Source: Octopus bimaculoides (taxonomy: Eukaryota). From it: a stretch of DNA of 60,934 bases. Both the position numbers and the translations under genes were made by a program. The notes beneath the pieces are model-generated. The model did no database searches, was not told the DNA's origin, and saw nothing but the letters and a program-made list of their open reading frames with translations. Positions 1-60,934 of this stretch are shown one piece after another; position 1 is the first letter of the stretch, and each line of letters starts with the position of its first letter. The stretch lies in NCBI RefSeq assembly GCF_001194135.2, contig NC_068984.1, forward strand, positions 33,630,185 through 33,691,118. The letters run 5' to 3'.

Positions 1-55
<55 letters not shown>
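1..55. repeat. (TG)n microsatellite
   Basis: Pure TG run at the window start; representative of dozens of (CA)n/(AT)n runs in the window. Confidence 0.98.
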
Positions 56-61
<6 letters not shown>

Positions 62-1810
62 ATGTTTCTATGTATGTGTATATATATATATAAATTCAGT
101 TGAATTATGTACTTAAATGGAGGCACCTCCTTAGGTCAGAATTATGTACACGCACAACAACAATATCATGTAAATATCAAACTTGATATATACCAGCCGG
201 GTGATATTTTTGCTGTGTATGTAGACAATTAGATTCAGCTAAGTGAAGAAATCTGCTCTTCAGCTATTCAGACATCTACATTACATGAAATATACAGTTC
301 ATAATATTTACAAAGGACAGATTCCAAGACAGTGAATAGATATAAATAAGTAACAGTAGAGGTACAGGTGTCAATCCATTATGGCCGTTTCTAATGACTC
401 CTTTCTTTCATTAATGAAACCCTTTTCGTCAGATGAATTTATGAACTTCAAAATAAAGGAAATTTGAAATGATTTACATCCACGGTTGAGAGAATGGATT
501 TACCGGAATAGTGTACCTTGTATTGCCATTTATTTAGGGTAATTACCGTAACTTAATATGATAAAATATTATGGTTAATTAATTATATTTACAATCCACA
601 TTTAATTTTCCTTCCTTATAAACGTTTATTTACACAATGAGTAGTATATAAATAATTCATTGGATTCACTCCCTTTCTCTTTCGATTTACAAAGAAAGAT
701 TTTTATTACCATTATTATTAACTTAGATTTTTCTGCGGTTCATTATGTCTTCTTTTAAGTTAAACTCTTGGTATCGCGTTCACAGCCTCTCTCCTTAAAC
801 AACAGCTCCCTGTAAACTAGCGTTCTTGTTTCTAACGGTCATTTAACTTAGCTATATAGTGTTATTACTCGTACGTAACCTTAGCATTTAGTGCAAGTTT
901 TGCATTTGTAATATGGTTCCCTGTCGATGAATGTATGTGTATATCCCAGCATCTCTCACTTCTTTGGAGTAGAGTGCACATAATTTTTGAAACATGTGTA
1001 AGAATTAAAGGAACTTATTGATTATATGCGTTTTGATGCATTTATTATTATTCTTTATATCTAATCATAATACATCACTTTACCATGGAATTTCTACCCA
1101 TTAACGGGATATGATATCCTAGCTTTTGTGTGATTTTTGCTACCCTGGTAACTATTAACATATTTGCATTATCGAAGTTTTTCAACCAAGATGATATTAA
1201 NNNNNNNNNNNNNNNNNNNNNNNNNNNNNNNNNNNNNNNNNNNNNNNNNNNNNNNNNNNNNNNNNNNNNNNNNNNNNNNNNNNNNNNNNNNNNNNNNNNN
1301 NNNNNNNNNNNNNNNNNNNNNNNNNNNNNNNNNNNNNNNNNNNNNNNNNNNNNNNNNNNNNNNNNNNNNNNNNNNNNNNNNNNNNNNNNNNNNNNNNNNN
1401 NNNNNNNNNNNNNNNNNNNNNNNNNNNNNNNNNNNNNNNNNNNNNNNNNNNNNNNNNNNNNNNNNNNNNNNNNNNNNNNNNNNNNNNNNNNNNNNNNNNN
1501 NNNNNNNNNNNNNNNNNNNNNNNNNNNNNNNNNNNNNNNNNNNNNNNNNNNNNNNNNNNNNNNNNNNNNNNNNNNNNNNNNNNNNNNNNNNNNNNNNNNN
1601 NNNNNNNNNNNNNNNNNNNNNNNNNNNNNNNNNNNNNNNNNNNNNNNNNNNNNNNNNNNNNNNNNNNNNNNNNNNNNNNNNNNNNNNNNNNNNNNNNNNN
1701 NNNNNNNNNNNNNNNNNNNNNNNNNNNNNNNNNNNNNNNNNNNNNNNNNNNNNNNNNNNNNNNNNNNNNNNNNNNNNNNNNNNNNNNNNNTATATATATA
1801 TATATATAAT

Positions 1811-1861
1811 ATACTACACTTTATCGTGCAGTTACTGTTAATACTTCATTTAGAGAATTAA
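1811..1861 (-). repeat. Short copy of the dispersed repeat also at 7223-7388
   Basis: Reverse complement gttaattctctaaatgaagtattaacagtaactgcacgataaagtgtagta aligns with gttaaatctctgaacctggtgttaacagtaactgcacgataaagtgaagta at about 7223-7272. Confidence 0.75.
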
Positions 1862-4184
1862 CATATATATATATATATATACATATATATATTGGTTTCA
1901 ATATATACGTATCCATAATCTTGTGTAACATGTTTTTAAGATGTTTGTGTGCATTGATTTTAGTTTCTAGTGTACCTGCTATGATAACCATCCTAAGAAA
2001 CATGTTTTTAAATTATCATTTGATGCTCCCTTCACTCATAATTCATTTCTTTTCTCCTTTTTATTAAAAAAAACATGTTCCGCTTCTCACATTTCGTTAA
2101 ATCATACTTATATAATGCATGGTGTGAAATGATTGAAACCACAAAACGTTTAAATATATAACCATATAAGTTGATACGAAATATAAATATTTAAAGATTT
2201 CTATTGAAATATATATAAATAACAGTTTTCACATTTCTTGATTCAAACCAACATTATACTAAAATAAAATATGCAGGATGCCGAAAAGCGTAAACATGTT
2301 ATAAAATATTTCAAAAGTATACTAGGATATTATGAAATATTTTGGAAGCGTATACAAACACTGAATTGGCAATCAATACCTGTGTATATTTTGTTCTTCG
2401 ACCGTCTGAAATGTGAATGTAAAATGGATTGTAACGTAAGTATATGTAGAACAGAGAATTCACGTCAGTGTAAATACTACGTAGATTTATCGTACAGAAT
2501 GCATTGCTTTTGAATATGCTGCAAATTTTGCATAGCGATCTGCAGAAAAATGTGGATACACATATATTAAAAACCATAAGAGTTTAAGTGTGTGTTTGTG
2601 TATACCGGTATAGTAGAAATAAAATGGCGTCGGCATATTTAGTTAAGTTGCACGTGTCCCCGTCAATGTGAGTTCCCATTTAAATCCGAACACAATGGAT
2701 ATATAAATACCTGACAAAATTCAAGCGTCAATTTCACGCATGTTATTCCAGCATGGCTAAAGTCCAGTGACTGAAAATAGCAACAGGCCAACGTATATGC
2801 ATGTCACTTAGGTCCTTATGTATCTGCTTAGAGATATAAACTTAGAGGCTTATACATTCCTGTCATTTTAAAGCTAGAATATGTTGTTAGCTTTCGGATA
2901 ATAAAAAAGGAAAGCGTTTTCAGTCCAAAATGCAAAAGTGAACGGCGGATATTGAAGAAAACAAATTACATTAACATTTATTAAATTACGTTACAAAGTC
3001 CGTCAAATCCAACCAAATTCTATTGAATTGTTCTCACAATCTTCAGCCTAATCTCTAATATAAAACAACACAAAAGAACACCAGCACCTCCACATACAAT
3101 CGAAAGAAAATTCAGATATATAAAAGATATACATCGAGCAGTATGATATCACAAAGTTATGGGTGATACCTTTAGATATAGCGGCATTAATATATCAGGG
3201 ATTGCTGGAATGCAAATATCGTTTTTAAATACTGAGATTACACCAGTCATCATAAACGGTGTCTTTAAAATACAAGGATGAACATTGTTTAGCCTGATCC
3301 TCATTTAACAGGGATGAAAGAAACTGTGCGACAACAGAACTATGATATTTAATACTTCTCAAACTCGAAACGTTTTATATGTTAGTACAAACAACATAAC
3401 ATTGATTTTCATTTGCACGACTAAACTTACTGACATCGGAAATAAGCACATTGTCGTACTACATTGCAACCACTCATGATTGTAATGTGCAGGAGTCAAT
3501 TACATACTAAATATATTTCTTCGAAGCAGCATACTATGTCGAAGACAAAAGCAAATGAGTGGCATGTGCTTAATGAGACATCTGCTTAAAACTTTGCACC
3601 ACCAATATAACATGCTGTCTGAGTTTACTCAGTGGAATGCAGAATGATACCATTAAAATGTATAAAGTCGTGGGTTGACAAATATAATGTAATATCAAAC
3701 AATACACTTGGATTGTGATATATAATTTAGTGAGTGTCTGTAATTATGATATATCTCATTAATTATAATATATCTTAGTAATAGGTTGTTTTTTTTTTCT
3801 CTATTTGATGATATATTTCGTGTATGTTTATGTGCTGCAGTTGCCTTTAGCAGGAGGATAGCCCTGAATGATTAATAGTGCTTCTGTTTATGAGCACCTA
3901 AAAATTGTATGTAAGAAGTATGTAGGAGCATATTATACAACGGCTTCCACTTTTTATGGGTAATAGTGACGGTTATTCGGTTGCTATTTATGACATGCAG
4001 TGTTTCTTTTATCGGATTTTCTCGTTTTTGTGCATGAGTAGAAAGCATAATCACGGTAACTTCGAAATCTTAACTTTAGTGTGCAAGTTATACTCATGCT
4101 ATATGTCTATATAAGACGACATCGGGTCATTTAATGAAAATATATTTTCTAGCCGTGTGATGTAAATACATTATTTAATCTATG

Positions 4185-4320
4185 GCTGGAGTGATAAACT
4201 GAAAGAAATGGTAGAGTGATCGACTAAACACCTTGCATTATTTAATTTCGTTCTTCTATTTCCTGCATTCTAATGTCGCCAGTGTTGACTTTGCCATTTA
4301 TTCGTCTGAAATCGATAAAC
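4185..4320 (+). mobile_element. Degenerate tRNA-type SINE (family B)
   Basis: Retains gttgactttgccatt...tcgataaa, which I recall from an abundant octopus SINE. A related inverted copy lies at about 33800-33935. Confidence 0.4.
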
Positions 4321-4838
4321 ACAAGCTTTGTATTTTATTCTCTAGATTTGATTATACACCCCCGCTCAAATATATGACCTGGTGCCAAGTTGCCATTTTA
4401 TAGGAAATGTTAAACATGCTATGTTTAAAGCTGTATGACTGCAATATTGTATGTTTGCTAAATTTAATGGGCTAATTTGAATAGAGAATTTTAAATAAAT
4501 GTAACCGCAAATTATCTACAACTAACTGGCCTTCCGTGAGCAAATGTGTTGACCACTTTAAAAGCTGCTAATGAGATATGGTTGCTTCTATGGTTTAATG
4601 AGTGGCGACATTGAAACGCCTGTCCAGTACACAAATTGACTGAGGTGTGTAGGCTCTGATATTTTTGGATGTTTAGTTACTAATCATATTAATTCCGTGC
4701 GGTATTATCCCATAAGTGTTTGCATGAATACTAATCTAAATGTGCACCATGTTACTTACTTACTAAACACATATATTCACACAAAGCCACAACCTTATTT
4801 TATAATACTCATGCATTTACAAATGCTCATCTACACGT

Positions 4839-4840
<2 letters not shown>

Positions 4841-4925
<85 letters not shown>
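4841..4925. repeat. (CA)n microsatellite
   Basis: Pure CA run of about 85 bp; source of the HT-repeat ORF artefact. Confidence 0.98.
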
Positions 4926-4926
<1 letters not shown>

Positions 4927-5977
4927 TAATGTGCGTATGTATACATATCTGAGTGTGTGCAATTATGTATACAAGTTCTTATGTATACATAAGAGAATCA
5001 TTTCTAATTTAGGCACAATGCCAATAATTTTAGAAGTTATTCGATGCCATCAACGCTTAATGTTTGAAATGCACTTGAGTTATTGGCCCCAGGGTAATCA
5101 ATAACAAAGCTTACCTCGACAAGATTTGAAGTCAGAATGTAAAGAACCAGCATAGGCATTTCTTCCGAAAATTAACGATTTTGTTAGCTTCCTACCTTAT
5201 TCATACAGAAAACAATGCAACAATTTACAATTTAAAATAACAGCTAACACACAAAGGAAACATAAACGATTATTAATGGAAGCAATGTAAATGTAAATGA
5301 CTTTCTTCTTTATATAAGACAGTCTGATGATTGTAATGGAAACGTTCGTCTCCAAGGCATGGGTAAGGCAAGTTTATTTACCTTAGTCTTTCTTTTCTGA
5401 AGACTAATTTTTACTAATGTATGCAAGACATCACGTCCTGCTGAATCAATGGTATCTAAGAGAAATGCAAATTTGCTATGTGTTAGTATTATTATCGCTG
5501 CAGATATTTCCTTCGGAATGCAAACACCTTAATAGATATCACAAGCCGTCAAACCCGAAGCTGTATAAAATCAGTAAATGCACCACTTTCTACTAATACT
5601 TTTGTCTATCGACCCACCCTCCAAACAATATGATAATAAAAATTGAGATCACACCATTTGTACTCAGGGTGCACAGGAACAGAAGAAATGCTACAAGACA
5701 TTCTAACTGATATAATTCATCGCCTAAAGTATGAAAATACATGTTTAATATATTCAATTACAACAAGCTCCAATAGTCAAGCTGTCAATAAAATGTATTA
5801 TTTAAAATTATGTAACTATATTGGAATCTTATTTCTAACATAAAATACAACTTCTGAACTTTCGCTTTGTTTATAGTTTAGTCTATTAATATTATTTTAG
5901 CATATTCAAATAATGTTGCAAATCTAAAAGCATCATCAATTAAAATTTCCACTCAACGTTTAGAACCTGTTACGATT

Positions 5978-6130
5978 GTGCGCGTGTATGTGTGGTAAGA
6001 AGCTTGCTTCCCTACCACATGATACTGATTCCTTCTGTGTTGCACCTTGGGCAAGTCTCTTCTATTTAGCTTGGGGTCGACCAAAGCCTTGGGAATGGAT
6101 TTGGAAGACGAAAACTGAAAGACGCCTTTA
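5978..6130 (+). mobile_element. tRNA-derived SINE (family A) with microsatellite tail
   Basis: tgtggtaagaagcttgcttccc...gcaccttgggcaagt...gaccaaagccttg...ggatttgg..gacgaaaactgaaaga. Homologous copies at 15391-15550(-), 44046-44120(+) and 57814-57969(-). Confidence 0.85.
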
Positions 6131-7041
6131 TATACATACATATATTCATATATATATACACACACACACATGCATATACAAATATGCACATGTATGCATA
6201 TATGTGTATGCTTTTTTTGTCTCAGAGTGTTTGAAGCCCTCAAAACAATGTCACGCTTAGCTTGTTAGAGACAAATATGTTTATCTTCCCAACAATCATT
6301 GAATCACGTATTGCTAAATGTCCGTATATCGCACACACACACGCACACACACACATATACTTGCACACACACACACACACACACATACACACACACACAT
6401 ACATACACATACATACATATAGTAAAAATTAACTTCCTCAATATTTATGAATATACATGGATGATGTTGCTTTCAGAGATCTGTTTCAGAAAACTAATAT
6501 CCAACTTACATTCTATAGAACCTCTTTTGAAACCGATCCAACGCACAGATTAAATATTTTTACTAACTGTTCTGAAAAAGAACAATTTTTCTTCTCGTAA
6601 CTGAAGTAGACGATCACTGTATGTATATGTTTCCAATGCTGTTAACTGCGTCTGTTTTTTGTTTTCATACTTTCTAAGGCAAGGTCATGCAACTTGACAA
6701 AGTCCCAATGTTCTTTTGGAAGAATGTATTCTTTTCAATTTTTAATTCTTTTCACTTTTTATGCTCAATATTAACGACATGTCTTCATTAATGTGTAATT
6801 AGACACTTGTTATTTAGGAAAATTGATCTCTGCTCTTTTGAAATATAATTTTCATATTAGAAATAATATAGCAAATAAATATATTTATATCAATCATTCC
6901 TAATTTATCAATTGATCATGTATCCTTCTATGATACATCAAAGATCTGATTAGTAAACTCTTTAAATAATTGGGTATAATTCGTTGCAGTATTTAGATAA
7001 TATCTCTTCGAAATGTTTCTGCGTAAATACATGACTGAATT

Positions 7042-7105
7042 TATGTATGTATGTATGTATGTATGTATGTATGTATGTATGTATGTATGTATGTATGTAT
7101 GTATG
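7042..7105. repeat. (TATG)n microsatellite
   Basis: Direct reading; source of the MYVC ORF artefacts. Confidence 0.95.
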
Positions 7106-7222
7106 CATGCATGCATGTATGTATGCATGTATGTATGTATGTGTGTATGTATGCATGTATGTATGTAAGATGTATGCACATATATATATATGTATGTATA
7201 TGTATATATATATATATATATA

Positions 7223-7388
7223 TGTTAAATCTCTGAACCTGGTGTTAACAGTAACTGCACGATAAAGTGAAGTATATTTGCCATTTAAATGTGGCTGACC
7301 CCTAAGGGTGAATGTTACTGTTGCTTTTAGCCCCAGGAGAACATCTCCTCCAGCTGGCTTATCGACACATATCTGTGTCCTGTCTATT
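7223..7388 (+). repeat. Dispersed SINE-like repeat, truncated by a gap
   Basis: Shares about 50 bp with 1811-1861(-) and continues ttagccccaggagaacatctcctccagctggcttat up to the N-gap. Confidence 0.6.
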
Positions 7389-7707
7389 NNNNNNNNNNNN
7401 NNNNNNNNNNNNNNNNNNNNNNNNNNNNNNNNNNNNNNNNNNNNNNNNNNNNNNNNNNNNNNNNNNNNNNNNNNNNNNNNNNNNNNNNNNNNNNNNNNNN
7501 NNNNNNNNNNNNNNNNNNNNNNNNNNNNNNNNNNNNNNNNNNNNNNNNNNNNNNNNNNNNNNNNNNNNNNNNNNNNNNNNNNNNNNNNNNNNNNNNNNNN
7601 NNNNNNNNNNNNNNNNNNNNNNNNNNNNNNNNNNNNNNNNNNNNNNNNNNNNNNNNNNNNNNNNNNNNNNNNNNNNNNNNNNNNNNNNNNNNNNNNNNNN
7701 NNNNNNN

Positions 7708-7739
<32 letters not shown>

Positions 7740-9989
7740 ATGCATGTACGCATGCACTACACGCACAAATACACACGTGCATGTAAATATTCTGCGTATG
7801 TCTGTGAAACTTTAATGAGTCACTTTAACGATTAACTTATGTATATAGCCTTCTGGATGTGTTTGTCAAGTAGTTCTTAGCTCGGAGAAAATGAAGTTGA
7901 ATGGTGGAATAACAACAGATGTTACTACAATTACGCCAATGGCGCCACCAATCAGTTACCCAAAGAAACAAGAAATGATTTCTATTTCTGTTAACTAATA
8001 ACTGCGAACATTACATTACAAATTGCATGCCTCAGTGAGAAAGCTGTGACTTAGTAAATTGTAGTTTAGTAAGTAAGCTGACACTAAGTTTACTCAAGCG
8101 ACAAACACTTAACGATTAAACATGAACTGATTTACACCTCAAGGAATCATTTCATCATCTACGTAATTAATTAATTACATCTACGTCAGACAGGTTTTCT
8201 TTATTTAAAATTATTGCCAAGTTTTCTGAAGAGTGTTGGTGTTACTTTTGTGTGGTACTAATTTCTATAACTCCCTACAGATTCAATGTGGGTTCGGTTT
8301 TTCAATGCTTCGAATCGTTTTTTGATATATTGCCGGTAATTTATTTTGATTAATGAACGGAATTGCTAACAGTATTATGTAGCAAAAGTGAGTACACACA
8401 CACACATCCACATATACTAAGAGAGATAGATAGATATCTGCATACATATATACGTATAAATAAAGTGAACTTAAATTCCTTATATATGTATATGCATACG
8501 CACATATGAGTGTGTATGTATATGAATGTATCTTTTACTCTTTTTATATTCTACTAAATGGTGGAAGAGAGAGAGAGAAATATTATTACATTGCAAATTA
8601 TGAATTAACAAATGTTTATTAGTTTGTTGCAATATTTATCAAGAGTAAACAGAATATAGTTAATGGTATGTACGAATGAAACTAACTGGTTGACGCTTAA
8701 AAGATTTTAAAATATCTCGAATTATTCGCAACTAATCCAAGCATTAGTTACATACAATAAACATTTAATTGCAGTAAGCCAGTTCCATGAAAATTAAATG
8801 AGTGTCAAAACATTCTCTTTCTGCTATTTATAAAAATGTAGTCGTAAACTGGATAATTCAATTAATGCTAAGATACTTGAATTACCCATCAAATTTGGAG
8901 TATGAGAACAAGAGTAGGAACTTATAATATCTGAAACTAAAAGAATTAAAAGCGAATTCGAAGCAAATTCATTTTCATGACTGTTCTATAACGCCTATAT
9001 ATATATATATATATATNNNNNNNNNNNNNNNNNNNNNNNNNNNNNNNNNNNNNNNNNNNNNNNNNNNNNNNNNNNNNNNNNNNNNNNNNNNNNNNNNNNN
9101 NNNNNNNNNNNNNNNNNNNNNNNNNNNNNNNNNNNNNNNNNNNNNNNNNNNNNNNNNNNNNNNNNNNNNNNNNNNNNNNNNNNNNNNNNNNNNNNNNNNN
9201 NNNNNNNNNNNNNNNNNNNNNNNNNNNNNNNNNNNNNNNNNNNNNNNNNNNNNNNNNNNNNNNNNNNNNNNNNNNNNNNNNNNNNNNNNNNNNNNNNNNN
9301 NNNNNNNNNNNNNNNNNNNNNNNNNNNNNNNNNNNNNNNNNNNNNNNNNNNNNNNNNNNNNNNNNNNNNNNNNNNNNNNNNNNNNNNNNNNNNNNNNNNN
9401 NNNNNNNNNNNNNNNNNNNNNNNNNNNNNNNNNNNNNNNNNNNNNNNNNNNNNNNNNNNNNNNNNNNNNNNNNNNNNNNNNNNNNNNNNNNNNNNNNNNN
9501 NNNNNNNNNNNNNNNNNNNNNNNNNNNNNNNNNNNNNNNNNNNNNNNNNNNNNNNNNNNNNNNNNNNNNNNNNNNNNNNNNNNNNNNNNNNNNNNNNNNN
9601 NNNNNNNNNNNNNNNNNNNNNNNNNNNNNNNNNNNNNNNNNNNNNNNNNNNNNNNNNNNNNNNNNNNNNNNNNNNNNNNNNNNNNNNNNNNNNNNNNNNN
9701 NNNNNNNNNNNNNNNNNNNNNNNNNNNNNNNNNNNNNNNNNNNNNNNNNNNNNNNNNNNNNNNNNNNNNNNNNNNNNNNNNNNNNNNNNNNNNNNNNNNN
9801 NNNNNNNNNNNNNNNNNNNNNNNNNNNNNNNNNNNNNNNNNNNNNNNNNNNNNNNNNNNNNNNNNNNNNNNNNNNNNNNNNNNNNNNNNNNNNNNNNNTT
9901 TTACGTTTCAAGGCTATTCACTTTAACAGAAAGGAATTAGAGAAAAAGAGAAAGAGATTTTTTTTTTTTTTAATTGTGAACTTAGCGAT

Positions 9990-10586
9990 CAACCATGGCA
10001 ACTGGTTGGGAAAGAAAGGTTCGACAGTAGAGGTAGAAAGAAGGGGCGATAATAAAGTATTGATGATCCCAGAGCGAAGGTGTGCGTGCTTGTGTATGTG
10101 AGAATGTGTAAATTTGTATGTGTGAATAGGGGCTAGTGACTTTGACGTGTGGATGCGTGCCTGTGTAAGTGTATGTGTTTGTAATGTGTGGGTGTGTGGA
10201 TGATGGTGCGTGTGGTGGCGAAGGATGTAGGTATGAGATGGAGGTGCTGGGCGTGGCTGTGGGAGTGTGGGTGGAGGTGGTGTATCAATGAAGAGAGAGA
10301 TAAATAGGAATGAAGAGAGGAAGGTGTCAGAGCAAGAGAAGAGAGGTCGGTAGGAGTGAAGAGAGGAATTAGGTGTCAGATGAAGAGAGAAGAGGGGAGT
10401 CAGATGAAGAGAAGAGGGGACTTGAGCTCATGTGATATAGAGGAGTAAAGAGAGAAGATTAATTCCTTTCACGGTGAAGGCGGGATTCTGGATGGAACCT
10501 GGGCAAAGACAGTCCGAACGCAGACATTTATTGTAGTGATTGACGAGTAGAGCGGAAATGGCTTGAGAGGGGGTGTCATTGCCAAG

Positions 10587-10590
<4 letters not shown>
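9990..10590 (-). mobile_element. Penelope-like element 3' fragment (GIY-YIG C-terminus plus 3' UTR)
   Basis: Minus-strand 10430-10590 reads TPLSSHFRSTRQSLQ*MSAFGLSLPRFHPESRLHRERN, matching the PLE GIY-YIG tail pattern P.S.HF...GHS....V.GL......RL.RE. A CT-rich UTR follows. Confidence 0.6.
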
Positions 10591-10629
<39 letters not shown>

Positions 10630-10874
10630 AGCTGCACACTCATGTTCGAATATTGCCTTTGCGTGATCGAAAGTTCTACGCATGTGAAGGCTAAGACGGT
10701 GAATTTTGTAATAGGTCTTTTGTTGTTTGCAAGCAGCTCCTTTGCATCATGATGTTATATAGTGGTGGAGGGGTTTGCACAAACCCAACTACACTCTCTG
10801 AAAAGAACAAGTCTACATTATTGAATATTTTGTGTCACAGGATTTCTCTCAGTTTCCCTCTCCTAGAGAGATGT

Positions 10875-11125
10875 TGTGGCAATAATTGAGGGGATTTCAC
10901 TCAGAGTGAGCCAACCATATCAAGTAGTTTCACCATAACATATATTCATTATTGTTACGCTGCCTTCTGCGCATCCGTGCTTATAATTGGCACTACTATG
11001 GTCACATGATCGACGTTTGAGCCTGATCACGCCATTTTTTGTCTCTGGTGTTACAGTGTAAGCATGGCCGCTCCATAAGCAATGTGCACCAAAGAAGAAC
11101 AAACAGCGGTGACCCGATTTCTCTT
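10875..11125 (+). mobile_element. mariner 5' end (TIR-like end, 5' UTR, transposase N-terminus)
   Basis: atggccgctcca...tgcaccaaagaagaacaaacagcggtgacccgatttctc translates to MAAP*AMCTKEEQTAVTRFL (mariner EQRAVIRFL-like). It is homologous to 11355-11575 in inverted orientation. Confidence 0.7.
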
Positions 11126-11129
11126 ATGC

Positions 11130-11575
11130 TATTTCACAAGAAATGAAACGTGTAAATTGCACTGTTGCTCGTACACCCTTATTCCAGGCCCTTTTGAAAT
11201 CAAAAAAGGGCTAGCATCACCTTTACCACGAAAGACCAAATCTTCAATTTCTTTGTCGATGGCTGTCCAGGATGTTTCCACTCTATACTTTGTCTTTTGC
11301 ATTCTGCCGCATAATGATGGACTTACGTTTCATCTCCTGTGAAATCAGATCAGAGAAATCGGATGACCTTTTTTAATTTTCTTTGGTGCCCAATGCTGAA
11401 AGAGTGGCCATGCTTACACTGTTAAGCCAGAAAGACAAATTGTACGATCAGGCTCAATCTTTGATCACGTGACCACAATAGTACCAACTTTAAGCACGTA
11501 TGGGCAGAAGGTAGTGCGACAATAATAAAGATATATTATGGAGGGAGTGCGGATAATTATTGAATTCCCCTCCTA
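11130..11575 (-). mobile_element. Internally deleted mariner (5' end plus catalytic-domain fragment)
   Basis: Minus strand gives TGDET*VHHYAAECKRQSIEWKHPGQPSTKKLK..GKVML (first D of the DDD triad, TGDETWVHHY...SMEWKH motif). TIR-like gaggggaattcaataattatccgc lies next to TA at about 11550-11575. Confidence 0.85.
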
Positions 11576-12559
11576 TATATATATATATATATATATNNNN
11601 NNNNNNNNNNNNNNNNNNNNNNNNNNNNNNNNNNNNNNNNNNNNNNNNNNNNNNNNNNNNNNNNNNNNNNNNNNNNNNNNNNNNNNNNNNNNNNNNNNNN
11701 NNNNNNNNNNNNNNNNNNNNNNNNNNNNNNNNNNNNNNNNNNNNNNNNNNNNNNNNNNNNNNNNNNNNNNNNNNNNNNNNNNNNNNNNNNNNNNNNNNNN
11801 NNNNNNNNNNNNNNNNNNNNNNNNNNNNNNNNNNNNNNNNNNNNNNNNNNNNNNNNNNNNNNNNNNNNNNNNNNNNNNNNNNNNNNNNNNNNNNNNNNNN
11901 NNNNNNNNNNNNNNNNNNNNNNNNNNNNNNNNNNNNNNNNNNNNNNNNNNNNNNNNNNNNNNNNNNNNNNNNNNNNNNNNNNNNNNNNNNNNNNNNNNNN
12001 NNNNNNNNNNNNNNNNNNNNNNNNNNNNNNNNNNNNNNNNNNNNNNNNNNNNNNNNNNNNNNNNNNNNNNNNNNNNNNNNNNNNNNNNNNNNNNNNNNNN
12101 NNNNNNNNNNNNNNNCATACATATGCACACAGCTCGAAGTAAGATGAATAAAATCAAAATAAGCAACAGGATATCAAGAAGTGATGCAGTACGACCGTTT
12201 CAAGCGGCTCCATTTAATTGAGCAATGCAATCGTTACATCAATTTAAATGTAGTGCTACCATCAGCTGCGCTAATAAATACAATTTCAAGAAGTGGGACA
12301 CGTTAATATATTTTTTCACAAATGCTTTAACAGAGCAAGAAGATGGAAGAAATTCATGTCATCGCTATTGTAGCTCAGAATAGAATACACTTCTAAGAAT
12401 GGCGTGAGCCCCACTGGGGTCATAGCATGTAAAGGACTGTGCTTCATTTCTAATTTATTTATCTTTTTATCAACTGCTAAATATAAAACTAGAGGACTGT
12501 GTCAGTTTAGAAAGAAAAGTGAATTGACAGCTCATAACTAGGTTTAGTCATAAATATTG

Positions 12560-12760
12560 TCATATACATCTCTTTTCTTCGAGGAGGGAAGAAGACATAA
12601 GGAGTAGTAAATTGGATATAGAGTAAATGTCTATAAAAGGAGGCTAGGCATGGGAACACTCTAAATCATGATGCTTATTACCAGTTAAAGGGGCAAGACA
12701 CTACTAAAATCTAGTATATTAATACAGACGAAATTTTATCTTGGGGAACTATGGGTGATT
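12560..12760 (+). mobile_element. Highly decayed PLE GIY-YIG C-terminal fragment
   Basis: EEGRRHKE..IGYRVNVYKRRLG..L loosely parallels the GIY-YIG tail of the neighbouring PLE; many stops. Confidence 0.3.
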
Positions 12761-13869
12761 GTTTATAAACAATATTGTTATGTTGTATAAAAATAAAATT
12801 TAAGATTATCAAACATGATATCATAACCAAAATAGGTAAAATGTGTGTATATATCAATTATCAATATTAAAAAGGAAAGATTACATAGAATAAGTTTAAT
12901 ATTCAATCATGTACTTAATTAATAATTTATTAGGTGGTTTCTACAAAAACTGCCCAGGGCATGTACTTATGGAATACTGGAAAGATAAACATGCTATCTA
13001 TATATTAATTATAAGTCAAGAATCAGAAAAATGAAGATGCGTACAGATACACACACATGTTTATATATGTGCACACATGTACACATACACATACACCAAT
13101 ATATATACGTTTATATGGGTTTAGTATAACCATCTCGTATAGACTTAAGTAACTGAAAATTATCTATTTACGAACAAGAAGAATAAGAATTTATAAGGGA
13201 AAAGAGGTTTATAAGTTATGCGCATATATACTTATATACACACATACACATATTTATACATTTTCATGGATATAGTATAACCATCTAGCATAAACGTAAG
13301 TAGCTGAAAAATCTCTATTTAAGAACAGTTACACCTTAAGTGATAAGAGTTTAATAGGTAAGGATATCAAAATAAGAAAACAAAATAATAGGAATTTATT
13401 GAAAGTATAAGAGGCAAGGTATTAAAATTTGGGATAGGGAAGAGATAAAGGCAACCCGAAAATAGGAGGTAGTAGGTATGGGTGTAGTGAGGGCATTTTA
13501 GGGGTATTCAGACCTAAGCGATTTTATAAGCTGTAATGTTACAGGTGCTATTATATATGTGATTTTATAGTTTCTAGGGGTATATAATTAGGAGACTTAC
13601 ATAAAAGCCATTACAAATACACATAATATGATCAGCGAGATAGAACATCATAGAAAGGAAAATAGTTTAATCACCAAAATATGATGAAGTCAGACTAATT
13701 AAGCAGGAGTTATCAAGGGATAGCAATTATATATAGCACACCACATACCACAACATATAGCTTATAACATATGCAATGTAATTTAATTCACTATATAACA
13801 TAATATTCCATGATTTTATATTTAATACTAGAGTGTAAGTTTACAACGGATATGATACCAAAATTAAGT

Positions 13870-14349
13870 TCCACAATCAAAGTCCAATCTCGAAATACTT
13901 AAATGTACGGGTGACGCTCGCACGGATGATACCGTAGGTCTAATCTATTATTAATCAGGTTGTTCTTATCCCTATGCTTAAAAATCTAATAAGTTTCCAT
14001 AGAGCACAGTTCACACCCGTATCGACTAATTTTATAAGGCTACGCTTTCTGTGTTATATCCCATTTAAGGCTGAATTCGATCCCGTTTTCCTTCCGTTCC
14101 CAAATCTTGCTAGATAAGGATGTACAATTGGCTTTATATTTGAGTCTAAAAGATGAAAAAATGTTTATTTATACGTTTTTCCAAATTTATCGAACATCCT
14201 ATATATATATATATTTAAAGTTACCAGACTCAGTTATGATTGTACATTTATAAATTATGTTTTGCATTAGACATGTAATAAAGGACAATGGGATTTAACA
14301 CTACAGTTTCAACCAGGAGCATTACTACTATTGATATTATTGATATTCC

Positions 14350-14425
<76 letters not shown>

Positions 14426-14910
14426 GTTTTTGTTGTTGTTGTTGCTGTTGTTGTTGTTATTATTATTATTATTCCTACTACTAGTATCGTGTATGTTATT
14501 TTTATTTGTTATTACTTATACTTCCGTCAACAATAGTGTCGTTCAAATTCATCTCAGTATCATCAGGCATCGTGTCAGTAATCTCTGTGCTAGTATAGAC
14601 CTCGGAGTTACAGTCTATAGTGTACATATTAGACGAGTTAGCACTGCTGTTTCTAATTACTACATCACCATGAATATTATTCTCATTGGAGGGGTTTAAA
14701 CTAGTGTTCACAATAATAATATTATTATTAAGCCCTCTTGCCGATTTTATATTCTTTCTATTTAACCTGGTTACGATGGTACCTATATTGGGGAGGGTAG
14801 AATATAAGTCTGTCTTATGGCGAAATATTCTATCATATCTATGGGAAGCAGGGAAGTTTGTTTTTTTTCTAAAATTGCCATAAATTTCTTATATATGTTT
14901 GTGGATAAGG
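13870..14910 (-). mobile_element. Penelope-like retroelement ORF 3' half (RT-thumb linker, Asn-rich spacer, GIY-YIG endonuclease), pseudogenised
   Basis: Minus strand reads NFPASHRYDRIFRHKTDLYSTLPNIGTIVTRLNRK..., then an (AAT)n spacer, then NCSVKSHCPL...KCTIITESGNFKYIYIGCSINLEKRINKHFSSF...TSLSSKIWERKENGIEFSLKWDI...PYK....CELC..E. This is the typical PLE GIY-YIG domain. Confidence 0.85.
14351..14425. repeat. (ATT)n microsatellite inside the PLE ORF
   Basis: Direct reading; poly-Asn in one minus-strand frame. Confidence 0.95.
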
Positions 14911-15082
14911 CACAGTTGAAAGGAACGTTATTATATATATACAAAGATATAGAGAGTTTAAGGGAACGTTTATATATATATGTATATAAAGATATATGGA
15001 GGGTGGATAAATTGTCATCTAAGAAATCATGTGAGTACTACTACGTTCTTTAAATACTGAACATCTCTTGATCTCACCAGTT

Positions 15083-15123
<41 letters not shown>

Positions 15124-15124
15124 T

Positions 15125-15320
15125 TCAAATTTTCTTTTTACTTGAGTCATTTGACTGAAGCTATGGATGAGCAGCGAAGAAATCGATGCTAGGGCTTACT
15201 TTTTGTAAGCTTAGTACTTATTCTATTGGTCTTTTACAGAACCGCTAAGCTATGGATAACATGAACACACCAGCATCGGTTGTCAAGTGATGGCAGGGTG
15301 GGGTGGGGGAAACACAGACA
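15125..15320 (-). mobile_element. SINE 3' half (family C)
   Basis: gtcatttgactg...tagtacttattctattggtc...gaaccgctaag...acaccagcatcggttgtcaag resembles an abundant octopus SINE as I recall it; not searched. Confidence 0.6.
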
Positions 15321-15390
15321 CACATAAATACTCTCACACATACACACACTCACACAGACACACAGGCACACACATACACATATACACGGT

Positions 15391-15550
15391 GGGCTCCTTC
15401 CAGCTTCCGTCCACCAAATCCATTCACAAGACTTTGGTCTGCCTGAGGCTATAGTAGAAGACACTTGGCCAATGTACCACACAATGAGACTGAACCCCGA
15501 ACCATGAGGTTGGGAAGCAAGCATCTTACCACACTGACATACCTGCACCT
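15391..15550 (-). mobile_element. tRNA-derived SINE (family A)
   Basis: Reverse complement aligns with 5978-6130 over its length. Confidence 0.85.
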
Positions 15551-16815
15551 GTGCACGCACACGTTTGTGTGTGAGTATATATATATATATATATATATAT
15601 NNNNNNNNNNNNNNNNNNNNNNNNNNNNNNNNNNNNNNNNNNNNNNNNNNNNNNNNNNNNNNNNNNNNNNNNNNNNNNNNNNNNNNNNNNNNNNNNNNNN
15701 NNNNNNNNNNNNNNNNNNNNNNNNNNNNNNNNNNNNNNNNNNNNNNNNNNNNNNNNNNNNNNNNNNNNNNNNNNNNNNNNNNNNNNNNNNNNNNNNNNNN
15801 NNNNNNNNNNNNNNNNNNNNNNNNNNNNNNNNNNNNNNNNNNNNNNNNNNNNNNNNNNNNNNNNNNNNNNNNNNNNNNNNNNNNNNNNNNNNNNNNNNNN
15901 NNNNNNNNNNNNNNNNNNNNNNNNNNNNNNNNNNNNNNNNNNNNNNNNNNNNNNNNNNNNNNNNNNNNNNNNNNNNNNNNNNNNNNNNNNNNNNNNNNNN
16001 NNNNNNNNNNNNNNNNNNNNNNNNNNNNNNNNNNNNNNNNNNNNNNNNNNNNNNNNNNNNNNNNNNNNNNNNNNNNNNNNNNNNNNNNNNNNNNNNNNNN
16101 NNNNNNNNNNNNNNNNNNNNNNNNNNNNNNNNNNNNNNNNNNNNNNNNNNNNNNNNNNNNNNNNNNNNNNNNNNNNNNNNNNNNNNNNNNNNNNNNNNNN
16201 NNNNNNNNNNNNNNNNNNNNNNNNNNNNNNNNNNNNNNNNNNNNNNNNNNNNNNNNNNNNNNNNNNNNNNNNNNNNNNNNNNNNNNNNNNNNNNNNNNNN
16301 NNNNNNNNNNNNNNNNNNNNNNNNNNNNNNNNNNNNNNNNNNNNNNNNNNNNNNNNNNNNNNNNNNNNNNNNNNNTATATATATATATATATATGCAATC
16401 TCTTACTATTTCTTAATACTATGATGCAACTATTTATTACGTAAATGCTTTATGAAGTGGAACTTTCATTGTAGGCAAGATAGAAATATCATATACAAAG
16501 CATATTACTTAATCGTTTTGTCATAAACCAATGTGCATATAGTTATATACATTAATTCAGTTTGTCATATAATACATAAATATATAATACATAAATATGT
16601 AACATACAGTGATATAATGGTTTCAAACACGCATAAGAAGATACAATTCATATTAATAACAGTTTTTCGTCATACCTATACACGAAAAGATACGGAAAAT
16701 CATGTAATATACTTAAGTGATCAATTTTTCATAATTACGAAAAACTGATATACATATATTCGTATATGATTGCGCACGTGTGTGTGTGTGTGCATGCGTG
16801 TGTGTGTGCATGTGG

Positions 16816-16866
<51 letters not shown>

Positions 16867-19474
16867 TGTGTCTGTGATAGAGAGATAGAGCGTATGTGAA
16901 TATGTTTTCGTCTGTTCTAATATACATTTGCAACTACTTAACGTATCCATCCAAACAAGGGTCTGTTAATAAGATTCTAACAAAAAGAACGAAATGTGCA
17001 GAAATTATAAGGAATTGCTAAGATCAGTTCATTTTGATCTGAATGTAAGATAAATAAGTAAAAAAATAAATAAGTAAATCTTCAATGCAGTTCAATTTGT
17101 ATGCCAGTCTGCGTCTAAATTAGATGATGAATTGATGAGGTAAATATATAAAAGTTACTAGAAATGGAAAGAAAATAAATTACTGCAAGAAAGAACTGAA
17201 AAGGTACAATATTTCCTTTAAATTACCCTATTGAGTGTTATTTTCGGAGTAGAATAGTCTCATAGCATTTCTAAGTTCTTAGATTTACAAATCATATTAG
17301 AGTTAACTATTCTGAAAATTTTCCACCGTTACGGCAATTTCTTGTTCTCTTAAAACACATTATCCTTTAAATTTACATATGTGTCTGTATGCGTAATTTC
17401 TGTATTTTTTTATTGTCTGTTATTCTTTTCAGGTTGTAGTTAATCATTCTCTGAGTATTTTTCATAAAATCTGCTTTCAACTGTGAAAATGCATTTGTAA
17501 AGGCCCACGATTCTATGAATTGATACTTATTTTCTGTGAATTTTTTCGAAATCAATTTTTTTTTACTTACCCTAAAATCTTCTTCCCTATTTCTTACATT
17601 TGTTTCTGTATTACATTAACAGAATTAGACTTCTCTCTCAGCCATCTCCCCATACTTTCTCTTCTTTCTGTGCTTCTATGTGTATTGTTCTCTATATCTG
17701 ATCATCAACTCTTATTGCGGGTGTGGTTTAACGTATTAAGCACACATTATACCGATATATAAGGAATGAAAAAACGAAGCTCACGCATAAGACACAAACT
17801 AATTTTTATTCTAAAAATGAAGACTGATAGAATTGTGTGATTTATCTTCAGCTGATCATTTAAATTATATATATATTTATTTAAAATTTTGTTTCTATTA
17901 GTTTGAAATTATTTTCTTATTTTGGTTATTTTTCTGAAAATTTCTTTCCTCGTTTCCTGTGTTGATAAGATTTCTTCGAAATATTTTCCAAAGTTATTTT
18001 TCGAAACGGTTTCTTTTTTAGTTTCTTTCTTTTTTTTTTCTGCTCATAGATCATGTTTCACTTTATCGAAGTTTCACAAATAATTAAATAAATACAAAAA
18101 TAAATAAAATTAAATATTTTCACAATAATTTTACACTAATCATTACAGTAAAAAAAAGAAAATGATGTACAATAAAGAAAATATGCTTCAATAAAGAAAA
18201 AAGTTATGTAACTAAATCTCTCGTCCAAAACGAAATAAAAACTCATTTACTATACGGTTTATTTTTTAGCCTCGTGTTTCTATCTCTCCTTCTTCAGCCT
18301 GTTTCTCTCTCTACCATTCTTTCTCCCTCTCTTTCTTTCTCTCTCTCTTTCTCGCTTTTCCTCTCCTCTTTGCGTATCTGCCTCTGTACCTTTGCCATTT
18401 TCCTTCCTCTCTTTATAATCTTAGCACTTTTTGTCTTTGATTTGCATTATTATTTATTTTACTGCATTTTATTGCGTTGCTAATTTCAAATGTTGAGAAA
18501 CTATTGCCAATAAAAATCAATGTTTGCATATTATTTTTGAGACATTATCAGTGTGTTATTTTAAAATCATGATCTCAAGGAGGGTGGAATGAGATACGTT
18601 AATTAAAATATAAAACTTAATTTAATTAATGTAATTTCCTGCACATGCTTTAAATACATATATTTAAACTTGGTAAAATATTTAGATTAAATATATACTT
18701 TTATGTTTAATTAAATTCTTACAATAATCGGAAACAGAATAATGATTTTGACCTATAATTTCAGAACGCAAAATTTGGAAATTAAATTTGAAATAGTTTC
18801 TTTTTTTATGTTATAGGAACTAGTGTTACTTCGAAGAATATTACTTAATGTGTAAATAGCTACTAGGAGAGTAGAACTGATGATGCATCAATTTAGCAGT
18901 AAACGCTATGACTCTGACTGCTATCGAATGGGCAAATATCATATTCAATGTTCCACACATATTAGCACATAAATATTCGTGGATATCTTATACTAGAATA
19001 ACTTCTTTTATAAAGATTATTTTTTTATATATATTTTTCAGTGATTAGAATTTTATATTTTGAACAAGATTGCAGGAACTAAAATACAGGAATGCTGTTT
19101 CACATCACGATGAAAAAAGAAATCTTGCTCAAATCAGCACCTACGAACTGCAAACATGTCTCAGTGAACGATGGAGCTCCAATAAACATACAACCTGCTA
19201 AAGATGATAGCCAATTCTCTCTCAATTACTTCTTAATTTTTATGAAATAAGTGAAAACATTAAAATATACACGAGCAAATTAAATATTTAAAGCTACGAG
19301 CAAACTAACTAAGGTTGCTAGAAATAACAGTAAAGGCATTGCTTAAACCAGTCGTTTTTTAGTCTAAAAATTCAAGAACGAAAGTTTGCAATACACTCTA
19401 GGATTTTATAAAATTAATTATCTTTGTCATATTTCCTCCAGATAAATTCGCGAAGATACAAGTCAAACATGTAA

Positions 19475-20319
19475 CTGTTCAGGTACCACCCTTCCTCGGT
19501 TGTATTTACGTTTTGAGTATACTGTTTCGTTCATCTCAATAACTCTTTCCAGATCACCTATTTGAACTGGGTTGTGGAGCAGCTTCTCTGCACAAAACTC
19601 ACAACATAATTGCTGTAATGAGCAGCTGTGCTCTGATTCATACCCAGTTCTTCTTTACAAAAACGTATTGAGGTAATTTCCTTGACACATACGTATGGAA
19701 GATGTATTGATCTCAGAGAAAGGGAGCAACTTTCCAACCATGTATCTTTTCGGAGAGACACAGACACATTGCAGACTCTCCGTTGCCCACACCAGTACAA
19801 ATTCCCACGAACTTTTTTTTTCTATGGTATATCCTTTCTTACAAACCTTCTGTTCTGGTATTATTCCTTTCTCTTGGAAGAAATATACTGCATCTTCTTC
19901 CATCAAACAGGAAAGGTTTTAAGCTGTAGCCATCTTGTCACTGTTCTAAAATCACTATACCATTCTCGAATCGAATTCCTACTGTTATGAAAACAAACAA
20001 TTATGGAACATGTGGTGGTTACACACTTTGTGCGCATGCGAAACATCTTCAGTTACTATGGAAACAGATTTCTTTGCTTACTGTGGTAACAGAACGTCAT
20101 GGTGATGTGTAAAATACTCGCTTCTGATTAGCTAAACTGCCCAAATTTTGCAAATTTTAATGGCTAATAACTTTTTAATTATATATTTATTGGGAAATTG
20201 ATTTTCCTTTTCTTAATTAGTGTACCAAACTTAATCTATATACTAAATTTGAAAACAACTGGAACAAATTTTGAGAATGCGATTCAAACGACAAAGATCC
20301 GAATTTTTTCGTATAAGCC
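19475..20319 (-). mobile_element. Merlin (IS1016/ISXO2-like) DNA transposon relic, 5' half
   Basis: Frameshifted minus-strand translation from ATG at 19933: MEEDAVYFFQEKGIIPEQKVCKKG...WCGQRRVCNVSVSLRKDTWLESCSLSLRSI...KEITSIRFCKEELGMN...EFCAEKLLHNPVQIGDLERVIEMNETVYSKRKYNRGRVVPEQ. This matches the Merlin hallmark QIGG....VEIDES.F.KRKYNRGR. A candidate GG-starting terminus (ggcttatacg) is at 20319. Confidence 0.8.
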
Positions 20320-20874
20320 AATACAGAAATGTTTTTTACCGATATCGTAATCATTCTAATATTGCACTCAACATATTAAATATTTTCCACTTGTTTTCCA
20401 GTATTCAGCACTAAGTATATCTTTAGCTCTGTAGCGGATACGAAAAATACCCACTCCCGTGCTGAACACTTCCCTCGTGCCCTTACACGTGGTTATCGTG
20501 TTAGGACTAATGGACACCCTACTAACAACGGCATGCAGTGTTTGAACTCTGCCACAGTCACCGGCATTTCTATCAACGTTTTCCCTCCTATCGTAGCTCA
20601 TTCGGTGGTCTCCCCCTTTAAACGCGGCGTGTGAACCAGAGTTCATCACTTAATCTACTTGTTCTTGACATAATCTACGTAACCCGATGTGAGTAGCAAG
20701 ATACTAACCAACCAACCAACCAACCAACCAACCAACCACCTGTCCACGCACAGTAACCCTACAAATTTATCTAGCCCTAATGCTAGAATAGGCACCAACT
20801 CAACAACGCTGGCTCGGGTTTTAACGCTTAGGGTTAAATTCATATGACTGATAGTGTCTAGCCTTAGGCGATAA

Positions 20875-20931
20875 AAGCCGCTGATGAAAATTAGTGTGTC
20901 AACACCAAGACTCGAAATTGTGATCCAGCTT
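20875..20931 (+). ncRNA. Type I hammerhead ribozyme, copy 1
   Basis: AAGCCG-CUGAUGA-[stem II with GUGU/ACAC hairpin]-GAAA-U-UGUG-A-UC^-CAGCUU. Stem I pairs 5 of 6, stem III is 2 bp, and the triplet is AUC with predicted cut after 20925. The base of stem II is partly mismatched. Confidence 0.6.
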
Positions 20932-21199
20932 CATACAATAGGGGCTTATCTCCCTTCGTCAATCATTGAGTTAGAGTGATTTGTGGCTTTAAAGTTAATT
21001 TAACTCTTACTTTAGCATAAACGGTGCTGGCCATCACCCTCCGTCACTTTTGTGGCATCTATTGATTTTGCCTTTAGGTTCTAATTGCTTATAAACGACT
21101 TTTTTATTCTTTGTTTACACTTACACCGCTTAGAAAATCAACATAAGTGTTAAACTTATATGATTGATAGAGGAAATTAAGTTTAACCTTAGGCGTTAA

Positions 21200-21256
21200 A
21201 AGCCGCTGATGAGAATTAATGTGTCAACACTAAAATTCGAAATCGGAGTCCGGCTT
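21200..21256 (+). ncRNA. Type I hammerhead ribozyme, copy 2
   Basis: AAGCCG-CUGAUGA-GAAUU...AAUUC-GAAA-U-CGGA-G-UC^-CGGCUU. Stem I is a perfect 6 bp, stem II has a 5-bp base, the core is intact, and the triplet is GUC with predicted cut after 21250. Confidence 0.75.
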
Positions 21257-21699
21257 CATACGATCGGGAGATACCTCCGTTCGTCAATCACTGAGTTAGA
21301 TTGATTTGTGGCTTTGGAGTTAATTTATCTCTTATTTTAGCATAAACGGTATTGGTCAGTACCCTCCATCACTTTTGAGATCTCTATTAAGTTTATACAA
21401 ACATAAACTTTTATATATAGCCCATTTTTTTTCTCTGTAAATTCTATGTGGCTTTCATTACTCCCTGACTGACTTTACCCCATTGTGAAAGTGTCCCAAT
21501 AATTTACCTTAGCTGTCTGGAACTTTAAGATGCCCACCTTATTTACTATTAGGGCGACATACACTCTAACTAATAAGTTCAGTGGTCATCTGATTTTGTG
21601 TTTTTTGTTTTCGTTTTTGTTTTCTTTTTCCAGCTTTCAATACTTGCAGTGGCTAGTTTGATAATTTGTTTTTTGTTTTTTTTAATCGAATATGGTGTG

Positions 21700-22250
21700 T
21701 TGAGTGTCCGTGCATACTTGCTGACAGATGTGAAAAGATACGATTCTCCAGATTCATTCCACCGACTAACAATGATTTCCCTGGATTTATTTATAGTCAT
21801 CGTAGAAGCTTATTATATTCAAACGGCAAACAATTTCGGTGTTATGCTGGAAATCAAACAGCTGTCACTAGCAAATTTTCCTGACACAGCTGTTACCCAC
21901 TGGACACAGTGCCCTTGTAAAGTGGCTTAATCCACGTTGAATTCTTCAGCAGGAAAATTTTGGGTGTTTCGACAATTTTCAGAAAATCGATTGAAGTATT
22001 GAAAACATAGTCTTCTAAATAGAACACGTCTACTAATTTGGAGCAATTTTCTCTCCAGGTAGCATTTCAAGTGTCATTCTGTTGTTTTCTCTCAAGTGAT
22101 ATTTCTTGGTGCTTGTAGAATTATTCACGATTACAAGGTATGGTGTACATGACTGGGAAAACCGACAAAGACTGGCAATCCTTTCAGCATAGTCAAATCT
22201 TTGTGACATTTCATGCAGATGTTTGTTACTACACGAAGAACTCTACGTAA
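21700..22250 (+). mobile_element. Heavily decayed Penelope-like RT domain
   Basis: Across frameshifts, YLLTDVKRYDS, EAYY/SNGKQF, GV...SLANF and QVIFLGACRIIHDYKV..LGKPTKTG follow the order of PLE RT motifs (LVSFDV.SLY, NYF.FNG, GVAMG..LANIF, ISFLDV, YRKPT.TG). Confidence 0.35.
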
Positions 22251-23126
22251 TGGGTTAACCCGCTAGCACGAGTCGTCAAATTGCAGTCAAATCGCATCTG
22301 CTGTCATATATTTTGCTGGGTAGCAAACAAATTTTAGAAATTCCTTTTGCTACCAGTGGTCTAGCGAGAAGAAAAAAACTAGTTAATAGACTATATATTA
22401 TTCCTATAAATACATACAGTGTATATTTAAACAAATAAGAGAGATGTCCATAATAGGACATCTAACCCTGACCGCTCCTTCTAGCGGGTTAGGAACATCA
22501 AATCTAAGTACTTTTGAAAGCATTTAATGTCTTGGCCGAAAAGTTTGTATTGTATGTAACAATTAGTATTCAAGTTTCTGTGATATGTGTCTATTTCTCG
22601 ATGATGTTCTGTTTTGCATTATTACAATCAGCAAAATAACTTATTAAGCAATATAAATAGGAAAATATGTAACTTCCATTTCGACGCATATATTGAACAG
22701 AGTCGCAACTCATTAAAACTACGAATTAACTGAAAGTGGTCACAAAATTATGGATCATGTGGACAATACTCAATATAATAAGAAAACAATATTATATGGC
22801 TCATAAACTTATAGCAAAGTAGATAATATAGAATAGCTCTCACTGACACTTGTATATTTCCTACATGAATAAACATAAGCTTTCACGAAAAGAAAGATAT
22901 TAATGCTCGCTACAAATTTTATTTAATACTGTATCTCAGAAATCCAACCACAGCTGATGTCAGACAGAGACAAGCATCCCAACGAAAGGCCGAGATTTAT
23001 ATGCAGCATTTTAACTTCCCCACAAGTAATACGCTCAATAACAGTACCTCACAAAAATGTTGCTCTATACGCTGGAGCTCAGAGAAACTTAAACAACTGA
23101 TAATTGTCTTGAGATTTACAATGATG

Positions 23127-23180
<54 letters not shown>

Positions 23181-23246
23181 TGTATGTGTGCATATGTGTG
23201 TGTATGTGCGTGCGTGCATACGTGTGCGTTTGCGTGTGTATATATA

Positions 23247-23466
23247 TTGGGTTGTCCGGAAAGTGCGTGCCGATTCTTAAAGGAAAGACAAAGGTCAATA
23301 AACACTTGCCATTACATTTTTAATCAACCAAACATGAACCATTTTGTTGCACAATGCGTCTCCATCTTTCCTTGAACTTGAAAATACCCTCTTCCCAGAA
23401 TTGAGGTGGCAAATAAGTCGAAAGGTAATCTGCTACAAATCAGCACGAAATTTCTGGACAACACAA
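23247..23466 (-). mobile_element. 220-bp mariner-derived MITE with TIRs and TA target sites
   Basis: Left ttgggttgtccggaaagtgcgtgccgatt versus reverse-complemented right ttgtgttgtccagaaatttcgtgctgatt, with TA on both sides. The interior minus strand encodes the mariner C-terminus FWEEGIFKFKERWRRIVQQNGSCLVD*. Confidence 0.88.
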
Positions 23467-23492
23467 TATATATATATATATATGTGTGAGAG

Positions 23493-23593
23493 AGATTAAT
23501 GTGCAGGTTGTTGAGCACTCAACAAACAGGCGTACAATTAATTCATTCTCAGAGCGATTCAGTGTGACACACTTAATATGACAAGGCTGGCCC
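23493..23593 (-). mobile_element. SINE fragment (family D)
   Basis: Reverse complement aligns with gggccagccttg...gagtgctcagccacttgcac.ttaatttc at about 30640-30740. Confidence 0.65.
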
Positions 23594-24230
23594 ATTCTAC
23601 ATTACGATCGTGACCCGATATAGTTTATCAAGTGAGGCTGAAAGACGCAATAGTATTCCCACGAGAAGAGCACACTTTTCCGTGGATCATATCCATAATA
23701 TCTAGAGTAGAGTTTAAGCATCAACATTTAAATATATATCCCGAAAATATAGGTAGAAGGTAAAATACATAGCTACTAATTTCCCTGGCTCTATTCCTTC
23801 AAATTTCACTCTATATATGAAACACAGATTTTGAAACATAGTCTCAAGTAAACGAAAATTATTACCAACTTACAATATAAACAACCCCTAAGAACTACTC
23901 GTGACAATATTTACATTTGGAAGGTGAAAAGGAATTTCTGTCAAAAGTCGTCAATTTATTGAATGTGTCATGGTGGTATTAACATTACTCAGTAAATCAT
24001 TGAGAAGAAAGNNNNNNNNNNNNNNNNNNNNNNNNNNNNNNNNNNNNNNNNNNNNNNNNNNNNNNNNNNNNNNNNNNNNNNNNNNNNNNNNNNNNNNNNN
24101 NNNNNNNNNNNNNNNNNNNNNNNNNNNNNNNNNNNNNNNNNNNNNNNNNNNNNNNNNNNNNNNNNNNNNNNNNNNNNNNNNNNNNNNNNNNNNNNNNNNN
24201 NNNNNNNNNNNNNNNNNNNNNNNNNNNNNN

Positions 24231-24266
<36 letters not shown>

Positions 24267-24744
24267 ACTCCACAGATATGCACATATATGGGTGTGCGTG
24301 TGTGTCTAGTTGAGTGTACTATTTTCGTTATTAACTGAAGTGTAAACAAAATTATATCAGTTTCTTTTCGTGTTCTTCAATACCCCCATCTGACAGATAT
24401 GAAAAAACTGAGGGACAGCTCTGTTGTTGTTCAGACACCGACCAGTGATGATTAACGAAATTGAGATCACATTAGGAAATATGTACCCTGGAACTTATTA
24501 TCTATCGTGTCCCTTATATTCTGGTATTCAAAGCTGTGGTTTCAACCCAATTGTAGCAATTGTATGGATTGACATTCATGGATATGCAACGGATTCACAA
24601 TAATCTGGTTCATCACTTACGAATGAAAAAGTAGATACGAGGATGATAAACACCTATGTGAACGTTTGTACATATGTATGCATGTATGTATGCATGCATG
24701 CATGAATGTATGTATGTGTGTATGTATGTATGTACGAGCATATA

Positions 24745-25979
24745 CAGGGTTCGTAAGGTATTTGAGGACAGGTTTATGTTTATAAAAAGAAAAAAAAACA
24801 TATAATAACAGATAATAACTTAATTCATCAAGAAATGCTATGCGGATAAAAATAAAACTTTCCTATAATGTTATTCAATAACGCCACATTAAGTTTCTAC
24901 AGCTGTTTCCATATGAGATCTAAATCATCTACATGCTCGAGTAAAGTGGTCTTGATTCATTTTGGGCATTACTCTGACTATGGCAGATTTCAAAGTATAT
25001 TTGGTGTTATGGGCGTGTTCATTGAGCTTACTCTCAACAACGCTCCACATGGATTGAGATCTGGGGAATTAGGAGGCCAAATATTAGGGGTTATATGATC
25101 ATGAAATTTTTCAGTCATCCATTCCTGTATTACTAATGCCATGTGTGGTAGTACAGAGACTTACTGAAACACATATGGTCTTCGATTGCATACATTATCT
25201 GTCCAGGGCTTAACAGTTATATTTCCAGGACCTCAGTGTTAGTGGGAAAGTTAACTCCAACGCTTCGTGGACAGAAGGACGTAAGGAGTCTTTACATGTC
25301 CTTCATTGCTGACAACCCTTGAAACCATGACACTTGCAGGAAACGTTGTATGCATAACACTTGGAACTTCGGAAGGGTCTGCATATAACCCTCTGTCATT
25401 TCTTCTATTAACTTTTTGATCTTGATCGAAGTTTTTCTCGTTTGAGAAAAAACAAATAAAATCTACTACTGGATTTCAGTTTGCTTAAGAGCCTTTTAAA
25501 TCGGATTTAGTGATTTTCTTTTGCTTTTTCTTACAAATTGACCTTCTCTCATCATTTCAGACTTTTATCTGATGTCTTTGTGGACAACATTTCTGACTGT
25601 TTCTTCTGACACATAGAGATCTTTTGCGATTGACCCCATGGATTTTCTGGCATTGTAACCAATGGTCTGTTGAAATTGTGGGATACATTCAGGTTTTCTA
25701 ATGATTTCAGAGCGTTTAGAGTGTATTTTTATGCTTTGATACGTGTGATACGTCTCCAACTTCAGTCTCTAGTTCCTTACAAACTTTGTAGATAAAAGAT
25801 CTGGCAACTTTTAAAAATCGAGATGTTTCTAAATCGCTATGCTCAGCCTTTATAACCAGAATAACAGCATGCCTCTTCATTTCTTGAGTAAGCTGCCTGG
25901 CATTACTATTTTCTGAAACAAAGATTATACAGATTAACCAAAAAATATAGCAATGACCCCAAATACATTACGCACCCAA
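24745..25979 (-). mobile_element. Decayed Tc1/mariner-superfamily element, maT/DD37D-like, both termini present
   Basis: Minus strand gives NARKSMGSIAKDLYVSEETVRNVVHKDIR (HTH) and QEWMTEKFHDHITPNIWPPNSPDLNP (25051-25079). Degenerate TIRs cagggttcgtaaggtatttgaggac and ttgggtgcgtaatgtatttggggtc (19/25) are flanked by TA. Confidence 0.85.
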
Positions 25980-26326
25980 TATATATATATATGTAGGTGT
26001 GCATGTGTGTGTGCGTGGGTGTATATATACATATGCGTGTACGTATGTGTATGTATATATGTACATACATATGTATATGTGTACATACATATATATATAG
26101 ACATATATATACACATACACACACAAACATATATATTCATACACATACACACATGTACATAGACATCCGATGTATTTTCATTGATGATTATAAGTGAATA
26201 CTTATTGCATATATTTGTGAGAGTTCATGTATTCTAACGTGCGTAACATTATACATTCTTTACCCTTTATCTTTCGTACTTACTTTATATCTTCCTGTCT
26301 CTCACTCACACTCAATGTAAATCTCC

Positions 26327-26379
<53 letters not shown>

Positions 26380-26711
26380 CCTCTATATCTCTCTCTCTCT
26401 ATCTTTGTTTTTGTATCTTGGTAATATATAAAGAAAAAGGAAGATAAAGCGAGATGGAAAGAAACTGAGATAGACTGTCAGACAAGTCCGAAACATTGAG
26501 ACACTTACACAAATGCGTAACTAAACGCATTTGTATGTTATTTGTACACGTTTATGAGTATGAGAAAAAGAGGAGAGAGACAGACAAGATTAAAATCAAT
26601 ATGTGTGTATATGTGCATATATGTGTGAGTATGTGTGTAGCTGAGTGTGCGTGCGTGTGTGTGTGTGTGTGTGAGAGAGAGATAGCTTCTGTGTTTATGT
26701 ATGAACATATG

Positions 26712-26775
<64 letters not shown>

Positions 26776-27153
26776 GTATGTATACTTGTGTGTTTATGTA
26801 TATATGTATGTATATATATGGATATTTATATATATATTTATGTGTGTGTATGTGTGTGTGTGTGTGTTTGGTATGTATATGTAAATTTCTATTAAAATGT
26901 CGATCAAACACCAGGTGATAATTTTGCAATAAATCTGAAAATTAAAGACGCAGTCGAGAGATAGAGAAAGAAAAGACAAATATTAAAGACCGATCTGTGA
27001 GAAAAGATTGAGCAAATTATATATTCACATACACACATGCATACACACACAGAAACATACATACACAAACACATGTCTATATATATTTATATTCATATAT
27101 ATAAATGTATGCCCGTAAATATGTATTTATATATATCAATATATATATATGCA

Positions 27154-27189
<36 letters not shown>

Positions 27190-27999
27190 TTTGCATCTGT
27201 GTATGTATATTATTGTATTTATTTCACTGTTTCAGTATCGATATTCCGAATTGAATACAAAAGTAATTATTTTTTCGTTTTAAGAAATCAATAAATAATC
27301 ATCATATAATTTTACACCATTTGGTTCAAACTGTGTCTTCGTTTGTGTGAGGTCGGGCCTGTAAGAATTGTTCGACAGAAAAGATAGATTTTTTTCTGCT
27401 TCCGTAATAGAATTGCCGGTTGATTTATGTACTAAAACAGATTGAACACATACACACACTCACACGCATCTCTTTCTCTCTCCCACACTCTCTCTCTCTC
27501 CCACACTCTCTCTCTATCTCTATCTCTCTATCTCTCTCTGTATAGTAACTGCCCAAAATAGTAAGGATGGTAACTTGACTAAGGAAAGAAGGCCATGAAT
27601 GACACGTCTTTTTTTTTGCCTGTCCTAATTGTTGTTTCTCCTGTCCGCCTTTGTATCATCTATGTGTCCGAATGTTTCATTGTCATCTGTTGCGTTTTTG
27701 TTCCATTATATATATATATATATATNNNNNNNNNNNNNNNNNNNNNNNNNNNNNNNNNNNNNNNNNNNNNNNNNNNNNNNNNNNNNNNNNNNNNNNNNNN
27801 NNNNNNNNNNNNNNNNNNNNNNNNNNNNNNNNNNNNNNNNNNNNNNNNNNNNNGGAGCGGCGAGATTAACGTTCAAATCTTCTTTGTTTCCGTTTCTGCT
27901 TTCACACACAAACGCATAGACACGCATATTCATTAATGCATACATGTATAAATGTTTGCATAGATTTATAAATATACTTGTGTGTGCAAATGTATGTAT

Positions 28000-28045
<46 letters not shown>

Positions 28046-30560
28046 CTGTGTGTGTGTTTGTGTGTGTGAGACTGTATGTGCCTGTATGTATGTATGCCTA
28101 CGTGAATATTTAATTAGAAATACATATTTGTATTTGTATATAAAAAAAGCAAACGTGTTGTTGAACGACTGACGCAACCAATCCAAAGTGTTTAAGGTAT
28201 TTGCGTCTATGTAATTCATCATTTATATTCAACAACATATTAAACAGTGATCGGTCTGGGAGTAAAAATATTTGATGGCTTCATTGTTTTTTTACACCTT
28301 TCTTTGAAAGACAACGTTGTTTCCTATTGCTTAGGAGACATGTAACTATTATTAAGAGTTCATGGCGGTGTTATGAAATTTGGAATATCCAGTGGTCAGA
28401 TATTGTTATTGTAGTATTAGAAAGGTCAAAATGGGGGAGAATATATGCTTGTTGACCAATCTGCTGATGTTTGCTCGTCATTGCTTTAGTGAGTTGTAAT
28501 CTATAATGATTTTGGTAAACAGTGCAGAGATGTTCTAGATACTACAGTTCTTCTACCTATACCAACGTCAATTTCTTGATATAACTATTTTGTTAATTAG
28601 ATCCTAATCAGAAATGAAGAATATACACCGAGGAACAGTTTTCAGCACGAAATATATATATCGGCAATTATAAAGTCTGAGATTTTTAGTGACGTTCAGG
28701 ATCTTTTACTTCCAGGATTCAGCAGGCTGAGATACATTATGCTTCGATTCATATGTGCATTGATTATTTCTTTGTACTGTGTAACATACAAGCATGTAAT
28801 GATTCCATTGACAATGGTTTTGAGCTTAGCAGTTTGAACAGATGTGGGAATTTTTTTTTTTTTTTTTTTTTTTTTTTGCATAAAGATCAAATTCCAGAAG
28901 CTACGAAGGAGTGCGAAATATTATTATCTGCATTGAAGTTTACATTAAAACCAACTAATGCTATAATTATAACCGAACAGCGGTTCCTCCGCGACACTTC
29001 TATTGTCTAATTTACAAAGTTTTTGTGATAAACACTGAATATTAAGAGACCAATGAAACTCATACAAATATCTACTGCCATAAGATCTTAGTGATAGTAC
29101 GTATGAACCTGGATGTATGTGTAATTATGTAAAATATCTCCTGGATATTTTAAACGTTGTAACTAATGATATTGTTCTATAGATCGCATTGTCCTCATTT
29201 TCAATAGCACACTAAGAATTTTTCAATTGTATGCAAAATTACGTTTGTTTCCTCGTCTTTGAAAATGTCAACTTTATATTCATCTACCGTCGTCGATAGA
29301 TGAATACAGCAAACCGAGAATTTTTATTTATCAATGTCGGCTTAGGAGACAAGTAGTCATCGAAAGAATGTTTTTCAACATAAAAAAATATTTCAGCTAA
29401 ATTATAAAAAGACTTTTACTTTGGGTTGTTTGATATCTAACTGGTTCTGATATTTTCCGAATCATCTTGCCTAAATATAATCCCTCTCGTTCACTTGCAT
29501 TCATACTGGGGTGTCAATTTTTTATTCAGCATCTGTTAGTTATTTATTTAGAATCAATTTTACAGAAATAATCCATTTTTTGTGAAGAATTAATTCATTT
29601 GCATGGCATTTAACATCCCACTTTGTCTTAGTGAGACAGTTTCACTTTATATCCAAATTTGCTTAGTATGACGAGGTGTGCCTGATTCTGCCGGACAATT
29701 ATTTATTACGTATGAAGTTTGTAGGTTAGTATTTGGATAAAGGGCAATATAACACTTTTACTTATATTTTACCTCAGTTCATAGCGACAGTAATGATGCA
29801 TATTTCCAGCTGAAAATTGAAACCAGATCTCATGCTCATGTGACTTTTACTTGTTCTTCTAACGAGCAATAAAAATTATACAATGATATGAAAACTGCAA
29901 TAACAGATTAACAAAGAAAGCAGCTGAAATATTAATTATACAATATATTAGTTTGGGATGATAATTTAACTACTTACTATTTATTTTATTCGAAAGCGAC
30001 GCCATTTAATGAGCATTAGTCTCGTATTTTCTTTCTTATTAAGTCTTTTCGATTGTATTTAAGCAAGTTTAATTTGTTTGGTGGATGACAGTCCATCTTG
30101 ATTTGATGCCTGCTATCTTTTCAAATGCTACATATCTGTACAGTAGCAAAAGTTGAAGTGCTTACGCAACATACTGATGTGCATCCATTTACAGCTAATT
30201 AGACAAATACATGTAATTAAACTTACGCATACACACACAGGCTTTTCAATAGATTACATGTATTCATTCAATTACTATAGTGAAATGTGCCTCATATAAT
30301 TAGGTCGTATTACTGTCGCAAATATATTTATTATTCTATGTTTTTATATTTCAACTCCATTTTGATGTTATTTGCTATTGTAATGTCTTCTAAGTTTTAT
30401 GTTTAAACTCCGTCAAAAACAAAGAGGTTTGGTGCTGTCTTGAGCCAATGCAGTACAGTATACGTTGCGGGAAATTTCTTCTTTTCTATCAATCATGATG
30501 AACTAAACAAGATATCAAGTGCGTTATAGCTGTTGTGAAGTTTTCTTGGTGTTGTTTCTT

Positions 30561-30798
30561 GTCCTTGAGCAAGACGCTTCACTTCACGTTGCTACAGTCC
30601 ACTCAACTGACAAAAATGAGTTTTATCTGTTCTTCAAGGGCCAGCCTTGCTACATTCTGAGTCACGGAAACGCTCCATGAAAACTGCGATAAGTGTATGC
30701 ATGTCTGTGGAGTGCTCAGCCACTTGCACTTTAATTTCACGAGCAGTTTATTCCGTTGATCTGATCAACTGGAGCCCTCATCGTCGTAACCGATGGAG
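30561..30798 (+). mobile_element. SINE (family D) body and 3' end
   Basis: gtccttgagcaagac...gctacagtccactcaactg...gggccagccttg...gtggagtgctcagccacttgcac...tcgtcgtaaccgatggag; second partial copy at 23493-23593. Confidence 0.75.
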
Positions 30799-31249
30799 GC
30801 TAGCTGTTCTTTATCATCCCAGATAGAGCAGACATGTGTTCGAAGGTTTTGCAGCCACAATCATTTCGTTTTCTTGTGTATCAGTAACTTCAATGACCAG
30901 TGTCTTCATTCTTCTAAAAGACGTTACTTTTGAAGAAAAATCTTACGTTAATATTCAGCAGGCCGGGCACTCATAGAATGATTCTATTTGGGCTCTTTAA
31001 TTAATTAACTACTTTATAAGATATTTATTTATTCATTTATTTATTTATTGCGGCAATATTTATTTATTCATTTGTCGCAATAGTTTTAAATTACATTGTA
31101 TCGCACGTGAAGTTATCGAAACAGTTAAATATGTTCATGTGAATTAATATAACTAGCGCTATTCACTTTCATAAACTTTTATATCCATAACTCCGAATAT
31201 TTACTGCGTCTCGACAACAGTATATTGTGCAACCGAAAACTACTACCAC

Positions 31250-31500
31250 CGCACAAAAATCCTACACAGCATTAAAATGTAAGTTATCCGACCAAGTGCA
31301 AACACTTTTCCCTAGCTACTCTTTTTGTCTATTCTTTCGCATGTGAAAATGACTAAGTTCCTTTCAAAGTAGATGCGAACCCTCTATAACCACTTGGCCA
31401 GTACTTTCTCAACAAAACATAACATTTTTGCTGCAATCATCGATCTATATTTCCTTAATCTAAGTATCATCTGCAAAATCATGTGCTGTCTCTTTTCCAA
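31250..31500 (-). mobile_element. Possible CR1/L2-type RT remnant
   Basis: Minus strand has DFADDT*IKEI*IDDC and later WSDNLHFN, resembling (F)ADDTK...DC and W....L.FN; otherwise decayed. Confidence 0.25.
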
Positions 31501-32559
31501 CAGACTTTAAAAATTCCTTTTCTAAATTTTATCCCATGTAAGATTGGAACATCTCAGAGTAGATCTTTAAAATATCTCATCGTTACTCTTATTTATGAAT
31601 AACATTTCTTCCACATCGTACCCTATCACATAATTTAGCTGTTCATCTCTCAGCACAGTGATAGAATTATAATTAGAAAATCAACAAACTAGTTATTTTT
31701 CTTAGATTAATTTCTCTAAAACTTTCAAGATGTGCAACATAAAGCACTTGTAGATTTAAAATGGCCACCAAATAGAAAATTATTGGAAAGAGACAGAATT
31801 ACCACTCAAAAGTTAAAAGAAGCGTGGTCTGTTAATGGCTATGAAATATTTTTCAGCTGCTGGTCTCCAGAATTTTCCCATATTTTAATAACATTTCAAG
31901 ATTTGCAACATTTTGTTTTTATGTATTATTGATAAATTTTTTGCAAGAAATTCCTGTCTTTGTATTATTTTTCTTTGTGTATTCAAACTAAGAACAATTG
32001 AATTACACTGAACCGGAGATTCTCCTTCGCAAATCGCAACCATACAGCATAATAGAGTAAGACTAAATAATATGTGTAAAATGTACTTTATATGAAATAA
32101 TGTGTTTTTCTTCTTTCTTTAGTTTTGCTGAATCATTTATAAATCACAATGGAATATTAGAAGTTATAAGAACCAATTTGGTACAGATCAGAGAAACAAG
32201 TACCCTTTAGACGCTACCTACGTATTCATTTTACGGAAAACTCACCCCGACACTAATTACATTACAAAACACCAAACAATTTCTACCTTCTAAATTATAT
32301 GTTTAAATCTATTTTGTCGACCTGTTTCTTAAATTGATACCTATATTGTCCAATATTCCTTGTCATTGAAATTCTTACATTTCAATCATTCATATATATT
32401 TTAAATAATACACCTCCATGCCCGCAAACTACAATCACGAATATATATAAAGAAAGTCGATATTTTTTATAAGAGGTTATCGACCACATCATTTCTCATC
32501 GCTAAAGGTCATTTGCTACTAACTGCTGCGTCTACAGGTGAACTCAACTCAGCAATACC

Positions 32560-33171
32560 GATAATCGAATGTTGGCTGTGACACGCAAGTTAAATTGGTG
32601 AGTGGACCCCACCACTAATATCAGCTCCACTCTGACTCATCCTGTCTCCGTGATCCCAACATCACCTCTAAATTCACGTGCCCTATCGCCAATCGCTTCA
32701 GCGCCTTGGCCGAGGATGAGACCAACAAATGAGAGATCTTCAAATCAAGAGTCAACCAGTCTGCAAATGATATTCTGGTAAACTCAAGCCTTCTGCGCAG
32801 GTGACCCTGGATTTCACTGCAGGCGCAGATCTTACTCCGGTAATCAAATGCAGCTATGGGCTAGATGCCGGAGTCATGGAAACCCAATGAAACCCTTTTC
32901 GTGCTACCGTTCTATCCCCCGAAAAACAAAGATCCGCATATACAATGCGCTGGTCCTCTCAGTTCTCCTCTATGAAGCAGAAACATGGCACTTCACGAAA
33001 ACCTGTATCCTCCACCTTACCAGGGCCTTACACTCATTCGACACAGCAGCGAGGCTGGAAGAGGTCTCATGATAGGCCCCGCACCAGTTGGCTGGATGTG
33101 ATTAAGGAAAATTACCCAAGGCTTGACAGCTTCTTGGAGGATGCTGAAGGGCTGGCAGGGAATCGCCAGCG
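32560..33171 (+). mobile_element. RTE-clade LINE, internally deleted fragment
   Basis: NRFSALAED; SIPRKTKIRIYNALVLSVLLYEAETW (RTE hallmark TK.RIY...V.SVLLYG.ETW); GWKRSHDRPRTSWLDVIKE. It stops abruptly at the 66-bp inverted repeat. Confidence 0.85.
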
Positions 33172-33237
33172 ATATATATGATGTGTCGAAAACTACAGTA
33201 TAGAGAAATAACTTATATTTCGGCAATACGGGAGACA
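33172..33237 (+). repeat. Left arm of a perfect 66-bp inverted repeat
   Basis: atatatatgatgtgtcgaaaactacagtatagagaaataacttatatttcggcaatacgggagaca is the exact reverse complement of 35348-35413. Confidence 0.95.
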
Positions 33238-33799
33238 ACTTCAAGTAAGTTCCCAAACTATTAAAAATTTTCAGTGAATCATATACTTCACATTAGTTGC
33301 CTACATAATAGTGGGTGGATTATCAAATATTGTTCTATTTAAAACTACATATGATGATGATGAGTATGATATGTGTGTGTGTGTGTGTGCGTGTCTGTAT
33401 GTCTGTCTGTGTTGAATATTATATTTTATATTATCTTCGAACTGAATAATCTATACAGTTCTAGACATTTTCAGATCGAAAATGTATATAATGATCAAAG
33501 TCGTATGAGCTGTGATCAACTCATAAATATAGTTTTGTCTGTTTTTCTCTAACTCAGTAGATTGTAATTTCAATGGAATCTAGTTGTTATTTCTTGCAGG
33601 TGGAGAGCTCATTTACGAGTTTTATTGATGTATGTTACGAAGAAATGGAGCACCATCATAAAATCTACGCTAGGAGATAAATATTTGCCTCAAGACAAGT
33701 CCGTCACTTTAGTTGGAAATAAATAGTGTGAACTCGAACTGATATCATAATGCATTTTGTCCAACGCTCTAAAATGCCTTCAACTGTCCACGTTACTGT

Positions 33800-33935
33800 T
33801 ATAGCATATTTTATCGATCTCCGAGGATTAGAATTTAAAGCTTATTTCGGCGGGGTTTCAGCTAAAATTGCAAATACGTGGGTGAAGCATTGCAAGTTAT
33901 TTTGTTCAATACTCTAACGATTCATCTTGTCTGCT
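33800..33935 (-). mobile_element. Degenerate SINE (family B)
   Basis: ttttatcgatctccg...ttcggcggggtttcag...ctctaacgatt resembles the inverse of the 4185-4320 family. Confidence 0.4.
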
Positions 33936-34462
33936 TTTAACGATAATGTTAATCGACGGCCATTTCTGATTGAGGCAGAACGATTATACGAAGCAGCAAC
34001 ACATAAATATAAAGTGCTTGATGTCAACATTAATCCTTAACAAAAGATTAAGAGACATTGATTGTCAAAACTTCACGTACCTAGTAAAAGCAACCTAATG
34101 CAAAACTTTATAGAAAAAAAAAAATATATATATATCATCACATTGAAAAGGGCTTGTAAATAACAGACTAAGAAATTAAGTTTAAGGCACAAAATATATA
34201 AGACTGGTAGGAGGCTGATGCTGCAGACTAATTTCAAGAGGAAAATGTGAAGAACAAAGATTTATACGCGTAAAATAACAAGCATAAATGAAATAGTGTT
34301 GGATATTGTGTTATATTCTATTAAATATATAATGGTCTCACTATTTTATGCCACTTCAAATTAAAGAACTTAAGCTGATTATCATTTGAGTTTCAGTGTG
34401 GCCAAACTTATAAATAGTTTCTGACACTAGAACCGTATCTTATTACCATATTCATTAACGCA

Positions 34463-34525
<63 letters not shown>

Positions 34526-34991
34526 NNNNNNNNNNNNNNNNNNNNNNNNNNNNNNNNNNNNNNNNNNNNNNNNNNNNNNNNNNNNNNNNNNNNNNNNNNN
34601 NNNNNNNNNNNNNNNNNNNNNNNNNNNNNNNNNNNNNNNNNNNNNNNNNNNNNNNNNNNNNNNNNNNNNNNNNNNNNNNNNNNNNNNNNNNNNNNNNNNN
34701 NNNNNNNNNNNNNNNNNNNNNNNNNNNNNNNNNNNNNNNNNNNNNNNNNNNNNNNNNNNNNNNNNNNNNNNNNNNNNNNNNNNNNNNNNNNNNNNNNNNN
34801 NNNNNNNNNNNNNNNNNNNNNNNNNNNNNNNNNNNNNNNNNNNNNNNNNNNNNNNNNNNNNNNNNNNNNNNNNNNNNNNNNNNNNNNNNNNNNNNNNNNN
34901 NNNNNNNNNNNNNNNNNNNNNNNNNNNNNNNNNNNNNNNNNNNNNNNNNNNNNNNNNNNNNNNNNNNNNNNNNNNNNNNNNNNNNNNNNNN

Positions 34992-35032
<41 letters not shown>

Positions 35033-35347
35033 CATACACACAAGACGACTGCCTCTTGTTCATTATCCTAGGGGACTTTGACTGGTATTAGATTGATCCT
35101 AGATGTGTGTGTGTGTATGTGTGTGTGTGTGTGTGCGTGAGCAAGTGTGTGTGCGTGAGCAAGTGTGTGTGCTTGTGTGTGAGTATGAATGGATTAAAAA
35201 AGAAGTAGATTAACAGAAAGTCAAAATTTACTTTCTCAACGCATGACTGAGCAGTGACGCTGGAATTTAAGGCGCGGGTACATACACACTCACAAACACA
35301 CGCGCGCGCGCATACACACAAACACACATAGACACACACACAAAATA

Positions 35348-35413
35348 TGTCTCCCGTATTGCCGAAATATAAGTTATTTCTCTATACTGTAGTTTTCGAC
35401 ACATCATATATAT
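35348..35413 (-). repeat. Right arm of the perfect 66-bp inverted repeat
   Basis: Exact reverse complement of 33172-33237. Confidence 0.95.
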
Positions 35414-36937
35414 TCTCTAATGGAATTGCTGACAAGTTTTAATACAAATGTACCTTTAACGAGCATAGGAGAACAAAACGGTACCTTAAGCATTTTATAT
35501 TCATCGCAGTTATTTGCGCAGGATATATCGGTCTCGGATTAAACTAAAAGATTCTCTACACCCACAATAACATACATATATGGAAGTCCTACTGGCCAAG
35601 TCTTCATTTTTTGTATGAATGCATATAAATTCGTGTTTGCTATACTGTCTTTGGAGTTGGGAAAAACTAATTTTTCAAAGGTGCTTATAATTCTATTTCT
35701 TGTAGTTTACATCGTGATCCTAGATTTTAGGCTTTAGACTTTAAGCTAATAGTAATATATCATCTAGTCGAAATTTCTGCGAATATTGTTCTACATTATT
35801 GTACATTATTTCTGGTGGTTCCTCTATCATTACCTCGGTATGAACAGTGAATTCTATTCTGTGCAGAGAATGGCTATAATGATGCTGAGGCATAATTGTT
35901 TTTTTACCTTTTATACTTGCTCAGACAAAATAATAATTAGCCAATGGCTAAAATTACTCTTTACCAGTTTAAAACCAGGGGCATTTAATATATTACCACT
36001 AATTTAGCTGTCATCTAAGAACTGACGCACTTGGCGACGTATGTTAATATTTGTTCTTTTGTGAATTTGTTTCGCTAATGACAATTAATAAACCTGCTTT
36101 GAACATATACTAAAAGATTTTTATGCTTTTATGTATATGTTGCCTTCCAGATATTTTTCTATCAAGTGTTGTATAAATATGGGGCGATGAGAATTTCATG
36201 CTTTCTGTGAATCAATGCTCCGCAGACTTCGTCGTTCTTGCCATTGTTCAACACAGACCATTTCTCATCTAAGAAATTCAGTCATTACACACATTAGTAT
36301 CAATTATTTTTATATTAGTCATAACCGTCCCATATTTGATAAAAAAAAAAAACAAAGTCTATTGGGGATTACATTATTCAAAGGGTTTTCATTTTAAGAT
36401 TCAAGCTCGTGATTAATTTGCGGAATACTAGCTGCTATTTCTAGAAGTTAGAATTACCAAGTAGAGGTTCGCACTAAGATTTCTGTTAAATTTATTACTA
36501 TAGTCGCATCTATATTTATGCGAAAGATCGCTCATTTGCTCTATGTCATCCATGAAGAAAGATTAAACGATGTATTCTTATGACATATCATTAGCTACAC
36601 CAAGTAATTAGGTGCATTACTTTATCTGATGTTAGCGTATTGCTTTATCAGATGTTTGATCTGTTTGATAAAGTCAACTAACTTCTACTTGTAATCAAAA
36701 TATATTGTGCAGTCAAAGGCGTAGTACTGATAAAAAAATAATAAAATCGATTTAGTTAAAATTATTTAACATTATAAAAGTATATGCATGTATGATTCTG
36801 CTTTGGTGCAGGAAAAATTTAGGAATGAGGTGCAAACCGTTGGTTACATACATAGAAACACACACATACATATACATACGTGTGTATATACACACATGCA
36901 TATATGCACATATACATATGCGTGTGTGTGTATGTGC

Positions 36938-36969
<32 letters not shown>

Positions 36970-39699
36970 NNNNNNNNNNNNNNNNNNNNNNNNNNNNNNN
37001 NNNNNNNNNNNNNNNNNNNNNNNNNNNNNNNNNNNNNNNNNNNNNNNNNNNNNNNNNNNNNNNNNNNNNNNNNNNNNNNNNNNNNNNNNNNNNNNNNNNN
37101 NNNNNNNNNNNNNNNNNNNNNNNNNNNNNNNNNNNNNNNNNNNNNNNNNNNNNNNNNNNNNNNNNNNNNNNNNNNNNNNNNNNNNNNNNNNNNNNNNNNN
37201 NNNNNNNNNNNNNNNNNNNNNNNNNNNNNNNNNNNNNNNNNNNNNNNNNNNNNNNNNNNNNNNNNNNNNNNNNNNNNNNNNNNNNNNNNNNNNNNNNNNN
37301 NNNNNNNNNNNNNNNNNNNNNNNNNNNNNNNNNNNNATATATATATATGTATATATATATATAATTATACACAGTTTTAGAGAACACCATTGATGTCCTA
37401 ACGCTTATACGGTGGGAAGCATGAGTGTTGGTGCTAAACAAGAATGTGTGTGTTAAACACGGAAACAGAATGTATCTCTTTTTTCTTAAGGGCAATTTTT
37501 ATACTTATCTTCATTTGAAATAAGTACAAAAGCTGTAATTATTAGTCTCTCACGCTATATCATTATCGATGAGTGACGTACCTAAGTAAAATTTTTGAAA
37601 CATCAGTTAACCTTGTCCAAAACAACTCTAATCTAGCAAAACTACGTTAGCCTTATCTGCAACAGAACAAGTCGTCTCTGTCTGGATGTGTTTTGAACAG
37701 AAATGATACCTTTTCGTAATGGCGCAATGCAAAGGAATTAAACTCCAATTTTTGAAGTACATGCATCTAGCACCATTGTTTGAATTGAAAACTGGTTGAA
37801 CTATCAATTAACAAACGCTATATGGGTAACATGATTTCTCATGTAATATCAAGTTAAAAATCACTGCATATTACCAGCCTTAATAGATTCATTCCCCCCT
37901 CTTCAAGGAAAGTGCGATAATCGTCACTAAGGAACCCACATAAACTTTTAACCATAAATACATGCTTATGTCCAAGTAACTTTTGTTTTACCACACCTTT
38001 CTTTTGATAATCCTTGCTAATTTTGCAGTTACGAAAAAATGCTTCAATTTGTTGAAAATTCGTATACGATTATGAATGACACTTGTAGGTTGTGTTATCG
38101 GATAAACACTTCATTAAAATACATCATACTATCATCAAAATGATCCTGTAAACAAGAAAATTAAGTAAAACTGTAAGGCTTTAGCAGAATAAATACTTCC
38201 ATACCTTACATTAGGCATTGCTAAATTATGGCTGCGTTAACAATGTTTTGTGTTAGTGCTGTACTGTATTATATAATATATCTAGAGATAGATACATCGC
38301 CCGCATTATATGTGGTAAAATTTCATTGGCCACTGAGTACGCTTCATAACAGCTCTCCTAATTAGTGTTTCAAATTCCCAATTAATAACTTAAGAAATTA
38401 CTGTTGATGAATAGGTAAATAAAAAGCAATCATAGCTACGTGTAAGATTAATATTGCTTCAGAATTCACAAACTTATTGCAATGCTACACTGCTCAACAG
38501 AATGTATTAAGCGGTCTTTAACCAACGCTGTACGTGTAACCAGATATGAATACCATTTCTATATACTATCTTCGTTGACAAGAAAAGAGGACTAGATACA
38601 ATTCCATATTGGATTATTTCAGCAGGTGTCAGTATACGTTATATATGTAAATCTGTTTATATAATCTACCTAAGCTCGTAATACTGGTAGTTTAAGAGAA
38701 GTTATATAGTGGGAAGTGAAAGAGACTGCCGAGAATAAAAGTATATCGGTTGATCTTTAAGTTTATGCCCATGAATAGACTCTCTATGCCCAAAACACTT
38801 CGCATTTTTCTTCATGGAAAATGTAGGCAACAAAGTTATACATATACCCTATAGTAAAATATATATTGGAATGGGTTCAACCATCACTTATTTATAAATC
38901 GAACCAACTGCCAAGAATGAATTATATGTATGGATTAACATATCGTATTTATTTATGCCCTTATTAATGAATTATATATATAGATTAACTTATCATATTT
39001 ATTTATGTCCTTAGTATTTGTGATTTTATAAGTTTGTGTATAGGGAATAAAAGGTATTTAGCTGAAATAAAACCAGGTCCCTTCACCTTTTTCTATCCAC
39101 AAGGAATTGGGCTTAGAGAATAGATGTCTAAGTATATACACTATATGCTAAAATGTATGGATATATCTGGTGGCACAGCGTAGCTATTGGGTAATTACAT
39201 TTTTTGTATGGGCTATAAACAACGAATGAATACACAGACACGCATGTACAAACACAAATACACGCGCGCACACACATGCACACACACACACACACACACA
39301 TACACATTAACTATTACAAGGAAGATATTGGTAGTGCCTTCAAGGTTTCGTATCGCTCGTTTTCACAACCGTATGAAGACGAACAAACCAAAACTATGCA
39401 CCTAGATTCAATCTTTTCCTTGTAAAAGATAATAAACGTGTACCAATATACAAGAACAAAAATATATAGAAGTACACACACACACAACCACACACACAAA
39501 CACAACCACATACACACACTCACACACACAACCACACACATACGCACACACATATGCACACACGCATACGCACAATAATCGATTTAGTAAACAGAAGAGA
39601 GAATTGGTACAACCCTTTTGTTTGTACGATCATCATTTCGAGCCATCCTGCGATTGTCTGAAATCTTTAAACGAGATATAAGTAGTTACAATACTAGTC

Positions 39700-40491
39700 G
39701 GTAATATTCTGGGGGCACAATAGCATGGCTGTTCTATAAATATCTATGTTACTACATCTTAACCCCAGGGAAACTTTTGTTCCACCTGGTTTACGACACA
39801 ACGTATCCGGTATATTGTAAGTAAGGGACCGTCTCACTCCCTTCTAGCTTGGCAAGACCAGTAAGCCATGGTTTTTTGGGTCTTTACCCTTCTTCGGTAC
39901 TGGGCATCTGCCTGCTATATTATAGTGGGAAAAAAACGTCACCGTCTAGGATTGTTGCTAGTCATGTATGCCGCTTCTCTGTGTCAACTAGTCTTGCTAA
40001 ACCGGAGGGAATTCACACTGTTACAATAAACCGCACACAGGTTGTGTTTCTTTAACCGGCTGAAAAGACTTTTTTCGTTAGGTTAAAATGTGTTAAGATA
40101 GTTCTTTATAGAACACCCATGTTATAGTGGGAAAAGCACGTTACCGTCTTGTAATGTTACTACTTATATCTCTTTTAAAGATTTTAGAATTAGCTAAATG
40201 GCCCGTTATGAGATCAGCGACTGTTTGCGGCTTCTCTGTTTATATATTATGAGTAAAAACAATTCACTACCATCTCTAACAGGCAGATGGCCCTTACCGA
40301 TGAAGGGGAAAGATCAAGAAACCGTGAGCTACTACTCTTGCCAAGCTGGAGGAGAGAGATTCGCTCTCTTACAATATATCGGACACAGGTTGAGTGTCGT
40401 TAACTCACTGAAAAAAATATTTTCCTGTGGTTAAAATGTAGTAGCATAGTTCTTTATAGAACAGCCATCTTATAGTGGCCAAAAAACGTTA
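39700..40491. repeat. ~350-bp unit repeat: one inverted copy plus tandem copies (PLE pseudo-LTR-like)
   Basis: 39721-39912 is the reverse complement of about 40282-40473. atagtgg..aaaa.cgt recurs at about 39922, 40124 and 40472; ggttaaaatgt...atagttctttatagaac recurs at about 40080 and 40430. Confidence 0.85.
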
Positions 40492-40627
40492 TATATATAT
40501 ATATATATATATTTAAATATATACTCATGTGTATATACATAGATACATACTCATATAGATATGTATATACATGAATATATATATCCATATATATTTACAT
40601 ATTCATATATATTATATTAATCAAAGG

Positions 40628-40808
40628 GCTAGATATAAGAGTTGCAACCCTTATTTGGAGCAAAGGTATATATGTGGACCGGTTTCATGTTTGCTGCCTT
40701 CCTCGTATTTGCTTTCCTTTCTCAGCACATCTGGAACCTTAGAAACATCTGTTATTTTCAGTGTAATTTCTGGTGATCTAACTGAGGGTTGTAACTCTTA
40801 TTTCTAGC
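40628..40808. mobile_element. 181-bp MITE-like element with 26-bp TIRs
   Basis: gctagatataagagttgcaaccctta versus reverse-complemented right end gctagaaataagagttacaaccctca (3 mismatches); AGG on both flanks. Confidence 0.6.
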
Positions 40809-41135
40809 AGGTAGATACTTCAATGTGTCCTTTGATTTATATAATTTTAATTCTATAGTTATATAACGCTGATTTAGGCCAGCAACCACCTATATTAATG
40901 ATATTGTTGTCATTATGAACTATTCATATTTACTTCGATAATAATAATATTAATATCGATATAAATATTCAATTCTGAATATTTTTGTTGCATATTTATA
41001 TATATGTATTTATCTATCTATGTATGTATATAATCCACATATGAGATCCGGAGATTCTCAGTACAGAACATAATAGTGCTCAAAAGTTTCAAACTTAGAC
41101 TCCAAAATCATTACAGGGGATCGGTTCTATAATTG

Positions 41136-41182
<47 letters not shown>

Positions 41183-41489
41183 TATCGGTTAAAGATAAAT
41201 GGTAGCACCACCAGTTGGTTGAGAGCTGTAAACTCTAAGCAGTTGGATCGAATGCATGTTTGCTTGTCTGCGAAATAGTATTCTATAAACAATTCTAGAT
41301 GCGATGCCATTACGCAGCAATACCCATAGTTCTATCTATAGACTTGGTTGAACCATTACATAGTGAATGAAATATGGTTAACGAAAATTATAAAGCCCAC
41401 CTAATCACTTGTTTCTATAATTCAAATTTACAGCTTAGCCACAAACGATTCACCGGTAAGTTATGATGGTGGGCTGAGAGATTTGAAGA

Positions 41490-42339
41490 TGCAACTGCAA
41501 ACCACCCAGCTATTCACCATATGGTAATAGATGACAGACGGTTTACTACATGTAAAATAGCTGATGCTACTAGCATATCCCGTCTGATAGGTGAGAATAT
41601 TTTGTACGATGCATTTGGCATACCGAAGGCTTCTGCTCGCTGACTGCGACATCTTCTGACACCAAACTGATCACATCGAAGCAACGTCTGACATTGTTAA
41701 AGGCAGATAGAGCTGGTTAACTTAACAGTTTCTTAATCCAGGCTGAATGTTGGCTTCATTTGAGATAGAGGCAAAAAGACAATCCATGCCTTCAAAGGAG
41801 GCCATAGTTGTTTCATCTGCAGGTAAGGTGAAGGCGTAAATTTTTAGAATGTAAAATAGTAGTGTTTATTGACTATCTTCAAAAGAGCCAAGCCATCAGT
41901 GAAGAGTATTATGTCACCTTGCTGAGGCAGTTACGAAAGACTATCAGATCAATCACTCAGAAAGCTGACGAAAGTTGTCCTGTTTCATCCGGACAATACT
42001 CCAACATATAATTCTTTAGTTTCAATGGCTGATGTGCGTAACTTGTTCATCCTCACCCTAGTTTCATGCTTTGGCTCCTTCTGACTATCCTCTGCACTGA
42101 TACCCTAACATGAAAAAGCAGTTGACTGGGGATTAGTATTGCGGACATGATGGCTTCATCTCTGTTGTTGATGAACTTTTTAGCAACAAGATGATAGATG
42201 ACAACACCCAAGTAATGTAACACCAATGGAAGAAATGTGTGGGTAAAAAGTAGGGATTATAGTGAAAAATATACATCATTTGGTCCCATTCCATAACAGT
42301 GACTTGGTAAGCCTATCAACGTTCTAGTCGACCATCGTG
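41490..42339 (+). mobile_element. mariner transposase pseudogene with right TIR
   Basis: ASAR*LRHLLTP (WVPRLL motif), VFIDYLQK, FHPDNTP (HDNA), LAPSDY (YSPDLAPSDY), QWKKCV. TIR-like gcctatcaacgttctagtcgaccatcgtg at the end. Confidence 0.88.
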
Positions 42340-43240
42340 CATTTAAGATACATGGATACATGTTTTTGTGGTATGCTCAACTTCTTACAAACAAATATAC
42401 CTCACTAGATTAAACAACTGTATCCTCCACATCCAAGCAGATGATCTATCTATATATATGTGTGTGTTTGTGTGAGTTTATGTGTGTCAGGAAACGTGCA
42501 TAGTAAGGTTTATTAGGTTGACGCTCAAAGAAGGAAAAAATTATGAAGTAAAACATATCGAAAGAAAATATAACGTTTCCGACATATTCCGTCGTCGGGT
42601 ACCAAAGGAAAGTTCATGGAAGCGAGTAAGGGGAAGGAAGGAAAGAGATGAGAACAAAACAGAAGCGATTCACATAGGTACGTATGCACGCACATACATA
42701 AAACTATACACGCACAACACACACAGTACACACAAACACACACGTACGTACACACACATCCTCATATGTATACATTCAGACACGTTATGAACAGGCAAGC
42801 TATAGAAGTAATCCATATATCCAGTATGTTCTATTTATTCTTTCGTAGTTATTCTCTGCATCTTTACTCACATTTTTATATCATGTCATATACATATTTT
42901 TCGTTCAATTATTAGCTTTATTATTATAATATTATTATTATTATTGCAAACGCATTTCCATTATCTGACAATTCAAAGTTTCCAATAAATCGTGGCCTTG
43001 AAATTTTTTATTTTCGTTTAATTTCTATAATATGCTTTGTTCAACATTTGAAAGAAACAAAAGCGTTTGTTACACCCGCAAGATATTCTTTTCAAAGTGA
43101 TACAATTTTTGCTGTCAGTTTATCAATAGGGACAGTAAAAATATGAAATTCATTTAGTCATGCCACCATTATTAATGTTTTCTGCAACAGATTTCCGAGA
43201 AGAAACTTCTTTCTTTCTTTTTTCTTTATTTTTATTTGCC

Positions 43241-43301
<61 letters not shown>

Positions 43302-43339
43302 GGGGTGGCACCAATCCCAAACAATGGATTCTTTAAAAC

Positions 43340-43690
43340 GTAAGATAATTGAGGAGTAGATTCTCGCATTGAAGATGAATTCCCAAAAGTTGTTTCTTCA
43401 CTTGTTAAATCATGTAACAACGACTTCCTAGCTTTTCTAAAATAGAGGTTTTTATAATAGCTTCGCATTGTCAACATGTGGCTTTGTATAGGCGCGGCTT
43501 CCTAGCTCCTCTAAAATGTACATGTTTTACTTACACGATATGCTCTTTATGTCCATTCCAACTGAATGCCCCACCTCTCTGGGCGCATATGTTTTACCAT
43601 ATTCCAAGCCAGACAACGTTATGCTTTGTAAAAAGTGTGGACAGACGCTATGTGAAAGTTAACCACATGAACCGCTCTTGTACTTAGGAG
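43340..43690 (+). mobile_element. piggyBac-like transposase C-terminal relic
   Basis: Across frameshifts: N*GVD (MGGVD-like), IVNMWL (PGBD2/3-type VNMW), RQRYAL/CKKCGQTLCE (Cys-rich C-terminal domain). No TTAA-bounded terminus found. Confidence 0.4.
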
Positions 43691-44045
43691 GCTGGACTTA
43701 ATACGTCAACGTCTGTGACACTACCAGCTGTTCTATCAGAGTATTTAAGAGAGTCAGTCCTGTTGTAGCCAATCATTCTTGGCTGGCTTGCAGGTGGATT
43801 AATCCCTCCTTCTCGGAAATAAATATCACACCTGACATCAATACTGAAAATAAGGCAATTAAATAATCGCATCTGTGCTAAACAAAACGTAATAAAAATA
43901 TATCACTGACCCTTTAACTAAAAATAGCTAAGGAAAATGATATTGAATTTTAAGATAAACAGAATATATTTCAAGTTGAGAAACCTAGCAAAGAGACGTC
44001 CATAAATTATATAAATACCGACTTTATCCTTGATAGATTTGAGGC

Positions 44046-44120
44046 ATGATGCATGGCATGGCTGTGTGGTTGGAAGCTTGCTTCCCAAACACAAGGTTCC
44101 GGGTTCAGTCACACTGTGTC
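44046..44120 (+). mobile_element. SINE family A, 5' tRNA-like head only
   Basis: ggctgtgtggttggaagcttgcttcccaaacacaaggttccgggttcagtc, with A-box- and B-box-like segments. Confidence 0.75.
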
Positions 44121-44836
44121 TTCTGATAACCGAAATGAATTTTTTTACTATTCTAATCCAGAAACGCGTCTATGATTGACTAAGACTGGTTAGTTTCGTT
44201 ATTTTTTTTCTTTTTGTTTGCCTTTATGAGCTATAAGTATTGCTATCTGTTGGAGCCTTTTTGCAGTAGTAGAATTAGCACTTTAAGTGTTATTTCTAAA
44301 TTTCGGTATGTGGTGAAGCAACTGTTGCTGATCCCTTAATTATATNNNNNNNNNNNNNNNNNNNNNNNNNNNNNNNNNNNNNNNNNNNNNNNNNNNNNNN
44401 NNNNNNNNNNNNNNNNNNNNNNNNNNNNNNNNNNNNNNNNNNNNNNNNNNNNNNNNNNNNNNNNNNNNNNNNNNNNNNNNNNNNNNNNNNNNNNNNNNNN
44501 NNNNNNNNNNNNNNNNNNNNNNNNNNNNNNNNNNNNNNNNNNNNNNNNNNNNNNNNNNNNNNNNNNNNNNNNNNNNNNNNNNNNNNNNNNNNNNNNNNNN
44601 NNNNNNNNNNNNNNNNNNNNNNNNNNNNNNNNNNNNNNNNNNNNNNNNNNNAACATTAAAATTAAATTAAGTTTCACAGTGTAATATATCTGAAAATTGG
44701 TTATGAAACACGTGTAGTCGTTTTATTATCATTATCTTATGATATTTACTTTGTATTATATTATATTTATTTATTGTGTTTTTACTTATTAATTTTTCTA
44801 TATGTGACAATGAATTTTCATAGATGTGTTCATGAA

Positions 44837-44881
<45 letters not shown>

Positions 44882-44910
44882 NNNNNNNNNNNNNNNNNNN
44901 NNNNNNNNNN

Positions 44911-44954
<44 letters not shown>

Positions 44955-44957
<3 letters not shown>

Positions 44958-45931
44958 TTTCCTTATTAGCCGAACAGGTCTGAACACAGAGGGGACAAGT
45001 AGAGCTTTTCTTTTTGGGGAGGAGAAGGGAAAAAAATGATAAAATAAAAATATATTTAAAAAGAAGGTGTGTAGATTTTCGATCAAAAGGGATCGTGAAA
45101 AAAAAATGATCAGTAGGGATCGTGTATCACATAAATGTCATGATATAAAGTGTAGAGGGGGAAAAAAGATTAGGTTTACCCGTGGGAAGAAAGGCCTACG
45201 GAAAAGACCACGGTAACCATGGCCAATAATGTCATGCAGAAAAACACATAACACTAAGTTACTTTCTTTTTATCCTTTTTTTTTCTGATTCATAGGGTTA
45301 TGCTCAAGGTGGTTCCGTCATTCACACGTGCCATCCTATCTTTTCTTGAAGCATTCAGTGAACAGAACTTCCCTGTCTACTCTTACCTTCCTTTTCAAGT
45401 GATACTTGAAAAAGTTGATGAGAGATTCATCAGAGAGGAAAGTGTTTGTCTCTAGACCTGTCAGATATGTCCACCATATAAATTATTTCACCATAGCCAC
45501 AAGAACGATGAAAATGACTCTTCCCTCCCGTTTCAAGAAAGGAGGCGCGACAATATTCACGATAGACTCGGCTGAGAAACTGACTCGTGCCGCACGCGAT
45601 AGCAGTCATTTAACATAAGCCCACAGGTCGGAAATGGTTGGACACTGTACGAGTGCGTGCAGAACGGTTTCGTCGCTCTGTCCGCATCTCGGGCAGGTCG
45701 GCCCCGTATTTCTCGAGCCAAGCCTGTAGAGCTTATCCCGAACAGGTAGCGCTTCCCGATAGCACTACCAGACCAGGGATTCTGGAAGTTATCCATAGGT
45801 CCCGGCTTAAAAGTCGCCTTGAACAGGCGAGTCAGATACTCCTCGTCGACGCCCAGGTTCGCCCCGAGATCTTCGCCATACCTCCCCTCCACTAATCCCC
45901 AATAGAATGCTTTGGTTGCGTTGCAGTGGCT
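44955..45931 (-). mobile_element. L1/Tx1-clade LINE, 5'-truncated (ORF2 zinc finger plus 3' UTR)
   Basis: PMDNFQ/SLVW*CYREALPVRDKLYRLGSRNTGPTCPRCGQSDETVLHALVQCPTISDLWAY has a CX2CX7HX4C zf-RVT at 45642-45695. It continues FIWWT...NFFKYHLKRKV, then a UTR ending aataaggaaacat into (TC)n. Confidence 0.88.
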
Positions 45932-45935
45932 AGAT

Positions 45936-45976
<41 letters not shown>

Positions 45977-46305
45977 TATAGATAGATAGATAGATAGATA
46001 GTTTGTCAAGTGAGTTTCTATCTACACTCAGTTTCATCTGTTAGTGCCCTGGCTTTTCGTAACTTACCTGAAGAATTGCAGAGCAGCAATATAAATCTCC
46101 CTACTTCGCAGAAAGTCAATCACAAAAGAATGGCAATTGAAAAGATAGCAATATTGGCGGTTCAGTAGCATCTCCACAGCCTTTGGGCTGAAAGGAGTAA
46201 GACAATAAAAGAATACACAAATACACACACGCACATACATATATGCATACACACACATACATGTGTATATATACATATATGTATGTGTGTGTCTGGTGTA
46301 TGTCG

Positions 46306-46404
<99 letters not shown>

Positions 46405-49292
46405 ATAGATATACATATAGAGCTGCTTCCACTCAAAACAAATGACCACGCACATAATAGAACGTTTTCTATGTATATATTTGTGAGTGTAAATGCTTCT
46501 TAGTATATATGAATATATACAATTCTAATAGGTTTGTTTTGAATCATCATAGATCAATCATAAAGACAGAACATGTTTAAGTTTAAGATTCAGATGTCGT
46601 TGCATCAGCTTCTCTGTTGATGGACAATTACATCGTTTTCTTCGTAATTAGTCAGTGTATCACCAGTAATTCATTTTAGTACGAGGCTGGCTGACACTGC
46701 ATAACTTCATTTATATGTCAATTTACCATTCTAGAAATATTGATAAGTGCCGTAATGGTTCTGTTGTTAGTGATGTTACAGAACTATTTTGTCCTATAAG
46801 TAACCTTTCTAGAAACTGTAGTAAACTACAAACTTGTTTTCAAAGGAAATATCAATATTCTTTGAATATCCTTTTATTTTATTTTATTTTACTTTATTTC
46901 AGTGTTTTCTTTTTTTCTGCTGTCTAATGCTTGTTAGTAACGACATTGTATGACAGAGCAATCAACATCATTTCACAAATATAAACTGGAGATGTCAGCT
47001 ATGGGAATTCGTTTGTGTTTCATAATTTTCTGAAACCACTGATATTTGAAATCAATCAACTCCAATATCGCCAGATAGTAACGAATCAGTGATCGTAACA
47101 AGCTATGGAAATGTGCAATTAGATTTAGTTGTATTCTAGCCATTTCGATAGATTATGTACAGTATAGGGCCTCGCTGTAAATTGATTTGGAGGTAGAAAC
47201 GACGGAATGAAATATTCAGTTATAAGCAACTGTGTATAATGTAAATGTGAAATACTACCGTCTCAGCTATCTTGAATGAAGTTAAAGAGTTTATCTTTCA
47301 TACATACATGCACACAAACAGTTTATCTTTCATACGTACATGTAGACACACACACACATGACCACACATGTATATTACCTATAAGCTGTATATATGCGAT
47401 TGCGCATTGTGTTTGTGCATACGTGTGTGTGAGTGTCTTCCCGTTATCTTGTTGTTTCTGAGTTTAGAAACAAAATACTTTAGTAAGATAGATATATGTC
47501 TTACTATCAGCTTCAAACGGCTTCTTCTATCACCAAAAAACACGGTTTATTCCAAATACATTAGTTTACTTATCTGGGAGAAATAAGTACAACAAAAAAT
47601 ACATTATCAGTAAAGGACTAGTATTAAAAATGTAAGGATATTTAATTTACATCCACGTAATTCCTTCAAGTTTACAGGTAAACCATCATGTGTTTCTGTA
47701 TTTATTTGCCATTCCCTATCTATTTCCGTATTCCATCCCTCTCTCACTTTTGGTCTCTACGTATATATATATATTTTTTCTTGTTTGTATTTGTAATTGT
47801 GTAACATCTTCAACGTTTTCTTTGTATTTGTCGTCGTGCACATTCGCTTGCTTCCTCCCCAAAAATTAAATGCCCTTTGACTTAGATTTTTAGGCTAGAC
47901 AGATTTGAACAATCTNNNNNNNNNNNNNNNNNNNNNNNNNNNNNNNNNNNNNNNNNNNNNNNNNNNNNNNNNNNNNNNNNNNNNNNNNNNNNNNNNNNNN
48001 NNNNNNNNNNNNNNNNNNNNNNNNNNNNNNNNNNNNNNNNNNNNNNNNNNNNNNNNNNNNNNNNNNNNNNNNNNNNNNNNNNNNNNNNNNNNNNNNNNNN
48101 NNNNNNNNNNNNNNNNNNNNNNNNNNNNNNNNNNNNNNNNNNNNNNNNNNNNNNNNNNNNNNNNNNNNNNNNNNNNNNNNNNNNNNNNNNNNNNNNNNNN
48201 NNNNNNNNNNNNNNNNNNNNNNNNNNNNNNNNNNNNNNNNNNNNNNNNNNNNNNNNNNNNNNNNNNNNNNNNNNNNNNNNNNNNNNNNNNNNNNNNNNNN
48301 NNNNNNNNNNNNNNNNNNNNNNNNNNNNNNNNNNNNNNNNNNNNNNNNNNNNNNNNNNNNNNNNNNNNNNNNNNNNNNNNNNNNNNNNNNNNNNNNNNNN
48401 NNNNNNNNNNNNNNNNNNNNNNNNNNNNNNNNNTATATATATACATACAAAGTATGGGGGTTTAGTTCACAGGTGATCTAAACGATTAAGTACGCTCGGT
48501 AAGTGCTGTAACGAATTACTGGGGCTCCAAGGTTATAGCCGAGACGGTAGTTATGGAGCCATTGTAGATATCCGATGCAACGGATATATAATTGTTAAAC
48601 AGGACGTCAAATATTAAGGCAAGGAAAACATCTCAAGTCATATACACTATTATCAGAGACAAATCGGAAGAAAAATATGGAAAATGAGAATGGTATGTAT
48701 CAGTAAGATGACAACATAAAGGAAGGGAGTAAAAGAATAAGGAGATGGAAAGGGAGAAGAAAAAAACGAAGCATAAAATTTCATAGTTCAACTTTCCGAG
48801 GCTATAGAAATCAGAGCATGAGTCTTTAGGTGATATCCTGCGTGTATCAATGTGGGTTAAAATCCTGATATAGTAGACATCCAAAGAAAAAGACGCGAAC
48901 ATATCAACGTTCGATGACAGAATGGTAGTGGAGGTGGCTATTAATTGGTAACAGTAAAGAAAAGAAATAGAAAGAAGGGTGGATAGAGTGAGGTAGTTGG
49001 GATTTTAAGGATTGGCTATAGGATAAAGTAAGATGCATGTTTGTATGGTGCCTAAGAATTGTGTACGAATTAGCCGAGAAAATGAGAGACAGGAAGAGGA
49101 GGTAGAGGAATCGAGGTTTAAAAAATAGAGCGAAATGAAAGGAATTTAAAGAGAGTAGTAGATGTCTGGTAGTCTCAAAGTCTAAAGTTTTAGGGAGGAG
49201 ATTTGGTTGTAATGGTTTGTGCCCGTCCTAGCTAAGGTCAATAGCTGTAGAGTTATTTCTAGCAATGGGGCTGTGTGAGTAGGCAGTCGAGA

Positions 49293-49345
<53 letters not shown>

Positions 49346-49379
49346 AACACAGACACATATATAACATGATTTAGCATGG

Positions 49380-49600
49380 AAGCGTAGCGTTTGTATATAT
49401 GTGGTTGGGTGAGAGATGGTATCGTTCTTATGTATATATGCATATGAGAATATTGGACAGTAGAGCGAGTGGGTCGATGGACATACAAAGTGTTTTGGTG
49501 CCAAGTAAGTTGCTTAAAGTGAAGCAGATGTACTGAGTGACTTATTACTTGAGAAAGTGAAAATTTAACTGGATTAGTTATACCTTCTAACATCCTTAAA
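49380..49600 (-). mobile_element. Penelope-like RT-thumb remnant
   Basis: KFSLSQVISHSVHLLHFKQLTWHQNTLYVHRPTRSTVQYSH parallels PLE LKFT.S.S..SV.FLD......LSTSVHYKPTDSHSYLH. A possible decayed endonuclease tail and UTR continue to about 48750. Confidence 0.4.
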
Positions 49601-51089
49601 CATAAATTTTAAATATTTTCAATTTAACGAAATGTACTGCACTGTTTACAACGCTTCATCCGACAGAAAGAAAGGTTCTAAATCTACTTATGTATGAATT
49701 ATTGTGAAATCTGTCTGTACATCGAAGTTTTCAATTTGCGCATAATTCTATCCAAGAGAATGTGGCTTATCATTAAATCTGTATTATGACACATATTGAT
49801 CAGTTCGGTTATCGTACTTTGTAATATTCAAACAATACTGGCACATCACAATAAAATGTAGCTAATGTAAAGTTGTCTGTTATATAAATGTCCTTTAGTG
49901 TAAAGTCCGTTACATGTGTCACATATCTGTAGATTGTTGGTTTTGAAAATGCAAATCTTCCACAATCCGTAAACTGTTTCTCGTTCGAATCAGGCTTTAC
50001 TGCCATGATGTCTTTTCATGAAGAATTTTAGTTCATTGTCATGATTATTTAGAACATGATTATTACTAACATGTGTCCAAGATATGACCTTAAGCTGCAT
50101 CTGGTAGTGGACCCTAGTTCGGGAATTCCAAGTTATGGGGAAATATAGAACCACGTCTTTATCACTATTTTTCCCAGCTCTACTTTGACTTGAAGTAGTA
50201 GCACTTGCCAAAATTCCATCCATTGGTTAATTAGCAGATATAGGAGAAACTCTATGCACAAAACCTCACTGATTTTTGGGTGTCTTGAAAAAGGTAAGTA
50301 AATCGAGGAGTGGAATCCCTCGGGCGATCTAGTGCATTTGTACACATCCTTCCGGTAACTCCAGGACAGCTGGAGTTCTCCAGGCCAGTGAGGCAATTCA
50401 CCAAAGAAAAAGCTGCTAAAATGTAAAACATACTGCTAACGGTTACCATAGCCGTCTTATCCTACTGAGCCACAATGGTCAGACCTCTAAATCTATAGCG
50501 TATGGGATCGGATCCCATATACTATCGCGCATTTTGAAACTACTGAACCGCAGGCTGTAAGAAGACTTGCAGCGTTAAGGATCATTTTACATAGACTCGC
50601 GAGGGCGTGGCGCTCTTCTTATGCATCTTCAAACGAAAGGTTACTTTCGTCGTCGTCGTCGTCGTCATCATCAACATTGAATTAAGTTACGCAATTCCCT
50701 TCTCGCATGAAGCCCAATGCTCTGTATCCACTAATTGTGCTACTATTAATGCTGCATCTACTACTAATTGTGATTCTGCTATTAATATTATAAAGACTAA
50801 AACTTCTACTAGTGGAAATGAAAGATAGTTCTCAGGGACAAGAATAGACTCAACTAATATCGTTATAATTATTCTGACAGGTATGGGCGAAAACTGCCAG
50901 AAAGAGGATGGTTAATAGGAAGGAAACATGTCTCGAGTTGTCTAAAATACTTACAACAAAAAAAAACCCACAAACATATACACAGAGAGGCAAAGAGAGT
51001 GAGAGAGGAATTAAACTAGTGTCAATATATATCGTTATACGTGTGTCTATAAGCATACATATATGCATATAAATGTTTGTGTAGTGTGT

Positions 51090-51158
<69 letters not shown>

Positions 51159-51267
51159 CACACACACTATATATANNNNNNNNNNNNNNNNNNNNNNNNN
51201 NNNNNNNNNNNNNNNNNNNNNNNNNNNNNNNNNNNNNNNNNNNNNNNNNNNNNNNNNNNNNNNNNNN

Positions 51268-51301
<34 letters not shown>

Positions 51302-51314
51302 CGCGTGCGTGTGA

Positions 51315-51610
51315 ATCATCATTTAACGTCTGTTGTCCATGCTGGCATGGGTTGAACGGTTTGACCAGGGCTGATAAGGTGAGAGGCCACTACGTGAGAG
51401 TAATAGTTGTATGTACGTGCCACCTGCAGGGGTGCCAGTTGCGTGCTACCAACATCTGCCACGGCTGCAATTTTAATTGGCTTAATAGGTATTCTACTCT
51501 TGCAGGGCATATTGCCGAATGTGTTGGTCATTGTTCATTGCCTCCCTGAGGCTCAACGTCCGAAAGCTGCTTTCCCTGTGCTACCAGCACGGGTGCTAGC
51601 TACGTGATAA
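51315..51610 (-). mobile_element. RTE-type LINE/SINE 3' end with (ATG)n-like tail
   Basis: Reverse complement ...aacccatgccagcatggacaacagacgttaaatgatgat resembles a common octopus retroposon 3' end (recalled, not searched). Confidence 0.5.
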
Positions 51611-52019
51611 CGGCATATGTGTGTGTATCACATGATCATGTGATCACGTGATCTACAAGACCCGGTTGTTGTTATGGGAGGCAAGTCACAATACGCTTCG
51701 TATTGTTTTAGCATTCGAACGATGTGACCTTGCTAGCTAGGCGTGCAAGCCAATATGAGTGTGTGTGTTTGTGTCTGTGTTGTGTATGCATGTATGTATG
51801 GATGTACGTACAAAGAAATGACACGTAAATACTGTAGACACTCCATAATACATCGTTTATGTTTATTTTAACTTCAAAATTTTTATTAACTGACATTTTT
51901 ATGTTTCATGTTTTATATGTTACTGTTTACTTATGCCACACTCATAAGAAGCCTTGGAACTGTTCGATTTTTCAAAGAAGCCGTATTGTGAGTTAATATA
52001 AGGTGAACTTAGTGTATAA

Positions 52020-52870
52020 TCGCAAGAAACCTTGGGATTCCGCTTTCTACATTTAATAGAGTGATTGTGCAATTCCCTAGAGAATGGAAGGAGTCCACAT
52101 CACCTCCCCGATGTCGACCATGGCCCTCTGACAGCACCCTTCGCTTTGTTAAGAGAAGTGTGGCGGATAATCCTCGTTGCTAGGCCTCTGACGGAGCATA
52201 GCAATTTGGTTGATGTCAGACCCAGAACAGATGTCAGGTATCTCCACAAACTATGCTACTATGACAGAACAGCAAGAAGGAAGCCATTTCTTCGATCAGC
52301 CAATATCAAACGGAGAAAAATTTGGGGCAGTGAGATGGTGGAGAGGCTACTAGCATTTTGGGACACTGTCATATTCTCTGATTAGTCCAGATTTGCTGTA
52401 TTGTCTCTCAGTGGTTGAGTGTGGGTCCGGAGATTCTGTGATCAAGAATAAGACGTGAAAAGATTGCAAACCAACAATGAAACACGGCAGCTATTCTGTG
52501 ATAGTCTGGAGCGCAATTTAAAGCAATATACCATCAGAGTTGGTTGAGTGTGAAGGGGAAACATATAGTCAGATAAATATGTGTCCATATTGCAGAAAGG
52601 AATCCTTCTATCCTCTCTAGCGATGAAATGATTAAAGAAGGCTAAAATGACCCTCACGGCTAAATGATTGATCGGAAGATAATGGCATTAAAAAGCTTTA
52701 TGGCCAAGCTAGTCGCCAGATATGAACGCTGGGGTATAATAGACTGGACACTTCGTAAAAAGAACAAGAAAGCATCCCCAAGGCCAGGTATTTTGAGATT
52801 ACTGAATGAAACTTGGCTAGAAATTGCTCGGGAGAATATTTGGAAAAATGTAAAGGACATGTCTACTAAA
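52020..52870 (+). mobile_element. Tc1 (DD34E-type) transposase pseudogene
   Basis: [10 protein letters not shown] (HTH), TARRKPFL, FWDTVIFSD*SRF, G*VWVRR, PTMKHGSYSVIVWSAI and WPS*SPDMN are Tc1 motifs in order. Confidence 0.9.
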
Positions 52871-54377
52871 TATTAAATATTTACATTATAATAATTCATA
52901 AATAATTTGAATATATAATTTCAGTTTTAAATAAATTTTAACAATTCTAAAGGTGTCTATTTACTTCTATCACATCTGTGTGTATTTTGCAGCTCATCTT
53001 TGGTTGACATAGTTACACTGCTTACTGAAGTAAGTCAATGGTGAAATTTCGAAGTCTCTATCAACTTTTTCATATGAAATATGTAGTTACATATTCAAAT
53101 GTTTAGAAAAATCCCTCTGTTAATACTATTGTTTTTATGTATGAATATACTTAAAACTGCACATCAGTATAAATATGTCTATATTTGTGTGTGCGCGTTT
53201 TGCCCGTATGTGAATATGATTGTATCTGCGTGTGTATTTACATATGCATACATATACATGCACATATCTGTATGTATGTGTGTGTGACTGTGTGTGAGAA
53301 TGTGTGTGTGAGTGTGTGTGTCTGCATGAAATATGTATATGTGAATAATATTGCTTAGATGTACAGAGACGTGTGCACTTGTGGTTTCTATGTCTTTGAA
53401 GAAGTCAAAATACATAAAAACCAAAATTAAAATTATACATTTCAAAAACATGCTTGAAAAATATATAAAGTATCTAATTAATTAAAATTTATTAAATAAC
53501 ATTTTCAATTAAACTAGAGAGGATATGATTTGGGGACAATAACACATCATAACGTTTATATGAATCCACTTTTTTATGTTTCGTGCATGTCGTGATATAA
53601 CCATCAATATGCTGGCGGATTATTATCATGAAAAGGCAGGCGATAACATACATGCTGCATTTCCTTATATTTATTAACGTTCTGACGTCGAATCACTCTG
53701 AGGTTAATTTTGATTTTCTAAATTTCTAGGTTGTAAAATATATACAAGCATATCTCAACCTACGTCATTCTGAGTTACATGTTTTCCAAATAATATTTTG
53801 ATTTTTAGAAATTAATTGAAAAATACATTTCACCTGCAGTCGATTTATCCGACTTTTGAATATGCGAACATATTTAAAAGAAAAAAAAATTAAACCACCT
53901 GCAAACGAATAGTGGATTGGAAAACCAAATAAAATACGCGTCAAAAAATTAACAAACCATTTATTAAAACTGATTAAAACTAATATTTTTTTTCTGCGTT
54001 ACCTCGATTTTCTCGTTAAACCACATGTCTTGCAACCAATTACCAAAGTAAGTTGAAGTATGGCTGTAACCACCCGTTCCCTAATCAAAATATAAGACAA
54101 TATGCTTCACTCAAAAAGTTACATAGCCGTCAAGAAAGATTCAAACATGGCTTAAAACAAAATTTCAAGATTTTAACAATAAGTTAGCCGAAAATACTTG
54201 CTTATACTACGTTAGATGTACACTGATTTTTCGTATGTAATTATGGTACTTATATAGTACTTACTGAAAGAATGTGAGCAAAAATTTGAAAAAGGTACGA
54301 ACAGCTGACGTTCTCAGGTGCAATCGACGATTATTAATTTGGAAAGGAAGCTTCGTTAGATCATCATACAAGGGCTT

Positions 54378-54630
54378 CACTCTCATTCGACGCAGCAGCT
54401 GAAGGCTGGAAGGGACATCGTGGCAGGCCTCGCAACAGATAGCTGGACGTGATTAAGGAAGATTTCCAGAGGCTCGAGGTAACTTTGGACAATGCAGAGG
54501 GGCTGACATAGAACCACCAATGATTGTGAGCACTAGTGGATCCTGACGGCTCTACGCATCATGACGCCTCTGAGATCATTAACCTGAGAGGACCCCAGTC
54601 CCATCAAGCAACAGGACGAAGCAAGCAAAC
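54378..54630 (+). mobile_element. RTE-clade LINE 3' end
   Basis: Aligns with 33030-33170 (cactcattcgac.cagcagc..ggctggaag...gctgga.gtgattaagga); GWKGHRGRPRNR*LDVIKEDF; ends in a short (GCAA)n tail. Confidence 0.8.
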
Positions 54631-54740
54631 AAAGAGAGTTTGAAATTATTTCTAAAGTCAACATGCATTCGCACCTGGAACTCCCAAGTTACAAGGCGTG
54701 CATGAGTTCCACCAATGGCTTAGGCTCTGATTCCGCATTA

Positions 54741-54777
<37 letters not shown>

Positions 54778-56801
54778 NNNNNNNNNNNNNNNNNNNNNNN
54801 NNNNNNNNNNNNNNNNNNNNNNNNNNNNNNNNNNNNNNNNNNNNNNNNNNNNNNNNNNNNNNNNNNNNNNNNNNNNNNNNNNNNNNNNNNNNNNNNNNNN
54901 NNNNNNNNNNNNNNNNNNNNNNNNNNNNNNNNNNNNNNNNNNNNNNNNNNNNNNNNNNNNNNNNNNNNNNNNNNNNNNNNNNNNNNNNNNNNNNNNNNNN
55001 NNNNNNNNNNNNNNNNNNNNNNNNNNNNNNNNNNNNNNNNNNNNNNNNNNNNNNNNNNNNNNNNNNNNNNNNNNNNNNNNNNNNNNNNNNNNNNNNNNNN
55101 NNNNNNNNNNNNNNNNNNNNNNNNNNNNNNNNNNNNNNNNNNNNNNNNTATATATTCTTCACCGTCGCACATGCAGAACTACACATGCCAACACATTCAA
55201 ATACAATGAAATATACTACTTCTCATATGTTTATGTGTGTGTAGACACAGATGTACAACAGACAAGGAGGCACACATGCGTATACATACAGACACATATA
55301 TACACATATATATTCCTATGTTTGCATTTATGCAAGTATATACCTCTGTATTGTATTCTAGTTCGTTAAGTTTATATTTGTGTCTGAATATATGTATAAG
55401 AGAAGGATTCAACTCAGTAGGTAATCACTGTCAAAATTACTGACAAGTTTTTGTAAACATTTGTTAATCAATCTCACAAAATATTACGTAACTATCAGCG
55501 TAAATATTTATTCTTATTCTTCTACTGTGTTGCTACACTGTTATATATTGGAATAGCATGACGCAGCTGTAGGCTATTCATTACTACCAACAGTGTGCTG
55601 TTTTTCTTCATCCTGAAGGCTTAGATTTCATTTATTTTCTACTTCATTCACATTTCTCCATGGTAAAATTGTTCAACAAAACTGTATATGCGTGAGGTTG
55701 TGTACGTCTATAAACACAAGCATACATATGTGTGTGTGTGTTTGTGTGTGTGCTTGTGTGCATGTCCATTTGCAGGCGTGTGTATGTATGCATGTGTGTA
55801 TATGTGATATTCACAATCGTATTTATAAATATTTATGATACAATAGTGTTTACACGAAGAAATTCAGTGTACTCAATACCTATAGACATGAATTTCTTTA
55901 AAGACACAGGCACTTATTGACAATACAGTTTCTTTCTTATGAAATTTACATAAATTTTTGAAGATTCTGCTTGAGATTGCTCTGTTGTGGTGAAAATAGA
56001 AACTTAAGCAATGTTTTGTTATATCAAAGTAATGTTATTTAAAATATACTTCTAAGGGATGAGTAGAGATTATGATGGCATCAATGAATGCATGGTATGT
56101 TGAGTTACATGCAACGTCCTTGGAACAGAAATGGCAACGATTATAGCTATTGGTAGTACATCGTAATGAAAATCCAGAGTGCATGACCTTGTACATACTT
56201 AGCAACTGAGTCATTCAGTCACGTGAACATAGGTGGTTTAACTTTTATATAGCCTACTTATGTGTTAATATAATCTGCATTGTCTGCACATTTTCTGTAT
56301 GGATCTTCCAATTCATGTTGCATGGTGAAACATGTTACTTTAGGCACCAAATATAATTAGATAACTTTTGGCTCATTTATCTATTCTTATTACCGAAGAA
56401 AGATCCCTAGTGGAGGAAATGTTGATTAAGTTGGCTTATACATTTATCTTCAACGATGTATACGTACGCATGATGTTTACATTTGTTTTATTTGGTAAAA
56501 TGTTATCTGCATTCTAGATTATTGTCTCTACTATGAATGGGTAATTAAATAAAGTGGAACTTATAAAGTTGTCTCTAGACAATAAACAGAATCAGTTTTC
56601 CATGGGGAGATTGTCCTATTTTTAAAACGGTTAGAAATTATTTCCACTGTTATAGACCCTCGATAATTTAACATGCTAAGTGCTTCAAGAACTTAATCAA
56701 TGTTAAAAGCTCCTATTCTCATTTATTTGAAAGTCATAAGTTTTTTGCTTCTTCAGGAAAATTAAATATAGTGAGCTTTTAAAGTATTCTTAAGAAGTGC
56801 A

Positions 56802-56832
<31 letters not shown>

Positions 56833-57813
56833 TGTATGTATGTATGTATGTATGCATGTATATATATAATATAGGCATCGATAGAAGACATAAAATTCAT
56901 GTAATCGATACCCAATTTTCCTTTAAAACATCGGAGTACTTAAGGCAAATCTCTTAAAACCGTAAAAAGAATATATATGGGTGTACAAAATTACACAAAA
57001 ATACATAAAAAAACACATACAAATCATATGAACATATAAAAATGTGCATGAATATAAAACGAAAATATAAAATGGTATGCGAGTGCCTGAACTTGGTACA
57101 TCCGTGTTAGAAACAAGAAGGAAGATAGTTATAAATACATATACAATATGTGACAATATACATAATTAATTAAAAAATATTAAAAGTATTCCATGGCAGA
57201 GATAAAGTATAATACTCATCCTACGATCGTTTCGGGGTATATGTTACTGGGAGTAGATAAAGTATTCCTGTCCTTCTCGCATATACACAGTTCATTCATC
57301 AAGGAACGCATAATTGACTTAAAATTCGTTAGAATAGAGGAAATAGAAAAATAGAAAAAAACCTCATAAATATGTACAGTGTAGAAAGGACAAGACAGCA
57401 GATAACTCAAATAAATAAATATGAACTACAAGAGAGGTTGATTATATAATAGGGGGGAATCTATTAGTTTAAATTTTGTATACAAGTTAGCTATTTTTAA
57501 TAATTTAGATCGAAAATATTTAGAAGTTGAAAGGTATTTATGCCTACAAAATATCAGTGCTTCAGAGATCTTATTGAGTAGGAGTTTCCTATTACTGGAA
57601 GTTACATGTATGGATCGAAACAGTTTGATTCAAATTCCATGGTACTCCGATTTTCAAGCATGATGCTAATCTTCAGCTATTTTGAATTTGAATTTACAAT
57701 GGCGTGTGATTAGTAGAACACTTGAAACTCGGAGTATCAACGAATTGTTTTGATCCATATATATATATATATATANNNNNNNNNNNNATATATACATACA
57801 TATACATACATAC

Positions 57814-57969
57814 GAAGGTCTTCTCTGAGTTTCCGTCTACCAACTCCTCTCATAGGGCTTTGGTCAGTCCAAGGCTATAGTAGAAAACACTTGCTCAAGG
57901 CTTCACGCAATGCGACTGCACCCTGAACTATGTGGCGGGAAGCTAGCTTCTTACCACACAGCCACACCT
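57814..57969 (-). mobile_element. tRNA-derived SINE (family A)
   Basis: Reverse complement aligns with 5978-6130 and 15391-15550. Confidence 0.85.
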
Positions 57970-58842
57970 TTATCAGATTTTGTTTTTCAGCATTTTTATT
58001 TCTTGCATATTCTGATTTAATTGTTCTAGTGTATTTCAGTCTGTACAGAAGATTACAATTCAAGCAGTATATTATTACACACACGCGCGCACAAATACAT
58101 ATTTATAAGTTTTAGCAAACACGTGATTTTAAATGTGATTATTATTCACATTTATGCAATACACAATACACAATACTCAAGGTAAAGTGGTCTGACATTT
58201 TCTCAGTCTCTACTTATCGGGATAGAGGAATTTTAACAAATGACATTAGTTTTCTTTTGGAAATCTTTTAAACTCGGTACCTGTTGTTACCTTCCTGTTT
58301 ACCTGCATCTGTAGCGGATTAAGACTTACTTTATAACACGATATTAATCCCTAGCGCAAAAGATGGGAATAAACAATTAGACAATCTTTATCAATTCAAA
58401 AGTAAAATAATGAAAAATTTACCTCAGTATGATTTGAAATTAGTTGCTAAATCTCTATATTCAAGGACTTCAAATCATTTTGTCCTGATACTCTGACATT
58501 TCAGGCAACCCCGAACATTTTGGGCTGTATAAATGCAACTTCTATGGCCAGCCTTCTATTCCTTGCCGCGAATTCTGTATAAGATAATTATATTTCAAAC
58601 ATCTTATATTTCCTAATGTTTTCCTATCGAGTTCTCTGTTGTGCTTGATAATATAAAATGTTGAATTGACATTTTGTTATGGATGCATTATACGTCAGCG
58701 AGAAACTGGTTTACTTTCATCTCTAATGTAATAGTTAGTTATGAATTTTTCAAAATTCATCTACGCATATGAATGCGAACGTTACTTTTGTTATTTCAGG
58801 TTTGTTGACATTCTTGCATGTGTTTGTTATATTTATTCATTT

Positions 58843-58922
<80 letters not shown>

Positions 58923-58930
58923 CATCATCA
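58843..58930. repeat. (ATC)n microsatellite
   Basis: Direct reading; source of the poly-I/S/D ORF artefacts. Confidence 0.95.
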
Positions 58931-59948
58931 ACATCATATCGATATTTTCTTTTAAATTTTGAAACATTATTACTCATTAGATATTCATTCGGTCTGTAGA
59001 CTACTTTGATATGTTCATCTATTTTGTAGTTTGCGGCAACACACGAACCACCAACCACACACGCACACAAACAATAACACACCCATAACTGCTTTTCCAT
59101 AATAACAGTTTTCACATAATATGTTATTCTTTGTACTTATATTGAAATTTTTCTTCTGTAATGTAGAAAGAATTTTCTGCGTATACATTCTGATCAAAAT
59201 ATTATTCACTGATGCATGAATATCTTAGGTTCTTTGAAGATTTGTAAAACCTGCGTTGTAAATGATTTCCGACAAAATGTGTGATGATTTGTAAGTATCC
59301 ACTTGAGAAATGACGAAACAAAAGATCACTTAGAGAAATCAAACGTTACTGAGAATTACTCTTAAAATAAGATATATGACATGTTTGAAAATTCTAAATC
59401 TCAAGAGACAGTACAACCATCCAGGAATTATTTCGTGGTATTTGGTTTACTTGAAACCTTAATTGTAAGAAGTTTTTTTTCACCATGCTATGTGAAATGT
59501 TAGGAAATTACGCTCCTTGCATGCGTGTGCTTAAAAGTTTCATATCTCCATATATATTTGTGTTTAAAATATAAATATTCCCATCAGATTAACGTCTATT
59601 TTAGCTACGTCAATGTTGTCGCACGACCATCTTTATCTTTTATTTCTCATGGTGAAAATAAAATACTTTAGTCTAACTGATGTGAAATCTATACATTACT
59701 CACAAAATATTACTAAAATAATTTAAAGAGTAATATGAAAAACAAAAATGTTTGTGTAATGACAATATATACAGACGGGCGTTATAATTTGCTTGAATCA
59801 TTGTACTATAGAAGTAGAACAATGAATAAAATGAGAAATAATGAAAGCTTCTAACAATGCAGAAAGTTGAAGGAAACTTTACATTTCGTGTGCAGCGGTC
59901 TATCTTCTGAAAAATAGTCAAAGAAATGTGTGTTTACATAGATCCTGT

Positions 59949-60634
59949 CATTTTAGAGAGTCCGGTGCTTGTGCTATTAGCTGCAGCTCCGTAAAGGTTG
60001 ACGTTGGTACCGTAGAAGTTACATTGAGAACACTAGAGCTTGCGACAATGAAGACTAAATGCAGGTTGGCAGTAGTAGTGGTGAATGCGATTGTCCATGA
60101 TGGTAAATGCCGTGATAGTAGTAGTGATAAGCGGTACTGCAAACACGGAAACTATTACATCGGTAATATCGTCTGACCGCTCTACATCCGTCTAAAGGAG
60201 CACCTGACTACCAATGCGACTTCCTTTCGCAAACAATTAACCCGATGCGGAAATGCCACCAAAGAGATCAATGCTTCCATACTCCCCTCAGAGAGGAATA
60301 CAGGAAATCACCGACGTAAAACGAAAATCAACGGTCGATCGGAGTTAGGCCGCTGGTTCCTATTCTACCAAACACTCCTTATATCACTGCGACCCTGACT
60401 AATATCCTCATCACTGCTACAGGGATTAGCACAGCAACCTACCAACATCATATTTACTGCTACCACACCCTCCACCACCGCTATTGCCTGACGCGACGAG
60501 GAATGTTTGTTGTTGACTGCCATCAAGCACAGCCTACGACAACTACAAAGACATACACCACCAACGTCGTCACCGACTACTACTACTGCTGCTGCTGCTG
60601 CTGTTGATGATGATGATGGTGATAATGATGCTGA

Positions 60635-60692
<58 letters not shown>

Positions 60693-60855
60693 GCATTCAC
60701 CACCGAAACAACCGCCTTCACCACCACTGTTGCTAATCTAGAGCTATTCTTCACTGACTCCATCACTTCTGTTCTCCATGTGACCTTTGCAGCACCAACT
60801 GCACAGCATTTACTGAACTGCAGCTACTAGCACAAGCGCTGGACTATTCAAAATG
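59949..60855 (+). mobile_element. Penelope-like GIY-YIG fragment enclosed by long imperfect inverted repeats
   Basis: About 60135-60345 reads CKHGNYYIGNIV*PLYIRLKEHLTTNATSFRKQLTRC (YIG...L..R..EH). Arms 59949-~60090 and ~60700-60855 are reverse-complementary (cattttagagagtccggtgcttgtgctattagctgcag versus cattttgaatagtccagcgcttgtgctagtagctgcag). Confidence 0.7.
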
Positions 60856-60934
60856 GTGTATGTGTGTGTATGTATGTACGTATGTATGTATGTACGTATG
60901 TATGTATGTATGTATATATATATATATACATATA

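What the first reader, a model, noticed from the sequence alone, without database searches (positions are those of the whole stretch)
20822..21392. Tandem 325-nt repeat with a type I hammerhead ribozyme in each copy (retrozyme-like, potential circRNA cassette)
Seen: two aligned copies 325 nt apart each contain, in order, AAGCCG, CUGAUGA, a hairpin stem II, GAAA, a 2-bp stem III with a 4-nt loop, a UC cleavage dinucleotide and CRGCUU. Copy 2 has a perfect 6-bp stem I, GAAUU/AAUUC closing stem II and a GUC triplet. Copy 1 keeps the core and has AUC, with stem III U-A where copy 2 has U-G. Established: minimal type I hammerheads with very short stem III occur in Penelope pseudo-LTRs, in newt satellite 2 and in metazoan non-LTR retrozymes, which are tandem units of a few hundred nt giving small circular RNAs. 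Inference: cleavage after 20925 and 21250 would excise a 325-nt monomer (20926-21250) that could be circularised, so this may be an uncharacterised cephalopod retrozyme or PLE-LTR family. Its stem II is longer than in the most minimal PLE hammerheads.
Basis: partly seen in the sequence, partly recalled or inferred. Interest (0 to 1): 0.85.

Follow-up and report, generated by a model that had tools for sequence, protein, structure and literature searches.

The report
Decayed hammerhead-ribozyme repeat (retrozyme relic)
Two adjacent, roughly 80% identical copies of a non-coding repeat sit 325 bases apart; the second carries a complete self-cleaving hammerhead ribozyme motif and the first a mutated one, so this looks like an old, largely inert insertion of a known kind of small circular-RNA retroelement and not a working cassette.

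Summary
Two direct copies (20830-21069 and 21146-21394) are 79% identical, and their hammerhead motifs lie 325 nt apart. The array is only about 1.75 units, and Tandem Repeats Finder does not call it.

- **Copy 2 (21200-21256)** has a complete type I hammerhead: the full catalytic core, a 6/6 stem I, a G-C-closed stem II, a 2-bp stem III and a GUC site. A motif this complete appeared in 0 of 1000 simulated windows.
- **Copy 1 (20875-20931)** keeps the core but has a C·A mismatch in stem I and two A·C mismatches in stem II, one of them at 10.1-11.1. Its hammerhead fold costs +0.8 kcal/mol, against -6.3 for copy 2. No covariance model or descriptor finds it.
- **Rfam:** nothing reaches a gathering score. 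Copy 2 scores 16 bits against Hammerhead_HH9, whose threshold is 52.
- **Context:** no reverse transcriptase or GIY-YIG coding remnant lies within 2.2 kb, no other copy is in the window, and there is no target-site duplication.
- **Decay:** the differences between the copies look neutral (29 transitions, 14 transversions).

Verdict: a decayed dimer of a metazoan non-LTR retrozyme-type (Penelope-associated) repeat. It is a new member of a known kind. Release of a 325-nt circle from this locus is unlikely. The claimed cephalopod origin could not be checked.

The parts
20830..21069 (+). Repeat copy 1, the homologous block. It is non-coding, 40% GC, and retains 6 CpG.
   Evidence: Local alignment to 21146-21394 at 79% identity. 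The repeat finder family D1 has a spacing of 325.
21070..21145 (+). 3' part of unit 1, the spacer between the two blocks. It has no detectable counterpart after copy 2.
   Evidence: Alignment of 21070-21146 against 21395-21520 is no better than shuffles (p=0.30). No other match in the window.
21146..21394 (+). Repeat copy 2. It is truncated relative to a 325-nt unit, has a 9-nt insertion at 21171-21179, is 37% GC and retains 10 CpG.
20875..20931 (+). Hammerhead-derived motif of copy 1, degenerate. The core is intact (CUGAUGA 20881-20887, GAAA 20914-20917, U16.1-C17 at 20924-20925). Stem I has a C·A mismatch (20927). Stem II has A·C at 10.1-11.1 (20888/20913) and a second A·C (20890/20911). The nominal cleavage site is 20925|20926.
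   Evidence: Direct reading. Pair list and +0.8 kcal/mol for the hammerhead structure. No descriptor hit. No Rfam hammerhead hit at E<=10. The MFE fold is not hammerhead-like, z=-0.6.
21194..21262 (+). Complete type I hammerhead motif of copy 2.
- Outer stem I: CGU/ACG, with a 3x3 internal loop.
- Stem I: AAGCCG/CGGCUU (21200-21205 / 21251-21256).
- Core: CUGAUGA at 21206-21212.
- Stem II (21213-21238): 5 bp, a 3x3 internal loop, 3 bp and a UCAA loop.
- GAAA at 21239-21242.
- Stem III: A-U and U-G pairs with a CGGA loop.
- GUC site, with predicted cleavage at 21250|21251.
   Evidence: The descriptor hits only here, with 0 of 1000 simulated windows. Rfam Hammerhead_HH9 gives 16.1 bits, E=0.65, with all core positions aligned. 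The MFE contains stems I and II, z=-3.5 and -3.1. The hammerhead structure scores -6.3 kcal/mol.
20926..21250 (+). Nominal 325-nt monomer between the two C17 positions. It would be released only if both ribozymes cut.
   Evidence: Coordinates. The + strand fold gives -74.1 kcal/mol, z=-2.0; the - strand gives z=-0.5.
20815..20880 (+). Hairpin inside the unit, just 5' of hammerhead 1 (arms 20815-20838 and 20857-20880). The right arm includes the 5' strand of stem I, so it could form a competing conformer.
   Evidence: Inverted repeat I1, 24 nt and 88% complementary to the copy-2 arm 21182-21205. The hairpin forms in the MFE of 20810-20940.
21144..21191 (+). The equivalent hairpin 5' of hammerhead 2. 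Here it stops short of stem I and coexists with the hammerhead fold.
   Evidence: MFE and centroid of 21126-21265.

Best explanation
This is an old, decaying insertion of about 1.75 units of a short non-autonomous retroelement that carries a type I hammerhead ribozyme. It belongs to the class described in animals as hammerhead satellite DNA / non-LTR retrozymes, which recent work derives from the pseudo-LTRs of Penelope-like elements.

How the family works is taken from the literature and not shown here:
1. Tandem units are transcribed.
2. Each hammerhead cuts after C17, releasing unit-length RNA with 5'-OH and 2',3'-cyclic phosphate ends.
3. An RtcB-type tRNA ligase circularises that RNA.
4. 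A retroelement reverse transcriptase supplied in trans copies the circle and re-inserts it as tandem multimers.

At this locus only the downstream ribozyme (21200-21256, predicted cut at 21250|21251) still has everything needed to fold. The upstream one (20875-20931) keeps the 13 core bases, but point mutations have broken the closing pair of stem II, a second stem II pair and one stem I pair. A transcript would therefore be cut at most once, and the 325-nt monomer would be released poorly or not at all.

What is shown: the repeat, the motif anatomy, its statistical significance, the damage in copy 1, and the absence of coding sequence nearby.
What is inferred: the retrozyme life cycle, the ancestral activity, and that copy 2 is closer to the ancestor.
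For: - **Repeat:** 325-nt offset, 79% identity.
- **Copy 2:** it satisfies a full hammerhead descriptor that 0 of 1000 simulated windows satisfy. Every core position aligns to Rfam Hammerhead_HH9. The fold z-scores are -3.5 and -3.1, with stems I and II in the MFE plus a 3-bp outer stem I beyond a 3x3 internal loop.
- **Copy 1:** pairs CA, AC and AC sit at helix positions. The hammerhead structure costs +0.8 kcal/mol against -6.3 for copy 2. There is no CM hit and no descriptor hit.
- **Neutral decay:** 43 differences, 29 transitions and 14 transversions. Copy 1 has lost CpGs, 6 against 10. The hammerhead has 10 differences in 57 nt, about the same as the 18% of the rest of the unit.
- **Non-autonomous:** no Pfam domain appears in any of six frames across 18600-23130. 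There is no ORF over 150 aa free of N in the window, and the longest open frame in the repeat is 77 aa.
- **Class features** match published descriptions (PMC7229834; bioRxiv 10.64898/2026.07.22.740005): period 150-450 bp, GC below 45-50%, a type I hammerhead, and a 2-bp stem III with a tetraloop as in invertebrate retrozymes.
Against: - No hit reaches any Rfam gathering score.
- Only one locus is available, so multi-copy family status, conservation of the hammerhead across copies and covariation are all untested. Scans of metagenome, viral and prokaryote collections gave only two 21-nt chance matches.
- There is no target-site duplication.
- The array is too short and too diverged for TRF.
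- There is no sequence similarity to published mussel, coral or axolotl retrozymes.
- Stem II is 26 nt with an internal loop, which is unusually long, and the stem III loop of copy 2 is not palindromic. Neither the monomeric tertiary-contact mode nor the dimeric mode can be asserted.
- No expression data are available.
Confidence: 0.7

Rival explanations
1. One reading: an active circRNA cassette. Both hammerheads cut, the 325-nt RNA 20926-21250 is released and then ligated into a circle.
For: - Both copies keep all core nucleotides and a valid NUH site.
- The stem III segment of copy 1, AUUGUGAU, is self-complementary if G-U pairs are allowed. A dimeric hammerhead of the kind known from newt, axolotl and Penelope-like motifs could in principle rescue it (direct reading; PMC7229834).
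- The + strand monomer folds somewhat better than shuffles, z=-2.0.
Against: - Copy 1 has an A·C at the 10.1-11.1 closing pair, a second A·C in stem II and a C·A in stem I. Its hammerhead fold costs +0.8 kcal/mol, and dimerisation through stem III does not repair stems I and II.
- No CM or descriptor hit for copy 1.
- 18% divergence with a neutral spectrum.
- The published operational criterion, two consecutive units with complete hammerhead motifs inside a TRF-called repeat, is not met.
Confidence: 0.08
2. A remnant of a Penelope-like element proper: two pseudo-LTR pieces left after the RT/GIY-YIG ORF was lost or 5'-truncated, not a free-standing retrozyme.
For: - Canonical Penelope-like elements carry hammerheads in their pseudo-LTRs and insert as partial tandems, often near microsatellites (PMC8557442). 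An (AACC)8 tract lies 90 nt upstream.
- Retrozymes and pseudo-LTRs are phylogenetically intermingled in Xenopus, so the two readings overlap.
Against: - No RT or GIY-YIG signal appears in any frame within 2.2 kb on either side or as a sizeable ORF anywhere in the window.
- The two copies are directly adjacent, with nothing ORF-sized between them.
- The hammerhead is not of the minimal Penelope type, which has a 1-bp stem III, a palindromic tetraloop and short stems. It has a long stem II, an extended stem I with an internal loop, and a non-palindromic loop III in copy 2.
Confidence: 0.12
3. A chance hammerhead-like motif inside an ordinary local tandem duplication of non-coding DNA, with no ribozyme ancestry.
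For: - Rfam gives no curated-threshold hit.
- The bare core pattern is expected 0.6 times per window by chance.
- Only one locus was seen, and a first-stage reader scanning many windows will meet rare chance motifs.
- The two copies count as a single independent observation.
Against: - The full motif occurred in 0 of 1000 simulated windows: core, 6/6 stem I and 4/4 closing pairs of stem II.
- Features that were not used in the search are also present. These are G10.1-C11.1, a fifth stem II pair, a 3-bp outer stem I after an internal loop, and a strongly non-random fold, z=-3.1 to -3.5.
- It lies in a low-GC repeat of about 325 nt, which is the typical setting of animal type I hammerheads (PMC7229834).
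Confidence: 0.07

Closest known systems
Metazoan non-LTR retrozymes / hammerhead satellite repeats (newt satellite 2, axolotl Rtz_331/353, Mytilus Mg353, Acropora Amil224; Cervera & de la Peña 2020, PMC7229834)
   Same: - A type I hammerhead on one strand of a non-coding, low-GC repeat whose period (325 nt) falls inside the 150-450 nt range.
- A dimer-sized array, the smallest size class reported.
- A 2-bp stem III capped by a tetraloop, as described for invertebrate retrozyme hammerheads.
- No LTR, PBS, PPT or ORF.
   Different: - No primary-sequence similarity to the published mussel, coral or axolotl units.
- Stem II is much longer: 26 nt, made of 5 bp, a 3x3 internal loop, 3 bp and a tetraloop.
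- Only one of the two ribozymes is structurally intact.
- Copy number, expression and circularity are unknown.
- It is not detected by TRF or by Rfam thresholds.
Minimal hammerheads of Penelope-like element pseudo-LTRs (Cervera & de la Peña 2014; Lünse et al. 2017, both recalled from memory; context in PMC8557442)
   Same: Type I topology with a very short stem III, an association with a partial tandem arrangement, and a microsatellite nearby.
   Different: - No RT/GIY-YIG ORF is adjacent.
- Stems I and II are long and carry internal loops.
- Loop III of copy 2 (CGGA) is not palindromic, so the dimer mode typical of these motifs is not evident.
Rfam Hammerhead_HH9 (RF02275) and Hammerhead_1 (RF00163), clan CL00010
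   Same: Copy 2 aligns end to end with the HH9 model (positions 1-77), with every core nucleotide matched, both stem I segments and stem II.
   Different: The score is 16.1 bits against a gathering score of 52. There is a 15-nt insertion in stem II and non-canonical pairs in stem III and the outer stem I. HH9 members are single-copy conserved intronic motifs of amniotes, not repeats. Copy 1 does not match at all.
Schistosoma Sm-alpha SINE-like hammerhead repeats (recalled from memory)
   Same: A non-coding unit of about 330 nt with a type I hammerhead and a short stem III, found both tandem and dispersed.
   Different: No tRNA-like part (ARAGORN finds none) and no convincing Pol III A/B boxes were found. 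Family membership by sequence was not testable.

Membership tests
Hammerhead ribozyme, type I | Conserved catalytic core C3-U4-G5-A6-N7-G8-A9 ... G12-A13-A14 ... A15.1-U16.1-H17 | tested here: met
   Both copies: CTGATGA, GAAA and TC at 20881-20925 and 21206-21250. There are no differences between the copies at core positions.
Hammerhead ribozyme, type I | Three helices around the core: stem I open, stems II and III hairpin-closed, 10.1-11.1 paired | tested here: met
   Met for copy 2 only: stem I 6/6, stem II G-C closed with 5+3 bp, stem III 2 bp. Copy 1 does not meet it: A·C at 10.1-11.1, a second A·C, a C·A in stem I, and +0.8 kcal/mol.
Hammerhead ribozyme, type I | Covariance-model score at or above Rfam's gathering threshold | tested here: not met
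   No hits at gathering score in the window. The best is HH9 at 16.1 bits against 52 for copy 2. Nothing for copy 1.
Hammerhead ribozyme, type I | Tertiary contact between loop 1 (an internal loop in stem I) and loop 2 | tested here: inconclusive
   Copy 2 has a 3x3 internal loop 6 bp up stem I and a 3x3 internal loop 5 bp up stem II. That geometry is compatible with a contact, but no conserved contact nucleotides could be checked.
Hammerhead ribozyme, type I | Site-specific self-cleavage after H17 | not testable with these tools
   Needs an in vitro transcription and cleavage assay.
Metazoan non-LTR retrozyme | Tandem repeat of 150-450 bp units, low GC, no LTR/PBS/PPT and no ORF | tested here: met
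   The period is 325 nt, GC is 37-40%, and there is no domain or long ORF. Caveat: only about 1.75 units are present, and TRF does not call the array.
Metazoan non-LTR retrozyme | At least two consecutive units each with a complete hammerhead (the operational criterion for an active retrozyme, bioRxiv 10.64898/2026.07.22.740005) | tested here: not met
   Only copy 2 is complete. The criterion is quoted.
Metazoan non-LTR retrozyme | Multi-copy family dispersed in the genome as monomers, dimers and multimers | not testable with these tools
   No second locus exists in the 61-kb window. The source genome is not in any searchable collection.
Metazoan non-LTR retrozyme | Expressed as unit-length linear and circular RNA | not testable with these tools
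   No transcriptome data are available.
Penelope-like element (pseudo-LTR) | Repeat flanks or adjoins an ORF with PLE-type RT and GIY-YIG endonuclease | tested here: not met
   Six-frame Pfam scan of 18600-23130 found no domain. No candidate ORF exists elsewhere in the window.
Penelope-like element (pseudo-LTR) | Minimal hammerhead: 1-bp stem III with a palindromic tetraloop that acts as a dimer | tested here: not met
   Copy 2 has A-U and U-G pairs with a CGGA loop, which is not self-complementary. Copy 1's AUUGUGAU is self-complementary only through G-U pairs (direct reading).

The most novel reading that the evidence does not exclude
Its hammerhead would use an unusually long stem II, with an internal loop 5 bp from the core replacing the usual terminal loop 2 as the partner of the stem I internal loop. 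Intact tandem copies elsewhere in the genome would produce circular RNAs of about 325 nt.
Probability: 0.25. Interest if true: 0.45.

Novelty: new member of a known kind. Interest (0 to 1): 0.25.

Why it matters
Type I hammerheads in short tandem repeats are the signature of animal retrozymes, a ribozyme-based route to small circular RNAs that is distinct from back-splicing and is now linked to Penelope-like elements.

A new family in an unsampled lineage would add a data point on their patchy distribution, and it would add a hammerhead variant with an extended stem II. This particular locus is a mutated relic, however. Its value is as a query sequence for finding intact relatives in the source genome, not as a functional element.

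Tried and rejected
- **Rfam at gathering thresholds on the whole window:** nothing found. Permissive searches gave one weak HH9 hit for copy 2 and none for copy 1. Weak snoRNA and miRNA hits in the repeat were judged to be chance.
- **Relatives elsewhere:** two metagenome scans, one viral scan and one prokaryote-genome scan with conserved 21-25-mers. Only two metagenome contigs matched, and they share nothing beyond the 21-mer, so they were rejected as chance.
- **Identifying the organism:**
  - Two protein-database searches, one with a Tc1-like ORF and one with an ORF from an interspersed repeat, returned no hits.
  - Two exact-protein look-ups were not on record.
  - ARAGORN found no tRNAs.
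  - 'Cephalopod' therefore stays unverified.
- **A longer array:** the tails and heads beyond the homologous blocks are not significantly similar.
- **Target-site duplication:** the longest shared word at the two ends is 7 nt, p=0.24.
- **Penelope-like ORF remnants nearby:** none.
- **Similarity to published retrozyme units:** none.
- **Bacterial-type promoter/terminator scan:** uninformative for a eukaryote.
- **Translating the repeat to fish for other copies among predicted proteins:** rejected because the open frames are too short.

Full report
**What is in the sequence**

The window is a draft eukaryotic assembly with 15 runs of N totalling 5593 bases, 66% A+T, and many (TA)n and (CA)n tracts at gap edges.

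At the reported place there are two direct copies of a non-coding segment, 20830-21069 and 21146-21394. They are 79% identical over 281 aligned columns with one 9-nt indel, and they are offset by 325 nt across the ribozyme region.

The 76 nt between them (21070-21145) have no significant counterpart downstream of copy 2 (p=0.30 against shuffles). The sequence upstream of copy 1 does not match that spacer either (p=0.54). The array is therefore about 1.75 units, not a clean multimer, and Tandem Repeats Finder does not report it. No further copy exists in the window. The nearest assembly gaps are several kb away, at 15601-16375 and 24012-24230, so the array is not cut by a gap.

**The hammerhead motifs**

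Copy 2 reads AAGCCG / CUGAUGA / GAAUU-AAU-GUG-UCAA-CAC-UAA-AAUUC / GAAA / U-CGGA-G / UC / CGGCUU.
- It has the full catalytic core, a G10.1-C11.1 closing pair, a perfect 6-bp stem I, a 2-bp stem III (A15.1-U16.1 and U-G) with a tetraloop, and a GUC site. Predicted cleavage is at 21250|21251.
- In a 140-nt context the minimum-free-energy fold contains stems I and II. It also contains a 3-bp outer extension of stem I beyond a 3x3 internal loop, the usual shape of natural type I hammerheads (z=-3.1, 0 of 200 shuffles as good).

I wrote a descriptor requiring the core, at least 5 of 6 stem I pairs, 4 of 4 closing pairs of stem II, a paired base of stem III and UH.
- It hits only 21200-21256 on either strand of the window.
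- It hit none of 1000 first-order Markov windows of the same size and composition.
- The bare core pattern alone is not significant, with 0.6 hits expected per window.

**Copy 1 is damaged**

Copy 1 has the same 13 core bases and an AUC site. Its helix pairs read A-U, A-U, G-C, C-G, C·A, G-C for stem I and A·C, A-U, A·C, U-A, U-G for the base of stem II.
- The canonical hammerhead secondary structure costs +0.8 kcal/mol in copy 1, against -6.3 kcal/mol in copy 2.
- Its own MFE fold is unrelated to a hammerhead, z=-0.6.
- It fails even the loosest descriptor.
- Searched on its own against Rfam at E<=10, it matches no hammerhead family.
- The outer stem I extension is also broken in copy 1 (direct reading).

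The 10.1-11.1 pair is one of the most constrained features of the ribozyme (established knowledge), so copy 1 is very probably inactive. Its stem III segment AUUGUGAU could pair with a second molecule through G-U pairs, but that would not repair stems I and II.

**Covariance models**

- No Rfam family reaches its gathering score anywhere in the window.
- In a permissive search of 20700-21500, copy 2 aligns end to end with Hammerhead_HH9 (RF02275, a type I family of the hammerhead clan). All core positions match, but the score is only 16.1 bits against a threshold of 52, E=0.65 over 4227 families.
- The score is depressed by a 15-nt insertion in stem II and by the minimal stem III.
Taken with the descriptor statistics, I read it as a real but atypical or decayed hammerhead, not as a chance motif.

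**Pattern of divergence**

The two copies differ at 43 aligned positions, 29 transitions and 14 transversions. Copy 1 retains 6 CpG and copy 2 retains 10.

The hammerhead segment has 10 differences in 57 nt (17.5%), the same as the rest of the unit, while the core has none. At 18% divergence, a core with no differences has a chance probability of about 5-8% (my arithmetic). That is not evidence for constraint since the duplication.

All five differences that break a helix pair lie on copy 1, and none lie on copy 2. This suggests copy 2 is closer to the ancestor. It cannot be read as selection, because the locus was noticed precisely because copy 2 looks intact.

The best-conserved stretch is not the ribozyme. 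It is 20957-21025, paired with 21282-21350, with 6 differences in about 70 nt.

**Context**

- No Pfam domain appears in any of the six frames across 18600-23130.
- The window has no ORF over 150 aa free of N.
- The longest open frame touching the repeat is 77 aa.
- No tRNA-like sequence was found, and there is no target-site duplication.
- An (AACC)8 tract lies 90 nt upstream.
- Each unit has a hairpin just 5' of the ribozyme. In copy 1 it overlaps the 5' strand of stem I, and in copy 2 it coexists with the hammerhead.
- The nominal 325-nt monomer folds modestly better than shuffles on the + strand (z=-2.0) and not on the - strand (z=-0.5).

**Comparison with what is known**

Animal type I hammerheads typically lie in low-GC tandem repeats of 150-450 bp. 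[quoted passage not shown] Invertebrate versions have a 2-bp stem III with a tetraloop and cleave as monomers. Amphibian versions have a weaker stem III with a palindromic loop and need dimers. Circularisation is attributed to an RtcB-type ligase (PMC7229834).

A 2026 preprint places these retrozymes as non-autonomous derivatives of Penelope-like pseudo-LTRs. It defines an active retrozyme operationally as a TRF-detected repeat with at least two consecutive complete hammerheads (10.64898/2026.07.22.740005).

The present locus matches the class in period, composition, ribozyme type, stem III form and lack of coding capacity, but it fails that activity criterion. It shows no sequence similarity to the published mussel, coral or axolotl units, which is usual between distant hosts.

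Cephalopod genomes are already known to contain Penelope-like elements (PMC8557442). One was reported to contain 235 Rfam Hammerhead_1 loci (PMC6962438). If the window is cephalopod, a hammerhead there is therefore not new in itself, although I found no open paper that characterises cephalopod retrozymes.

**What could not be done**

I could not establish the organism. I could not retrieve any related locus: the only matches in public collections were two 21-nt chance matches. Copy number, conservation and covariation across family members, the link to a specific Penelope-like element, expression and cleavage all remain open.

**Verdict**

- The best explanation is a decayed dimer-sized insertion of a retrozyme-type hammerhead repeat. 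One ribozyme motif is structurally intact and one is crippled.
- It is a new member of a known kind, of low to moderate interest.
- The active-cassette reading is unlikely for this locus.
- A chance motif is unlikely given the completeness of copy 2 and its setting.

Noticed in passing
window 20957-21025 and 21282-21350: The best-conserved part of the repeat is not the ribozyme. It is a stretch of about 70 nt, 32-100 nt downstream of the cleavage site, with 6 differences against 18% overall. It gives weak sub-threshold Rfam hits to the C/D snoRNA family snoMe28S-Am2634 (22.5 and 18.1 bits against a threshold of 50), probably by chance.
   Followed up: partly
window 20815-20880 and 21144-21191: A hairpin inside the unit lies immediately 5' of each hammerhead. 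In copy 1 its right arm includes the 5' strand of stem I, so it could be an alternative, inactive conformer. In copy 2 the hairpin and the hammerhead fold side by side.
   Followed up: partly
window 20706-20738: A perfect (AACC)8 microsatellite lies about 90 nt upstream of the repeat. Penelope-like elements are reported to favour microsatellite targets, but the link here is speculative.
   Followed up: no
window 20875-20931 vs 21200-21256: All five helix-breaking differences between the two hammerheads, including the outer stem I, are on copy 1 and none are on copy 2. Copy 2 also keeps more CpG, 10 against 6. The asymmetry is unexplained. Copy 2 may be closer to the source sequence, or this may be ascertainment bias.
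   Followed up: partly
window 5990-6121, 15368-15544, 57794-57969: Three copies, about 76% identical and in mixed orientation, of an unidentified interspersed repeat. ORFs across it found no homologues in the protein database.
   Followed up: partly
window 10933-11151 / 11325-11541 and 39657-40491: An inverted pair of about 220 nt (78% identical) and a cluster of direct and inverted repeats of 160-210 nt. Their nature is unknown.
   Followed up: no
window 33172-33237 and 35348-35413: A 66-nt inverted pair, 100% identical, brackets the assembly gap 34526-34991. It may be an assembly artefact or a young inverted duplication.
   Followed up: no
window 52065-52385: A degenerate Tc1/mariner transposase remnant (Pfam HTH_Tnp_Tc3_2, E=2.6e-4, below the curated cut-off). 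It has no homologues in the protein database.
   Followed up: partly
window, 15 gaps (e.g. 1201-1790, 9017-9898, 15601-16375): Most assembly gaps are flanked by (TA)n or (CA)n tracts, so microsatellites evidently broke the assembly. The window is 66% A+T with a CpG observed/expected ratio of 0.76.
   Followed up: no
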